Below, piece after piece: positions 1 through 64,000 of a DNA stretch of 64,000 nucleotides (the stretch's first letter is position 1; every line of letters begins with the position of its first letter). The DNA is from an uncultured archaeon. Lineage in GTDB: Archaea; Thermoplasmatota; Penumbrarchaeia; JASLWR01. The stretch lies in the NCBI GenBank assembly GCA_964430885.1, contig CAYSHM010000003.1:32001-96000 (forward strand), in the 5' to 3' direction. Under the pieces are notes generated by a model that did no database searches, was not told the DNA's origin, and saw only the letters and a program-made list of their open reading frames with translations. The position numbers and the translations under genes are program-made.

Positions 1-2289
1 GGAACCTATATCATAATCATGCCCATTGTAAGTGTATTTCTCACAGATATTCCTTCTACCCTCATTAACGCTAAATACCCCATAATAACAAAAGGCCATC
101 ATTGCTGAAGCTGCCCCGCATGCCCAGTGCCCGCTGAACCAATTGGGTGTATCAAGGACCTGATGGATGTACGGTACATTAGCTGGAAGCTGGCCGGGCT
201 CGGCAGGGTTTTCTGGATTTTGGATCTCCTGGGGATTGTTGACCTCCTCCTTTTTTCCAGAACCTTCAACAACCGTTGCCAAGTCTAGTAGTTCATCAGT
301 CAACCTTTGGGTGGCAACCCCTATATTCTCTTCCTTGGCCGCCAGTTCATCAAAATGATCGATTATCAGGGTTTCCAGTCCGAAAATCATTTCATTGTGA
401 TTGGGGACTAGAAATTGGTTGATAATATCCTTTATTCCCTGTTTACCCTCATCGCTTTTAAAATACTCCACTGTTTTTGTAAGCATCTCATCAACCTGCC
501 CTCTGATGATCTCTAAAAGCGTAGTTTCATCATCGGGCCTGACCGCTCCCACAGGTATAATCTCATACTGCTTTATTAGATCTGCCACATGCCCTACCTT
601 GGTGGTCCGATCCACAAGTGCAATAATAATGTCCTTGATGGTTTCGGATAAACTCTTCACGACATTCTCCTGGTTCTCATCAGAGAGATATTTATCATAA
701 TAGGAAGCCCATATATGGTTTAGGAAAGATTCGTTTCTCAGCATCTCCTTGGTATCGAAATCCACATTTAGAGAGGCGCCCTCGATCTCAACGGTATAAT
801 GAGTAGCAACTCTCCAGTTGTAATCCACAGGCTCATCAGGTGTGGAAGCGTTGTTATCCGTATCTTCCATATGAGTACATTCATCATCCTTGACGAAGCT
901 GACGGGATAGGATTTGTAATCGGTCTGTACCTCTATGTCCTCCATTAAGGTTGTATTAAGGATACTATCCATGGGTATTCCGCCTGCCTCTGCAACAGCC
1001 TCTTCCGCCAGATCGAACTGGGTTCCGACCCATTCACGGACAATATCCGCCAGCTTGGCCTGTCTCTTCATCTCCTCGGTCTCCTCATCCTCTCCAAAGA
1101 AAGTGTCACCAAGCCAGTCGAAGAAACTATCAACAACATTCCATACCACCTGGGTACCCTGCCATAGAACGTCGGCAATACCGTAAAGACCGAAGTATTC
1201 AAGGTACTTCTTGACAAATTGATCCATTAATGCATAAATTCCCTGGGACAGTATAGATGTGAAATTTATCTTTTCTTTCTCCAAACCGTGATAGAGAGCC
1301 ACAATATCTGAGGAATCGACTGTATCATTTGTTATCCACTCCTCTATCAGGCTCTGCATTGACTTATCCATCCCATAGTTGTTCAGATCAAAACTTGCCA
1401 AATTCTCACTGTCGTAATTGCGGTAAAGCTTGGCAGTCTGAAGCAATATGGCCAGGTTCAGAGCGAGCTCAACATCGGCTTCTGTCAGTATTTCCTCGGT
1501 CCGGCCTGCTCCGAATATCTGACCCTCAATATCCGTAGTTCCGTATCCCTGGATCACTCTGTATTGGGAAATTGTAACAAGTATATATTCAACCATTCTA
1601 CCTATACTGCTGGAGCCACTGCTAGCGGAGTTATCGAACTCATGGAACTTGTTCTGGAGTACTGGATAGGGTGTTTTAATACTCTTGTCAAAACTAAGGT
1701 TCTTTTCGAGTTCCTTATCTGAATCATCATGTTCTATCTCGTATTTCATTTCTCCTATAAGGGAATAATAGCATCTGGTGGGCAGATCAATAGCCTCTTC
1801 GGGATTGTCCACCTTAACGCTGTCAATGGCCGAACCCTGGGAAACTCCTCCTAAATCAACAGGGGCAAAATCAGTTGTCAGTTCCGAGTTAACAGAAATG
1901 TCCACGGAATAATTTATAATCCTGACAGTATAATCCCCAATATCTACCCCGTTTTCCTGGGTGTATTTGGCGATATAGTCTTCGAAGTTCTTATTGAATA
2001 TAGGTATGATGCGGTTCTGATCATCTTCTATCTGGGTGGCCTCATAAATGGCATCCATGGCCATAATATAGGCTTCGCTTTCCACTTCCGCATGTGCGAT
2101 ACTGGTCTGATACTCCATATCGCTGGTAATGGCCTCATTCTGTTTTCTTTCCCTATCGACTCTGTCAATATAGGCCATATAAATAACACTTGCAGTTGAC
2201 AGCATAAGTATTATCACTGCTACAAGCGAGAATGATACTTTCGCTATCCTATCCTTTCTGAATCTCTTATTATCTTCACCCTTATCCAT
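1..2289 (-). CDS. Large prepilin-like/secreted protein with C39-like peptidase domain (partial, runs off window start)
   Basis: Not in ORF track. Read by hand as 763 stop-free codons from ATG 2289, with GGTGA RBS at 2296-2300. N-term MDKGEDNKRFRKDRIAKVSFSLVAVIILMLSTASVIYM; near window edge VPYIHQVLDTPNWFSGHWACGAASAMMAFCYYG. Confidence 0.85.
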   Translation of the reverse strand, partial: MDKGEDNKRFRKDRIAKVSFSLVAVIILMLSTASVIYMAYIDRVDRERKQNEAITSDMEYQTSIAHAEVESEAYIMAMDAIYEATQIEDDQNRIIPIFNKNFEDYIAKYTQENGVDIGDYTVRIINYSVDISVNSELTTDFAPVDLGGVSQGSAIDSVKVDNPEEAIDLPTRCYYSLIGEMKYEIEHDDSDKELEKNLSFDKSIKTPYPVLQNKFHEFDNSASSGSSSIGRMVEYILVTISQYRVIQGYGTTDIEGQIFGAGRTEEILTEADVELALNLAILLQTAKLYRNYDSENLASFDLNNYGMDKSMQSLIEEWITNDTVDSSDIVALYHGLEKEKINFTSILSQGIYALMDQFVKKYLEYFGLYGIADVLWQGTQVVWNVVDSFFDWLGDTFFGEDEETEEMKRQAKLADIVREWVGTQFDLAEEAVAEAGGIPMDSILNTTLMEDIEVQTDYKSYPVSFVKDDECTHMEDTDNNASTPDEPVDYNWRVATHYTVEIEGASLNVDFDTKEMLRNESFLNHIWASYYDKYLSDENQENVVKSLSETIKDIIIALVDRTTKVGHVADLIKQYEIIPVGAVRPDDETTLLEIIRGQVDEMLTKTVEYFKSDEGKQGIKDIINQFLVPNHNEMIFGLETLIIDHFDELAAKEENIGVATQRLTDELLDLATVVEGSGKKEEVNNPQEIQNPENPAEPGQLPANVPYIHQVLDTPNWFSGHWACGAASAMMAFCYYGVFSVNEGRRNICEKYTYNGHDYDIGS

Positions 2290-2533
2290 ATTAAATCACC
2301 GAATATCTTACAGCATTCCATCTACTGCTATACTGGTCCTTGCATAGGTAAGTTCATTTGACGATGGTTCTAGTGGTCATCATCTGAAATAATATTATGA
2401 TATTATTGCCCCAGTATTTAATTTTTTCTCATGCATATCCAACTAAATAAAACTAAATTTTAAATATGAATACCTCGGATTAGGATTGAAGTAATTATCT
2501 TAATGCTTGATGAGAACAAGAGGGGGATTTTTA

Positions 2534-2821
2534 ATGCTTGAAGAAATCACAAACATGATTAATTTACCGATCTACACAAAGAACGGTGCACATTTAGGTA
2601 TGGTAGACAACATACAGATGGATATTGACAACAACAATATTTCTGGAATCTATGTAAGAGAACCGAACATTGCTCTAGTGGAAGGAAGCGTGCCTGTGCT
2701 CGTGCCTTTTAGATGGGTCCAGAGCATTGGTGATATTGTAATACTGAAATATTTCCCAGTCCGAATCGAACTGGGCCCCGAAGATAGAGATATGATTATG
2801 ATGGACGGTATTGATAACTGA
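2534..2821 (+). CDS. PRC-barrel domain protein (CdpB-like archaeal cell-division family)
   Basis: LPIYTKNGAHLGMVDNIQMD...VPFRWVQSIGDIVIL matches the PRC-barrel pattern; ATG 2534 follows GGGGG. Confidence 0.8.
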   Translation: MLEEITNMINLPIYTKNGAHLGMVDNIQMDIDNNNISGIYVREPNIALVEGSVPVLVPFRWVQSIGDIVILKYFPVRIELGPEDRDMIMMDGIDN

Positions 2822-2857
2822 ACCTAAATCCAACAATCTGTTGACTGCTTACCAAAA

Positions 2858-3406
2858 TCAATAGGTAGCCATTTCCTTTATCCAATCCCTGCTGCAAGGA
2901 GGATCAAATCCGTCAGTTTCGGGAAAGGATTCTATAAAAGCAACCACTCTTTCAGCTAAAAAATCTGACGGATTGGAGCTAGTATCCAGTTCAATGGAAG
3001 GAACATTGGTTCTTTTAACCTCCATTGCTATCACATCAACCATTTCACATACCACATTATCCTCAATTTTTATCCGGGAATAATCTCTATTTTCCAGCCT
3101 TTTCCTTAAAATGGCTGGTTGGCACCGAAGAACCACTGCCCCGTTTACCTTGAGAAGATGCGAAAGGTGGGAATCAAGGAATATACATTCTTCGCTGGCT
3201 GAATTGAAAAATTCACTTTCTGACATGTCCCTATCAAAGAGTTCCAAATCTATTAGGTAACTCCCGTCCCCTTCATCATACTCCCCCAATAGTCCGTGTT
3301 CCTCACAGTAATCCTTGACTTTGATGACCTTATAACCTCTTTGACCAATCAGGGAGCATAAAGTTGTTTTTCCGGTTCCAGGCGTACCTGTTATTGCTAT
3401 GATCAT
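2858..3406 (-). CDS. Archaeal adenylate kinase, AK6/Fap7 family
   Basis: IAITGTPGTGKTT P-loop, DSHLSH motif, LRKRLENRDY...KIEDNV. Confidence 0.88.
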   Translation of the reverse strand: MIIAITGTPGTGKTTLCSLIGQRGYKVIKVKDYCEEHGLLGEYDEGDGSYLIDLELFDRDMSESEFFNSASEECIFLDSHLSHLLKVNGAVVLRCQPAILRKRLENRDYSRIKIEDNVVCEMVDVIAMEVKRTNVPSIELDTSSNPSDFLAERVVAFIESFPETDGFDPPCSRDWIKEMATY

Positions 3407-3703
3407 GTGTCACCCGTTTTCAAAATCTTAACTGGGGTTAGAGTATACGGCTGAAATAAAAATTCAAATATGTTATGATATTACATTTGGTTTCGGCCTT
3501 CAACCTGTATATAACTATGAATAATTAGGTAAGTTTCATCCTTCAATATATATATAATCATCAGTAATTAATCTTCAGGAATAATAGTTCAGGGTAATCA
3601 GAAGCTGGTGCAGCTGAATCAACCACATTTCTACTGTTGATTTATCATCTCATTTGTAAAACGCGGGATCTGAATCGAACGAGGCCATATCTTTTGATAA
3701 GAG

Positions 3704-4075
3704 GTGCAACAATTGAAGAACATAATTCCAAAAAAAAATCTGCTTTGGATGATACTTGCCATATCCTCCCTTATTATCATAGGTATGATAATCTACAAGC
3801 TTGAGATATATCCTGGTCTGAACAGCAGGCTTGATGAGAATACCCTGGAAATGGCAGGTATATTGATCCTAATGTTCTTCCTGATATTCGTGGTCCTGTA
3901 TATACCTACTGGCAGTCTGAAGAAAATGAAGAAGGATATTCATTATGACGGAGTAGAGGTGGAGCCTGTCACAGTTATTGTTGAAAATGATCAAATTGAT
4001 GATGAGGTATATTTTACTGCGGGGAAATCCGATGTGCATGAAACAGAAATAGTTGAGGCCTTACCACTGGAATAA
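3704..4075 (+). CDS. Hypothetical two-TM membrane protein
   Basis: Two hydrophobic helices and an acidic C-terminal tail; GTG start. Confidence 0.65.
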   Translation: MQQLKNIIPKKNLLWMILAISSLIIIGMIIYKLEIYPGLNSRLDENTLEMAGILILMFFLIFVVLYIPTGSLKKMKKDIHYDGVEVEPVTVIVENDQIDDEVYFTAGKSDVHETEIVEALPLE

Positions 4076-4249
4076 ATGCTACACCAATCCATAATTAAGA
4101 TTTGTCAAAAAGCATTCACTGTATCAAAATATTACCAAAGCTTAAAAATAATAACAATGAAATATTATATTGACCCTATGTCTTGAAATGTTTTATCAAT
4201 GTAAGTTTAATGATGAAGGGAGTCCAAATAAAGAAAAAAGGGTGCTGTA

Positions 4250-4891
4250 TTGAATATATTAGATAAGATATTTCAGGAGAGGAAAAAGAACACCGCAATC
4301 ATAGGATCGGTCTTATTATTCCTACTTATGTTATTCTTATTCTGGGATATGTCAGGAGCCGACACCCTGAGCTCTGCTGAGATCCAGAAATGGCTGAGTA
4401 ACATGGGGAAGGACGATGTTTTGGACCTCAGCATGTATCAGAAAAACACTGCAGGTGCTGAATCGTTCAGCGAATATGCACAGAGAGATCAGGACCTTGA
4501 GCTGGTATATTCAGTATCAGACACAAATGTGTGCAATATAAGTTTTACACTAACCTGGACTGATGAGGAGGATACTGGATGGATCGGGTCATCCCCCAAT
4601 CATGAGAACCAGCCAGATGAATTTTTAATTGTTTTTACGTCACCCGATGGAAATATTACCAAATCGTTCAATGGGAAGAACGATTACAACCAGGAGGGGA
4701 GGGTTGAAGGAAATGTTATGGTTCCAGTGCTAACGGGAAACAGTAAAAACGGAACAGGTACGTGGTCCATCAAGATATCTGTCAATCCCGGCGATCATGA
4801 ACCTAGATATATTGGCGCATTCAGGTTCTTGGACAACGGAAACGATTTCCAATTGGTCGTTGAACATGATTTTCTTTCAATTACTGAATAA
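4250..4891 (+). CDS. Hypothetical membrane-anchored beta-sandwich protein
   Basis: N-terminal TM helix; FTLTWTD...PDEFLIVFTSPDG...GTWSIKI resembles a PPC/P-domain-type jelly roll. Confidence 0.7.
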   Translation: MNILDKIFQERKKNTAIIGSVLLFLLMLFLFWDMSGADTLSSAEIQKWLSNMGKDDVLDLSMYQKNTAGAESFSEYAQRDQDLELVYSVSDTNVCNISFTLTWTDEEDTGWIGSSPNHENQPDEFLIVFTSPDGNITKSFNGKNDYNQEGRVEGNVMVPVLTGNSKNGTGTWSIKISVNPGDHEPRYIGAFRFLDNGNDFQLVVEHDFLSITE

Positions 4892-5072
4892 GCCTGATAT
4901 GGAATTCATAATGGATCTATTTTATCTAGAATTCAATACTCTTTTTTTAAAAACTTATACTATGCAGAATCTGTTTTTTCAAAAAGGAAAATATCCAATG
5001 AAAAAGAAATTCGATCATTGGAGGCTAGGCAAATAGTTATTTGCTATCCCATATGATATTAATGCCGGCTTC

Positions 5073-5294
5073 TTAAAAGGTCTCAAGCTTGAAATGGACC
5101 ATTGTGCCATTCAATTCTAGATGCAGTCGGTCTGCAAATCCCAAAATTTCCTTGACGGTTGCCTCATGGCCCCATTCATACTCATAATCATATGCTCCCT
5201 CTATTGGTTTAAATCCCATACCCAATAATTTGTCCGTAACCTCAGATGGACGGGCACCTTCCGAAGAGAACCATACTACAAGATAAGTCTTCAT
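5073..5294 (-). CDS. Small conserved hypothetical protein
   Basis: AAGGTGA RBS; compact 73-aa alpha/beta-like sequence MKTYLVVWFSSEGARPSEV. Confidence 0.75.
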   Translation of the reverse strand: MKTYLVVWFSSEGARPSEVTDKLLGMGFKPIEGAYDYEYEWGHEATVKEILGFADRLHLELNGTMVHFKLETF

Positions 5295-5541
5295 TGTGTT
5301 TCACCTTCTGAATCAGCAATTACCAAATCTAGTCCTTTTCTTTAACAACAAGGCGGATAGGTAGGACAAAATCCGCATCAACCCTTGGTCGCCAATATAT
5401 AGATATAGAATAATATCAATCGTATTTAAACATTGGGCGCTGTTAAGCTGCCTAGCGATATTTGATATAGAATTATTCCTTAGTTATTACTTACTGGAGA
5501 TAGTATACGAGATACAATATCAATGCCATCCCAAGGGAGGA

Positions 5542-5970
5542 TCAATACTTTAAAAACCGCTTCATGACCTTTGCAGTTTTTGTCCAGGAACTTACCGTAT
5601 CTATTGCCGGTTTGTTCTCCAATCCCTGGATGAAAGCAATATCATACTCATCCAATACTTTGAAGAGATGCTCGGGATTTCTTTGACCCAGTTCGGGTAT
5701 GGTATCAACACCCACCTTCTCCAAAAGCCATGCCCACTGGGGTGTGATGGTATCTATTCTCATGAGATCCGCCATGTTGGCCATGGTCAGGACATCATCC
5801 TCATGGATACCTAGAATATCCGTGATTATCTGCCGATCGTTCCGTGTCACACAAATATTTAAAAAATCTGAAATAGTTTCGATCTCCTGTTCTTTCAGTT
5901 TATTTATGACCGCTTCATCCACACCTTTCATCTCTTCAATGGGATAATCCTTTTTATTCTTTGGAGACAT
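5542..5970 (-). CDS. DUF4332-like helix-hairpin-helix protein
   Basis: ADLMRIDTITPQWAWLLEKVGVDTIPELGQRNPEHL pattern. Confidence 0.8.
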   Translation of the reverse strand: MSPKNKKDYPIEEMKGVDEAVINKLKEQEIETISDFLNICVTRNDRQIITDILGIHEDDVLTMANMADLMRIDTITPQWAWLLEKVGVDTIPELGQRNPEHLFKVLDEYDIAFIQGLENKPAIDTVSSWTKTAKVMKRFLKY

Positions 5971-6063
5971 AGAAAAACCTCTAATCCTTGATATGATAAT
6001 AATTAGAATTCAATAGATATATGAATTGAACTAACTACAATATTATTAGTTATTAATATCTTT

Positions 6064-7059
6064 TTAATACTTTCTACCTAGATTGTAATCTGCCAATGAA
6101 AGCAATATTCTTTTGGGGCCTGAATCTGGAAATGATGCAAGGGATTTTTTGGCCTTTTCGATATAGGAATATCCAGTGGATTTAATACTTTCCATAACTC
6201 CGGCCCTCTCCATTATTGACCTTACCAGCTCAATGTCCTTTTCCGTCGCCTCGGGGTTGCCCCAAATACCTTTGATGACCTCGGCATCTTCCTTTCCTGC
6301 AGTGTTAAGGGCAGATACTAAAAGAAGGGTTTTCTTACCTTTTCGAAGATCAGTTCCAATGGGTTTACCAAGGGTCTTCTCGGTCGAAACCAGATCTAAA
6401 TAATCATCCAGAACCTGAAATGCAATTCCGAAATACCGGCCGTAATCACCGAGCATTTGGGCTTCCTCTTCACCAGCTCCAGCGATCAAAGCCCCGCCTT
6501 CGCATGCAAGATCAAAAATGATGGCCGTTTTCTTTTCTATCATTGTCATATAGGAATCCAAATCTACGAATTCCATATCCTCAAAATCAATGTCATCCTG
6601 CTGACCCTCCCCTATGGTTCTGACCGTGATCACAATGTCCGATACCAAACGGCGGAACAATTTGTCTGACCCAGGCATATCTGAAAGAACCATAAAAGCA
6701 TGGGAGTACAATCCATCTCCCGCATTTATGGCTGTGGCAACATCATAAGCCTTGTGAACAGTTGGGACTCCCCTCCTCAGGTCATCCTCATCCATGATAT
6801 CATCATGTATCAGTGTAAAATTATGAACCAATTCCAGCGCTACGGCAAATGGCAGACCGTCCATCACATCCCCCTGGAACATTTCACAAGACAATATTGA
6901 ACAGATAGGACGTAATCTCTTCCCGCCTGCATTCGGCAGATGCTCTATGGCTGACCTCAAGGTATGCTGATCGATAGCAGAGAAAATCCCATCAAGATAG
7001 TCTTCGACCAGTTCCTTTCTTTCGTTCAGTTCATAATTCAAATCCAATCTGATCACCAC
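6064..7059 (-). CDS. idsA: Polyprenyl (geranylgeranyl) diphosphate synthase
   Basis: GGKRLRP, FTLIHDDIMDEDDLRRG, FQVLDDYLD, KKT motifs. Confidence 0.93.
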   Translation of the reverse strand: MVIRLDLNYELNERKELVEDYLDGIFSAIDQHTLRSAIEHLPNAGGKRLRPICSILSCEMFQGDVMDGLPFAVALELVHNFTLIHDDIMDEDDLRRGVPTVHKAYDVATAINAGDGLYSHAFMVLSDMPGSDKLFRRLVSDIVITVRTIGEGQQDDIDFEDMEFVDLDSYMTMIEKKTAIIFDLACEGGALIAGAGEEEAQMLGDYGRYFGIAFQVLDDYLDLVSTEKTLGKPIGTDLRKGKKTLLLVSALNTAGKEDAEVIKGIWGNPEATEKDIELVRSIMERAGVMESIKSTGYSYIEKAKKSLASFPDSGPKRILLSLADYNLGRKY

Positions 7060-7207
7060 TCATGAAAAACCAATAAGTGTTTTTCATTTATTCCTGAATA
7101 TAATTTCAATCAACCATTTGTATTTGTGTAAGAGATATCTATTCCTATAAAATCAAATCGGTACAACTCTGACAAGCCAATATTTTCCTATGTGAAAATT
7201 GGTTTAT

Positions 7208-8200
7208 TCAGATCCACCATTCCAAGAGCTTCTTTGGCCAACGATCCCGATACCATGAAATAGTCAAGGACAATCCTTTTTCCAGACCCATCTTCGGCAT
7301 CCAGCCAGTCAGTTCAGTTATCTTTGAGGAATCCACAGCATGTCTTCTTACTGGACAAGGTCTCTCAGGAACCCAAGCCACGGTTTTATCCAATCTCCTC
7401 TGAAAACCTTCACATAGTAATTGAGCTATTTCATTCACTGATCGTTCAATACCCGATCCTATGTTGAAAACCTCTCCCGCAAACTGTTTTTGGAAATCTG
7501 AATGGGACATTAACCAATATATTGCTAGGCATGTATCTCTAACGTATAACCATTCCCGTTTGTTATTTCCTTCTCCGTAAATGGGGATAGGTTCACCCGA
7601 GAGTAATTTCGTAACGAAACATGGTATCAATTTTTCCGGAAATTGCCTAGGGCCGTAATTATTTGTGGGACGGACAACACAAATAGGGAGATCATAATTC
7701 AAGTGGTAGTTCTGGGACAGCAGGTCCATTGAAGCCTTGGATACGGCATAGGGATTCGAGGGATTAAGAGGAACCGATTCTGGAACTGGATATTCAGTGG
7801 ATCCATAGACCTCATCTGATGATATGATGATAATACCCTCCAGATCACTTTTTCTGCAGCATTCGAGGAGAGACAAGGTGCCCATCACATTGGTTTCAAA
7901 GAACGACTCAGCAGACCCAAGGGAACGGTCCACATGGGTTTCACCGGCAAAATGGACAACCCAATCACTATTTCCCATAATATCGCCAAGCAGAGAACTG
8001 TCAAGAACTGAACCATTAATCAACTTCACCTGGGAAGACCCATCATGCTTAACCAGATTTCTCTGTGAAGCGCAATAGGTCCCTGCATCCAGAACGATGA
8101 GCTCGATATCATTTTCATTCGATAGTATGACATCTACAAAATGTGAACCTATGAAACCTAGGCCGCCAGTCACCAGGAGTCTTTTCCCTTTGATGCCCAT
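7208..8200 (-). CDS. rfbB: dTDP-glucose 4,6-dehydratase
   Basis: TGGLGFIGS, HFAGETHVDRS, SSDEVYG, PYAVSK, NNYGPRQFPEKLIP. Confidence 0.9.
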   Translation of the reverse strand: MGIKGKRLLVTGGLGFIGSHFVDVILSNENDIELIVLDAGTYCASQRNLVKHDGSSQVKLINGSVLDSSLLGDIMGNSDWVVHFAGETHVDRSLGSAESFFETNVMGTLSLLECCRKSDLEGIIIISSDEVYGSTEYPVPESVPLNPSNPYAVSKASMDLLSQNYHLNYDLPICVVRPTNNYGPRQFPEKLIPCFVTKLLSGEPIPIYGEGNNKREWLYVRDTCLAIYWLMSHSDFQKQFAGEVFNIGSGIERSVNEIAQLLCEGFQRRLDKTVAWVPERPCPVRRHAVDSSKITELTGWMPKMGLEKGLSLTISWYRDRWPKKLLEWWI

Positions 8201-8215
8201 TGTTATCCTCCTAAT

Positions 8216-9178
8216 TTACATCCCGGATATTTCCAAGTATTTCTCATTCACCTCGGCTTTAGAGAAGGTAAGAACAGGAAAGAAAATCGGTAATCTGGCC
8301 TTTGGGATTGAATTGGACCTGATCAATTCCGGCATCTCATCCATAGTAAATCCCACTACAAGGGCATCAGACCCTGTGAACCCGCACCTTTCCAAAAGAT
8401 ATTCCAATGTTGATCTTGTATCCTGGCACACATCATCATCATCATCATCAAGGAAATCCAGCTTTGGTTTTATCAAATATCGGTCAAGAATCCTCATTAA
8501 TTCTTCCTTTTCAAGGGATTCCCTATAAATGTCAGGCGTGTAAATGAATCGCCCTCGGTTCCCCCTTTTCATCATTAGATAGGCCCCTACAATACTATCT
8601 CTATTTCCCAATGCGAACACCGAACTACCGGAAACTCCGTACGGAAGACCCCCCAATCCTTCTACTACACGATGATATATATAGGTTTTATTCTGCCGTA
8701 TCTCTATGTGTATGGTAATATCCGGCGAGGTCAGATCTACCCGAACTCCGGCGAACATATCTGAATCCATAATTGCTGAGCCAGCCTCTATGTTGATTTC
8801 CTGTGAAGAATAGCTATGCGAGCCAATGCGTTTTGTCCTAACTGCAAAACTGACATTGTTCGACATTACCTTTTCAGCGTAGCCGGAGGATATTTTAATT
8901 ATACTTTCCTTGGCCGATATATCATGTATTTGTCCCGGTGAAAAACTTACTATTCCGAATACTGATGAGAGAATAACCTTGGCCTTCTCCATATCTTCAG
9001 GATATACGTATAATCTGGACATGGTCTTTTCAATAAAACAGTCCAGGTCCTTCTTTAGAAATAATTGTGAAATGTTTCTTTCAAGTGCGGAAATAAACCT
9101 TTTTCTCACTCTTGGGGATTTTGTCCCTATCTCGCCGAACCTGACAATGAAAAAGTCGTTTCCTTTTATGAAGTCCAT
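8216..9178 (-). CDS. THUMP-domain ThiI-like protein with degenerate PP-loop
   Basis: IVRFGEIGTKS, FAVRTKRIG, VDLTSPD, GLGGLPYG, LMMKRG; SGGxDS replaced by GNRDS. Start moved to ATG 9178 (AGGAG RBS). Confidence 0.85.
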   Translation of the reverse strand: MDFIKGNDFFIVRFGEIGTKSPRVRKRFISALERNISQLFLKKDLDCFIEKTMSRLYVYPEDMEKAKVILSSVFGIVSFSPGQIHDISAKESIIKISSGYAEKVMSNNVSFAVRTKRIGSHSYSSQEINIEAGSAIMDSDMFAGVRVDLTSPDITIHIEIRQNKTYIYHRVVEGLGGLPYGVSGSSVFALGNRDSIVGAYLMMKRGNRGRFIYTPDIYRESLEKEELMRILDRYLIKPKLDFLDDDDDDVCQDTRSTLEYLLERCGFTGSDALVVGFTMDEMPELIRSNSIPKARLPIFFPVLTFSKAEVNEKYLEISGM

Positions 9179-9487
9179 GATATTACTCCTCGGGGTGTAA
9201 TTGTGCTTCTGTTTTATCTTTTTATCCGGATTATTCTGGATGGAATCTTCTATTATCATAAACAAATCAAATGCGCTGGCAGGAAAATTATGATTACTGG
9301 ATGCAGGGCAAAGAATAAGGTAAATTGAAATAGGATAATCCAATTATTTTCTCTATCGATCTGTTATTGATTTTCCATAGATGATGATAAAACCCTTGTT
9401 GAACCCAAATAGGTAATGAAAGGGATCTTGAGTACTGATATGGGACATGAGAAAATTTTTATAAATATGCTTTAGGGTGATGAAATA

Positions 9488-10945
9488 ATGAGTAAAAAAG
9501 GAGAGATGAAGAAAAAGGAAAAGGGCTCCAAATTAGAAAAAAAACTGTCCTATACACCGGACAACATCTGGGATGGCAGTGACAAAAAAGATGTAAAAAA
9601 GATATTCAGTTTTTCCAATGACTACATGGACTTTCTATCAAACAACAAGACTGAAAGGCAGTGTGTAAAATTTTTTGAAGGGCTGGCCATGGAAAAGGGA
9701 TACAAGTGTATTGACGATATCAAAGGTAAAATCAAAGCCGGAGATAGGATATATCTCAAGAACAAGGAAAAAAACCTAGTTCTCTTTGATGTTGGCAAAT
9801 CGCCTCTGGAACTGGGTTTGAACATAATAGGGGCTCATGTGGATTCACCCAGACTTGATCTGAAACCCATGCCCTTGACAGAGGATAAGGAATCAAATCT
9901 ATCACTTCTCAGAACCCATTACTACGGGGGTATCAAGAAATATCAATGGGTGAACATTCCATTGTCCCTTCAAGGCGTGATAGTAAAGGAGGATGGGAAA
10001 AGGATCGATGTCAATATAGGTGAGGGGCCTGATGATCCAGTATTGGTGATATCAGACCTACTGCCCCATCTATCCCAGAAACAGAATCGAAGAAAGCTCA
10101 GCGTCGGCATTACAGGGGAAGAACTTCAGGCCATTGTCGGATCAATCCCTATGGATGATGTGAAGGCTAAAAATAAAATAAAATTGCGGGTCCTGAAGGA
10201 GCTGAACGAGAGATATGGTACTACTGAACAGGACCTGATATCATCCGAACTGCAGCTTGTTCCTTCAGGCAAAGCCAGACATATAGGTTTCGATAAAGGC
10301 CTCATAGGTGCCTACGGCCAGGACGACAGAATATGCGCCTATACCTCGGTAATGGGGCTCCTCAACAAGAAAAAAAGCGGAAAATCCAAAAGGACCTCCG
10401 TGTGCATTCTATTTGATAGAGAGGAGGTGGGAAGCGATGGCCCTACTGGTGTCAAATCCCGATTCCTCTATAATGCCGTTGGCGAGATCATGTACGCAAT
10501 GAACAAGGACACAAGGGAAAGAGACGTCCGAAGATCTCTTGAAAACTCATTCTGTCTTTCCGCCGATGTCAACGGGGCCCTTAACCCTCTTTTCAAAAAC
10601 GTGAATGAAAAACAGAACACGGCAAGACTGGGAAGAGGAATCGTCATAACGAAATACACTGGATCCCGAGGAAAATACAGCTCAAATGAAGCGAATGCTG
10701 AATTCGTGGCCAAGATAAGAAAAATACTGAACAAGAAGAAAGTGCTTTGGCAGACTGGCGAGCTGGGAAAGGTCGATGAGGGAGGGGGAGGAACAGTTGC
10801 TAAGTTTTTAGCCGAACATAACATGGATGTTATCGATGCAGGGGCCGCACTGGTAAGCATGCACTCCCCTTTCGAGATTTCAAGTAAAGCCGATGTTTTT
10901 TCAGCATATATGGCCTACAGAACATTCTATGAAGAAATGGCATGA
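9488..10945 (+). CDS. M18 family aminopeptidase
   Basis: GAHVDSPRLDLKP, GQDDR, FDREEVGS, SADV, SMHSPFE metal-ligand motifs. Confidence 0.93.
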   Translation: MSKKGEMKKKEKGSKLEKKLSYTPDNIWDGSDKKDVKKIFSFSNDYMDFLSNNKTERQCVKFFEGLAMEKGYKCIDDIKGKIKAGDRIYLKNKEKNLVLFDVGKSPLELGLNIIGAHVDSPRLDLKPMPLTEDKESNLSLLRTHYYGGIKKYQWVNIPLSLQGVIVKEDGKRIDVNIGEGPDDPVLVISDLLPHLSQKQNRRKLSVGITGEELQAIVGSIPMDDVKAKNKIKLRVLKELNERYGTTEQDLISSELQLVPSGKARHIGFDKGLIGAYGQDDRICAYTSVMGLLNKKKSGKSKRTSVCILFDREEVGSDGPTGVKSRFLYNAVGEIMYAMNKDTRERDVRRSLENSFCLSADVNGALNPLFKNVNEKQNTARLGRGIVITKYTGSRGKYSSNEANAEFVAKIRKILNKKKVLWQTGELGKVDEGGGGTVAKFLAEHNMDVIDAGAALVSMHSPFEISSKADVFSAYMAYRTFYEEMA

Positions 10946-10950
10946 CACAT

Positions 10951-12759
10951 CTATTCAACCGTTACACTCTTAGCAAGATTTTTCGGTTTATCAATAGAAC
11001 AGCCTAGCTCAAGTGCACAGTAATATGAGAGCAATTGCTCAACAACAGTTATTGGAATAGGCGTCAGGAGTTCATCGACACGGGGTATACATAGGACATG
11101 ATCCACATACTTCTCCATTTCGGTGTCATCTTCAGACAGTATACCTATTACCGGAGCATCCCTTGAAAGTACCTCGCCTATATTGGAGGCCATCTTATCA
11201 TAGATGAAATCCTTTGGGGCCAGAGCTATCACAGGGGTCTTGTCATCAAGAAGAGCTATAGGGCCGTGTTTAAGTTCCCCCGCAGGATAGCCTTCAGCAT
11301 GAATATAGGATATCTCCTTTAATTTCAGAGCGCCTTCAAGGGCCGTGGGGTAATTTATATTCCGGCCTATGAAGAATATTGAACTAGCAGTAGAAAGCTC
11401 CTTGGCGACTGCCTGTATTAGAGACGTATCATTCAACACTATCTCGATGTTTCGAGGCATCTTCCTCAATTGCTGGTTCAGCTGCCGGGCCCTCTCGGGA
11501 GGCAAAGTACCCCTGCTGACACCCAATTGAATGCTAATAAGATACATTATCAATAATTGAGTAATGAAGGATTTAGACGCTGCAACACCTATTTCAGGAC
11601 CTGCATTTGTATATATCGTCTCATCAACAACCCTTGTAATAGATGAACCCAAAACATTAGTGACTCCAATGGTGATCAAACCTCTGCTGACCGCCTCCTT
11701 GGCAGCAGCAAGAGTGTCCGCAGTCTCTCCGCTTTGACTGATGAAAATAATGACCTGTTCATCGGATGTGGGGTCAAGATACCTGTACTCGGAACCTATC
11801 TCCACCTGACAGGGTAAACCTGTGAGGTGTGTGATGGCATATCGGCCTACCAATCCAGCATGGAAAGATGTACCGCAAGCAACTATCTTGATGTTTTTGA
11901 TCTTGGAATACTTCTCCTTCAAGAGCGGAGATACAAAAACATCCCCGGAAGAGGAAATTTTTCCCAGCATGGATTCCCGAAGAGCCTTGGGCTGCTCGAA
12001 GATCTCCTTGAGCATGAAATGCTCATACCCCCCCTTTTCTGCATCCTCAAGGGTCCATAATATTTCCTGAGGATCAATATCAATCGGTCTGCCTTCATTG
12101 TCGAACAGATCAACATTATCACTTCTTAACACAGCTCCATTTCCTTCATCCAAATATATTACCTTATTTGTATGACCCAATATTGCTGGTACATCAGAGG
12201 CAACCATATTCTCACCCTGGCCTACACCAACAACCAAGGGACTCTGATATCTATAAGCAACAATTTCACCAGGGTGATCCTTATGAAGAACGGCCAAAGC
12301 AAAAGAGCCCCTTAGTTTGGAGACCGTTTTAACCATAGCCTTCTTGAGATCGCCAGCGTAGGCATCCTCGAACAGGTGGGCCACTAATTCCGAATCCGTA
12401 TCGGATATGACATTATGCCCTTTTTCCTTGATCTCCATTTTCAGGGTATGAAAGTTCTCCAAAATCCCATTATGCACTACCGCAATATCGCCTTGGCAAT
12501 CAGTATGCGGATGGGAATTCAATTTGGAAGGGGCACCGTGAGTTGCCCATCGGGTATGGCCTATGCCTGCTGTTTCATGGGCTCTATCAAGAGGTTTTTC
12601 CAGATCTTTTATCCGGCCCTTGTTCTTGAATATTCGGATTGAATCCTTCACCAGAGCTATACCTGCGGAATCATAACCCCTGTATTCCAACCGTTTTAGG
12701 GCTTTGAGAAGAATCTCCTGGGCCTCGCTCTGCCCCATATATCCCACAATGCCGCACAT
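10951..12759 (-). CDS. glmS: Glutamine--fructose-6-phosphate transaminase
   Basis: MCGIVG start, GHTRWATHG, SQSGETADT, KNLAKSVTVE. Confidence 0.97.
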   Translation of the reverse strand: MCGIVGYMGQSEAQEILLKALKRLEYRGYDSAGIALVKDSIRIFKNKGRIKDLEKPLDRAHETAGIGHTRWATHGAPSKLNSHPHTDCQGDIAVVHNGILENFHTLKMEIKEKGHNVISDTDSELVAHLFEDAYAGDLKKAMVKTVSKLRGSFALAVLHKDHPGEIVAYRYQSPLVVGVGQGENMVASDVPAILGHTNKVIYLDEGNGAVLRSDNVDLFDNEGRPIDIDPQEILWTLEDAEKGGYEHFMLKEIFEQPKALRESMLGKISSSGDVFVSPLLKEKYSKIKNIKIVACGTSFHAGLVGRYAITHLTGLPCQVEIGSEYRYLDPTSDEQVIIFISQSGETADTLAAAKEAVSRGLITIGVTNVLGSSITRVVDETIYTNAGPEIGVAASKSFITQLLIMYLISIQLGVSRGTLPPERARQLNQQLRKMPRNIEIVLNDTSLIQAVAKELSTASSIFFIGRNINYPTALEGALKLKEISYIHAEGYPAGELKHGPIALLDDKTPVIALAPKDFIYDKMASNIGEVLSRDAPVIGILSEDDTEMEKYVDHVLCIPRVDELLTPIPITVVEQLLSYYCALELGCSIDKPKNLAKSVTVE

Positions 12760-12775
12760 TTCCATCCACTCCCTT

Positions 12776-14044
12776 TTACCTCACCATTCGTGTTGAATCC
12801 GGAACGTCGCTTACAACATTCACGAGAGGGTCGATATGGGAACTGGAACCCAGTATCAAACCCCCGTTGATCACTGCACCATGGGAAATATCGCAATCCT
12901 GGCCGACGATACACCCAATCCGGGTGGAATCGCCCATCCTTCCCTTCCCAATGGTATTGATTGGTATGGTCAGGGTGGAAGCTCGGGAACCGAAATTAAC
13001 TCCCTCACCCAGAACCGAGTCCTCTATCAAACAGCCCTGGCCCACCGATACATCATTCATCAGTATTGAATTGGAGATCTTGGTGAAACAGTCCACAGTC
13101 ACATTATCTCCTATGGAAGTGGAAGGATATATTACAGAATTTGGACCTATCTCGCAACCCGCGCCTATCACCACCGGTCCCTTAATATAGCTATTAGGAT
13201 GGATGAGCGTACCTTTTCCTATTGATATATCACCGACGAGTGTAGCACCATCCTTGATAACACCTGATTTTTCAACTTCAAAACCGAGAAGAGCCTGGTC
13301 ATTCAACTGCAGAAGGTCCCATGGGAATATGGCATCCTTCCAAATACTTGCCCGGACTGCCCCTATCCTTGCCTCATTATCGATCATATGTTTGATTAGT
13401 CCAGTGATATTATTCCTCTCCTTGCCTGCTATCTCTTCCATATGGCTGAATATTTCTGGTTGGAATCGGCATATGCAGGTGAATATCAATCCCGTGGTGT
13501 TGCTGCAGCCTTCATATGCCCTTATAGCATGGGTTATAACATTATGTGATGTGAAAGAACCGCCTTCCTCTGAAACGCTGGTATTGACCCTGATGTCAGT
13601 AATATATCCGTCCCTTATGCTCACAATACCGTACTTGGAAAGCGCGGTCGACTCTGCGAAAAGAATACTGTTGGGTTCAATTTCAGCACGCAGAAGAGGT
13701 TCAAGGGTTGAGCTCTCAATATAATTATCTCCCGGAAGCACTATGAAATCAGAATCCAAAAGGTGCCTTGCCTGTCTTAAAGCATCTCCAGTACCAAGGG
13801 GTTTTTTCTGCATAACGAATTGGATATTGACCCCGAAATCACCCCCGTCCCCGAAATGCCTCAATATCTTCTCCTTCTTGTAGCCGACAACCATTACAAT
13901 GTCCTGTATACCCACCTCTTTCAATGCGCTTATCAGATGCTCTAATATAGGTTTGTTGGCAATGGATACCATCCCTTTGGTCATGGAATTCGTCAAGGGC
14001 CGGATCCGAGTCCCCTCGCCTGCGGTTAGGATTACTGCCTTCAT
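12776..14044 (-). CDS. Sugar-1-phosphate nucleotidyltransferase/acetyltransferase (archaeal GlmU-like)
   Basis: MKAVILTAGEGTRIRPLT, C-terminal hexapeptide repeats; directly upstream of glmS. Confidence 0.85.
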   Translation of the reverse strand: MKAVILTAGEGTRIRPLTNSMTKGMVSIANKPILEHLISALKEVGIQDIVMVVGYKKEKILRHFGDGGDFGVNIQFVMQKKPLGTGDALRQARHLLDSDFIVLPGDNYIESSTLEPLLRAEIEPNSILFAESTALSKYGIVSIRDGYITDIRVNTSVSEEGGSFTSHNVITHAIRAYEGCSNTTGLIFTCICRFQPEIFSHMEEIAGKERNNITGLIKHMIDNEARIGAVRASIWKDAIFPWDLLQLNDQALLGFEVEKSGVIKDGATLVGDISIGKGTLIHPNSYIKGPVVIGAGCEIGPNSVIYPSTSIGDNVTVDCFTKISNSILMNDVSVGQGCLIEDSVLGEGVNFGSRASTLTIPINTIGKGRMGDSTRIGCIVGQDCDISHGAVINGGLILGSSSHIDPLVNVVSDVPDSTRMVR

Positions 14045-14117
14045 TTTCAGCACCGCTTATTGAAAAATGTCTGATATTATAAAAATGCAACATTGATATT
14101 GGTCCCAAAACCACATA

Positions 14118-15467
14118 TTATTCCACATCATTGAATTCATCCAAAGCCTGCAGGGAAAATATATAGCCCATTATGGGTTTATGAAATGTGAGTTCACCAT
14201 GTAGAATAAAATAGCTTCCTTTATCCTCCAGTATGTCTGAAAGCATGGCCAGAATCTCATTTTTCATTTCACTGTCATTTTGGATGTATATTGGAATTTG
14301 ACATTCCCCGTATTCATCGGTGATTTGGTAGGGAATATGAATTAAATTTGTGCTTTTATTTAATGAATCGCCATTATGGTCATTTTCATTCGAACCGTCC
14401 ATTGGATCATTATCTGAAGAACCGGTATGTATCTGAGCAGTTAATCTTACCTGGGCATCCTCATATAGATAATGTACTGAGGTCAAGTCCGAGAAGGTGA
14501 TATTCTCAGGCTGAGAGCTATGGACCAATAAAGCTGATACGGCCTCCATATAAAGACCCATATCCGTATCATCCTCAACTAGCTTCCCGCTTACCAAAAT
14601 AAGATCCCTTCTGTGGATGATTGAAATATTGAATTCATAAGGCAAGTGAACGTTAAGAAGCCGGCCTCCAGTTACTGTTCTGTCTGAAATTGTTATTGTA
14701 CTGAAAATGGGATCGGGTTCATAGAGAACGTATCCAGTTATGTTGACCGGAAAATAAAGAAACTCTCTTCTATTCTCAGAAAGCCTTTGAAAGGCTCTTT
14801 TTATTCCCATCTCCATGGACTCCCAAGAACCTTCAATAATAACCGCTTCGGAGTTATAGGTAACCAAATATGGATCACCATCATCCTTCAGCTGGACAAA
14901 ACCAGTAACTTTCACTTCCTGTCCAAGTGATACGTTCATCCTTATGTCATAAATGTACCAGGTTATGGAATAATCGCTTGCCGGATCGAATAACTGGGCA
15001 ATATAGAATGTTTCCCTCTGGAACAGATCGGTTACAACTCCGGTGGTACAAACATATTCGCCCTCATATCCAATCAAGGAGATCAGGGCTTTTGTGTCAT
15101 CACACACCGTATCGACCTTCTCTAGGAACGATGCCTTGTTTACCTGGATCTGGTACTCCTTATTGAATTTTACCACTTGACCCCTAACCTCAATAATATC
15201 TCCAGGATCGAAACTGCAATCTCCCGTCTCTACCACAACAGTAACAATGGTATTCTTTCCGCATATGTTGATAAATGTCTCATCTGTATCGGTATACTGT
15301 ACATCACAAACCGCTCCCTGGACCACAACCATTTCTCCTTCATGATCCTCCAATTCATCAAGGGATACATTATTAGGTTTAGCCAGTAAAGAGAATAAAA
15401 AAAGGAAACCTATCCCAATGATGCTGAATATTATAACAAATATGGCAGATCTGTTCTTCAAATCCAC
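14118..15467 (-). CDS. Membrane-anchored multi-OB-fold protein
   Basis: N-terminal TM; repeated OB signatures (GDIIEVRGQV, GQEVKVTGFV, DLILVSGKL). Confidence 0.75.
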   Translation of the reverse strand: MDLKNRSAIFVIIFSIIGIGFLFLFSLLAKPNNVSLDELEDHEGEMVVVQGAVCDVQYTDTDETFINICGKNTIVTVVVETGDCSFDPGDIIEVRGQVVKFNKEYQIQVNKASFLEKVDTVCDDTKALISLIGYEGEYVCTTGVVTDLFQRETFYIAQLFDPASDYSITWYIYDIRMNVSLGQEVKVTGFVQLKDDGDPYLVTYNSEAVIIEGSWESMEMGIKRAFQRLSENRREFLYFPVNITGYVLYEPDPIFSTITISDRTVTGGRLLNVHLPYEFNISIIHRRDLILVSGKLVEDDTDMGLYMEAVSALLVHSSQPENITFSDLTSVHYLYEDAQVRLTAQIHTGSSDNDPMDGSNENDHNGDSLNKSTNLIHIPYQITDEYGECQIPIYIQNDSEMKNEILAMLSDILEDKGSYFILHGELTFHKPIMGYIFSLQALDEFNDVE

Positions 15468-15490
15468 TCGCTCCCTATCTTAATAAAAAA

Positions 15491-15578
15491 TGGCGCCGAG
15501 AAGGAGATTTGAACTCCTGAGACGCAATGCGTCACGAGATTTCCAGTCTCGCGCCCTACCAGGCTGAGCTACCTCGGC
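15491..15578 (-). tRNA. tRNA-Ser(GGA), CCA encoded
   Basis: GCCGAGG acceptor, CGAGA-CTGGAAA-TCTCG anticodon arm, long variable arm, TTCAAAT T-loop. Confidence 0.96.
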
Positions 15579-15843
15579 ATTTGCATTAACAACTTAGGAC
15601 CCAAATGATCCGGCATCATGATTAGATCCAATCGCTACAATTATATCAATTTAGAACTATTTCATGACCTCCCGGATTACGTCAATTGTTTTATTTATAT
15701 TTTATCATACGGTAATTAGAATTATAAAGGTTATGGTTGGTAATGGCATTTACATCTTAAAATAAAGATAATGTTTATAATACATGTTTATGTTTAGTCC
15801 TTGAAAATATTTCCACGATCATTCAATAAAGTGGGGTGAGGGA

Positions 15844-16374
15844 ATGGCAAAGAAAAGAAAACCCAATTCCATGTACAGACAGGTAAAAAGTCAAGCCTAT
15901 ACTCGAAAAAAATATATGGGCGGCATACCTAATCCAAAAATACAAAAATTTGAAACCGGCAATCTAACGAAGGATTTTACTGTCACTATCCATCTCATTG
16001 TAAAGGAAAGATGCCAGGTCCGTCATAGTGCTCTTGAAGCTGCTAGAATTACATGTAATAGACATCTTGTTAAAAGATTGGGACGTGTGGGGTATCATTT
16101 GAAGATAAGAGTATATCCACATAATGTCCTTAGGGAAAACAAACTTGCAACAGGAGCGGGAGCCGATAGGATTTCTCAGGGAATGTCCGAGGCCTTTGGA
16201 AAGCTGGTGGGAACTGCAGCCAGAGTAAAACCCGATCAGGAAATCATCACGGTAAGTGTGGATGCAGATGCTTTCCCAATAGCAAAAGATGCACTGCGTA
16301 AGGCCAGCATGAAGATACCCTCTCCTTGTCAGATAATAGTGGCAAAGGGAAAAGAACTGCTGCCTGGTATTTGA
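15844..16374 (+). CDS. rpl10e: 50S ribosomal protein uL16 (L10e)
   Basis: YTRKKYMGG, ALEAARI, RVYPHNVLRENK, GADRISQGM. Confidence 0.96.
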   Translation: MAKKRKPNSMYRQVKSQAYTRKKYMGGIPNPKIQKFETGNLTKDFTVTIHLIVKERCQVRHSALEAARITCNRHLVKRLGRVGYHLKIRVYPHNVLRENKLATGAGADRISQGMSEAFGKLVGTAARVKPDQEIITVSVDADAFPIAKDALRKASMKIPSPCQIIVAKGKELLPGI

Positions 16375-16589
16375 ATCTACATTAAAATTTTTTGGCTCTT
16401 TTTTCATTCGCATTTTAGAGCCTATATTTTATATTTTATCAAATGCAATTCCATAAAATATCAATACCACAATTAACAATTATACTACTATTAACATAAA
16501 AAAAAATTTGAAGCTATTTCAGGAATAGCTCCCGTATTTTCTTTTCAGTTTAGAAAAAATTTTAGTTCTACAAATTATCAGTTATTAAT

Positions 16590-16970
16590 TTATTCTTCTT
16601 CAATAACGAACTCTTCTACCTCTTCCACTTCCTCGGGCTCAGGTTCTTCCTCCTGAATCTCCTCCTCGGGTTCCTCCTCGGGCTCAGGTTCTTCCTCCTG
16701 AATCTCCTCCCCAGGTTCCTCGGATTCGGCTTCGGGGGCACCTTCTAACCTCTCCATAACCTCACCAAAGGCCACCCTTCTTGCCACCTTGTTGATCTTC
16801 ACTTTGATAAAATCTCCGACACTAACATCAGGTATTATTATCACAAAATTCTTCACTCTAGCTATTCCATCCCCTTCCCGTCCCAAACTTTCAATTTTCA
16901 CTTCATAGCTCTCACCCTCATTGATAGGAGGTGATCGCACAAATCGGTTTCTATTATCTCCTGGATACAA
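16590..16970 (-). CDS. Single TRAM-domain RNA chaperone with acidic tail
   Basis: PINEGESYEVKIESLGREGDGIARVKNFVIIIP; TTG start after AAGGTGA. Confidence 0.9.
   Translation of the reverse strand: MYPGDNRNRFVRSPPINEGESYEVKIESLGREGDGIARVKNFVIIIPDVSVGDFIKVKINKVARRVAFGEVMERLEGAPEAESEEPGEEIQEEEPEPEEEPEEEIQEEEPEPEEVEEVEEFVIEEE
16630..16710. repeat. Direct repeat, 36 nt x2 with 45-nt period, in TRAM tail
   Basis: tcctcgggctcaggttcttcctcctgaatctcctcc at 16630 and 16675; encodes EEIQEEEPEPEE twice. Confidence 0.85.
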
Positions 16971-17013
16971 AATCTCACCTTTTATTTAATTTTAATTATA
17001 AACCATTTTATTT

Positions 17014-17077
17014 ACCATTCGAACAATATCTAAAATCATTCTGGACATCCAGACAATTTTAGCATTGTTCAAATGAC
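17014..17077 (-). promoter_or_regulatory. Long RNA hairpin in putative 5' UTR of TRAM gene
   Basis: 29-bp stem with six G-U pairs and two A bulges on the minus strand; lies between a TTTTAAATA box (~17113-17121) and the RBS. Confidence 0.7.
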
Positions 17078-17182
17078 TGCCAAACGGCGGATAGGTTAAA
17101 ATAAATACATGCTATTTAAAACTTTCACCACAATAAATTTCACTTACAGAAGAGAATATTTTCAAGTATATGGGAAGAAATT

Positions 17183-17209
17183 AAAAAACCCTCCCCTTTT
17201 CAGGAGAGG
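17183..17209 (-). terminator. Hairpin plus U-tract terminator
   Basis: CCTCTCCT-GAAA-AGGGGAGG followed by GTTTTTT downstream of 17271..20078. Confidence 0.7.
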
Positions 17210-17270
17210 TCTGCGCTTACCATCCATGGATAGAGGAAAACATTCGCCCTTATCTTTGGACTTTGAATGA

Positions 17271-20078
17271 TTAAAGGTTACCATATAATCTTTCATATTC
17301 ATCCTGCTGGTTCTGGGACATATCCTCACCGCCGGTCTCCTCATCAGACAGTGTTTCCACATCATCCTTTTTATTGCCGGACCTGGCGATCATTACTGCG
17401 ACAACCACTCCGATTATCAGAAGGAGGACAATCACAATAATGATAATTACCATGATCATACTTGAACCGCCTGATCCTTTATCGTTGCCATCGTCTCCAA
17501 CATTGGTGTCATCATCAGCAGGCGGCTGATCATCATCACTATCCGCATCGGGGTTGTCAAAAACTGTGGGATCAAGACCCCTTCGGTACTCTTCAAGATT
17601 GGTCAGGCCGTCATCATCATCGTCATCATCGAAATCCTTTGAGTTCTTTGCATCAAGATTATACTTGACCTCCCAACCGTCTGGCATTTGGTCCCCATCC
17701 GTGTCATTGTTGAATGGATCCAGATCCTCTGCGAACTCCTCAAGATTGGACAGGTCATCATTATCGTTGTCCAAGGATGCATCTGCAAAATCAAGTGGAT
17801 TGAGGCCCTGCTGAACTTCCCAACCATCCTCCATTTGATCTCCATCAGTATCAGGTTTGAGTGGATTGGTCCCGTTAAGGAATTCCTCCACATTGGTCAT
17901 GAAATCGCTATCTGGATCATTTGCAGCATCATTTCCCATCAGAGGATTGAACTCATAATCAACCTCCCATCCATCGGTCATAACATCATTGTCCGAATCC
18001 GAATTGAAGGGATTGGTCCCCACCTGGAATTCCCTCTTGTTAGTGAGGGCATCGCCATCAGGATCCTCAGATGAATCTGAATCATCCAGTGGGTCAAGGT
18101 TCACCTCGACCTCCCAACCATCTGGCATACCGTCTGAATCAGTATCATTCTCGTTGGGATTGGTATTGTTCAGATACTCCTCAATATTCTTGAGATCATC
18201 CTCATCATCATCGTTATCAGCATCAAAACCCATTGGGATCAATCCGTTGTCAACCTCCCAACCGTCGGGTATTCCGTCTCCCTCACTGTCCCATTCATTG
18301 GCAAAGGTCCCAACCTGATATTCCTGAAGGTTGGTAAGCCCGTCAGAGTCCTTATCTCCATTGGCATCAGACGCTAGGGGGTCCAGCTCGCAGTCGACCT
18401 CCCAGCCATCTGGCATTGCATCTGAATCTGTATCCTCATCGCCCGGATCTGTGGAAAACTGGAATTCCTCAATATTCTTCAAACCATCGCTGTCCGGATC
18501 ATCATATGCATCATTCTCACCAACAATGACCAATGGGTAAAGCTCCTCCCATTCATCAGGCATATTGTCATTATCTACATCCCTGTAATTCTTTTCGTTC
18601 TGTATCTCAAACACACTGAGAGAGAGATAGGTAGTTTCCTGACCCATGGGGTCCCGAGCAGTTATCCTTACCCTGTATGTATCTGTATTCCATGTTGCAG
18701 TGGTATTTGTATCCCACTCATAACTGCCCGTATTCTCAAGACCAGTGTAGATCACATGGAATTCCGGTTCGGCCCTATTATCTGGATCCCGAGTAAAATG
18801 AAGGTCTATTGTAAGATCTTCTGAGGCGTCATTATCAGGCAGAACATCACCGTCTTCACCGTCATCCGTGGCGGTCCATGTAATGGTGTTCAGACCGCTC
18901 CATATCTCGCCGCCCAAGGGTGTGTTCAATGTGACAACAGGGGGAAGATCATTATCTATCTCGAATGTTGTATCCATTGTGGCACTAGCGGTCTTTCCGC
19001 CAGCGTCAGTAACTGTGATCTTCAGCTTGTAATCGGTCTGATCAACGGCCTGGGTTGTATCCCATATATAGGATCCCGTATTGTCCAGATCACTCTCAAT
19101 AACAGACCAGCCGCCGTTTCTGCCGTACTCCAGTTTGATGGTAAGCTCATCTCCGACATCGGTGTCAGTTGCGGTCCAGTTGATATGGGTATTCCCCCTG
19201 ACCAGACCTGAAGGTACATCATCAAAGTGGACTGCAGGCTCATGGTTGAAATAAACATATCCTTTGGTTTCTATGCTTAAGGGGCTAGCTATATTCTTCC
19301 GGCTGTCAATATAACCCTTGTAGGTTGCATCGATTCCAGTGTTGTTTGCATTTCCGCTTCCGCCTATATGGCCGATAACACCGTCGAAAACGCTGAAGGG
19401 TATCGCTCCGCCCCAATTATAATAAGCAAATCTAGCATCCGTCTCAGCGGTCCCGTATGCGTCGGAAGTGGGATGCCATTCAAGAAGAGTATAATGGTCG
19501 GGGAAATAATTGCTGTCCGCTACTATTCGGTCATGTGCACCTACGGAACCGGGGCAATATCCGCACCAGGTAGCAGTGAAACATTCTCCAAGTACCCTTC
19601 TCTGGGTTCCAGTGTTCTGCAGTGTCTTTGTCATGGGATCGATGGTGGACTGCATAACCTCATAGGAATCATACTGCCTTTGGGGATCATTGTTCATGTT
19701 TTTCCGTTCTTTGGACAGGCTCTGGACAAATACTACAACCCTAAGATCCTCTTTGATCCATTGAGCGTTAGGTGTGAAAGTCTTGTTGAAATGGAACTCC
19801 TGTCCAACATTGGTTATCTGAATATTTTCCACAGCCAATACATCTCTGACCGTATGACGATATCGAGCACCGTTATGAAGGGTCTTCAGATCCTCCACTA
19901 GTACAAAGGAAACTGAGCAATTGGTTTCTGCCGGCATATCCTCTACCTTGATCGTAGCATCTATCCAATTGGTGGTGTCGATCCTATCTGCGGAATCGTC
20001 CTCCGCAGATACCAGAACCATAGCACTGGACACCATGCAGAGACATATTGCCAATATAAAAATCCTTTTTTTCATCAT
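17271..20078 (-). CDS. Surface protein: permuted Omp28-like CxxC domain, Ig domains, TSP3-like Ca-binding repeats, C-terminal TM
   Basis: Signal peptide; FTATWCGYCP; seven DxDxDxMxDGWE-type units; hydrophobic C-terminal anchor. Confidence 0.88.
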   Translation of the reverse strand: MMKKRIFILAICLCMVSSAMVLVSAEDDSADRIDTTNWIDATIKVEDMPAETNCSVSFVLVEDLKTLHNGARYRHTVRDVLAVENIQITNVGQEFHFNKTFTPNAQWIKEDLRVVVFVQSLSKERKNMNNDPQRQYDSYEVMQSTIDPMTKTLQNTGTQRRVLGECFTATWCGYCPGSVGAHDRIVADSNYFPDHYTLLEWHPTSDAYGTAETDARFAYYNWGGAIPFSVFDGVIGHIGGSGNANNTGIDATYKGYIDSRKNIASPLSIETKGYVYFNHEPAVHFDDVPSGLVRGNTHINWTATDTDVGDELTIKLEYGRNGGWSVIESDLDNTGSYIWDTTQAVDQTDYKLKITVTDAGGKTASATMDTTFEIDNDLPPVVTLNTPLGGEIWSGLNTITWTATDDGEDGDVLPDNDASEDLTIDLHFTRDPDNRAEPEFHVIYTGLENTGSYEWDTNTTATWNTDTYRVRITARDPMGQETTYLSLSVFEIQNEKNYRDVDNDNMPDEWEELYPLVIVGENDAYDDPDSDGLKNIEEFQFSTDPGDEDTDSDAMPDGWEVDCELDPLASDANGDKDSDGLTNLQEYQVGTFANEWDSEGDGIPDGWEVDNGLIPMGFDADNDDDEDDLKNIEEYLNNTNPNENDTDSDGMPDGWEVEVNLDPLDDSDSSEDPDGDALTNKREFQVGTNPFNSDSDNDVMTDGWEVDYEFNPLMGNDAANDPDSDFMTNVEEFLNGTNPLKPDTDGDQMEDGWEVQQGLNPLDFADASLDNDNDDLSNLEEFAEDLDPFNNDTDGDQMPDGWEVKYNLDAKNSKDFDDDDDDDGLTNLEEYRRGLDPTVFDNPDADSDDDQPPADDDTNVGDDGNDKGSGGSSMIMVIIIIVIVLLLIIGVVVAVMIARSGNKKDDVETLSDEETGGEDMSQNQQDEYERLYGNL
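17530..18580 (-). repeat. Seven ~49-aa thrombospondin type-3-like repeats
   Basis: Units of the form DxDxDx(M/I)xD(G/E)WE...LxP...DxDxDxLxNxEE(F/Y)xxxT(N/D)P. Confidence 0.85.
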
Positions 20079-20329
20079 TATATATCCTCCTTATAGTACA
20101 CATTTTTCATTGTAAAAAATTGATAATTAAATAATTGAAATTCTATTTATAATTTCGGGCAAAGTAATTTTCAATTACCTATAAGTGTATAACACCGTAA
20201 TTGAAATATTATGAGTAGTGTAAACCAATAAAAATTGAAATAGAGAATGTTAAAAGACCATTATAAATTGATTTAAACAGTGAAATTCGGATGACTGTTC
20301 AATATATTTAGCTCTTAATAGGAACAAGT

Positions 20330-20941
20330 TCATATCTTGGTTTCGAAGTCCTCGGGAGTCAATTTGAAATCGGAGTAATTTATAAGCTCCCCGTTGTTCT
20401 TCAGTACTTCTCTTGAAAGGAGCCAGTATAACAAAGCCAGGGATTTTCGGCCCTTATTATTAGCGGGAATCACCAGGTCAACATTTCGGGTATAATTATT
20501 TGCATCACAGAAACCCACCACAGGTATTCCAATCAGCAATGCTTCCCTTAAAGCCTTGGAATCCGCTGCAGGGTCAGTCACCATCAGAACCTCGGGCTCT
20601 AGATATGTGGCAAGTTCTGGGTTTGTCAGGGTTCCAGGTACGTATCGGCCTTGGAGGGTCATGGTCCCCAGAACCTTGGAGAAGAATTTCACAGGTGTTT
20701 TACCATATTGTCTTGCAGATAGTACCAGTATCTTATCAGGATCGTAATTTGCCAGAAATTTACCAGCAGTTTTTATCTTGTCCTTGGTGTGCTGGATGTT
20801 GAGTACGTAAAGACCGTCATCACGGACCTTGAATATGTAGGGTTTCATATCTGCACTTTTCTGTTTGGTCCCGATGTGTACACCTGCTGTAAGCAGCATA
20901 TCGTCCTTGACCATCTCGTCTCCGCCTTCTTCATTAACCAT
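20330..20941 (-). CDS. rps2: 30S ribosomal protein uS2
   Basis: AGVHIGTKQK, GRYVPGTLTNP, IPANNKGRKSL; ATG 20941 after GAGGT. Confidence 0.96.
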   Translation of the reverse strand: MVNEEGGDEMVKDDMLLTAGVHIGTKQKSADMKPYIFKVRDDGLYVLNIQHTKDKIKTAGKFLANYDPDKILVLSARQYGKTPVKFFSKVLGTMTLQGRYVPGTLTNPELATYLEPEVLMVTDPAADSKALREALLIGIPVVGFCDANNYTRNVDLVIPANNKGRKSLALLYWLLSREVLKNNGELINYSDFKLTPEDFETKI

Positions 20942-20956
20942 TGTAACCAACCTCAA

Positions 20957-21133
20957 TTATATATCTGACCTTTGAATAGTAGTTATGGGTGTCAGTCCCT
21001 TTCCAAATTCATACTGAGCAATCGCTACTGAATCAAACATATCCGGAGGAACATCTACCAAAGCCGGAGCTCCCAAACTGATTTGCAGTGCCCGGGCTCC
21101 GATTATTCTTGCTTTTTCATATCTGTTATACAT
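20957..21133 (-). CDS. rpoK: DNA-directed RNA polymerase subunit K (Rpo6)
   Basis: Missing from ORF track (58 aa). MYNRYEKARIIGARALQISLGAPALV...EFGKGLTPIT; conserved linkage with rps2. Confidence 0.95.
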   Translation of the reverse strand: MYNRYEKARIIGARALQISLGAPALVDVPPDMFDSVAIAQYEFGKGLTPITTIQRSDI

Positions 21134-21317
21134 GATATTTCCTACCCTGATGTTCTATCTTTAATTTGTCGGATATTGCCTTGATCATAGTTGATTATAA
21201 TCATTATTGATTCATGACCAACACAATAACAAACCTTGAAACGTGAATATCCATATCTTATATAATTCTTACTTACCAATTAAAATACTCGGATTTTTAG
21301 TATTTCAAAGCTCATTT

Positions 21318-21842
21318 TTATAGGTTGGAAAAAAAACTGAAAATTTCATGGGTCTCCCGACTGAATAAACACATAATTATTCTTTCTAATATTCCTTGGA
21401 CGATTATTTCACCAGTAACAACTCTATGAAATATTTCCGCGGCCTCTTTCAATGGATAACCATATGCACCACAGGATATTGCCGGAAAAGCGATCGATTT
21501 TATGGAAAGATTTTCCGCCTCCTTGAGACACGCCACATAACAGCTTTCAAGTAGATGAGATTTGTCCTTTGAAGGATGATATACCGGTCCAACAGTATGG
21601 ATCACAAATCTGGCGGGAAGCAGGTATCCTCTAGTTACAACCGCCTTGCCGGATGGCATGCCATTGGGATATCTTGTACGGCGGATCATCCTGCACTCTT
21701 CCAAGAGTTTTGGTCCTGCTGCCCGATGTATGGCGCCATCCACCCCACCTCCACCTAAAAGACTGGAATTGGCTGCGTTCACTATGGCATCCACTTTCAA
21801 CTGCGTAATGTCTCCAACAATGTAATCCACTACCAACCGCAT
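21318..21842 (-). CDS. Macro-domain O-acetyl-ADP-ribose deacetylase (YmdB-like)
   Basis: GDIT, AIVNAANSSLLGGGGVDGAIHRAAG, FPAISCGAYGYP. Confidence 0.93.
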   Translation of the reverse strand: MRLVVDYIVGDITQLKVDAIVNAANSSLLGGGGVDGAIHRAAGPKLLEECRMIRRTRYPNGMPSGKAVVTRGYLLPARFVIHTVGPVYHPSKDKSHLLESCYVACLKEAENLSIKSIAFPAISCGAYGYPLKEAAEIFHRVVTGEIIVQGILERIIMCLFSRETHEIFSFFSNL

Positions 21843-21851
21843 TCCACCCTA

Positions 21852-23744
21852 TCAACCTCGGAATATTATCCTTTTACTCATATGAAGGGATAGAGGATGG
21901 GGCTTGAATGGCATATCGTCCTGTTCCTTTTTCAACCTTTCTTTCAGCCCTTCGATGTCTAGCTTCATCTGTTCTTTTGTGCTTCTAATCCTGACTGAAA
22001 GTTCGCCGCTTTCTTTCTCCTTATCTCCCACAACCACAATAAAAGGCACCCATTCCTTCTCAGCATTCCTGATGCTCTTTCCAACAGTACTGCCTGTGTC
22101 ATCAATATCCACCCTTACTCTTTCAAATTTCCTGCATAGTTCTTCACAATAACCCAAATGATATTCTGATACTGGAATCAATCTCATCTGAGTGGGGGAC
22201 AACCAGTAAGGCAAGCTGGGTTTGATGCCTTTCATGGTGTTCTTATAAGCTCTCTCCAATAAGGAATAAATCACCCTTTCGATAGCTCCTGAAGGGGACA
22301 TGTGCATGATCAATGGAAATTGTTTATCTCCGTTCTCATCGGTGAATTGTATATTATATCGCTCAGCATTTTCAACATCTATCTGGTCAGTTGAAAGGGC
22401 AGAAGCCTTGTCAAGAGCATCCACGAAATTCCATTCATACTTCATAAGGAAATAGAAAAACCTATCGTTCCACATTTCTAGAAGGATGGGAGCTCCCCAT
22501 ATCCCTATAAGCTCTTTGATAAAATCGCGGTTTTCTTCATAAAAATCCTTGGTGATCCTTATAGCCATTTGAAAATCATTTTCCATATCGTAACCGATGT
22601 TCTCCAGAATACTTCTTGATAGCTTGAAACGAACTATCATCTCCTCCTTTGCCTGTTCCATATCTGCACAGAACGCGTGGCAGTCAGGCATGGTAAAAGC
22701 ACGTAATCGTCTCAGACCTGTGAGTTCACCCCGCTGTTCCAATCTGAAGGAATAACGGGTCAACTCATAGAGCTTTGCCGGGAGCTGCTTATAGCTCAAA
22801 GTAGCATCATGCATCATCAGAAATTGTCCGAAACAAGCTGCGAACCTAAGAAAAACATCCTTGTCAGGTGTTTCTATCTTATATTGCCTAGCTGGGAACC
22901 TATCCAAGTATTTCTTCAGAGAGGGATGTTCATAATCGTACATAATAGGGGATTCGATCTCCCTTCCACCATATTCTATCACCCGCTCGGTCACATATTC
23001 TTCCAAAAGACCTTTTATGAATCTGCCTTTGGGATAAAATCTCATATTCCCTGGATCGGAGCCTGGCTCGTAGTCCGCAATCTCATGTTTCTGCATCAGT
23101 TGTACATGAGGAGGGCTTTTCTTACCTCCTCGGGATTTACTTATTTCATAGGAGGCAAATTTTTCAAGATCTTGTTCACCCTTGAAATTATATCCACTGA
23201 CCTTTCCGTTATCATCGTTTATCTCGTTGATATTTCCGTTAAGGTCCATGATATACCAATAGGACCGGGCCTCATCCTCCGCCTTCAATGCTGAGGATTC
23301 CAGTATCTCTTTTTTACCTGTACCTTGAATTTCCCTTGAAAGCTCACTCAACGGATGCCCTTTACAGGAAATTTTAAAGGATTTATACCAGCCAAACGGA
23401 GCTCGATATACCTTGTAATGACTTAATTTGAGTTCTTCAAACAATCTTAATTCAACCTTGACTGCTTCTTTTGGTTTAGCAAGGTCGGACGACAGATGAG
23501 CATAGGGATAAAGGAATATTGCATCCACGCCCACGGTCTCAGCAGCATCAAGAATAGTCTCGGTGGCTTCGTATATCACTTCATCAATGTTCTTCCAATC
23601 ATTCTTCTCCACAGCATTGAAGGCCACTAATACTTCATCACAACTCTGATGTTTCAGGGATTCACCTATGTCTTCAGCTATGTTCTTGATTGCCTTTGTT
23701 GTCTCATATTCCATATAATCAGAATGAATCAATAATAATTTCAT
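21852..23744 (-). CDS. thrS: Threonine--tRNA ligase, archaeal type
   Basis: MKLLLIHSD editing domain, YPYAHLSS, PFGWYK, RFAACFG, FTMPDCH. Confidence 0.97.
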   Translation of the reverse strand: MKLLLIHSDYMEYETTKAIKNIAEDIGESLKHQSCDEVLVAFNAVEKNDWKNIDEVIYEATETILDAAETVGVDAIFLYPYAHLSSDLAKPKEAVKVELRLFEELKLSHYKVYRAPFGWYKSFKISCKGHPLSELSREIQGTGKKEILESSALKAEDEARSYWYIMDLNGNINEINDDNGKVSGYNFKGEQDLEKFASYEISKSRGGKKSPPHVQLMQKHEIADYEPGSDPGNMRFYPKGRFIKGLLEEYVTERVIEYGGREIESPIMYDYEHPSLKKYLDRFPARQYKIETPDKDVFLRFAACFGQFLMMHDATLSYKQLPAKLYELTRYSFRLEQRGELTGLRRLRAFTMPDCHAFCADMEQAKEEMIVRFKLSRSILENIGYDMENDFQMAIRITKDFYEENRDFIKELIGIWGAPILLEMWNDRFFYFLMKYEWNFVDALDKASALSTDQIDVENAERYNIQFTDENGDKQFPLIMHMSPSGAIERVIYSLLERAYKNTMKGIKPSLPYWLSPTQMRLIPVSEYHLGYCEELCRKFERVRVDIDDTGSTVGKSIRNAEKEWVPFIVVVGDKEKESGELSVRIRSTKEQMKLDIEGLKERLKKEQDDMPFKPHPLSLHMSKRIIFRG

Positions 23745-24037
23745 CTCAACTCACATCCCTATTTACCATTTAAGAAGCGAGTTCTTCAACAGCAACACGG
23801 TTAAAAAAACATTATGGTTATTATTCTTTGTTACAGCTAAAAGCAATCACAATTGTTCCTATTTGTTTATCGCCATGTAGAAACAGCCAGAAAAGGGAAA
23901 CTCGAAATCATATTACTGGATGAAAATTGAAAGGATCAGAATATATTTTTCTTGGTGATTGAACATAATCTACCAGAATGGGCTTACAATTCTTCAGAAT
24001 TTCAAGAAAAATAAGGTAAAAGTAGTAAGAAATTAAA

Positions 24038-24979
24038 TTATTGCCAGCCGATTTCTTCTTCATCATCCCAATCTGAAATGGCCTTGCGATGCCGTCTTTT
24101 TGTGGGACGTTCCCTCCCCCGTTCCCTCAGGGAGACTTCTGTAAATCCATCCATCCTATCATATTCTATCCTTTTAGGTTCGGGAGGTAAATAATCATCA
24201 TCATAATCACCAAAAACATCCTCATCCCAATCATCTGAATCAGACCTATCCCTTCTTCCTCTAGGAGAGCCGACCTTCCCATCTGGCTTCTTTGAACCGC
24301 TATTCAATCCTGAATAAATATTCTGTTTAGACCCGCTCATATACTCCTTAATCTCATCGCTGTCGACCTTGATGGCCACCGCCAAACCGCCAATAACCAA
24401 TACTGACAATATCAACAGACCGTAGGCCAAATTGGAAATCTCCCATTCACTCTTTGAGCCGTCATCATTTCCCCCACCATCCATCACCGTATATGAATAC
24501 TTCAGATTTACCCTGCTTTCATAGACCGACATAGGTTTGTCAATTGACGTTGAATTATACGATATTCCAAAATAATAATTACCCTCATCTGCAGAATCGG
24601 TGATAATCTTTGATGGATGAACAACCAGTTGATTCTCCGATATTATTTTAAATGTGTTTGACCCTAATCTATTCCAGCTGACCGTATCCTTTGATATGAA
24701 TAGGTTGACACTTGAAAGGTTCATTCCGCCATTTAATAATTCATACTCAACAATGAAATCCCCCTGCACCTCATCTGGAATTTGAACTAAGCAAACTTGA
24801 TTCGTATCGTCTCTGGAATTGCTCATATGATCAAATGGGGATTTTTGAACTACCTGGGATTCAGTGGTATCCTTACTATGAAATAAAATAATGCAAGTGA
24901 AAATAAGAATTGAAAAAATTAAACACACAATAATGCCTCGCTTAACTATATATTTCTCAGAGCAGATCTTTTCCAGCAT
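24038..24979 (-). CDS. Hypothetical two-TM membrane protein with Trp-acidic tail
   Basis: TM, external domain, TM, then disordered tail ending SDWDDEEEIGWQ. Confidence 0.75.
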   Translation of the reverse strand: MLEKICSEKYIVKRGIIVCLIFSILIFTCIILFHSKDTTESQVVQKSPFDHMSNSRDDTNQVCLVQIPDEVQGDFIVEYELLNGGMNLSSVNLFISKDTVSWNRLGSNTFKIISENQLVVHPSKIITDSADEGNYYFGISYNSTSIDKPMSVYESRVNLKYSYTVMDGGGNDDGSKSEWEISNLAYGLLILSVLVIGGLAVAIKVDSDEIKEYMSGSKQNIYSGLNSGSKKPDGKVGSPRGRRDRSDSDDWDEDVFGDYDDDYLPPEPKRIEYDRMDGFTEVSLRERGRERPTKRRHRKAISDWDDEEEIGWQ

Positions 24980-25043
24980 GATTTATCTCCCCATATATTC
25001 CCATAGACATGGTTATTGATTTCAAAAAAATACGCTCTCGTTA

Positions 25044-28000
25044 TTATTTTCGGCCCTTCTTTTCCGTCCGGGATCCCAAACCCATCCCTTCATTTTTAAT
25101 CGCCCTCATCTCCTTCCTCCCTATCCTCGATAGAAGGACTGCGCCTACTGCGACAATCGCTAATAATATGGAAATGGAGCAAAGTATATTTTTCGTATTG
25201 GGTTCATATTCCACTTCCACATTCAAGGTTGTGGAATTACCTTTATCATCATCGTCATATATTGTCAATGTTACAGCATAGGTCCCCTTTTCGTTATATT
25301 TATGCTGGACCCGGGATGTGTTGGTAGTGATTTTGGTACCGTCGCCAAAATCCCAATCATACCTCACAATATTTCCATCAGGATCAAATGAGGAATTTGC
25401 ATCAAAGGTAACATATTCACCAGGCTCAATGAGTTTTGGGACAAAGAGGAAAATGGAGGGACCCACAGGAACATTTGAAACGATCACTTTCAATGTATGA
25501 GTAACATTGCCCTCGCCGTCTGAAGCGGTTATGAATACGTCATGGGTGCCATTGTCGAGATAACCTGTCTGCCACCAAGAAGTAGTTGTTGCACCGGAAT
25601 ATGAAACTGATATGTTTTTATTGTCAGGATCCGTGATCTTCGGATCTATTGAAAGCATTTCCCCTTCCGAAACAACGATATACTTATTGTATTCAATTTT
25701 TGGTAGATCATTAACTGGCGTCACGTTTACCGAGAAGTAGATGGATGTACTGGCATTGTAATTATCTGTAGCTATAAGTGTTATGTTCTCCTGTCCGAAA
25801 TAATTCTTCTTCATGGAGATATGAACGCTATTGTTATTCTCAATGTTGAAAATGATCGAACGGTTCCCAAAGAAAGTATAATTGAGCAATTCATTTTCAT
25901 CTATTCCAAGATCGGGATCCCAAAAGATACTGGAGAGATTGAAATATAGTTTCTCAGGGGTATCTTCCTCTATATAAATCCGGTCCAACTGGGTAATTAT
26001 CTGAGGTGGATCATTAACATTCTTTACAGTAATTTTCAGTTCAATGGTGTCCTCCCCTCCGTTACCGTCAAAAACAAGGAATGTGAAAAAATGGTCACCA
26101 ACTGCGGTATTATTGGGGGTCCACTGGAAACGACCTGTTGTGCGATTCAATTCGAGGTTCGAATGCCCCGTAGGAAGCAACTGGAAATATAAAATATCTA
26201 CAGGCCTATCAATATCCGTCGCGTTCACGACGAAATCCAGAGGGACACCTTGGTAGGTGGTCTTGTTCTCCATGGCTGAAAATACCGGAGGATTATTGAT
26301 CAAATGCAATTCCAATGTTGAGTTGGGAGAACGGACATTCTTACTGTTAACAGCTGTGACATTGATGTAGTACACATGGCCGAAGAAACCTTCTTCTTGA
26401 AAAGTGAATTCGTTATCTTGAATTATTTCGGATGATAACAAATAACTGCCATTTCGATCCTGAATTGTTATCTCATATGCAACATTCTGCCCTTGGAAAT
26501 CAAAACTCGGAGCCCATCTCAGAGTAGGTTTTAACCTATGAGTCGCATTCGCTGAAATGATACTTGGAACCGTGGGAAGATACTTCTTGATACCTGCATA
26601 TTCGAACATAGTACAGGATACAAGTCTGGAGAACTTGGACATATAATCAAAATCCAATCTGGAATAATTATTATCCTCCTCAGGCCAATTGGACGGCCAC
26701 CAATCTTCAATATCAAGTGAATCACTCTCTGATAATCCAACAGCAGGGAGATTGTATTTCCAGAAAGAATAATAATCATCTTGGCCTTCCATGCGCCCAT
26801 CCACCTGTCTAATGCTCAGATCAATATTCTGCCGGATATTCACATCAGTTAAATTATCAACTATGGAATTGGATAATTGATTCTTCCATATCCCACATAC
26901 ATCACCCTGGGCTCCACCATATCCAATTCTATCAAGGGTTATTACTGCTCCTATATTGGACCCTGACAGGTTAAGATTCCTAGCGTACTCATTACTGCCT
27001 ATTCTGCCGCTACCGTTTGAACCTCCATCAACAGCCACGAACCTTATTGTAGCATTGAAATCGTAAGATGATAGCAATCTTGCGCTTTCAAGAAGAACAG
27101 CCATACCGCTGGCATCATCATCTGCACCTTTATAGGCCAATGATTCCGTATCATAATGTGCTAGGATAATATACTCCTCATCAGAAACAGGATTGATCCC
27201 TTCACTTGTACATATGATATTTGTGTAAGCAGTTCCATTCACATAGAAAGTGAACGTATCAACATTTTCACCAAAAAGCTCTGAAAAACGCTGAACCAAA
27301 TAATTCTCTACCTCTTTATGGCTGGTTGTATTTCTATATCTATTGGGAAAGTTCATAAGATCTTTGGTGATAGAACGAATAGATTCCCTTGAAACCCTTC
27401 CTGAAACACTCGAAGGAGAAGCATAATATTCCAATGGGAGACGCAATTGCATGGATTTATCCATATATACATAGTGAATGCTCTTCCCTTCACCTATTGG
27501 ATGGGGATATTCGATTTTATGAGTGGTCTTAATCTCCTGGTCATTCATTTTCAATATCTCTTCAGTGACAATTATTTTTGAAATCTTCCCCTCACTATCG
27601 CTTATTAGATCGGGCGATTGGCCAACGGGTACCCCATTGATATTGGTTATAGCCAAAGGAATACCATTAACCGGGATATTCTGGGACTCGAAAAATATAT
27701 CTAGATACCAGTTGATGCTCAATCTAGACTGCTGATCCAAAATATCTACCTTTTCCTTGTCAATTGTGCAGTTCAAAGCGGAAATAAAACTTGATTCCTC
27801 AAGCTCCATGTCTTTTAAGCAATTACTGAAACTTGAATTTGTTAGCAGAACCGAGGAACGGTTGGCCTTCAATCCCAACTTAGCAAATGATAAAATGGTA
27901 TTATTGAAATAGGACACATTGGTTGATGTTTGGAATATTTTCAACCCCTGCCAATTCGACTCGGAATATTTTGTGAAAATGATGGGTTCCTCAACTGTAC

Positions 28001-28310
28001 CCTGGCATATCATTGCACTATTGATGGTTATCTCTGCTCCGGATCCAATCTTCACAACCGTTCCAGCCCGGACCAATATTTTTTTTTGGTCAACCTGGTA
28101 ATCATCGGTGATTATTTTTGTCCCGCTCCAAACAATATAATCCTCAGCTCTGACATCTTCGCTACCTATTCCAGAAACCTCATAGGGCGATGAATCAACA
28201 CCAAATATTCGGTATATGGAGAAATTATTTAAGGCACATAATATCAATGCTGCCGTTAGAATTATATATATAGGTTTTCTAATTCCATCTACCTTAATAG
28301 CCTGGAGCAT
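25044..28310 (-). CDS. Surface protein with degenerate M28 peptidase, FN3/cadherin-like Ig, PKD and C-terminal TM
   Basis: AHYDT, GADDDASG; VKNVNDPP-type repeats; SFDPDGNIVRYDWDFGDG PKD. Confidence 0.87.
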   Translation of the reverse strand: MLQAIKVDGIRKPIYIILTAALILCALNNFSIYRIFGVDSSPYEVSGIGSEDVRAEDYIVWSGTKIITDDYQVDQKKILVRAGTVVKIGSGAEITINSAMICQGTVEEPIIFTKYSESNWQGLKIFQTSTNVSYFNNTILSFAKLGLKANRSSVLLTNSSFSNCLKDMELEESSFISALNCTIDKEKVDILDQQSRLSINWYLDIFFESQNIPVNGIPLAITNINGVPVGQSPDLISDSEGKISKIIVTEEILKMNDQEIKTTHKIEYPHPIGEGKSIHYVYMDKSMQLRLPLEYYASPSSVSGRVSRESIRSITKDLMNFPNRYRNTTSHKEVENYLVQRFSELFGENVDTFTFYVNGTAYTNIICTSEGINPVSDEEYIILAHYDTESLAYKGADDDASGMAVLLESARLLSSYDFNATIRFVAVDGGSNGSGRIGSNEYARNLNLSGSNIGAVITLDRIGYGGAQGDVCGIWKNQLSNSIVDNLTDVNIRQNIDLSIRQVDGRMEGQDDYYSFWKYNLPAVGLSESDSLDIEDWWPSNWPEEDNNYSRLDFDYMSKFSRLVSCTMFEYAGIKKYLPTVPSIISANATHRLKPTLRWAPSFDFQGQNVAYEITIQDRNGSYLLSSEIIQDNEFTFQEEGFFGHVYYINVTAVNSKNVRSPNSTLELHLINNPPVFSAMENKTTYQGVPLDFVVNATDIDRPVDILYFQLLPTGHSNLELNRTTGRFQWTPNNTAVGDHFFTFLVFDGNGGEDTIELKITVKNVNDPPQIITQLDRIYIEEDTPEKLYFNLSSIFWDPDLGIDENELLNYTFFGNRSIIFNIENNNSVHISMKKNYFGQENITLIATDNYNASTSIYFSVNVTPVNDLPKIEYNKYIVVSEGEMLSIDPKITDPDNKNISVSYSGATTTSWWQTGYLDNGTHDVFITASDGEGNVTHTLKVIVSNVPVGPSIFLFVPKLIEPGEYVTFDANSSFDPDGNIVRYDWDFGDGTKITTNTSRVQHKYNEKGTYAVTLTIYDDDDKGNSTTLNVEVEYEPNTKNILCSISILLAIVAVGAVLLSRIGRKEMRAIKNEGMGLGSRTEKKGRK

Positions 28311-28520
28311 ACGGCTTTCAATATCATTATCTTAATATTTATTTTTTCCTTATCATAAATTGAAGATTACATATAATAGGTTCCGGGAAAGAACCGCTTT
28401 TATTGGGCTGAGGAAATCGCCTATTTCACTTAATTTATTCGTGAGCCGGTATTTATGAAAAAAATATATTAAAAAACAATGGCATCTTGGTAAAAAAATC
28501 CAATAAGGAAGGATGATCAA

Positions 28521-29813
28521 ATGAAAGCCATGATACTTGCTGGAGGCATAGGAAAAAGAATGTACCCAATAGAACAAACTAAATGCCTCATGAAATTTTT
28601 TGGGACCGAACTCATCAATCACAAAATCGAACTGTTGGAAGAAGCAGGGATCTCGGATCTTATCATCGTTGCCAATCCAGAGAACAAAGAGGTCATAAAA
28701 GAAGCAGTGAACTCTGATGTAAAAATAGCCATTCAGGAGAAGCCAAAAGGAATGGCGGATGCAATATTGAGCGGCGCGGAGCTTGTCGGGGACGACAGCC
28801 TCTTGATCCTGAACGCAGAGGACATGGTGGAAAGCCAAGGAATATCCGAGCTTGTACAAGGTGAAGGCGATTCAAGATTGTTGGGTTATGAGGTAAGCTC
28901 ATATTTCCCAGGCGGTTATTTCAAGCTGGATGGGGAAAGGATAACTGGTATGATCGAAAAACCAGGGCCAGGTAATGAACCATCGAATTATGTTTCGATT
29001 GGTGTATATTTCCATAGAAAATTCGGGAAATTACTGGAATATATTGAAAAAGCTTCATCATCAAAGGATGATATCTACGAAGTTGCAATGGACATGATGA
29101 TGGCAGATGGATTCGATTATAGAATTTCAAAATATTCAGGTATCTGGTATCCGTTAAAATATCCCTGGCATATCTGGGGCCTATCAGATTATTTCTTTTC
29201 CATGAGAGATAACAGCCATATTGATCCCTCTGCTAATATTCACCCCTCGGCAGTTGTTCAGGGGAAGGTTTTCATAGGAAAGAATGTTAGAATATTTGAA
29301 AACGCAGTAGTACGGGGGCCATGCTATATCGGCGATGACAGCATTATTGGAAACAATTCCCTGATATGGGGCGGAAACCACCTAGGAAAAGGTTGTGTAG
29401 TTGGTTATTCTACAGAACTCAAGAATGTTTACGCCTCTGATAATGTTTGGTTCCATCAGAACTATATCGGCGACTCGGTCATAATGGATAATTGTTCCCT
29501 CGGTGCCAAAACCGTGACGGCCAATTTCCGGTTCGACGAGAAAAACATAAGGGTCAGAGTTGGTAATTCAATGGTGGATACGGGCTGCAATAAGTTAGGG
29601 GTATTAATGGGTAGAAACTGCAGAACGGGTATTTTAGTAGGGCTTATGCCAGGAGTTCGTATCGGATCAAATTCATTTCTGGGGCCTCAGACCATGATAT
29701 CAGGGGATGTTGAACCCGGTTCATGCATTTTCCTACAGCAGAATCATCATAAACTGCCCGCAAGCTTTAATGTTAATACCGACAGGTCTGAATTGAAGAA
29801 TAAAATCGGTTGA
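28521..29813 (+). CDS. Sugar-1-phosphate nucleotidyltransferase/acetyltransferase (GlmU-like)
   Basis: MKAMILAGGIGKRMYP, IEKPG, hexapeptide beta-helix, YIGDS, TANFRFD. Confidence 0.88.
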   Translation: MKAMILAGGIGKRMYPIEQTKCLMKFFGTELINHKIELLEEAGISDLIIVANPENKEVIKEAVNSDVKIAIQEKPKGMADAILSGAELVGDDSLLILNAEDMVESQGISELVQGEGDSRLLGYEVSSYFPGGYFKLDGERITGMIEKPGPGNEPSNYVSIGVYFHRKFGKLLEYIEKASSSKDDIYEVAMDMMMADGFDYRISKYSGIWYPLKYPWHIWGLSDYFFSMRDNSHIDPSANIHPSAVVQGKVFIGKNVRIFENAVVRGPCYIGDDSIIGNNSLIWGGNHLGKGCVVGYSTELKNVYASDNVWFHQNYIGDSVIMDNCSLGAKTVTANFRFDEKNIRVRVGNSMVDTGCNKLGVLMGRNCRTGILVGLMPGVRIGSNSFLGPQTMISGDVEPGSCIFLQQNHHKLPASFNVNTDRSELKNKIG

Positions 29814-29961
29814 AGTTCACAATAAATATAAAAATTGAACATCATGGTTTTATGGAAATCAATCAAATAAATCCAAAGAACAATATATATTTGAATGCAT
29901 ATTATGTAATAAATCAGAAGGTAAATGACTATTTAGAATACTGGATTTCAGAGGTAATAAA

Positions 29962-30333
29962 ATGGTATCTTTGATGATGGAAAAATTACAGGCGCTCCTC
30001 GGAAGAGAGATCGCAGTGGTAACTATGGATGGGACAACTTTGAAAGGAATTTTAGAGAACTTCGATGATGACACTCTGATTCTTCAGGATGTAAAAGAAC
30101 TCTTTAAAAAGGAACTGAAATGGGATGTCCCAGCGGTAAGCCCGCACAGCAGTGAGGATGCAGGGTCCGATGCAGGAGCTTCATCATCTGTTGATGCTTA
30201 TGGTGTGATTGATACTTCCAAGTTGAGAAAATCCCTTAAAAGAGTTTTGATTAGGTACATCTATATTGTACAGATCTGGCCCTGGGAAATGGCAGATGCT
30301 AGGGAAGATATTGATCAGTATACTCTTCTATAA
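29962..30333 (+). CDS. Atypical Sm/LSm-fold protein
   Basis: Sm1-like IAVVTMDGTTLKGILENFDDDTLILQDV; Sm2-like VLIRYIYIVQI; long insert between them. Confidence 0.72.
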   Translation: MVSLMMEKLQALLGREIAVVTMDGTTLKGILENFDDDTLILQDVKELFKKELKWDVPAVSPHSSEDAGSDAGASSSVDAYGVIDTSKLRKSLKRVLIRYIYIVQIWPWEMADAREDIDQYTLL

Positions 30334-30421
30334 AAAAAGAAATAATTCACTCAAGTGATGATTTTCAAAAGGGTGTGGCATCAACTGTTCCACACCTGAA
30401 TTCTATTTTGCTCTTCTTTTA

Positions 30422-31006
30422 TTAGTTATATTCGAATTTATAGGTTAGATGCAGTGCCAATGCATCATCGATTACATCTCTTAATTTATTCTTTGAAACC
30501 TTACCGGCAATTTCACCAAAATAAGGTCTGACTTCCCCGTTATCATCCTCATTGAGGGTGATAATAATGAACGTGGGGGCGCCCCTCTTCCCCTGAAAAT
30601 CGTAAGAATTGAACCACTTGCCTTTTTCTGCCATTGTCATATTTGAATCCTCAAGATCCAGATACAATATATAAAAATCTGTTTCAGGCTCGTATTCTTC
30701 TTCCAATTCAAGAATAACTGGCAGCATATCATCACATGCTGGACAACCAACTTTCTGAGAAAAATCTATGAAAACTACCCTTTCCTTTAAGGAATCAATT
30801 ACCCAATCAGGGTGGGGTTCGTTACCCACAGTATCAAAGGTGAATTCAATCTCAGGTTTAGGGTTCAAACCTAAACAGGAAAGACATTTGGGAACTGAAA
30901 TCTTCTCATTATAATCAAATCCGCCTTTGGCAATACCAAATGAGAGAATAAAAATAAAGAATATTGAGATTACTATTCTAATCAGTAATTGTCCCTTTTC
31001 ATTCAT
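30422..31006 (-). CDS. Membrane-anchored thioredoxin-fold protein
   Basis: N-terminal TM, extra CLSC, FIDFSQKVGCPACDDM, GAPTFII cis-Pro loop. Confidence 0.8.
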   Translation of the reverse strand: MNEKGQLLIRIVISIFFIFILSFGIAKGGFDYNEKISVPKCLSCLGLNPKPEIEFTFDTVGNEPHPDWVIDSLKERVVFIDFSQKVGCPACDDMLPVILELEEEYEPETDFYILYLDLEDSNMTMAEKGKWFNSYDFQGKRGAPTFIIITLNEDDNGEVRPYFGEIAGKVSKNKLRDVIDDALALHLTYKFEYN

Positions 31007-31120
31007 AATTATTATCCCTCCTAGGCACTTTAATAAATTGCTTATGGATTGATTTCATCTGGATAAGTTTGCGGATATATCTAAGAGCAGTCTAAATTTA
31101 AAATGAATGGGATGGATAAG

Positions 31121-31193
31121 TGCGGGTGCCGGGATTTGAACCCGAGTAACTAGCTTGGCAAGCTAGAATGATACCAGGCTACATCACACCCGC
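31121..31193 (-). tRNA. tRNA-Gly(GCC)
   Basis: GCGGGTG/CACCCGC acceptor; CTAGC-TTGCCAA-GCTAG anticodon arm. Confidence 0.96.
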
Positions 31194-31277
31194 TTGGATT
31201 TAAAATGAAATGATATAACAATACTGTTCTGGGTCATTTTCATTTTAATACTTATATCATTTGCTGTTTTTCAATCA

Positions 31278-31562
31278 CTATCCTCTTTTTTTCATAGTGA
31301 TCTCAAGGGAGGAAACCTTCACATCCCGGCCATCCCTTGATGGCAGAACCTCGGTATTAGTTACAAGATTTGCTATAGCAATATCCTGTTCTTCAGTAAA
31401 TCTGTTCTTCACGATCTCCGCAACATCAATGGCCTTGGCAGTTAGTTTCCCTCTTGCCTTTATGACAACCTCGTTCACACCGGTATTGAATTCGGTCACG
31501 ACTGCAAGCACATAGTTCATCGTGGGCTTCTTTCCAATAAAGATTATTTGCTCGTCTGACAT
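31278..31562 (-). CDS. albA: DNA/RNA-binding protein Alba
   Basis: IFIGKKPTMNYVLAV...IKARG...AIDVAEIV...VSSLEI; ATG 31562 after GAGGTGA. Confidence 0.95.
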   Translation of the reverse strand: MSDEQIIFIGKKPTMNYVLAVVTEFNTGVNEVVIKARGKLTAKAIDVAEIVKNRFTEEQDIAIANLVTNTEVLPSRDGRDVKVSSLEITMKKRG

Positions 31563-31949
31563 ATTATCACCTCGTTTCGATCTCTCATCGTCTGCGTTTG
31601 TGTCCACTTTAATAATTATAATAATAATTCAATATGATCCGTTCTTAAGATAAGTTAGAGCCAGCGCATTCTCCGGAAACTATTCAATAACTAATGGAGT
31701 TCAATGATATTAGGTGAAATATTGACTTCAGGTATTAATGGTCAAAGGACCGTAACTGTTTTTATCATATTACTACTACTTATTACTTATGCTCAGATTT
31801 GCTTATCAGCTATTGATTTATTTTAACTATAATTCAGTTGAACTACTTTATGTTGAAAATTTAATTGATTCGAATTTGGATCGCAAATAGTCCAATCGTC
31901 ACTGTTATAATCGGCAGATTTTTTGCCAAGGATTTAATTGAGGTAATGT

Positions 31950-32618
31950 ATGAACTTAATATCACTGGAAGACAAAGCGATTGAGATGCTGACCGTATTG
32001 AAGTGTTATTACCCAGAACCAAATGTAGGTTTCCCCTACAGGGATCCTTTTAAAACACTCATAGCCACTCTTCTTTCGGCACAATCTACGGATAAACAAA
32101 CCGGACCCGCAGTGGAAAGTTTATTTGAACAATATCCGACCATTTCGGACATATCTTCGGCCGATATAAAGGATATTCAAGAGATAATAAGGTCCGTGGG
32201 ACTTTTCAGGTCTAAAGCCAAATATGTAAAACTTACCGCTCAAAAACTAGTTGAAATTTTCAAATCGAGAGTCCCAGACACTATGGAGGAACTCACAGGT
32301 CTTCCGGGTGTAGGAAGAAAGACTGCAAATTTAGTAATATCCAAGGCATTTTCTAAAAATGTTGGTATAGCAGTGGACACTCACGTATTCAGGATATCAA
32401 GGAAGCTCGGCATAGCCAAGAGCTCTATCAGAGACAATGTTGAGAAAGAATTGATGTCCATATACCCCTCGGATGATTACTTGAACATCAACACATATTT
32501 TATCAAACACGGCAGGAAGATTTGCACAGCAAGGAAACCAAAATGCGACATCTGTCCCCTGAACGAACTATGTGAATACTATAGTAAAAGTTCAAGCTGC
32601 TCTTTCAGCACCTCGTAG
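31950..32618 (+). CDS. nth: Endonuclease III
   Basis: LLSAQSTD, LPGVGRKTANLV HhH, IAVDTHV, C-terminal 4Fe-4S Cys motif CTARKPKCDICPLNELC. Confidence 0.94.
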   Translation: MNLISLEDKAIEMLTVLKCYYPEPNVGFPYRDPFKTLIATLLSAQSTDKQTGPAVESLFEQYPTISDISSADIKDIQEIIRSVGLFRSKAKYVKLTAQKLVEIFKSRVPDTMEELTGLPGVGRKTANLVISKAFSKNVGIAVDTHVFRISRKLGIAKSSIRDNVEKELMSIYPSDDYLNINTYFIKHGRKICTARKPKCDICPLNELCEYYSKSSSCSFSTS

Positions 32619-33211
32619 GAGGCCATACCTCCTCTGCCGCCATCATCCGTAGTGGTGAAATATCTGATAATGCCATCCTCATCAAGTATATATATGGTGG
32701 GGATCAATCTCACATCATAAGTGCTTGCCACAGTTGAGGTTTTTGCTGCAAAACGCCAACTGGCTCCATGGGCCTCCTTTACATTCCCTCTAATCTGCTC
32801 TGGGCTCTCAGCATCACTTACACCTAAAGATAGTATCCTGACATTGCGGTTATAATACTCTTCATTGATTCGTTTCAACTCCCCCATTTCCTGGTGACAG
32901 GGACTGCAGTAATCAGCCATGAAATCCAATATTACTATCTTCCCCTTGTAGTCACTCAGTGAGAACAGTTTACCGTCAATATCTGTCACCGTGAAATCAG
33001 GAGCCCAAAGTCCAATGTCGATACCTACATTGATATTGTCATTTCCTGATGAATCCTTGTATCGGGAAGGTGTATCCTGATCTCTATCGCTTATGACGAA
33101 ATAGACCAAACTGAACAATAGACCAAAAATAACAACCACAAATATACCATCAAATAGGTATTTTTTCGGTTTTTTCGTTGAATTAGATGACCCCTTTTTA
33201 TCTTTGGTCAA
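32579..33211 (-). CDS. TlpA/ResA-like membrane-anchored thiol-disulfide oxidoreductase
   Basis: APDFTVTDIDGK, LDFMADYCSPC, IPTIYILD; likely TTG start at 33211. Confidence 0.88.
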   Translation of the reverse strand: MTKDKKGSSNSTKKPKKYLFDGIFVVVIFGLLFSLVYFVISDRDQDTPSRYKDSSGNDNINVGIDIGLWAPDFTVTDIDGKLFSLSDYKGKIVILDFMADYCSPCHQEMGELKRINEEYYNRNVRILSLGVSDAESPEQIRGNVKEAHGASWRFAAKTSTVASTYDVRLIPTIYILDEDGIIRYFTTTDDGGRGGMASYEVLKEQLELLL

Positions 33212-33472
33212 TTCAATCCCTCTTGTAACGATAATAATAATAATATACCAACTAAACTGAAGGGTAAAGGAAATAATAGACCATAAAGATAGTCCTGATA
33301 ATATCCATTTCGGCAATAAAATCATGAATAGACTGCCGATTGTTTATACAATGATACCTCCAGGGAGACATATGCAATTCACTGATACATATCAAGCTGA
33401 TAGATGAATTGATTCTTCTAAGCATTATTTAACAAATGCCAGGGATTCGTTTCAAACTGCTTGCTCAATGGT

Positions 33473-34039
33473 TCAGCTGAAAACTGTTTCAAGCACAAAC
33501 TCAATCTCGATCTCACCTGGAATACACCCGAGTGATGAAGCGGTAATTATAGGGGTCAAGGTTTCTTCGACAGATTTAAGGGTGGTCTTGGCAACACCGT
33601 TCTTACACATTACATCCCTCTCAAAAAGAACGCCGCCTGTGGTCCTGAAGGTTATCATCCCATCAAAATGCGTCATAAGGGATCCGTTATGATCACGAAC
33701 GCTTGCGGTTATTGCACACTGGTCCTTTCCATTGGCGATGATCTCAGGTATTCCATTCCCATCCTTGTCCGCCGCATCGGTCTTGATCTGTATAAATGGT
33801 TTGGCCGGTTTCCTATCAATGGATTCAGGTTTCCCAGATTTATTGAAAATGAGATGATAGGCCCAGAGCTGATTCGCTATTGAAGCATCATTGGGAGTGA
33901 AGAAATAATTCACATCGGAGGGCGCGTTTTCAGGATATGAGCTCTGGAAAGTCGGTTCTTTTACCTTCCCCGAACTGTCGTTCATAAGCATTGATACGCC
34001 CACAATCTGTCGGGTATTCTTGTTGTAAAATATGATCAT
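33473..34039 (-). CDS. Tail-fibre-associated-like N-terminus fused to Big_1 Ig domain
   Basis: MIIFYNKNTRQIVG; ANGKDQCAITASVRD...ITFRTTGG...NGVAKTTLKS; TAGGAGGA RBS overlaps the upstream stop. Confidence 0.72.
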   Translation of the reverse strand: MIIFYNKNTRQIVGVSMLMNDSSGKVKEPTFQSSYPENAPSDVNYFFTPNDASIANQLWAYHLIFNKSGKPESIDRKPAKPFIQIKTDAADKDGNGIPEIIANGKDQCAITASVRDHNGSLMTHFDGMITFRTTGGVLFERDVMCKNGVAKTTLKSVEETLTPIITASSLGCIPGEIEIEFVLETVFS

Positions 34040-34050
34040 TTTAATTCCTC

Positions 34051-34527
34051 CTAGGCTACCCCTATGGCAATCCAATTGACAATTCCGTTCTTCTCACCAT
34101 TTCGGGACTGAGCAAATATCCTGAAGCCTTGGGATGAAATATCATGTGGATAGCAAATGATATTAGTTTTTCCTTCTGGTTCATCAACAGTCCCGCTCAA
34201 GGATAACATAACATGCGGCTTAACATCCCAGTTCAATTCGACATATCCCCCGTGGGATGCGATACCCGACGAAAGCATGGTTGAAGATTTATCACCCAAT
34301 TCCTCCATGGCATAGATTATTCCCATTATATCGTCCTTTATCTCCTCCTGCATCTCGTTCCAATCCTCGGAAAGAATTATGTCTCCAGCTTCCTTTATTC
34401 GGGGTTCAAAGTCTGAATCGACCATCCCTGGACCTGTTTTCTTCTTTTTGGAAATGGTTGCTACTTCGATCTTCTTTTCCTTGTCACCGTCGGAAATTAC
34501 TATCTTAGGGGCTTTTTTCTTGGCCAA
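34051..34527 (-). CDS. Short tail-fibre-like protein with H-type-lectin-like C-terminus
   Basis: KEAGDIILSEDWNEMQ; KPHVMLS...DISSQGFRI...VNWIAIG; TTG start, TAGGAGGA RBS. Confidence 0.7.
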   Translation of the reverse strand: MAKKKAPKIVISDGDKEKKIEVATISKKKKTGPGMVDSDFEPRIKEAGDIILSEDWNEMQEEIKDDIMGIIYAMEELGDKSSTMLSSGIASHGGYVELNWDVKPHVMLSLSGTVDEPEGKTNIICYPHDISSQGFRIFAQSRNGEKNGIVNWIAIGVA

Positions 34528-34538
34528 TCACATTCCTC

Positions 34539-35303
34539 CTAGAAAGTTATCTTCCAAATTAATGAAAGAGTCAATTTATCAGTTTTATTAATCTCTGGAA
34601 AGACCACTCTGTTGTACATGGTTCCTTCCCTCTCAGCATTGAATATACCCGCTTCGGAAATGGGAGCATTGCAATCCTCATATCCGAAGGTCGCACCCAG
34701 CGTCAGAGTTGTATCACTCCCGCTTTCCAGGGATGTTCTGGAAAGGTTTACCGGTATGGAGGATACGATTCTTTTTGCATACACAAGCTTCGAATCGGCT
34801 TCCAGTACCTTCTCCACATATTCCTTGTTTCGGGAATTCAAACTCAATTTCTTGAACTCTTCCTCCACAAATCCTTCGTCCGTCTCACCGTAAACATAGA
34901 GGTCAAAAACTTTGTCCGAAGACTTCTTAACCTCTACTGAAATAAAATTCCCCTGCTCTCCAGATAACTTGGAAATTATCTTCAGAACGTCCTTTTTTGC
35001 AGCATCCTTCAATATGAGTGAAGCGCTTTCTTCTTCTTTCAGAAAGCTTTTATCGAAGGCCCGGCGGGGGGACATCTCTTTCTCAAGACCCTTGTCTGTG
35101 GACGAGGGGGTGGCTTTCCCGGTACCAACAGCCATATGGGACATGGGTTTATCTTCTTTACCGCTGAAAAGATCAGCAACATATTTCTTGCCTGATGACA
35201 CAATCAAATTCGGACTCTTGTACTCGTTAATTATATTACCGTCCTTATCACGCAGAATGATCGCTACATTGCCTTTCATATTCTGTTTCTCATCACATAC
35301 CAT
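34539..35303 (-). CDS. Phage tail-fibre-base-like protein with sheath-like inserted domain
   Basis: NLIVSSGK...HMAVGTG...DKGLEKE; ATF...NAPISEAGIFN...YNRVVFPEINKT...LIWKITF; insert SGEQGNFISVEV...EEFKKLSLN...YVEKV. Confidence 0.72.
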   Translation of the reverse strand: MVCDEKQNMKGNVAIILRDKDGNIINEYKSPNLIVSSGKKYVADLFSGKEDKPMSHMAVGTGKATPSSTDKGLEKEMSPRRAFDKSFLKEEESASLILKDAAKKDVLKIISKLSGEQGNFISVEVKKSSDKVFDLYVYGETDEGFVEEEFKKLSLNSRNKEYVEKVLEADSKLVYAKRIVSSIPVNLSRTSLESGSDTTLTLGATFGYEDCNAPISEAGIFNAEREGTMYNRVVFPEINKTDKLTLSLIWKITF

Positions 35304-35660
35304 GGGGTCCACCTTGAAAATGATTCTATAATGCTATATTGATCCTAACACCAAACTTAAACCGTCATTATTTCTGACCAATATTCCATACTTTCTTCAT
35401 TCAATTCAGAGCCTGGGAAATTCATTCATCAAACCTATAATATATATAAAATCCAGACCCGGATAATAACTACACCGACTAGTGAATTAGTATATATGAT
35501 TTATCCTCTTTATGGTTACTTTTTAATAGAGGTACTCCGAAAAACATGATAAACAGAGGAATATAAATCTCATATGACCATTTTTAAAAAACTAGACCAT
35601 AACACCTAAAATACCTCATTGTTGACCCTATTTTATGGATCCTCATACGTCATTTTGTTT

Positions 35661-36185
35661 TCATCGAATATTGATTAAACATTTGATCCTTTCTGGCCCG
35701 TCAACAGATATAATTACTTCAGCGGTATCGGAAGGAACCATATTCATCCATTCTTCAGAAACACCCATCATTTTTCTGATTATTTCACCTTTATACTGTC
35801 CTCTTGAATAAAGATCAGGAGAATATATTGAATAATCCCTACGATGGAATAGGGTTCGGGTCAATTCTGAATTTGTAACCACAACATCGAAAGGAGGAAC
35901 GAGGTCTTCAATATGCGATACCCAGACATTATATCGGTTAATATCATCCACGCCTGTTAAAAAAATCTTGGATTGCCATTTCTCCGGCAATGATCGTTTG
36001 ATCATAAGCATCCTTTCTCCGCATGTAAAGGGATTCTTGGGTGTGAAACTTTGCCTGGAAGATCCTATGCAAATTATTAGATATTGGACATCATGAATTA
36101 TCTCTTGGATTATGGAAAAATGCCCTTTATGGAATGGTTGGAATCGGCCTATGAGCAATGCCCTCTTTCCTGCTACTTTTGTCAC
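35661..36185 (-). CDS. nadM: Nicotinamide-nucleotide adenylyltransferase
   Basis: GRFQPFHKGH, IGSS, NPFTCGER. Confidence 0.92.
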   Translation of the reverse strand: MTKVAGKRALLIGRFQPFHKGHFSIIQEIIHDVQYLIICIGSSRQSFTPKNPFTCGERMLMIKRSLPEKWQSKIFLTGVDDINRYNVWVSHIEDLVPPFDVVVTNSELTRTLFHRRDYSIYSPDLYSRGQYKGEIIRKMMGVSEEWMNMVPSDTAEVIISVDGPERIKCLINIR

Positions 36186-36236
36186 CTGTTATCCCTCTAT
36201 TTGACCCACGGTTACTTTCGAATAGCTTTAATGATC

Positions 36237-37880
36237 CTAAATATATATTGTCCCTGATGTCTTGCATACCGGGCAGGATATTTGCTGTCTATCCATGGAT
36301 TTTTTTCCTTCTCTATCGTCCTTTATTACAATATCCACTATAAGAATCTCTTTGCAGTTTCCACATACCAGAGTCCTGTTCATCCCAGATTTATTTTCCT
36401 TTGGCTCTTTTCTTTTCAGTTCCTTTGAAAATTTCCTCATAGGCGCTTTTACAATGGGCAGTACTTTTTTCCACATGGGTTCTCCGAGGGAGATTGGCCG
36501 ATACGGCTGAACAACCAAGGGAAAATCCTCTTCTGATTCTTCGGTTATACCTTCCTTCTCTCTTTTTGTCTTGATATTGATGAAGCTCACATAACGGCCC
36601 GGGGTAGATGGTTTTCCTGAAGGAGTGTGTCTTTTTCTAGAGATGACAACAGATATTATCAATGATATTATCAGAATGGAAACCACAATGATTACCAATA
36701 GAATTATAATAAGCGTTATGAGGTCTAAACCCAGAAACCAATCCTTCATTGGATTGCGTTCTTCAGGTGCTGAAATCCCTTCGGAAATGGTTAAATTCAG
36801 AATAGCCGTGCTGGCAGACCCTATCTCATCCTCCACGATCAGTTTAATCCTGTATTTCGCTGGATAATCATACTTGAATGTCGGCGTTTCAACCTCTGAG
36901 TCTATCTTATTATCCCCGTCCAGATCCCATTTATAGCTCAGTACATCCTTTGGGTCCAGATCATAGGTCCCTCGGCAGGTAAAGAAAATAACCTCATCAA
37001 CATAATAGTTGCCCATCATGGGGTCTATTATTGCCACTGGAGGATGATTAGGTATTTCGATCATTATCTTTTTTGGAAATACGTTATAATTAACATTGCC
37101 TGCAATATCCATTGGAGCTATGGACAGATACCGTATATCACCTTCCTCCATTGAGAACAGCAGCAGTACGGGTGACCCCTCGATGGGTTCATCCGTATAA
37201 GGGGTTTCATCGCTGACATCGAATACCTCTGTTTTAGTGATAAAAATATAATAACCAACTGCTTCAGGAACCTCTGTAAATGAAACATCCATATCCTCAT
37301 CGCCTTCATAGTAGGTTGTGATATTGAACGGTGATTCAGGGGGTAGAATGTCATAGTCCCCGACTATGGTGTAAGTCCTGTTAAAGGAAACCTCCATTGA
37401 TCCCATATCTATGAGCAATGTGGCATTTTCAAAATCCAATTGGCCTCCTTCCATCTCCACTGGTATTCCTTGGATAACCTCTGCAAATCCCAAAGTATCA
37501 AGATCGAATTCGGCTACTATTTTTTCGCTCTCATATTCAAAGGTATAGCTCATGGTTATATTTAGATAATCCTCTGTGGTCGAGGATATGTTGAAGAAAA
37601 ATCCCAGGGTATTATCGTCAAATGAACCCCCAGTATCAAGAGGAGAAGGGACCTCTTCAATTTTAAGAGCACTCTGTGAAGAACCATTGAAAAAAATATC
37701 AATAACAAAATCCTCACCTATCCAAGTGACCACATTCTCCAATGGAACGCTTCGTCTAGAATCGAAGGCGGTATAGCATTGACAGTGCGGACCTGTATAA
37801 GTTAAGCATAAAGAGATAAGAATTAAAAATGTGATTAAGCCCCGCGGTACAATTTGCCCCTGATAAATATTTAAGTACAC
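36237..37880 (-). CDS. Membrane protein with FN3/PKD domains and C-terminal Zn ribbon
   Basis: YKWDLDGD PKD, TM helix, terminal CGNC...CPVC. Confidence 0.8.
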   Translation of the reverse strand: MYLNIYQGQIVPRGLITFLILISLCLTYTGPHCQCYTAFDSRRSVPLENVVTWIGEDFVIDIFFNGSSQSALKIEEVPSPLDTGGSFDDNTLGFFFNISSTTEDYLNITMSYTFEYESEKIVAEFDLDTLGFAEVIQGIPVEMEGGQLDFENATLLIDMGSMEVSFNRTYTIVGDYDILPPESPFNITTYYEGDEDMDVSFTEVPEAVGYYIFITKTEVFDVSDETPYTDEPIEGSPVLLLFSMEEGDIRYLSIAPMDIAGNVNYNVFPKKIMIEIPNHPPVAIIDPMMGNYYVDEVIFFTCRGTYDLDPKDVLSYKWDLDGDNKIDSEVETPTFKYDYPAKYRIKLIVEDEIGSASTAILNLTISEGISAPEERNPMKDWFLGLDLITLIIILLVIIVVSILIISLIISVVISRKRHTPSGKPSTPGRYVSFINIKTKREKEGITEESEEDFPLVVQPYRPISLGEPMWKKVLPIVKAPMRKFSKELKRKEPKENKSGMNRTLVCGNCKEILIVDIVIKDDREGKKSMDRQQISCPVCKTSGTIYI

Positions 37881-37984
37881 TGGAACTACCTCTTATTGAA
37901 TTAGCATCATTTCCAATAGGAATTCGCGAAGTTATTCCTACTGCGTCATATATCCCCTGAATCTCCGAAATGGTCATCTGCTCT

Positions 37985-40900
37985 TTATGAATATCTTCCG
38001 CCGGACCATCCATCGTCAGAATCCTCATCGTCCCAGGAATCCCCATCCTCCCACTCGTCCGATTCTAAATCATCGTATTTGCCATATCTTTCATAGTCCT
38101 TGTCTTCAATATCTTCCATTTCTTTATATGACGGTTTGTAAAAATCATCCGAAGCCCCGCCACCATAAGTCCTCCTATCGGATTCCTGACGTTTCTTCTG
38201 CCTTCCTATAATATCCTCTTTTTCCGATATGCGGTCCTCAACCTCCACCAAACGATCCCTCAACTCGCCGAGCTTATTCCTATATGTATGCTTCAGCCTA
38301 TTATATCTCGCCTGGGATATATATTCATCATCGTAATCCCATTCAACCTGGTCAAGCTTCCCCTTGACCCTGTCAATATCCTGCAGTATCTCCTCTCTTT
38401 CCTCTTCAAGCATTACCAGTTCATCCGCAATCTTTCTCTTCAGTTTTGATCTCTTCACTTCCATGAAGAACCACAATATCAGGAGAATTGCAACACCTAT
38501 TACCAGAAATGCTATTGAAGAGATGTAAATCGACTCCAAATCTTTCTCTGATTCTGTCAGGTCATCATCCCCGTCATCGTTATCATCATCGGAGCCGTTA
38601 TTGTCTGGAACATTAACCTTGGAGATGTTTAGAATAATTGTCCTAGTATCCCTGGAACCATCCTTGTCCTTCACCGTCAATTGAACCTGGAATTTTCCGG
38701 ATTTCGAATAAGAATGGTTCAATTGCATGCCAACATCGCCGTTCCCATCTCCGAAATCCCATTCATATATCAATTGGGAATTGTACTCCCCTGGTTTCAG
38801 GTCGGGATCAAAGCTTCCTTCTGCCGAGAAATTGATTAAATCGCCGACCTTGAATTCGGACTGGGCAGGCTGGGTCAGAACCGCGATACAATTCCGGTTG
38901 ATATTGCCCACATCAAAGTTCCAGGTATGCGAAACCAAATCTTTTCCGTCTGACGCCCTAACCATGATGGTATGGTCTCCGCTGGAATTATAATCTGCTT
39001 TGTAAATGTAATTATTTGTTGTAATGTTCTGCTCCAGGCCATCCCGGAACCATGTGTATTCCAGCACGTCCCCGTCCTCATCCTCGCAGGTCAGCACAAA
39101 TTCCCAGCTCTCATTCTCATTCATACTGATCATCGATGCCGGGGAAACATCAACTATCACAGGTGGCTGATTTACGTTGACCACGCTTATGTTCCATTCA
39201 ATGCTGTTTTTGGTAAAATGACCCAAAGTAGCTTCATCGATGACGATGCACCTCACCTTGAATGGTGAATTTATACTGGACATTTCACCCGTATATTCTG
39301 TTGAAAAGGTATAATCCATCATACTAATGTTTCTCTGGACAAGTTCATAATTACCTCCATTTTCAAGATACCAGCTTGTGTTATATTCCGAGAACGGGGT
39401 TTGATTGAGCTCAATGAACAATAACTGGCTTTCACCTTCGTTGAGAGTAATGTTCTCTTCGTCAGGTCCGTATCTTATTATTTCAGGAACTGGTCTTGGC
39501 AGAATATCATATTCCACCACAACATTGTTGTTTGTTTCGAAAGTCTCATTGATCAATTCTTCGGGATCAAGTGTGAAGTTGAAATGATGCAGTCCCAAAG
39601 GTGGAACTGATTCGAACTGGAACTCGCAAATTGCTGTGGACATCGGGCAAAGGGTCACATTCTTGATTTGCGTTACTTGGATCTCTTCATGGACCGCAGA
39701 TACCCTGGCATTTTCCAAAAATGTCAATGAAGGGTTGTTGAGCTCAACGGTAATATTGAATGGAGAGTTCAATGCCGCCCCGGATCCTGGTGAAAAAGAG
39801 ACATTCTCATCAAATATCCTTATGTCAGGTCTTGCCACTGTCAGAGTTTTGATCTCATACAACTCGAAATCGTTAACCATCACTATAACGCCGTGGGACC
39901 CAATATCACATTCACATGGCGTCTCGTCACTTGTCCCTCCAATGAATATTCTCTGATCAAAGCTTCCATTACTGATAGGAATTTCTTCGGACATGTTGAG
40001 TTTCGGAATAATAACAGTGACGGCATCGGATTCAACTCCCATCATGCTTCCTGCTAGGTCCCAGGAACTCTCAGGTGGAATACCAAATGGCATATCCTGA
40101 GTGATATCGTCCCCCAAGGAAAAATCACCTACATCATATGATGTCAGTTCTATACTGCCTTCATCTATACCGATTACAAGATCGGGCAGTTCCAGATAAT
40201 TGCCAGAATTAACTTCGGTGAAGACCACATTCCTAGCATCACCAGAGTAATAACGGACCTGTTCCCCATTCTCAAAATCCAATGAGTAGGTATTAAAATA
40301 TTCTCCTGCGGTATCCTGGACCTCTGTGCCGACGCAGCTTACGGAATTTGATAATAATTGGTTGGTAGTGTTCGTGAAATTCTCACCTGCTATATCTCCT
40401 GACATGTCGGCTTCACGGGTATAGGTCTGATTCCATTCCTCCCCAACTATAAGCGGAAAATCATAATCCTCCAGAGACGCGTCAAAGGTTACATTCTGGG
40501 TCATGTTATAGGTCAATTCGAAATTATCAAAAAAGGAGGTGACGTTGATTATTCCGTTATGAGATTCGGTAATTTTATAGAGCGAAAGATCATCAACACA
40601 CCAGTACTCCATCCCTGAATTATCAGCCACTACTTGAGCGCTCATTAGAGCCCCAGTCATGAAAATATCATAGGTGCCTGTGAAGTTCACCCTGTAGCAA
40701 ATATTATTCCAAGTTCCCATATCAATTGTTTCGATTCCGACAACCGTGTAATCCATATTTCCTGTCAGCGTCCCAGTCAAACTAATGGGATTCCCTTCAT
40801 AATAATAGGTGCCAGTTATATCCATGTCAGTATAATAGCTCCAAGTATCATTAAACAGTAAAGTAGGTACGTCCAGGTAATCAGGCATGCAATCGGCCCT

Positions 40901-41068
40901 GGAATCCGATTCCGAATTTGATGTTGACTTCGGACCCTGGGAGATGGGATGTATTACTGCTGGAACCAATTTATCCAAGTTGATCATAATACTACTCAAT
41001 GAAAGGAAGGATAGGCCGAAAACCATCATCATTGAGAATATAACCGATAGGAGCTTACTCGTTTTCAT
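37985..41068 (-). CDS. Large surface protein: beta-rich N-domain, CARDB, Ig, PKD, TM, coiled coil, Trp-acidic tail
   Basis: PDIRI...LDPEELINETFETNN (CARDB); YEWDFGDG (PKD); TM followed by heptad-rich region. Confidence 0.85.
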   Translation of the reverse strand: MKTSKLLSVIFSMMMVFGLSFLSLSSIMINLDKLVPAVIHPISQGPKSTSNSESDSRADCMPDYLDVPTLLFNDTWSYYTDMDITGTYYYEGNPISLTGTLTGNMDYTVVGIETIDMGTWNNICYRVNFTGTYDIFMTGALMSAQVVADNSGMEYWCVDDLSLYKITESHNGIINVTSFFDNFELTYNMTQNVTFDASLEDYDFPLIVGEEWNQTYTREADMSGDIAGENFTNTTNQLLSNSVSCVGTEVQDTAGEYFNTYSLDFENGEQVRYYSGDARNVVFTEVNSGNYLELPDLVIGIDEGSIELTSYDVGDFSLGDDITQDMPFGIPPESSWDLAGSMMGVESDAVTVIIPKLNMSEEIPISNGSFDQRIFIGGTSDETPCECDIGSHGVIVMVNDFELYEIKTLTVARPDIRIFDENVSFSPGSGAALNSPFNITVELNNPSLTFLENARVSAVHEEIQVTQIKNVTLCPMSTAICEFQFESVPPLGLHHFNFTLDPEELINETFETNNNVVVEYDILPRPVPEIIRYGPDEENITLNEGESQLLFIELNQTPFSEYNTSWYLENGGNYELVQRNISMMDYTFSTEYTGEMSSINSPFKVRCIVIDEATLGHFTKNSIEWNISVVNVNQPPVIVDVSPASMISMNENESWEFVLTCEDEDGDVLEYTWFRDGLEQNITTNNYIYKADYNSSGDHTIMVRASDGKDLVSHTWNFDVGNINRNCIAVLTQPAQSEFKVGDLINFSAEGSFDPDLKPGEYNSQLIYEWDFGDGNGDVGMQLNHSYSKSGKFQVQLTVKDKDGSRDTRTIILNISKVNVPDNNGSDDDNDDGDDDLTESEKDLESIYISSIAFLVIGVAILLILWFFMEVKRSKLKRKIADELVMLEEEREEILQDIDRVKGKLDQVEWDYDDEYISQARYNRLKHTYRNKLGELRDRLVEVEDRISEKEDIIGRQKKRQESDRRTYGGGASDDFYKPSYKEMEDIEDKDYERYGKYDDLESDEWEDGDSWDDEDSDDGWSGGRYS

Positions 41069-41451
41069 TTATCTTCACCCTGACCTCAGCATTTAAAAAT
41101 GCCATGACAATCAATATTTTCAGATTAAATAAACAATGGAAATTGGTTCTATACAAATGGAGTTGACTCTATATATATCCTTCACATTTGTTTTCCGACG
41201 AAAAATCTAAGGTATAGATCTTTCTTCGAATCTACTATCATCTTTTACTGTATTTTGATAGATCTAGAATGAGATTGATGCAGTCCTTTTTGATGCTGTT
41301 TTTTACTTAGCTAACTAAATATTATGCATGAAAATATTAAATAAGGACCAAGCCTTACTATAGTAATATTGAAACATTTGGTCATCAACATTCAATGGTA
41401 AGGTCATATTATCAATGGAAAACTGATACTAATCAAATGGAGGATATGCGG

Positions 41452-43224
41452 ATGAATCAAATTAAAAAACGATATCAAATGGTCCCCTTATTCACCTTCA
41501 TTGCAATATTTATTCTCTATGCAGGATCATTGTCAAACCATACTGATCAGGACATTTCAATCGTTGATTATGAATCCTCCAAATTTATTTTAATTCAGGA
41601 ATTTGAGCGTCCCCCATCGAATGCAGAGAAGGGTACTACTAGGAACAACGGCGCCCCCCAGCTTTTCTGGACCTTGGAAGAGAACTATGAAACCAACGGT
41701 GTTCACCCCATTAATGGAATAAGTACCGACGACTACATTTTCAAAATAAGCTATACTGACACTGACAACGATGATCCCAGAGCAGGCGGGAACTTTATCT
41801 ATCTGGTTCTGAATGGTGTGAACCATAGCCTCACCTGTGTTGACGAGAATTTTGTTGACGGTTCCATATTTCAAACTACCATCAACGGCCTGAATCCCAT
41901 GGACCATGAATACTATTTCCTCTGTTTTGATGGGAATTATACGGTCCGTTTCCCCTCTGAGAACGCATCCCTGCCAGTGATAAATTCCAGACCTGAACTG
42001 ATAATCCCTTACCTCAATCCTTCAGGGGGAAATATTTATTCTGGTAGCGTTTTTCCCAACTTCGCCAATGCTACAGATCCAATTACTTTCCAAGTAATTT
42101 ATCTGGATATCGACAACCATCCCCCCTCATCCGGCCTAGGATCCAGAGGTGTAGTTCTGGATAATGTTTATCACAAGATGAACCCTCAGGAGGGACAGGG
42201 ATTTTATTATGATGGAATCTATTCCAATGGTGAAATGTTCGAGATCTCCTTTCAGGTCAATGTCGGAGACGACCATTCTCACTACTTTGAATTCACCGAC
42301 AGCATGGGTGCAACCAATTATTCCACGCCTATCCAAGGGCCGGTCATTGTTGAAGGATTTCCCGATCTGAGAATCGGCAGGGATTATGAAAGAAGACCTC
42401 TGATCACTGGACAACCCAATTCAGACAATCATACAGAATGGTGGAATATCACCATATCCGCAACCATTGAGAATCCTTCCGAGCATTCCGTCAATCAGCC
42501 CTTCCTGGTAAAATTTGACATATATTATGCAGATATCATTTCCGGGGAATTCTCTTTGGTGCAGGCCGAAGAAGTGACTATCGCCCACCTATATCATACC
42601 CAGCGGAATAAAATAAATATCTCCTTTTCAGCTCTTTCTGTGGGGATATACAAGACAACCGTGACCGCAGACAGCGGATTTGAGATCACCGAGATCGTGG
42701 ATAACAATGATACACACACCAATAATATTGCTAGCGTTCAATTTCAAGTTGGTCCCGACCTGGTCCTGGAAAATGAGAAAATCAATCCTCCCTCTGCTTT
42801 TTCCGGGGAAAGCGTAATAATGTCCGCTACCATATTTAACAACGGCAGGACCACTGCTTATTTTGACAATTCACACCCGCTCATAGTTGAATTCACAATA
42901 AACAATGAAACTTTTATGGATGTCATATCCGAACCTTTGGAACCAGGCGAGCACATAATATCTGATATGGACTATACCTATTTTTCTGAAGGGGAACTGA
43001 TACTCACTGTCAGAGTGGACCGGGACAACAATGTTGAAGAGGCAGGCGACCTCGGCAGCTTCAACAATAATAATGTTGGATTCAAAAAGATCACTTTTAT
43101 AGAAAAACGATATGATTTCAAAACGCCTTCATTTGCACCAAATCTTATCTGGATTTCTCTAACAATGACTCTAGCTACAATAATGAAAACGTTGTTCTCT
43201 AAAAAACAGAAGCAGGACCATTAA
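41452..43224 (+). CDS. Secreted CARDB/Ig-domain protein with PGF-CTERM-like (PSF) anchor
   Basis: Two PDL...NN CARDB units; C-term TPSFAPNL, hydrophobic stretch, KKQK; GGAGG RBS. Confidence 0.82.
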   Translation: MNQIKKRYQMVPLFTFIAIFILYAGSLSNHTDQDISIVDYESSKFILIQEFERPPSNAEKGTTRNNGAPQLFWTLEENYETNGVHPINGISTDDYIFKISYTDTDNDDPRAGGNFIYLVLNGVNHSLTCVDENFVDGSIFQTTINGLNPMDHEYYFLCFDGNYTVRFPSENASLPVINSRPELIIPYLNPSGGNIYSGSVFPNFANATDPITFQVIYLDIDNHPPSSGLGSRGVVLDNVYHKMNPQEGQGFYYDGIYSNGEMFEISFQVNVGDDHSHYFEFTDSMGATNYSTPIQGPVIVEGFPDLRIGRDYERRPLITGQPNSDNHTEWWNITISATIENPSEHSVNQPFLVKFDIYYADIISGEFSLVQAEEVTIAHLYHTQRNKINISFSALSVGIYKTTVTADSGFEITEIVDNNDTHTNNIASVQFQVGPDLVLENEKINPPSAFSGESVIMSATIFNNGRTTAYFDNSHPLIVEFTINNETFMDVISEPLEPGEHIISDMDYTYFSEGELILTVRVDRDNNVEEAGDLGSFNNNNVGFKKITFIEKRYDFKTPSFAPNLIWISLTMTLATIMKTLFSKKQKQDH

Positions 43225-43243
43225 TCTAAGAAGAAGTGATACA

Positions 43244-44374
43244 ATGGACGGCGATTATCTATTTAAATTAGAAATGCTTAGAAAAGGAATTAGATCCAAC
43301 ATCATTTGGATGATCATCATTGCTCTGATAGTCGGAGGCATATATTTAGCTTCTCTTTATGTTTGGTCCGATACTTACCATGACGATTTCAAGCGAAAGG
43401 CAATCCGTGAGTTCGATGTACCCCTTTATACTTGCCCCGTAGAGATCGACATGTCCATCATCAGTAGTGAAGAGGGGATTCCTTTCAATGCTACCGTATT
43501 TCTAATTGAAGAATCCAAAGCGAATTTTCACGATGAAGACGATTATTACGACCACTGTATCGATTACGAGGAGAATACAGATGAATTCGCCTTTGACGGT
43601 GAATTGAAAAAGGGAACCTATCATATTGTGATCCTCATAAATGAAGTGCCTGTTAATTCCAGCCAGGATCTGAGTTTCAAGGGCAATTACGACCCCATAA
43701 AGATATATCTTATTGAACCGCTGATCATATATGTTATCATAGGTGGATGTATAATCGAACTTCTTCTGATCATTTTCATTGTTAGAATGATAATCAGAAG
43801 GAAGCGGATAAGAGAGGAGATGGTCCAGTCAAAGAAGAATAAAAAAGACAAACCTAACCGTCTTTCCAGCGATAGCAGAGGCGGAGGATACCAAAGAATG
43901 GAAAGAGACCGCTATTATTCTGATGATGAGGAATATTATTCTGAATATGATGTAAGAAAGCCGCCCAGGGATAGGCGAACGGAAAGGGAAAGGTTCGATA
44001 TCAGAAGTAATCGTTACAGCAATGATTGGGAAGAGGATGTCAGCATTGAATACATTCCTTCCAGATCTAGGAGCGGTCCTAGATACAATGACGATTATGG
44101 CGATAGGGATTTTCGCAGGGACAGGAGTTCTAGAAGAAATGATTCCAGAAGACCCCCTAAGAGAAATAGACGACATTCTTATTCCGACGAAGATTATTAT
44201 GAAAAACCTCCCAGGCCCACTAGAGAAAGGAGAAGGCCTGAGAAAAGACAGGGGCGGAAAAGGGACAGGGGCGGAGGTCCGAATTGGGATGATGATGATG
44301 TATTATTCTTCGATGATGAAGACAAGGGCCGAAGGAGAAGGGGCGGTTCATCAAAGGATATTGCTTGGGAATGA
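43244..44374 (+). CDS. Two-TM membrane protein with Arg/Asp-rich disordered tail
   Basis: TM, external domain, TM, then about 190 aa R/D/E/Y-rich tail ending DIAWE. Confidence 0.8.
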   Translation: MDGDYLFKLEMLRKGIRSNIIWMIIIALIVGGIYLASLYVWSDTYHDDFKRKAIREFDVPLYTCPVEIDMSIISSEEGIPFNATVFLIEESKANFHDEDDYYDHCIDYEENTDEFAFDGELKKGTYHIVILINEVPVNSSQDLSFKGNYDPIKIYLIEPLIIYVIIGGCIIELLLIIFIVRMIIRRKRIREEMVQSKKNKKDKPNRLSSDSRGGGYQRMERDRYYSDDEEYYSEYDVRKPPRDRRTERERFDIRSNRYSNDWEEDVSIEYIPSRSRSGPRYNDDYGDRDFRRDRSSRRNDSRRPPKRNRRHSYSDEDYYEKPPRPTRERRRPEKRQGRKRDRGGGPNWDDDDVLFFDDEDKGRRRRGGSSKDIAWE

Positions 44375-44531
44375 GACATTCACCTTGGAATATCGTTCAT
44401 GGAACTGACCGGCATTATACTACTTCAGCATCAATAAATTGAAATCTGGTTGAATCTTATTTATTAAGCCACCGTCTCTACAAAAATATTTTATATAATC
44501 AATACTTTACCTCTGAAGGTATTTTAGTTAT

Positions 44532-44606
44532 AGCGGGGTGGGGTAGCCTGGATAACCCGGCGGGCTCATAACCCGCAGATCAGTAGTTCAAATCTACTCC
44601 CCGCTA
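44532..44606 (+). tRNA. Initiator tRNA-Met(CAT)
   Basis: A1:U72 pair; GCGGG-CTCATAA-CCCGC anticodon arm with three consecutive G-C pairs. Confidence 0.95.
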
Positions 44607-44636
44607 CTTTTTTCATCATACCAACAGGTGAAATAA

Positions 44637-44906
44637 ATGGAAGTATGGATAATTATCGTCATAGTTGCAGTGGTTATACTTGCTTTGGTAGGCATAATCT
44701 TCTGGTTGCTTAAGAAAGGTAAGAAGGATACTCCCCAGGAATATGAATGTCCGTCCTGTGGTGCCGTAATATTGGGTCTTCAGGACAAATGCCCTAAATG
44801 CGGGAAGAGCTTCGTACAGAAAAAACACGTATGCCCACACTGTAAGAAGCAGGTCAGGTCAGATGCCAGCATCTGCGATAGTTGCGGAACTGAATTCGAA
44901 TTCTGA
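44637..44906 (+). CDS. Membrane-anchored double zinc-ribbon protein
   Basis: TM plus CPSC/CPKC/CPHC/CDSC; AGGTGA RBS. Confidence 0.85.
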   Translation: MEVWIIIVIVAVVILALVGIIFWLLKKGKKDTPQEYECPSCGAVILGLQDKCPKCGKSFVQKKHVCPHCKKQVRSDASICDSCGTEFEF

Positions 44907-45045
44907 TGAAATGCGCAAAAATGTAAAACTGCAGGCATTACAAGAAAATCAATGTCGGCATATCTATTTTTCATAATTATAGTTTGATTAATCTAATTTC
45001 TGACTGAAAATTTACCTTAAACCTAGATTGCTTCATTTATTTGGT

Positions 45046-45819
45046 TTATACCCGCAGATAAGAAGCTCCGTTGATATCGATTATTCCTCCCGTCAGAAAT
45101 TCGGAACCTTCACAGGCCAAAAAAAGTGCGGTATGTGCAATCTCTTCCGGTCTGGCAACCCTGTTCAGTGGGCTCTGGGACCTGACTGAATCGCCCTCTG
45201 GACCCTGCAAACTCGAAGCAGCCATCTTTGTATCCACCCATCCCGGGGCAATGGCATAAACAAAAACATTTTGGGGTGCAACCTCCTTTGCCATGGATTG
45301 GGAAAAGGCATTCAATGCAGCCTTGCTTGCCGCATATGCCGGAGCTGAAGGTTCACCCCGAAAAGCACCTCTTGAAGTTATATTGATAACCTTACCTCCA
45401 CCCCTATCAGCCATCCTGTTGATAATCAAATACGATAGATACACCGGGCCCATAAGATTGACATTCATTATTGAATCCCAGGCTCGGTTCCATTCCTCTT
45501 TCCCGCAGGTAAATATCTTATGTTCATCATATATCCCAGCATTGTTGATCAAAACATCAATCGCCGTGACCTTTGAGAATATTTCATTCATCATTTGGTC
45601 TATTGAATCCCTGGAAGACAGGTCTGCCTTCACCGCAAAATGTCCATCGCCTACAAGGTTCCCCAGTTTGTCCTGGGCGCCTTCCTCATCATTATTATAA
45701 TGCATTATCACCCTTGCACCAGCCTGTGCAAAATATTCTGATACGGCAGCTCCGATACCGCCAGATGCTCCTGTTATCAGAACTGTCTTCCTCTTCATAT
45801 CTGAAGTAATTACATCCAT
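45046..45819 (-). CDS. SDR family oxidoreductase (FabG-like)
   Basis: TGASGGIG, NNAG, YAASK, APGWVDT. Confidence 0.92.
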   Translation of the reverse strand: MDVITSDMKRKTVLITGASGGIGAAVSEYFAQAGARVIMHYNNDEEGAQDKLGNLVGDGHFAVKADLSSRDSIDQMMNEIFSKVTAIDVLINNAGIYDEHKIFTCGKEEWNRAWDSIMNVNLMGPVYLSYLIINRMADRGGGKVINITSRGAFRGEPSAPAYAASKAALNAFSQSMAKEVAPQNVFVYAIAPGWVDTKMAASSLQGPEGDSVRSQSPLNRVARPEEIAHTALFLACEGSEFLTGGIIDINGASYLRV

Positions 45820-46003
45820 AATAATCACCTTAATTTCTGGAATTAAATCCTCAATTCAGATAAATAGTATTTAGGACCTTGTTCATTTCATAATCAAATG
45901 GTTAAATTACCGCTAGGCCATAGATAAATTTGTTCTGGATTTAATTTTTTAAAAGTTAAAAATATATATGGTGATAAGAGGTTTGTGAACTGTATTTCAA
46001 AGG

Positions 46004-46080
46004 GGGCCAATGGTCTAGTTGGTTATGATATCGCCTTCACACGGCGGAGACCGCCGGTTCGAATCCGGCTTGGCCCACCA
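46004..46080 (+). tRNA. tRNA-Val(CAC), CCA encoded
   Basis: GGGCCAA/TTGGCCC acceptor, discriminator A, TCGCC-TTCACAC-GGCGG anticodon arm. Confidence 0.94.
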
Positions 46081-46267
46081 TTTGTATTTTGGATGGATGT
46101 ACAATAATTTATATTACCAAATAGTTGAAAAGGGATCCCCCTCTAAATCGTGTAATTATCTGAATATGAACCTCTGTAAAACAAATATATATACCTGCAT
46201 ATGGAATCTAAATCTAATTGCTCTGTTATTGAGAAAGGCATAAAACCAAAAGTCGGAACGTGAATAT

Positions 46268-46690
46268 ATGGTGGATATGTTTCAGGGAAACGTTATCACT
46301 TCATACCTATTCTGGATACTAGTTGTCACCGGATTATTGTTATTGGCCTTAGTGGTGATCATCTATCTGAGTAAAATAAAAACAAGACGTGAGATTATCA
46401 AAAGCAAGGAACTTGAACTGGAGAGAAAAAAATTGGAGTTCATGGGGAAACGAATGCTCTTACAGGAACTGAAGGAGAGCTCTAAAGCCCCCTCGGATAC
46501 CGAAAGAGAACAGTTGGACGCAATTCAGATGGATAATACAATCTTGACCAAGAAGATCATGCATATGATGGAGGAAATGGACAAGAGGGGTAAGCGTCTG
46601 GAACTTGGAGCCGATACCGCCAAAATGGTCATGACCATGAGGGAGATCAAGGAAAAGGAAAGACAGCTTTTTGGCAGGGATATCGATTAG
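46268..46690 (+). CDS. Single-TM coiled-coil protein
   Basis: N-terminal TM followed by K/E/M-rich heptads. Confidence 0.75.
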   Translation: MVDMFQGNVITSYLFWILVVTGLLLLALVVIIYLSKIKTRREIIKSKELELERKKLEFMGKRMLLQELKESSKAPSDTEREQLDAIQMDNTILTKKIMHMMEEMDKRGKRLELGADTAKMVMTMREIKEKERQLFGRDID

Positions 46691-46957
46691 GATTTATTTA
46701 GTAATAATATTGGTCCAATTCTGAATCTCTTCTAATTATCTCTTAACCCACGCAAGTCTTAAAATTTTCATTGCCTTCACTTCCCCATAAATTCAACCAA
46801 AACACCCGTTTCTTTAATTTGTATGATGATCTGCCAAATTCTTATCAAATTCTACTCAAGATAAATAATGGAATTATAATTTTTTAAATATTTGAAAGGC
46901 CCTTTTCTTCCGCTGATGAAAAATTGAATCGAATTAGAACTTATAAAGGTGATAGGA

Positions 46958-48853
46958 ATGTCAGGAAAAAACAACAAGAAAGAAAATGAGGAAATTAAAA
47001 AGGGCGAACTTTCAATTGAGATCGACAACCTATTCCCCATATTGAAGAAATGGATGTATTCCGAAAGAGATATTTTTCTGAGAGAGCTCATTGCAAATTC
47101 ACATGATGCAATAAAAAAGCTTCAGAATCTCACCCGGTTCGGGGAATATGACCAAACAATAGAAGCTCAGATCATTGTAGAAGTAGATAAAGAAAAGGGA
47201 ACCTTGACAGTCAGCGACAACGGATTGGGGATGACCGAAGATGAGATCTCCAGATACATAAACCAGGTAGCTTTTTCAGGTGTGAACGATTTTGTGAAAA
47301 AGTACATGGACAAGGATGAAAAAGATATCACAATTGGTTTTTTCGGGGTGGGATTCTATTCCTCCTTCATGGTCTCCAAGGAAGTGGAGATCCAAACATC
47401 ATCCTATAGGAACGATTCCGAACCAGTAAAATGGAATTGTGAAGGGACGCCCAGTTTTAAAATGGAAAAGGGAACTAGAAACAAAACCGGCACTGATGTG
47501 ATACTACACATAGATGATGAGAACAGCGATCTGCTTGACAAGAACACTGTTAAGAACATCATCAAAAAACACTGCAAATTCCTTCCCATTCCAATAAAGA
47601 TGGATGATGAACTCCTGAACGACCCGGAGCCTCTATGGCTGAAATCCCCCGCCTCTGTTGAAGAAGAGGATTATCAAAAATTCTATCGTGATCTCTATAA
47701 TACTTACCAGAATCCCCATTTCTGGGTCCACCTCAATATAGACTACCCATTCGACCTCAAAGGAATTCTGTATTTCCCAAAATTAGGCCATGAAATGGAA
47801 ACACCCCAGGAACAGATCAAGATCTACTGCAACCACATGTTCGTAACTGACCACAGCAAGGAACTGGTCCCTGAGTTCATGACCCTGCTGCAGGGAGCTC
47901 TGGACTCTCCTGACATACCCCTCAATATCTCAAGAAGTATGCTTCAAAGGGATTCGGTAGTAATAAAGATAGGTCAGCTCATCGTCAGCCAGGTAGCCAA
48001 GGAGCTTAAAGGAATTCATCGTGACGATCAGAAGAGATATGAAGAGATCTGGAAGGACATCGATCCAGTGGTGAAATATGGTTGTATGCAGGATGAAAAG
48101 TTCTACAAAAAGATGAAAGATGATTTGATCTTCAAGACAAACCAAGGTGGGATTACTACCTTAAAGGATTATATGGATCGAAATGAGGAAAAAAATGCGG
48201 AACTCATATTCTATTCCACCGATGAAATAAAGCAGAAATCATATCTGAATCTCTTGAAAGAAAATGATCTCGAAGCCTTGATCATGGATTCCGTGATCGA
48301 TCCCCATTTCATTCAATTTCTGGAACAGGCAGAGGGAAATATCAGGTTCACTCGTGTAGATTCTGACATAAGCAGATTCATACAGAAAACAAATGATGAG
48401 GACGCGGAGATCCCGGGAAATAAATCCAATATGCCCAAATCCAAAAAGAAGACGGCGGACGAAAAGGAAAAGATAAAGGAGCTGTTCAAAAAATATATCG
48501 AGAATGAGGGGCTCAATGTTGAGGTGGAGGAACTGAAGACCGACCGAATTCCAGGAATAATCGTCATTGAGGAACTTATGAGAAGATTCGAGGACATGAG
48601 CAAACTGACAAAGACACAAGTATTCGGTTACAATCCCCAGCATGTCCTTGTGATAAATTCCAGGAACCAGGTCATCAAGAACCTCCTCAAATTGTACAGG
48701 GGTAGAAAAAAGGATAGGGAAGCGCGAATGGAGGCCTTGTGCAGGACGGTTTACGACATGGCTCTTCTGGGCCAGGGAAAGCTTCAGGGAGAAAAACTCA
48801 CAGAATTCCTGGATAGGACCGAGGAAATAATGAAGAAGTTCAGTGAACTCTGA
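46958..48853 (+). CDS. htpG: Molecular chaperone HtpG (Hsp90)
   Basis: FLRELIANSHDA, DNGLGM, IGFFGVGFYS, PLNISRSMLQ; ATG after AGGTGA. Confidence 0.96.
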   Translation: MSGKNNKKENEEIKKGELSIEIDNLFPILKKWMYSERDIFLRELIANSHDAIKKLQNLTRFGEYDQTIEAQIIVEVDKEKGTLTVSDNGLGMTEDEISRYINQVAFSGVNDFVKKYMDKDEKDITIGFFGVGFYSSFMVSKEVEIQTSSYRNDSEPVKWNCEGTPSFKMEKGTRNKTGTDVILHIDDENSDLLDKNTVKNIIKKHCKFLPIPIKMDDELLNDPEPLWLKSPASVEEEDYQKFYRDLYNTYQNPHFWVHLNIDYPFDLKGILYFPKLGHEMETPQEQIKIYCNHMFVTDHSKELVPEFMTLLQGALDSPDIPLNISRSMLQRDSVVIKIGQLIVSQVAKELKGIHRDDQKRYEEIWKDIDPVVKYGCMQDEKFYKKMKDDLIFKTNQGGITTLKDYMDRNEEKNAELIFYSTDEIKQKSYLNLLKENDLEALIMDSVIDPHFIQFLEQAEGNIRFTRVDSDISRFIQKTNDEDAEIPGNKSNMPKSKKKTADEKEKIKELFKKYIENEGLNVEVEELKTDRIPGIIVIEELMRRFEDMSKLTKTQVFGYNPQHVLVINSRNQVIKNLLKLYRGRKKDREARMEALCRTVYDMALLGQGKLQGEKLTEFLDRTEEIMKKFSEL

Positions 48854-48964
48854 GGGCATTTTATGATTATTTCCTGACAGAAATATAAATATAAAATATG
48901 ATATGAACATATATTACTCACTCTGAGGGAAGAGTTACCTTTTAACATTAACCCGGAGGATCAA

Positions 48965-50185
48965 ATGAGGAAAAAGGTCCATATAATCGACTATGAGAGC
49001 GGTAAAAGCGTCACTCTGATAATTGACGATGAAGAAACCATCGATTCTATTGTAAAGAAGGCAAAGGAATACTGGTTGAAAAAGGGCAGTTATGAGATCA
49101 CTTATGGGGGGGAATGGTTAATGCCGCTTTACACTGTTAGGGACTACGAAATCGAGGAGGAAGCATTTCTTAAACTGCAGCACCGGGACACACTAGGGAA
49201 AGTTAAGAAAAAGAGCTTGGCATCAACCCAGCCCGAGGGAATTGAATATCCTGAAGAATGTCCCCAGTGCGGGAAGGTCAAATTCAGATTCCTTTCACAA
49301 AATGAATTCCAGTGCAATATATGCGGTGGGGTAGTTCAAAAAATCAGCAGCGGTTACTCCATGGACCCCTTGGATTCTTTCCTTTCGGAAGATGATTCCT
49401 TCATGACCACTGATGATCCCAACCGGATTATTGAAGAGAGGGAGTCCGAGACCCATCGACTGTATGGAGACATTTACCGCAGCAGGAATTCCCCGGGATA
49501 TTATGGCAACAATACGGCAGATAATGATAATATTTGGGAGGAGAACCCGGAATTCGAAGGGGATTCACTCCAGTATAACAGACCCCCTTCCAGCAGCGGA
49601 CCCCGTATAATTGAACCTGACGAGCGGGACATCTTCCATGATGAAGACGAACTGCTCACTTCTGAGCACAATGAACCTAATGATGAATTTCCCGATGCCA
49701 TCCCTACCTTGACCCCAGTTGTACAGAAAGAAAGAGGGCCGATATGCGATAAATGCGGCATGGAGCTCCGCTACATCTCAAATTATGACAGCTGGTGGTG
49801 CGACAGCTGCAAGAAATATCTGGGGGAGGAAATGAACTATCATTCTCCCGGAAAACCTACCATACTTCCCGCAAAGGAAAAGAAAGTTATTCGGATAATA
49901 GGACCTGAAACGAACAAAACTTCATCACCAGATATAATCGCCGTCCCTCCCGAACCTGACGATAATGTGTATCTGGTCGATCAAGGGGAGAAATGGTTAA
50001 TTAAATTTATGAAGATGTCCGAACCAATTCTTGAGAGATCTGCCGTAATAAATGGTAGTTTCAGAGCACAATACAGGGATGAAAATGGGCGATTCTGCGT
50101 ACTTAAAATGGAAATGAACGGCGATAATATCGAGCCTCTTTTTTACAGTACATCACCCCCGCCAGACGAACTTTTTCAGGAATAA
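48965..50185 (+). CDS. Ubiquitin-like domain plus two Zn ribbons plus C-terminal domain
   Basis: N-terminal beta-grasp pattern SVTLIIDDEETIDSIV...YGGEWL...TVRDYEIEE...LKL; CPQC/CNIC; CDKC/CDSC; GGAGG RBS. Confidence 0.8.
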   Translation: MRKKVHIIDYESGKSVTLIIDDEETIDSIVKKAKEYWLKKGSYEITYGGEWLMPLYTVRDYEIEEEAFLKLQHRDTLGKVKKKSLASTQPEGIEYPEECPQCGKVKFRFLSQNEFQCNICGGVVQKISSGYSMDPLDSFLSEDDSFMTTDDPNRIIEERESETHRLYGDIYRSRNSPGYYGNNTADNDNIWEENPEFEGDSLQYNRPPSSSGPRIIEPDERDIFHDEDELLTSEHNEPNDEFPDAIPTLTPVVQKERGPICDKCGMELRYISNYDSWWCDSCKKYLGEEMNYHSPGKPTILPAKEKKVIRIIGPETNKTSSPDIIAVPPEPDDNVYLVDQGEKWLIKFMKMSEPILERSAVINGSFRAQYRDENGRFCVLKMEMNGDNIEPLFYSTSPPPDELFQE

Positions 50186-50316
50186 AAAACCATGTTGGTG
50201 GAAACCAGAACATATCATTGAATTACACCAGTAACTTTTAAGTAGAGCAAAGGCTATACTTGGAGATGGTATAAATATTAAAAATCTATAGAATATGTAA
50301 TACGGAGGAAAACAAT

Positions 50317-53300
50317 ATGAGTAGATTATTGAGAAGCAGTATTGCACTGCTGGTGGCTTTGTGTTTCCTTATCCCCGCAGTGAGCGGGATTATGGGAGAA
50401 AGCGAAGAGCAGCCGATAATTGAAACAAACACAATTGAAGAATGGAGAAATCCAAACATGAACAGTTTCAGCTCAAACCCTGACAAATCACCAGTTAGCG
50501 GAGAGCTGCCACAATTGAAAGCCCATAGAGAGAGACAGACAAGGGCCACGCGAGCAGACAACGATGTAGGATTCGATCTCGATGCTACACCATTATTCAC
50601 CGATCTGTCCGATGCGACCTATGATCTTCTTTATATAGATATGCAAGATGGCTATCGTGATTATTTCTGGGGTCACAATGGTCAGGAGATAACATACAAT
50701 CCTGTTGTAGAAAATCTTGGCAATTCCCAATTGAATTCCGTGACTCTCAGACTTGTTGTCACCTATGCGGATTTCGACGAGGGAAATGAAGCCTGGACCG
50801 TTACAGGACAGAATGAACTTATAAACACTACCAAAAATATAGGCCCTATCCCCGGCAACTCCAATACTACTGTAGAGGGTATTAACACCGATATCGGATG
50901 GAAACCTCTAGCAGGCATGAGAGTTAGGATCAATCTGAGGGTCGAGGTCGCTGGCGACCCGGACCCAGAGAACGATAAGCTATACTGGTGGCCGTACATA
51001 TACACTCATTACAATACGGTCGAGACACAAGCCGAGAAGGATATATTCACCCTCGGAGCCGGCTGGTCCACACCAACTCTGAATGCAGGTGAAGATACAC
51101 ACGCTGACCAGCACACAGGTCCCACAGTCCTTGAATCCTCACCCACTGCGACGGGCGATGCAGTTTTCAGCATGGATTTCAGCAACACCAGGGATCGGGT
51201 AATGCCTTTCTTCTTCCCCCTTGATTCTGGAAAGGGCGGATTGATGGGATGCATTTTCTCAGGCGCAGGAGCAACTTCCTCATGGGAGTTCGATCTTTAC
51301 AACACCACAACAAGTTCCTGGGAAGGCGGGGATACTGCACTTTCCGGAACACAGCCCATTAACGACGGATGGTATTCCTATCAGAGTACGGATGGAGGCA
51401 ATCCTCCCCAAGTATATCTCTTCAGGATGTACAGTATACTTTCGGATAACAGCGGAAACGGCGCAAAGGTGAAGGTCTCAGGACAGAACCTGTATCTTGA
51501 TGACTGGTGGTATTCCAGCATAGAGCCGGGAGCTGCTGAAGGATACGTACCTCAGGTAGATCCCCCCAGACCAATGGAATGGGGTTACGAGATCGACCTC
51601 CATGAGGACGAGGATACTCAGAAAGGTTTCGGACCTGGCAACACCACAACTTTCAACTATACGATACACAACATCGGTACAACTGCACAGGATTCCAACT
51701 ATCCCGGATATGTCCTCGGTGCTAACATCACTGACGTGAACATCGTGAACCTTACTTATCACGATGATATGATCTTGGACATCCCCGACCCGATCCTTAC
51801 GGATGACCTTGGCCCTGGAGAATATTATAACTTCTCCATCGAAGTAGAGATACCCGAGGATGCATTGGCCTCAGCCTATTTCGAGGACAACCCATACAAG
51901 ATCAATTTCGATACAACTGCGGATGTAGAGTCCAAACCCTTCCCCACAGTGCCGGCAATCGTCCCGATAGCCGGTAAGAACTACGATAATACCATCGACG
52001 AGGTTGAGATCAACGTTGGAGAGATCGTGGCTTTCGCTGTTTCATCTACTTTGGACAATCAGACCGCCGATAGAGGAACACAGCTGACCTACACACTCAC
52101 CGTTGAGAACAACGGTAACGTTAACCTGACAGAAGATCTCACACCCAGCAAGGATGCGGATGTGCAGGTCAGTCTGGGCGACATCACCACACAGGCGCTC
52201 GCACAGCCCAAGGCCCTCTGGCAGACAAGCGCTACACTCAGCACCCAGTCCTTGGATGTGGAGTATGAGGGCAGCGAAGATGTGACCGTAAGTGTCAGCA
52301 TTCCAGCCAACGCCTATGCAGGCTACTTCGTCCTTGATGTTGAGTTCGAGATCCCCGATTACGACCTCACCATCACAAAGACGCTGACGATCGGTGTCAA
52401 TCAGGTCTACGATATCGAGATGGACTTCGACACACAGCCTCCCGAGACCATCAAGGTCGATCCAAGCAAGGAAGCTGAGAGGACCATACAGGTAGCATCC
52501 GCACCCATCACCTTCGAGATCGGCAACAAGGGTAACGGCGTCGATACCGTTACAGTCGAGACCCTTGCCGATAAGACAGGAGACGACAGCTGGATCACTC
52601 TGGAAGAGGACAAGGAGACCATCGATATCGCAGCCGATGACGAAGAGAAGTTCTACGTGAACATCGTCGTCCCCGAGGACGCGGAACACGGTTATCACAA
52701 TTTCACCGTCCGCGTAACATCCGAGGGATGGGAAGATGACGAAGGAGAGGATATCGTCCTTGAGGAGACCATCACAATACTCGTTCAGAGACCTGATCTA
52801 ATGGTTGGAACAAAGATGGATTTCTCAGACAATCCACCTCAGGTCGGAAAGGAGACACAGATCAACGTGGTCATCTGGAACAACGGAAGCGCAAGAGCAG
52901 GAATTTTCCCCGTATTCTTCTATGTTGACGATGTTCTTGCAGGATACCAGACCGTTGCCGGACTTGACACCAACATACCCAAGAACCTTGATCCTTTCAC
53001 CTACACCTTCACAGACGATGTGGAATACGAGGTAAAGATTGTTGTTGACCCAACCACCGGAGCAACAGATCTGGCAAAAGGCAACATCAGTGAGATCAGA
53101 GAGGACAACAACGAGTTCACTAGGACCATCAAGGTAGTTGCGTCCGATCTTGTGATCGAGAACGCTGACTGGGATATCACCTGGCTGGACATCATGGATG
53201 ACGAGTACACCAGAATTGGTGCTGATGTCGGAAACTTCCTCTTCGAGGGAAAGAAGGACGTCCCCTACTCCATCACAATATCCGTGGCTAACACGGGTGA

Positions 53301-53652
53301 GGCTGATGCAGAGGATATCATGGTGAGATTCGAGGTCACCGACCAGACCACTCTGATAACCTATACATACTGGGAAGAGATATCCAAGCTTGCAGCAGGC
53401 AAAAATGACACCGTGACATTCACATGGACCCCAACAGATTACAAGAACGAATACTTCTTCGCATTCGATGTGGATCCGGACGATAACGTCACAGAGTCAG
53501 ACGACAGCAATAACGGATGGGACCTCAACGCAGACAGCGGTTACATATTCAAGACCGCAAAGAAGCCTTCCAAGGGCGGTCCGGGATTCGGATTGCTTCT
53601 GGCCATAATGGCCCTTGCCGGCGCCTGCATGGTTCTCTACAAGAGAAGGTAG
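50317..53652 (+). CDS. Large PGF-CTERM surface glycoprotein with Ig/CARDB domains (S-layer candidate)
   Basis: Signal peptide; xVENxGN Ig repeats; CARDB units; ends GGPGFGLLLAIMALAGACMVLYKRR; strong C-ending codon bias. Confidence 0.88.
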   Translation: MSRLLRSSIALLVALCFLIPAVSGIMGESEEQPIIETNTIEEWRNPNMNSFSSNPDKSPVSGELPQLKAHRERQTRATRADNDVGFDLDATPLFTDLSDATYDLLYIDMQDGYRDYFWGHNGQEITYNPVVENLGNSQLNSVTLRLVVTYADFDEGNEAWTVTGQNELINTTKNIGPIPGNSNTTVEGINTDIGWKPLAGMRVRINLRVEVAGDPDPENDKLYWWPYIYTHYNTVETQAEKDIFTLGAGWSTPTLNAGEDTHADQHTGPTVLESSPTATGDAVFSMDFSNTRDRVMPFFFPLDSGKGGLMGCIFSGAGATSSWEFDLYNTTTSSWEGGDTALSGTQPINDGWYSYQSTDGGNPPQVYLFRMYSILSDNSGNGAKVKVSGQNLYLDDWWYSSIEPGAAEGYVPQVDPPRPMEWGYEIDLHEDEDTQKGFGPGNTTTFNYTIHNIGTTAQDSNYPGYVLGANITDVNIVNLTYHDDMILDIPDPILTDDLGPGEYYNFSIEVEIPEDALASAYFEDNPYKINFDTTADVESKPFPTVPAIVPIAGKNYDNTIDEVEINVGEIVAFAVSSTLDNQTADRGTQLTYTLTVENNGNVNLTEDLTPSKDADVQVSLGDITTQALAQPKALWQTSATLSTQSLDVEYEGSEDVTVSVSIPANAYAGYFVLDVEFEIPDYDLTITKTLTIGVNQVYDIEMDFDTQPPETIKVDPSKEAERTIQVASAPITFEIGNKGNGVDTVTVETLADKTGDDSWITLEEDKETIDIAADDEEKFYVNIVVPEDAEHGYHNFTVRVTSEGWEDDEGEDIVLEETITILVQRPDLMVGTKMDFSDNPPQVGKETQINVVIWNNGSARAGIFPVFFYVDDVLAGYQTVAGLDTNIPKNLDPFTYTFTDDVEYEVKIVVDPTTGATDLAKGNISEIREDNNEFTRTIKVVASDLVIENADWDITWLDIMDDEYTRIGADVGNFLFEGKKDVPYSITISVANTGEADAEDIMVRFEVTDQTTLITYTYWEEISKLAAGKNDTVTFTWTPTDYKNEYFFAFDVDPDDNVTESDDSNNGWDLNADSGYIFKTAKKPSKGGPGFGLLLAIMALAGACMVLYKRR

Positions 53653-53689
53653 GTCAAAGAATTGAAATAACCGATCATAAAACGGTTAT

Positions 53690-53720
53690 GCCGTGTCCTT
53701 CGGGGCACGGCTTTTTTTTT
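53690..53720 (+). terminator. Strong hairpin (cUUCGg loop) plus T9
   Basis: GCCGTGTCC-TTCG-GGGCACGGC-TTTTTTTTT after the PGF-CTERM gene. Confidence 0.85.
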
Positions 53721-53862
53721 GGATTTTTTTTAGCGATTTATTAGGTTTAACAATATCATTTGCCGAAAATAATCTTCAAACCTCCATTTAACTTATACAG
53801 GAAAATTTTAAATATTCCCGAACTTCTCATATCGAGGTGTATAAGCTTATGGAGGCTACCAT

Positions 53863-55566
53863 ATGAAGATGATATATAATAGAATGAAATGGAACTCAAA
53901 AGGATCCGCGATATTGAGCACTGTATTGCTAATATTATCCGGAATAATGGCATTAATGATATGCCAATTTTCTTTCTTGCCCTTGGTAAACGGGGAAGAA
54001 CTGACTAGAAACGGCACATTGCCAGAAATGAACGATACAACTGAACTGCCTGACATTATTATGATAGGAGATGTCCTCAACTTCACCGTAATGTACATTG
54101 ATGGCGACGGGGATATCGGAGACGTTAGGATCAAGCTGGAATATGTAAACGCAACCAGAGGTATCGGAGACGGAGGCGACGGCGGTTATCATGCCATGGA
54201 ATATGCGGCAGGCGGGAATTTCTCAGAGGGCGTGGAATACTGGTTTGAGACCGATTTCATCAACCCTGGTACCTACAAATATACATTCAATGTCACCGAT
54301 ATGGAACTGAATGAGACCGTTGTGGAGAACGGAACCACTTTCAACGTGATAATCCCGGTCCCTGACGAAGGGGTTATAGAAGGACACGTCCATGGAATCG
54401 AGGGAAACAGCACTGTGCCCCTGGAAAACGCTGATGTGATCATATATTATCTGGACAACCAGGATAATAATACTTACTATTACAATTCGACAACCAACGC
54501 ATCAGGGTACTATATGGAGACCCTGCCAGTTATAGAGGAGGAATATCACATCTATGTGAACACCTCAGGCTATGCGGATTCAGATACTTCATCATTCTCA
54601 ATAACGACCATTGATAACCATACTGTCATTAATTTCACACTTGACAAGTTCACACCCCAACTTCCCGAGGATACCACTGGAGAAATTGAGGGATTAGTAA
54701 AGGACCAAAATGGTGCTGGAATAAATGGAGTGGTTATCAAATTGATAACTTATACCAAAGAAGCCGTCAACGGGTCCAATGCCACCCTTAAAACCTATCT
54801 CAATTTCACTGCAACTGCGAATGAAACCGGATCTTATCTCATTGAGAACATTCCTCCAGGTTATTGGGAATTATCCGCTGATGCCCTGAATTACGAACCA
54901 ATGTCAAAATTCGTGAATATCACAACTTCATTGTCAACCCTTGATATCACACTGAACATTCTTCCGTCTGTTGACATCTACACCGTTAGAGGATTTATAG
55001 ACCCTCCTGCATCTTCTATTGTGTTCTCAGGCCACGGCAAGGTTGCCCATAATGTCAGCTCTGGTGAATTTACAATAACCGAAGTGATAAACGGTAAGTA
55101 CAATCTGGATGTATCACATCCAGGATATGATGACAAAAAAGTAAGCATAAATGTCAATGGGAGCGATCTCTCTATCAACATAACACTTGATCTGAAAACA
55201 CAGGACGATAATGATACAAAAACTGTCCCTGTGGGTCCTGTTCTTGATGAGGACGGCAAACCTGTAGAAGGCGTTGTTATTGAGGTTGTTATAAATAATG
55301 TCACCTATAACGCGACCACAAATGAGAACGGTATCGCCACTCTCGTTATTCCCCTAGATAAAACCCTTGATAACAACACCAAGGTGAAGGGTACAAAGGA
55401 CGAGAACACAATAGAATGGAATTATACCGACGACATCCCCGCCTATACGGAGACCAATAAAGAATCTGAAGAAGGATCATCCGCCTTCGTGTGGATCGTG
55501 ATAATTATACTATGTGTTATCATTTTCATTGTCATCGGCGTGGTGCTGCTGACAAGAAAAGATTAA
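53863..55566 (+). CDS. Surface glycoprotein with carboxypeptidase-regulatory-like (transthyretin-fold) repeats and C-terminal TM
   Basis: Repeated G-I-G-V...TTNASGYY / ANETGSYLIENIPPG; many N-x-S/T sequons. Confidence 0.85.
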   Translation: MKMIYNRMKWNSKGSAILSTVLLILSGIMALMICQFSFLPLVNGEELTRNGTLPEMNDTTELPDIIMIGDVLNFTVMYIDGDGDIGDVRIKLEYVNATRGIGDGGDGGYHAMEYAAGGNFSEGVEYWFETDFINPGTYKYTFNVTDMELNETVVENGTTFNVIIPVPDEGVIEGHVHGIEGNSTVPLENADVIIYYLDNQDNNTYYYNSTTNASGYYMETLPVIEEEYHIYVNTSGYADSDTSSFSITTIDNHTVINFTLDKFTPQLPEDTTGEIEGLVKDQNGAGINGVVIKLITYTKEAVNGSNATLKTYLNFTATANETGSYLIENIPPGYWELSADALNYEPMSKFVNITTSLSTLDITLNILPSVDIYTVRGFIDPPASSIVFSGHGKVAHNVSSGEFTITEVINGKYNLDVSHPGYDDKKVSINVNGSDLSINITLDLKTQDDNDTKTVPVGPVLDEDGKPVEGVVIEVVINNVTYNATTNENGIATLVIPLDKTLDNNTKVKGTKDENTIEWNYTDDIPAYTETNKESEEGSSAFVWIVIIILCVIIFIVIGVVLLTRKD

Positions 55567-55595
55567 AAAGGTGAAAGGACAAATCAATAATACCC

Positions 55596-57536
55596 TCAAA
55601 AAAAATCCAGGGATGCCTGGGGTTTGGGGGTTTTCTTTTTCTTTTTATCATCTTTCTCAATTACTTCTTTCTCAATTTCAATATCTGGAGCAGGCTTCTC
55701 AAATGTCTTCTTTTCTTGTTTGGGTTTTTTCGGCTTAACCGGTACTGGACCGAACAATCTCATTTGAGGTGAAGTTCCCATCCCTTCCTCTGCTGCCAAT
55801 GCCTCTTCTCCAGTATCCAATACCTTGATTTGAGACCGGTCATCCATTACAGAGGCCGCCTGAACTGATGATGGAGTTTCTTCAATAGTAGATGCGGTTT
55901 CAACAGGTTCGTCCACATCCAGAGGCATCATTCCATCCTTAAGACCATCGCCCTTTTCAGCATTGGAAGGACTTCCCTTGGTGCCCAATCGATCCACGTC
56001 AACCCCTGATTTTCTCATTTTCTCTCGTAGCACCTCAGCACGGAATAGCTTATAGTCATCCCATAAAATATCAAGTTTATCCTTCTTCTTTGTTTTCTTG
56101 GACGGTGGAACATGGTCCAAAAGCATTCCCGCCTCTTCCTTCTTTAGATTCATACTATATATAATGCTGAATAACAACTTGTTATCCGATCTGGCCATTA
56201 TCTTCAAATAGGGTATAATGGTCTTCTTGGCACAGTTGGTGGTGATGTGAAGGTGGTCCGCTATTTTCTTGGCCAGAACTGAAATCCTTTTTCTGCGGTC
56301 ACGATACACAGACATTGACTTGATATAAGACGGAAATTTCATCCTGGTCCATCCATGTCTATAGGCTTTAGAGATACATACTCCGCCTGAAGCCATCTGC
56401 CAAGCATAATACCCGAACCTGTAATGCTGCTGCCTGAAAATTCTGCCTTTGAGAACATCGGCCCTTGAGAGAACATCCATGCCTCTGGCAACCTCGCCGG
56501 GATAGCTGTAGATGCTGGGCAGGTTCTCCCATATCCACTGTATTATCAGGTCCTTCTCCTCACTGCTGTTCTCCATGGACGATATGGCCTTTGCCATGTC
56601 CCTCTCCAAAAGTATCGCTTTCATATTGTCGAATATATTTTCCCTGGAATTCCTTGAACGGTTTATTGATATGACCTGTTTAGCAGTGATCTGATCTGAA
56701 CCGACCATTATACTTTCAAGATCGTTTATAGCTCCCCTGATATCCCCTTTGGATCTGGAGGCAAGCTCCCATAATGCCAAACCTTCAGCCTTTACTCCTT
56801 CCTTAATGGTTATGTATTCCAATCTTTTCTGGATCGCCCTGGGATGAGGTTTCTTGAAATTGATGGTAGTCGTGCAGCCGTGAAGTGCACTGCTTTTTGA
56901 ACCCATGAGATCATACCATTCATTAACAATAAGTATGACTGGGTGACGCGATATCCTTATGGCCTTGATTATTTCCTTCTTACCGCCTTTATCTGTATGG
57001 TCTGCACCTCCACCGCTTCCCTCGGAATCCACCTCATATAGGTTATCGGCTTCATCCAATATTATCAAGGTCAAACTATCTCCGTCATAGCTCTTGAACT
57101 CCATATTGCCTTCCTTGGAAAAACTGAATCCCTGGTTAAGTACGCTCCTGGTCACAACTTCCCTGATCTTTGTGGCATTGCGGGCGTCGGAAGCATTCAG
57201 TTCGAACCAATCCCAGCCCATATCCGAAGCCAATGCCTGGGCACAGGTGGTTTTTCCAATACCTGGACTGCCTGAAAGGACCACGGCAGGACGGAATCCA
57301 TCAATCTTCTTTTTCCTTGGACCTGATCCTTCATAATGATCCTTGAATATCTCGGATTTATGGTCCATGGAATCCCAGCCCTTCCAAATAGGCGCGATTT
57401 CCTTCCATCGGGCTGCCCATTGCTTAAGGGTCCTTACAGCATTATCATTGCCCATGACATCCTTCAGGGTCTTAGGCCTATATTTTTCGGCCAAACCGCC
57501 GTCCTTAACCATTTTTTGTGATACATCCATCTGCAC
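55596..57536 (-). CDS. rfcL: Replication factor C large subunit
   Basis: EKYRPKTL, GSPGIGKT, ELNASD, ILDEADNL, GDIRGAINDL, terminal PIP box QASLDFF. Confidence 0.94.
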   Translation of the reverse strand: MQMDVSQKMVKDGGLAEKYRPKTLKDVMGNDNAVRTLKQWAARWKEIAPIWKGWDSMDHKSEIFKDHYEGSGPRKKKIDGFRPAVVLSGSPGIGKTTCAQALASDMGWDWFELNASDARNATKIREVVTRSVLNQGFSFSKEGNMEFKSYDGDSLTLIILDEADNLYEVDSEGSGGGADHTDKGGKKEIIKAIRISRHPVILIVNEWYDLMGSKSSALHGCTTTINFKKPHPRAIQKRLEYITIKEGVKAEGLALWELASRSKGDIRGAINDLESIMVGSDQITAKQVISINRSRNSRENIFDNMKAILLERDMAKAISSMENSSEEKDLIIQWIWENLPSIYSYPGEVARGMDVLSRADVLKGRIFRQQHYRFGYYAWQMASGGVCISKAYRHGWTRMKFPSYIKSMSVYRDRRKRISVLAKKIADHLHITTNCAKKTIIPYLKIMARSDNKLLFSIIYSMNLKKEEAGMLLDHVPPSKKTKKKDKLDILWDDYKLFRAEVLREKMRKSGVDVDRLGTKGSPSNAEKGDGLKDGMMPLDVDEPVETASTIEETPSSVQAASVMDDRSQIKVLDTGEEALAAEEGMGTSPQMRLFGPVPVKPKKPKQEKKTFEKPAPDIEIEKEVIEKDDKKKKKTPKPQASLDFF

Positions 57537-57586
57537 ACCGGTTATTTGAAGATATTTTCATGTTCGATTTTCCTGCATCCAGGTTA

Positions 57587-60238
57587 TTATGTAAGTATAT
57601 CTGAAAGCTCCAGGGAGGGCGCTGTTACAATATGTTCCAAATGGTACAGGATCTGACCTGTAGCCGCATTCAGCACCGCAAGATACTGCGTGTCCTCATC
57701 CGAATCCGAATCTGCACTGCTTAGATAATATCCCATATCCCTATCGCGGCCTGAACCTGCGTATATGGATTCCAAGGACAAAGATGGTATATCAGAAGAT
57801 GCCCCCATTCCGGTTACACCGCTGTCTATGTTCGGACCTCCGATCCCGCCCTTGGAGAAGAATATATTCTTGATCATCTCCTGCTGTCTAAATATCTTCT
57901 GAGCTCCGCCGAAGGTTACTATCTCGCCTACCTCGAAGGGATAAATATCAATTTCTCCTACATCCACATTCTGAAAGGCTTCCACAGACTGTCCTTTTAC
58001 ATGAAACCTCAAACCCTTGTCCGAACCGCTTTCTCCTAGAGTTATGTTCCACATTGAAGTGCCATCGGAGATATTGAAATATGAATCAACTACAAAGGCA
58101 TTGGGGTGAGAGAATATGAAGTTTTTGTAATCTGAACGATCATCAATAATATCCATTGCTTCCTCTATTGTAAAACCGGACATGTCACCTGAAATATTAC
58201 CTGAAACTGGAAACAGGTCCATCTGGACAAATTCACCCGCCAATTCCCCTTGATTATCATCCCATCTTTTGGCATGATGGGAGGTCTGATTATGCTGCTG
58301 ATCACAATTAAGAGAAGAAATTGAGGACGACCCCTGCTGATATCCGTTCGGCTTAAGTACTCCAATGAGATCAAAGGTGATCTGAGTACCGTCCTGTTCC
58401 TGCACTATGAAAATGCTGTATTTGACGGGAAATGCCATACCGTTGGAGATCCAAACGGAGATACTGTGCTCTCGGATACCGAAAGCGGACCTTATCTCAT
58501 CTTTGTTCAGATCTATATCCACCTTCAGAGCGGGCATACCGCCAACACTGTCAACATCGTCTATGTTCCACATATAATGAAGCCCGCCTATTCCCCCTGG
58601 TTCTCCGTCCCCGAGCCTGAATGTAAGGTTCGCCCTGAGGGAAGTAATGTCTGGATTGAGGTAATTACCGGACAGGTCCTGATAATTGATCATGGAATCC
58701 CTGATTCTATAGGGGGTATTCTGGTCCAGATCAGTATAGAGCTCCACATCCAGGTCCATCGCGTTCTTGATAGGCCAGCCCGAACTTAGATCGAAATAAT
58801 TTGATGTATGAAACATCAGATCACCTGACAGACGGGTGTTCTCGGAAAATGTACCGGCCTGATTGTAATATTCCAGGGTTGCATTCCCATATAGGTCCAG
58901 GCTCATGTTCATATCACGTCTATAGGTGTCGTGCATAGTTAAAAAACCATCATCTATCATGGAACCTGGTATTTCGTTTGCCAAGGTTTGATCACCTTGG
59001 CCCTGGACATCCATTTCTGTCAGCCGGATCTCATTATCCTCCTGCCCAAAGGATTCTATACCCTCCGGATCCATAATAATGATATTAGACTGCACATCAT
59101 AGGAAGCTGATTGACCCTTTCTCTTCTCGCTAAGCTTTACAACGATGGGCTGAATATGAATACTGACCGAGGAATTATAGATTGAATCATCAACTTGAAT
59201 GGTGTATATGATCTTGAAAGTGGTATTGGATCTGACAGTATAATGGTGTGATGGTTTCGCCTTGGATGAAAGCTCCCCGTCCCCTAAATTCCATTCCCGG
59301 TGCTGAACATCAGCTTCATTTGCATTGACAACTGTGGCCTGGAACTCAATGGATTCACCCGACGAAAAATAACTGCCGTCCTTGGGACTGTCGATCAATA
59401 CCAGAATATCGGGATTGCCATTACCTCCATTACCTTCCGTCCAATCGAAAACATTCTTCCAGGAATCAGGATATAATATGGCCAATCCAGCCAGCACAAG
59501 TATCACTGTGATAACTAAAGCGATAACTGTGTCCTTGGTTCTACTATCGTCATCATCATCACCCCTGCGCCGCTTTTTCGATTTCTTTTTCCCGGTAGGT
59601 CTATGGGAAGAATCTCTTTCTTCCTCCTCAACAGTCGGAGGTATATCATAATAATTATAGCCTTTCTCCAGAGCGGGTTCTTCCGAATTATCCAGTACTA
59701 TTACCCCATCGGATGTACCTGAACTCCTTCCTTTCCCCCGTGGACTGCCGATCAATATCACATCCTCAGGTACAGAACCCGAAACAGGGCTTACTGTGGA
59801 TACTTTGGGTTCCTTGACATGGGCATTTTTTGTGGACGCTTTTTCTTTTAAGGGCTCTTTTCGAGGGGACGGGTCCTTTGGTTTTTCCCCCTGTTCCTTC
59901 TGCAGGGAGATGACCGCAACCTTCTTGACACGGGATTTTATTGTATATTCTGGAGATCGCGCTACTGCGGATCCTCTACCCTTATCAGAAATATCTCTAT
60001 GACCTGCATTTTTCAAAGAACTTCCGGGAATGGGAACGGACCTGCTGGTAGAGATATCTCCGTCAGTGCCACCCCCAAGCTGCCCTTTTAATACCTCGGA
60101 TTTCCTTTTCTTGAACTCATCAAGATCGCTCCTGAGCAGATCTTCTAGTCCCCTTGTATCGAAACCGAGTTCAGACCATTTTCTGATCTTTTTCAGGAAA
60201 TAATCAATCTCGTCCGGCGTCGGTCTTTTCCTTGCCAT
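57587..60238 (-). CDS. Type II membrane protein: disordered N-terminal region, TM, PKD, beta-rich external domains
   Basis: Basic/low-complexity N-term, TM near aa 240, WNLGDG PKD. Confidence 0.82.
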   Translation of the reverse strand: MARKRPTPDEIDYFLKKIRKWSELGFDTRGLEDLLRSDLDEFKKRKSEVLKGQLGGGTDGDISTSRSVPIPGSSLKNAGHRDISDKGRGSAVARSPEYTIKSRVKKVAVISLQKEQGEKPKDPSPRKEPLKEKASTKNAHVKEPKVSTVSPVSGSVPEDVILIGSPRGKGRSSGTSDGVIVLDNSEEPALEKGYNYYDIPPTVEEEERDSSHRPTGKKKSKKRRRGDDDDDSRTKDTVIALVITVILVLAGLAILYPDSWKNVFDWTEGNGGNGNPDILVLIDSPKDGSYFSSGESIEFQATVVNANEADVQHREWNLGDGELSSKAKPSHHYTVRSNTTFKIIYTIQVDDSIYNSSVSIHIQPIVVKLSEKRKGQSASYDVQSNIIIMDPEGIESFGQEDNEIRLTEMDVQGQGDQTLANEIPGSMIDDGFLTMHDTYRRDMNMSLDLYGNATLEYYNQAGTFSENTRLSGDLMFHTSNYFDLSSGWPIKNAMDLDVELYTDLDQNTPYRIRDSMINYQDLSGNYLNPDITSLRANLTFRLGDGEPGGIGGLHYMWNIDDVDSVGGMPALKVDIDLNKDEIRSAFGIREHSISVWISNGMAFPVKYSIFIVQEQDGTQITFDLIGVLKPNGYQQGSSSISSLNCDQQHNQTSHHAKRWDDNQGELAGEFVQMDLFPVSGNISGDMSGFTIEEAMDIIDDRSDYKNFIFSHPNAFVVDSYFNISDGTSMWNITLGESGSDKGLRFHVKGQSVEAFQNVDVGEIDIYPFEVGEIVTFGGAQKIFRQQEMIKNIFFSKGGIGGPNIDSGVTGMGASSDIPSLSLESIYAGSGRDRDMGYYLSSADSDSDEDTQYLAVLNAATGQILYHLEHIVTAPSLELSDILT

Positions 60239-60648
60239 TGTAACCTGAACTATCTATCTGAGGCGATATATAACTTTCCGTTTGAAAGAAAAATTCAAAT
60301 ACAATTTATATTGAAATGGAAGCAGCCATTACAAAAAGCGGCGATAAACGCCACAGTAATTATATAATAAATGAGATAATTACGCTGAGTTGAGTTTCTG
60401 ATTCCATCGGTGGAAGTCTGACATATATATATGTGAACTATATTTGCATAAATATTGAGACGGTTCACCGGTATGACCAATGTTTTTACATGGGTTATAT
60501 AATCATGTGTCATTTGGCATATCAAATCCGCTTTGATACTGCGGTATATCGGTGACATACTGGAATTCACAGTAATAATGGAATCATTTGGATACCGTGA
60601 TGAAATCTGAAGGATCATCGGCATAAAAGTAGGAAAGAGGGAAATCAA

Positions 60649-61035
60649 ATGGTCGAGTTCAAGGCAGTGATAAATAATACCAAGGACGGCATGTCCTATC
60701 AGACAGAGATAATTGGACATCATGCTAATTCGCTTGTCGGAAGAAAAATAGGCGACGAGTTTGACGGAATATTCGTAGGTCTCCCAGGATACAAATTGAA
60801 GATTACTGGAGGATCCGATAGTTCGGGATTTCCAATGAGAGGAGATCTGCCGAGCAAATATAGGAAAAAGTTACTGCTCTCTGATTCCACAGGATTCAGA
60901 GAACGGAGGAAAGGACAGCGGAAGAGAAAGACTGTAAGGGGACACACCATCTCATCCGACACTGTCCAGATAAATATGAAAATAATCGCTTTCGGTTCCA
61001 AGGACCTAAGTACCTTGAAGAAGAAAGAAGAATGA
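60649..61035 (+). CDS. rps6e: 30S ribosomal protein eS6
   Basis: LVGRKIGD, LKITGGSDSSGFPMR, RKRKTVRG. Confidence 0.96.
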   Translation: MVEFKAVINNTKDGMSYQTEIIGHHANSLVGRKIGDEFDGIFVGLPGYKLKITGGSDSSGFPMRGDLPSKYRKKLLLSDSTGFRERRKGQRKRKTVRGHTISSDTVQINMKIIAFGSKDLSTLKKKEE

Positions 61036-61049
61036 AAGGAGTATAATAC

Positions 61050-62288
61050 ATGAATGTACCCCAACAACCTGAAGTCAACATTGGAATGGTTGGACATGTT
61101 GATCATGGAAAATCTACACTTACTGAGAAACTATCCGGTGTATGGACCGATAAACACAGTGAAGAGGTAAAAAGAGGCATTTCCATAAGATTAGGTTATG
61201 CTGACGCTGCGTTCTACATATGCCCTAAATGCAGTTTTCCAAAGGGGTATTCAACGAGTCCTGCCTGTCCTTACTGTCAAAGCGAAACTGAACTTCAGAG
61301 ATCGGTATCTTTCGTAGATGCTCCAGGCCACGAGACGCTCATGGCTACCATGCTTTCCGGCGCCGCTATAATGGACGGAGCAATACTTCTGATCGCTGCG
61401 AATGAGAAATGCCCTCAGCCCCAGACAAAGGAACATCTCATGGCGTTGGAGATATCCCGTGTTGAAAATATTATTATCGTTCAGAACAAGATTGACCTAG
61501 TTGATAAAAAAAGACTTCACGAGAGCTATGGGGAAATCAAGGAATTCATTAAGGGAACAGTTGCGGAAAAGGCACCAATTATTCCAATATCTGCACATCA
61601 CGATGTCAACATTGATGTCCTTTTATATTATATTGAAAAAATTATCGAAACCCCAAATTTTAATGAGGAAAAACCTGCAAGAATGCATGTGGCCAGGTCC
61701 TTTGACGTTAATAAACCCGGTGCTACTGAGAATGAGCTTATCGGAGGAGTACTGGGCGGTTCTCTCAAACAGGGAAGATTGAAGATTGGAGACGAGATAG
61801 AGATCAAACCGCCGCGAAATGTAAAGGTCGGCAACATGGATTTCAAATATGACAAACTCTCCACCACAGTTACGGGATTGATATCCGGCGGTTATGAGAG
61901 AGATGAGGTCAAACCCGGAGGTCTTATCGGCATTAGTACCTCATTCGACCCTACCTTTACAAAATCAGATGCTATGATAGGAACTGTTCTGGGAAAGAAA
62001 GGAACTCTTCCGGATACCCTGAATGAAATGACAATTGAGTGCCATCTATTGAGTTTTGTTGTAGGTATGGATAGAAAGAAAGATGTGGAGGATCTCAAGA
62101 TCAACGAGCCACTTATGCTGACCGTGGGATCATCTACTACAGTGGGCATTATCAAGAAACTGTGGGGAAAAAATAAGATCGACACATTCCTCAAATTGCC
62201 AGTATGCGCTGAAAAAGGGGAGACCGTGGCATTATCCAGACGTATAGGCGGAAGATGGAGACTTATAGGCTATGGGATTATAAAGTAA
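61050..62288 (+). CDS. eif2g: Translation initiation factor aIF2 subunit gamma
   Basis: GHVDHGKS, RGISIRLGYA, DAPGHE, NKID, RWRLIGYG. Confidence 0.97.
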   Translation: MNVPQQPEVNIGMVGHVDHGKSTLTEKLSGVWTDKHSEEVKRGISIRLGYADAAFYICPKCSFPKGYSTSPACPYCQSETELQRSVSFVDAPGHETLMATMLSGAAIMDGAILLIAANEKCPQPQTKEHLMALEISRVENIIIVQNKIDLVDKKRLHESYGEIKEFIKGTVAEKAPIIPISAHHDVNIDVLLYYIEKIIETPNFNEEKPARMHVARSFDVNKPGATENELIGGVLGGSLKQGRLKIGDEIEIKPPRNVKVGNMDFKYDKLSTTVTGLISGGYERDEVKPGGLIGISTSFDPTFTKSDAMIGTVLGKKGTLPDTLNEMTIECHLLSFVVGMDRKKDVEDLKINEPLMLTVGSSTTVGIIKKLWGKNKIDTFLKLPVCAEKGETVALSRRIGGRWRLIGYGIIK

Positions 62289-62356
62289 TCTCTTGATTTT
62301 TTTTTCTGTTCTTATTCTTGATTCTTATTCAATATAAATCCCCGCAGATGATTAGA

Positions 62357-62734
62357 ATGATGGACCTCGGAAAAATAAAAATTATAGCCGATACAAACGC
62401 CCTCCTTATGCCGTTCCAGTTCAACATAAACCTTGATAGTGAACTAGATAGATTGTTCGGCATGTGGAAATTATATGTGCCCAAGTGTGTCATCTCCGAA
62501 CTTGAGGGGTTATCCAGGGACATGCCCAAGGCCAAGACCGCACTGATATTTTCCAAAAGATATGAGATTATCGAGACTTCTCGTAGAGGAGACGAAGGAG
62601 TACTGGAAGCCCTGAAGAAGATAGAGGGTTACCTGATTACAAACGACAAGATTTTAAAGAAAAGAGCCTTGGAAATTAGTAGCGGCATAATATACCTGAG
62701 AAGCGGAAATCACCTTGAGATACTTAACCCCTAA
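62357..62734 (+). CDS. PIN-domain nuclease (Fcf1/Utp24-like)
   Basis: IADTNALL, VISEL, LITNDKILK; conserved rps6e-eif2g-PIN order. Confidence 0.88.
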   Translation: MMDLGKIKIIADTNALLMPFQFNINLDSELDRLFGMWKLYVPKCVISELEGLSRDMPKAKTALIFSKRYEIIETSRRGDEGVLEALKKIEGYLITNDKILKKRALEISSGIIYLRSGNHLEILNP

Positions 62735-63780
62735 ACCAAATCATTCATCTTCTTCCTTTTTTCATTAGCCAAAAGGTGAGCCTGCCTCAGAGGTTCAGGA
62801 ATCCTGAACCGGCAGAGACTTTTCACCGTATCCAAGGTAGTCTGGGGTGAGATCCGATGGCCAGGGGAGATATATATCGGGTTTTTACATCGCGCGGTCG
62901 GCAAATATTCATATCCAATTACCTCACCCTGCCTGATTAGTGGAACAGCCTCCTCAGGGATTTTGAATGAAGCCCTTCTTTTGCCTCTTCCCGGGTTTTG
63001 TTCACCATGAACATTAATTCGTTCACAGCATCCCTTTAAAAGCTTCTTGGCAACACCAATTGTCGATCTATTAAGAAGAACGCCCGCATGTGATGCCAAA
63101 CCCAATCCCAAGGGATGAATTACCCCGTTTCCGTCCAAAATGAGAATATCCCAATCATTAAACGATTTTACCAACTCCAGAATTAATGGAAGTTCCCTGT
63201 AGGATAGATATGTGGGGATATATGGTGTGCGGACTTCAGCCGAAACATATTTTACATCAATTATTTCATTCTTTTTCAGGTCCCATAGGACCAATGCACC
63301 GACACCTAGATCTTTGTCAGAGCCTTGGATCCTTTGATATGATACATCCGCCCCCGCACATAAGTTTAATTGATTAAATGAATCCTCGAGAGATACCTTC
63401 AAGGACAATTCCATCTGTTCTTTCCGAAACAACTCCAGAATCCGCTCTGTGCAGAATTCTCCGAATAAAAGGCTTTTAAAATTATCAATTTTTCCTCCAG
63501 CTACCAAAACCTCTTCCTTCCTGAGAATAAGCTCTTTACGATGCGAGCCAGTAGCAAAACCACCTAGAGAGCCATCACCCATCACAACCCTATGGCAGGG
63601 TACAGAGGGAGCATACTGGTTCCTGTTCAGCATCAAACCAACTGCCCTGGACGCCCTGATATCCCCCAAAGCCAAGGCCACTGCTCCATAAGTAGTAACC
63701 CTTCCTTCAGGTACCTGTCTCACAATATGATAGAATTCATCTAGAACCTTGTGGTCATCCAAGCTTATCAATGTAACCAC
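62731..63780 (-). CDS. nfi: O6-alkylguanine alkyltransferase-endonuclease V fusion
   Basis: VPEGRVTTYG...RAVG...VPCHRVV followed by GADVSY, YIPTYLSYRE, LDGNGVIHP, GVAK, YISPGH. Confidence 0.92.
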   Translation of the reverse strand: MVTLISLDDHKVLDEFYHIVRQVPEGRVTTYGAVALALGDIRASRAVGLMLNRNQYAPSVPCHRVVMGDGSLGGFATGSHRKELILRKEEVLVAGGKIDNFKSLLFGEFCTERILELFRKEQMELSLKVSLEDSFNQLNLCAGADVSYQRIQGSDKDLGVGALVLWDLKKNEIIDVKYVSAEVRTPYIPTYLSYRELPLILELVKSFNDWDILILDGNGVIHPLGLGLASHAGVLLNRSTIGVAKKLLKGCCERINVHGEQNPGRGKRRASFKIPEEAVPLIRQGEVIGYEYLPTARCKNPIYISPGHRISPQTTLDTVKSLCRFRIPEPLRQAHLLANEKRKKMNDLV

Positions 63781-63998
63781 ATAGGCAGTTGCTTATCAAA
63801 TCCGGAAAGACGGAGACCTGTTACAGCAGCTGTAGAATAATCCTTAGCCAGCAACAAATCCGAACTTAATCCTCCCAGCTCGGAGAGGGAAAGACCTACC
63901 AATGCTCTGACCAATTCACTTCTGTACATGTCAATCCAATCGGACAGCCGTGCACCCAGTTCCTCCGCGATACGGGGGTCCATTTCCGGCTCCCCTAG
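63768..63998 (-). CDS. C-terminal fragment of unknown protein (partial)
   Basis: Frame stays open to the window end; stop overlaps the start of the AGT-EndoV gene. Confidence 0.55.
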   Translation of the reverse strand, partial: LGEPEMDPRIAEELGARLSDWIDMYRSELVRALVGLSLSELGGLSSDLLLAKDYSTAAVTGLRLSGFDKQLPMWLH

Positions 63999-64000
63999 CA

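Follow-up and report, generated by a model that had tools for sequence, protein, structure and literature searches.

A sheath-type outer domain nested in a putative fibre-anchor protein of an uncultured archaeon

Fibre anchors and sheath domains in described contractile systems

The outer domains of contractile sheaths are usually treated as variable decoration of the sheath alone. An archaeal sheath is known from the haloarchaeal T6SS-like CIS, a contractile system encoded on a chromosome or a plasmid. According to the available text of its description (PMC11566945), domains 1 and 2 of this sheath face inward and carry contraction. Domain 3 faces outward and is the most variable, and residues 209-291, between domains 2 and 3, are unresolved.

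In phi812, arm segment dimers reinforce the baseplate arm which bears the receptor-binding proteins, and the arm segment protein is likened to gp8 and gp105 in the accessible part of PMC13433997. The same part places A511 gp105, phi812 gp118 and T4 gp8 at the baseplate periphery beside the receptor-binding proteins. These proteins work as dimers that are threaded along a scaffold protein, and none of them has a sheath-type insert.

In eCIS, the N-terminal baseplate anchor domains of fibres are encoded after homologues of Tail_P2_I, Baseplate_J and gp25. Some of these anchors are 'minimal attachment-only modules', and one type, eBAP5/DUF6519, has a signature insertion of ~200 aa which forms a beta-barrel/beta-sandwich (10.1101/2025.05.13.653841, available sections). 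Inserted domains in CIS fibre anchors are already on record in these sections of a preprint. An interface with Tail_P2_I proteins is reported for eBAP3/5.

The protein described here, the product of gene 1, follows the same idea as eBAP3-5 and especially eBAP5/DUF6519: an anchor module with an inserted domain. The available sections of 10.1101/2025.05.13.653841 do not call the eBAP5/DUF6519 insertion sheath-derived, and DUF6519 is absent among the 24 Pfam families matched at E<=1 by 39 homologues of gene 1. The scaffold of gene 1 is alike in fold to A511 gp105, phi812 gp118 and T4 gp8. In sequence, both of its halves belong to the family of the ~150-aa phrog_5417 proteins, with only a weak likeness to PF12571. 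Proteins of this kind are encoded after gp25, Baseplate_J and a wedge gene in phage and CIS clusters; unlike gene 1, they have no insert and are bacterial or viral in the loci examined. The insert resembles the sheath outer domain (PF17481; Halogeometricum borinquense Cis2 domain 3, 9ezm; 3hxl; 3lml; phiCD508; phi812) in fold, boundaries, motifs and profile homology. The domain is nested in both contexts, with its two ends returning to the host domain. The host here, however, is not a sheath: it has only 257 aa, and PF04984 and PF17482 are missing. The literature searched contained no account of this chimera, nor of a CIS with dispersed genes in Thermoplasmatota.

Gene 1 and its nested domain

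The window is the whole stretch of DNA analysed, 64,000 nucleotides from an uncultured archaeon. Gene 1 and the parts of its product are as follows.

35443..35450, minus strand: TATA-like TTTATATA 5' of gene 1, read directly from the sequence
34539..35312, minus strand: gene 1, nested-domain protein, putative baseplate/fibre anchor; ORF of 257 aa from GTG
35037..35279, minus strand: N-terminal half, anchor fold (residues 12-92); corresponds in alignment to the first half of the ~150-aa short forms; phrog_4176 match
34713..35036, minus strand: nested domain (residues 93-200); missing in the short forms; homology to the sheath outer beta-sandwich
34542..34712, minus strand: C-terminal half, anchor fold (residues 201-257); corresponds in alignment to the second half of the short forms

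There are three candidate starts for gene 1 (GTG 35312, ATG 35303 and ATG 35279). Since the first residue of orthologues falls at query residues 4-12, either ATG 35303 or ATG 35279 may be the real start. The upstream TTTATATA is possibly an archaeal promoter, judging from its letters. A scan for sigma-70 promoters and terminators gave 10 promoter-like sites where 7.1 were expected and 0 terminators, under a model which is uninformative for an archaeon. The neighbourhood of gene 1 is archaeal and cellular. It contains genes for a ThrRS with an archaeal editing domain, an LSM protein, endonuclease III, a thioredoxin-like protein and a PF01467 cytidylyltransferase-family protein, as well as several giant PKD/CARDB surface proteins. 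No phage genes were found near gene 1.

The two halves which flank the insert belong to one protein family. Positions 9-156 of phrog_5417 (156 positions) are covered by gene 1 residues 11-257 at E 2.3e-24, with the insert interrupting the match, and the tail fibre family phrog_4176 matches residues 9-81 (E 9e-6). In a joint alignment of 12 long and 10 short homologues (A1), all ten short forms have a single gap which spans roughly query residues 88-195. The 68 relatives obtained in a word-based search comprise 42 long forms or fragments and 26 proteins of 142-189 aa; the latter cover just 16-34% of the query. An exhaustive search of 1.84 billion representatives gave 1234 relatives at E<=1e-3. 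Among the best 150 of these 1234, only five carry the insert (241-258 aa) and nearly all of the remainder are proteins of ~145-170 aa which match gene 1 in two stretches. There is also one fusion of 691 aa (P0131), in which the short form is the C-terminal part behind a long N-terminal region. Together, the gapped short forms and the rarity of the insert among the relatives make it a minority feature which lies outside the family fold.

An AlphaFold2 model of gene 1, built from a 39-sequence alignment, has a mean pLDDT of 83.7, with values of 92-98 across residues 91-200. In this model, gene 1 shares the fold of gp8, gp105 and the arm segment outside the insert. VIA-align gave middling scores for the scaffold against A511 gp105 (6hhk; Z 8.7), the phi812 arm segment (9fko, 9euj_H; Z 8.5-8.7) and T4 gp8 (1n7z; Z 6.4), with 94-96 residues aligned in these matches. 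phiKZ gp139 scored Z 6.9. Residues 380-509 of a 953-aa tail chain of HFTV1 scored Z 9.2; the accessible text of the HFTV1 paper states no role for these residues. The tail-collar fibre N-terminal family PF12571 gave a weak match in six of the 39 homologues (best E 0.0032) and none at E<=1 in the window protein itself.

Five of the 48 short-form loci fetched, from three bacterial and two viral contigs, were inspected. In all five, the short-form gene lies 3' of genes for Phage_base_V, gp25/Sheath_initiator, Baseplate_J and an unnamed protein of 370-570 aa, and in one of them a fibre gene with a Peptidase_S74 chaperone follows. A sheath gene is found ~8-10 kb upstream of the short form in four bacterial loci.

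The insert and the outer beta-sandwich domain of contractile sheaths are homologous. Its closest structural match is 9ezm_A, the contracted sheath of Halogeometricum borinquense: model residues 93-198 align with residues 88-208 of that chain at Z 14.6 (VIA-align; rmsd 2.5, 104 residues aligned, 27% identity). Given the domain layout in the available text of PMC11566945, this segment of 9ezm_A is most likely outer domain 3. Other sheaths follow, namely phiCD508 and phi812 (Z 11.8), DSY3957 (3hxl) and Lin1278 (3lml) (Z 10.8), P1 (Z 9.6-10.1) and T4 gp18 (Z 8.7). All chains that align with model residues ~92-201 at Z>=5.9 are sheaths; no non-sheath chain on the insert region scores above Z 2.7. 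Foldseek against the PDB likewise ranked sheath proteins first (9ezm_A, E 3.2e-6). Among predicted viral structures, the scaffold is matched by small 'tail collar fibre' or uncharacterised proteins and the insert by sheath proteins, the latter over 101-140 columns at 16-24% identity.

Sequence profiles give the same assignment. The tail sheath family phrog_279 matches residues 102-202 (E 7e-4), and PF17481 (Phage_sheath_domII) is matched at E<=1 by 14 of the 39 long homologues (best E 1.7e-5). The window protein alone reaches 12.3 bits (E 0.5) against PF17481, under the gathering cut-off of 31.4 bits; the genome's own sheath, at 18.9 bits, is likewise under this cut-off. When alignment A2 was compared by hhalign with nine Thermoplasmatota sheaths, a match was obtained over 91 columns (Prob 96.85, E 2e-10). 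In it, query residues 92-181 are paired with the stretch 87-176 of the sheath encoded in the same genome, at ~21% identity. The closing motif LxGG(S)D is common to the insert and the Thermoplasmatota sheath consensus. Other searches gave no sheath: a direct BLASTP comparison of gene 1 with the sheath of this genome found nothing significant (best local match E 1.3), the A2 profile matched only sortases (E 0.14-0.41) and CAP among PDB sequences, and the insert alone had no usable match in the protein atlas. The Foldseek, VIA-align, hhalign and PF17481 matches put the likeness to sheaths well beyond chance. Neither of the contractile inner domains, PF04984 and PF17482, is matched at E<=1 in the window protein or its 39 homologues, so the nested domain is not a contractile element.

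The initial annotation had described a fibre-base motif whose halves are separated by a sheath-like outer domain, and had placed this domain at 34727-35027 (about residues 96-196, within a single ORF). The translation of 34713-35036 on the minus strand gives residues 93-200, EEESASL...LESGSD, and includes all of the peptides quoted there. The split was read correctly: both halves fall on one fold, and the short forms are gapped where the insert stands. The comparison with sheaths also held, in structure and in profile, and the motifs proposed for it (GxxGN, ExF..L, IN..S.L and LxGGxD) agree with the Thermoplasmatota sheath consensus. The proposed chimera, a sheath domain nested in a fibre base or baseplate anchor, is thus borne out as a structural statement by the sheath matches and the split fold. 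Homologues with and without the insert both exist, which shows that the family fold does not require it. The term 'fibre base' needs refinement. The best fold matches are building blocks of the baseplate periphery (A511 gp105, the phi812 arm segment and T4 gp8), PF12571 is matched weakly and in few homologues, and the short forms directly follow gp25, Baseplate_J and wedge genes.

The chimera has a single origin, or at most very few. In a tree of 200 family members, 42 of the 43 long forms and two insert-bearing fragments form one clade (SH-aLRT 95); the tree was built from 146 core columns only, and rows longer than 175 aa that are not long forms were left out. The long form outside the clade, P0074, has the insert and lacks part of the C-terminal core. 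Across 51 loci from species-representative genomes, all five long forms are labelled Thermoplasmatota, Thermoplasmata or uncultured archaea. The other 46 loci are bacterial: the majority have short forms, and seven show a match to the C-terminal end alone. A single long form, P0021, has a bacterial label ('[Eubacterium] cellulosolvens'). In a sample of 301 genomes of the phylum, gene 1 is present in seven, which belong to three families of one class and include all four genomes of the window's own family.

Compared with 38 long homologues, gene 1 has a mean identity of 73% in the C-terminal half, 47% in the N-terminal half and 44% in the insert, where 17 of 108 columns are at least 90% conserved. 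The closeness of the last two means shows that the insert is under constraint. The most likely donor is the sheath of the same archaeal system, since the insert profile matches Thermoplasmatota sheaths (E 2e-10) and not four bacterial sheaths from short-form clusters (Prob 0.38, E 0.16). This argument for the donor is weak, as the bacterial control profile is shallow, with four sequences that are 75-80% identical.

The cassette and the dispersed parts of a contractile machine

Gene 1 is followed by two small genes on the same strand.

34051..34527, minus strand: gene 2, mini-fibre of 158 aa; begins after an 11-nt gap from gene 1; next to gene 1 in all five archaeal loci
33473..34039, minus strand: gene 3, protein of 188 aa with a C-terminal Ig-like domain; third in all five archaeal loci

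The mechanical ORF of gene 3 starts at TTG 34075. Orthologues start at residue 13 of this ORF (34039), and with this start the gap between gene 2 and gene 3 is also 11 nt. The order of anchor, mini-fibre and Ig-like protein is identical in the five archaeal loci. The flanks have nothing in common and include methylmalonyl-CoA mutase, ABC transporters, Mre11/Rad50/HerA-type genes and PKD proteins. In the window and at all five loci they are housekeeping or surface-protein genes, and no other tail gene adjoins the cassette at these loci. One genome (G158) has a second copy of gene 1 without an adjoining gene 2 or gene 3.

The AF2 model of gene 2 has a disordered Lys-rich N-terminus, a single long helix (residues 53-77) and a beta-sandwich (residues 83-157). 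The beta-sandwich forms a knob which gives middling matches to the R2 pyocin fibre foot, AP22 gp53 and H-type lectins (VIA Z 7.2-7.6). A match to Pfam Gp53-like_C (E 0.017) is under the cut-off and is consistent with these fold matches. Gene 3 matches Invasin_D3 (E 3.5e-6) and Big_1 (E 7.8e-6), both under the Pfam cut-off. No obvious signal peptide was seen when the translations of the three cassette proteins were read by eye. A 1:1 complex prediction for gene 1 and gene 2 (alignments A2 and A4) scored 0.00 against a mark of 0.32, a result that is uninformative either way.

Contigs from two RNA libraries match the locus at >=99% identity and cover 35189-35419 and 34344-34626, that is, the 5' end of gene 1 and, in one contig, the junction of gene 1 and gene 2. 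These contigs cannot mark a transcript start. They indicate presence in an RNA library only, because the study that produced them probably also supplied the source sample, and DNA may have been carried over. Most of the cassette is uncovered, from which it does not follow that the genes are silent.

The genome also encodes core parts of a contractile machine, which are dispersed. They are found at five or more separate loci, in contrast to the haloarchaeal CIS with its 14 structural genes in one cluster (PMC11566945, available text). Outside the cassette, the parts lie on contigs of 28-151 kb.

Contig C6: sheath gene, 475 aa, alone among housekeeping genes
Contig C12: gp25 (148 aa), Baseplate_J (505 aa) and a 403-aa baseplate protein, between housekeeping genes
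Contig C18: zinc-ribbon protein, Phage_base_V spike (225 aa), 279-aa protein and PAAR protein, between housekeeping genes
Contig C32: tube-like gene, 170 aa, between housekeeping genes

The gene on C32 probably encodes the tube, as it is 67% identical to a small gene which lies between two sheath genes in a relative. By BLASTP, the archaeal spike, gp25, Baseplate_J and 403-aa proteins are homologous to those encoded ahead of the short forms in the bacterial and viral clusters (E 1e-11 to 1e-57). On the strength of this homology, a colinear module of spike...gp25, Baseplate_J, wedge, anchor and fibre appears to have been divided among three cassettes. A similar arrangement is seen in a relative (G142), in which the sheath is again solitary; it lies on a different contig from Baseplate_J, and the cassette is on a third, with two of these three contigs >100 kb. 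Tape-measure, terminator and PF06841 tube families were not found in the window's genome (PF06841 gave a 14-bit match only), and a complete machine is therefore not demonstrated. PF05954 had no match in this genome. Neither had PF14065, for which the control genomes gave no match either, and this last result is therefore uninformative.

A sheath with a related domain is present in all seven genomes that have gene 1, against 14 of 301 overall, and Baseplate_J in six of the seven, against 13 of 301. The exception is G077, a genome that is 93% complete, has gene 1 and has no Baseplate_J match. Two genomes (G089 and G162) have an orthologous sheath and no match to gene 1. As the gene 1 genomes are close kin, from three related families, these associations are suggestive only.

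Possible roles of the nested domain

Gene 1 is probably a distal, fibre-anchoring subunit of the baseplate of a chromosomal CIS in a Thermoplasmatota-type archaeon, with a sheath outer domain nested in it. Its scaffold is a small fold of the gp8/gp105/arm-segment kind. Bacteria and phages have this fold as a separate protein of ~150 aa, whose gene lies directly after those for spike, gp25, Baseplate_J and wedge and ahead of the fibres. In a single ancestral event, a copy of the outward beta-sandwich of a sheath was probably spliced into a loop of this scaffold; within sheaths, too, this domain is a nested insertion. Gene 1 would be made together with a short fibre, composed of a coiled-coil helix and a lectin-like knob, and an Ig-like protein. 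The cassette products would then make up the target-binding periphery of the machine, with the nested domain as an additional surface module that projects from the anchor. We infer that the cassette proteins assemble on the CIS and that the nested domain is an outward accessory module; no physical link between cassette and CIS is apparent from gene adjacency in the five archaeal loci.

A different role, which we regard as unlikely, is that the nested domain imitates the sheath lattice and packs the anchor and its fibres against the layer of outer domains on the lowest sheath rings. This sharpens the suggestion in the initial annotation that the domain could dock fibres along the sheath. The nested domain would then stiffen the periphery or link the binding of fibres to the contraction trigger, in parallel to gp25, which imitates the inner handshake domain of the sheath. 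This would fit the presence of a sheath in every gene 1 genome, the closeness of the insert to the sheath outer domain of its own lineage rather than to the sheaths of bacterial relatives, and the conservation of the insert, which equals that of the anchor's N-terminal half and reaches >=90% in 17 of 108 columns. Against it, contraction is the work of domains 1 and 2 in the available text of PMC11566945, where domain 3 is outward and the most variable. Identity to the genome's own sheath domain is also low, at just ~21%. Furthermore, we know of no homotypic lattice formed by outer domains.

In its most far-reaching form, which is more doubtful again, the same idea concerns a whole class-level lineage of marine Thermoplasmatota. 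This lineage would have domesticated a CIS spread over at least five loci, with the captured sheath outer domain of the anchor locking onto the sheath surface and coupling mini-fibre binding to the contraction trigger. Gene 1 would then be the outer-layer counterpart of the gp25 sheath initiator.

It is less likely still that the cassette is the remnant of a lost tail module and now works without a contractile machine, for example as a small lectin/Ig adhesion complex in which the sheath-type domain is a mere stable spacer. The cassette does stand alone among housekeeping genes, as do the sheath, tube-like, baseplate and spike genes, and the second gene 1 copy in G158 has neither partner gene. 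However, gene 1 co-occurs with sheath, Baseplate_J, spike and PAAR genes which are intact, with long open frames, and the dispersal is itself conserved in G142. Finally, a beta-sandwich of other origin that resembles a sheath by chance or convergence is very improbable, for although the window protein alone is under the Pfam threshold and the PDB sequence profile search found a sortase (E 0.14) rather than a sheath, the profiles, the fold and the shared motifs up to LxGGxD are three independent lines with identical boundaries, and non-sheath chains never exceed Z 2.7 on the insert.

Whichever role applies to the anchor, its stable nesting and its conservation at 39-71% identity across the long-form clade show that the sheath outer domain is a portable module. 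The chimera gives a testable hypothesis of contact between the baseplate periphery and the sheath. The fibre module of anchor, lectin-knob mini-fibre and Ig-like protein is a first step towards asking what the targets of these archaea are. A tail-like machine with its parts encoded at separate loci appears to have been retained in an uncultured archaeal lineage, and cluster-based surveys of CIS would miss such a system. The dispersed archaeal machine may be more important than the chimera itself, and is what most deserves to be followed up.

Gene 3 start and surroundings of the cassette

The cassette consists of gene 1 (the baseplate/fibre-anchor protein with the sheath-type insert), gene 2 (the mini-fibre) and gene 3 (an Ig-like protein). 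The mechanically called ORF of gene 3 (window 33473-34075) overlaps the end of gene 2, with a TTG at 34075 as its first codon. All gene 3 orthologues start 12 codons further downstream, which corresponds to the ATG at 34039; from this codon, gene 3 follows gene 2 after an 11-nt spacer, as found between genes 1 and 2.

Genes for predicted surface proteins of very large size lie on both sides of the cassette (window 25044-28310, 36237-37880, 37985-41068 and 41395-43224). These four genes encode:

An M28 peptidase that also carries PKD, Big_9 and cadherin-like domains
Two PKD proteins, each with a C-terminal membrane anchor and an acidic tail
A CARDB protein

Similar giant proteins adjoin the cassette or the sheath gene in relatives (loci L003, L005 and L083).

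Homologues of gene 1

The genome of one relative, G158, contains a divergent second copy of gene 1:

G158 contig C113, L067 1495-2304, minus strand: second gene 1 copy (homologue P0069)

It has 39% identity and carries the insert. Genes 2 and 3 are absent beside it in L067, and it adjoins a gene which was identified by eye as a putative acyl-CoA dehydrogenase. The L067 sequence also gives the impression, again by eye, of being more G+C-rich. This copy could represent either a paralogue or contamination from binning.

In the 691-aa homologue P0131, the short anchor form, which has no insert, makes up the C-terminal part and is preceded by a long N-terminal region (one representative). If that region corresponds to the upstream wedge-type protein, P0131 would be a natural fusion that connects the baseplate wedge with the anchor family.

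The best viral structure matches (BFVD) to the gene 1 model are A0A516LVD4 (294 aa) and A0A6J5MV15 (300 aa). Both align over the whole model, but with an rmsd of about 20; they may represent viral anchor proteins whose inserted domain is another one or is oriented differently.

Dispersal of contractile injection system genes

In the window's own genome, contractile injection system (CIS) genes are dispersed among housekeeping genes, either singly or as cassettes of two to four genes:

C6, L057:11002-12429: solitary sheath gene
C12, L082:7671-10846: one cassette, gp25-Baseplate_J-403-aa baseplate protein
C18, L090:7238-9663: another cassette, Zn-ribbon-spike-279 aa-PAAR
C32, L088:7801-8313: solitary tube-like gene

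CIS genes are dispersed in the same way in the relative G142. The sheath gene is not solitary in G158 and G186, which represent two further families of the class:

G158 contig C59, L084 3916-7596: sheath (535 aa), 143-aa tube-like gene, second sheath (463 aa)
G186 contig C33, L085 8096-10556: sheath, then a 168-aa gene

These two loci look like intermediate stages of dispersal. CIS surveys which rely on gene clusters would overlook a system dispersed in this manner.
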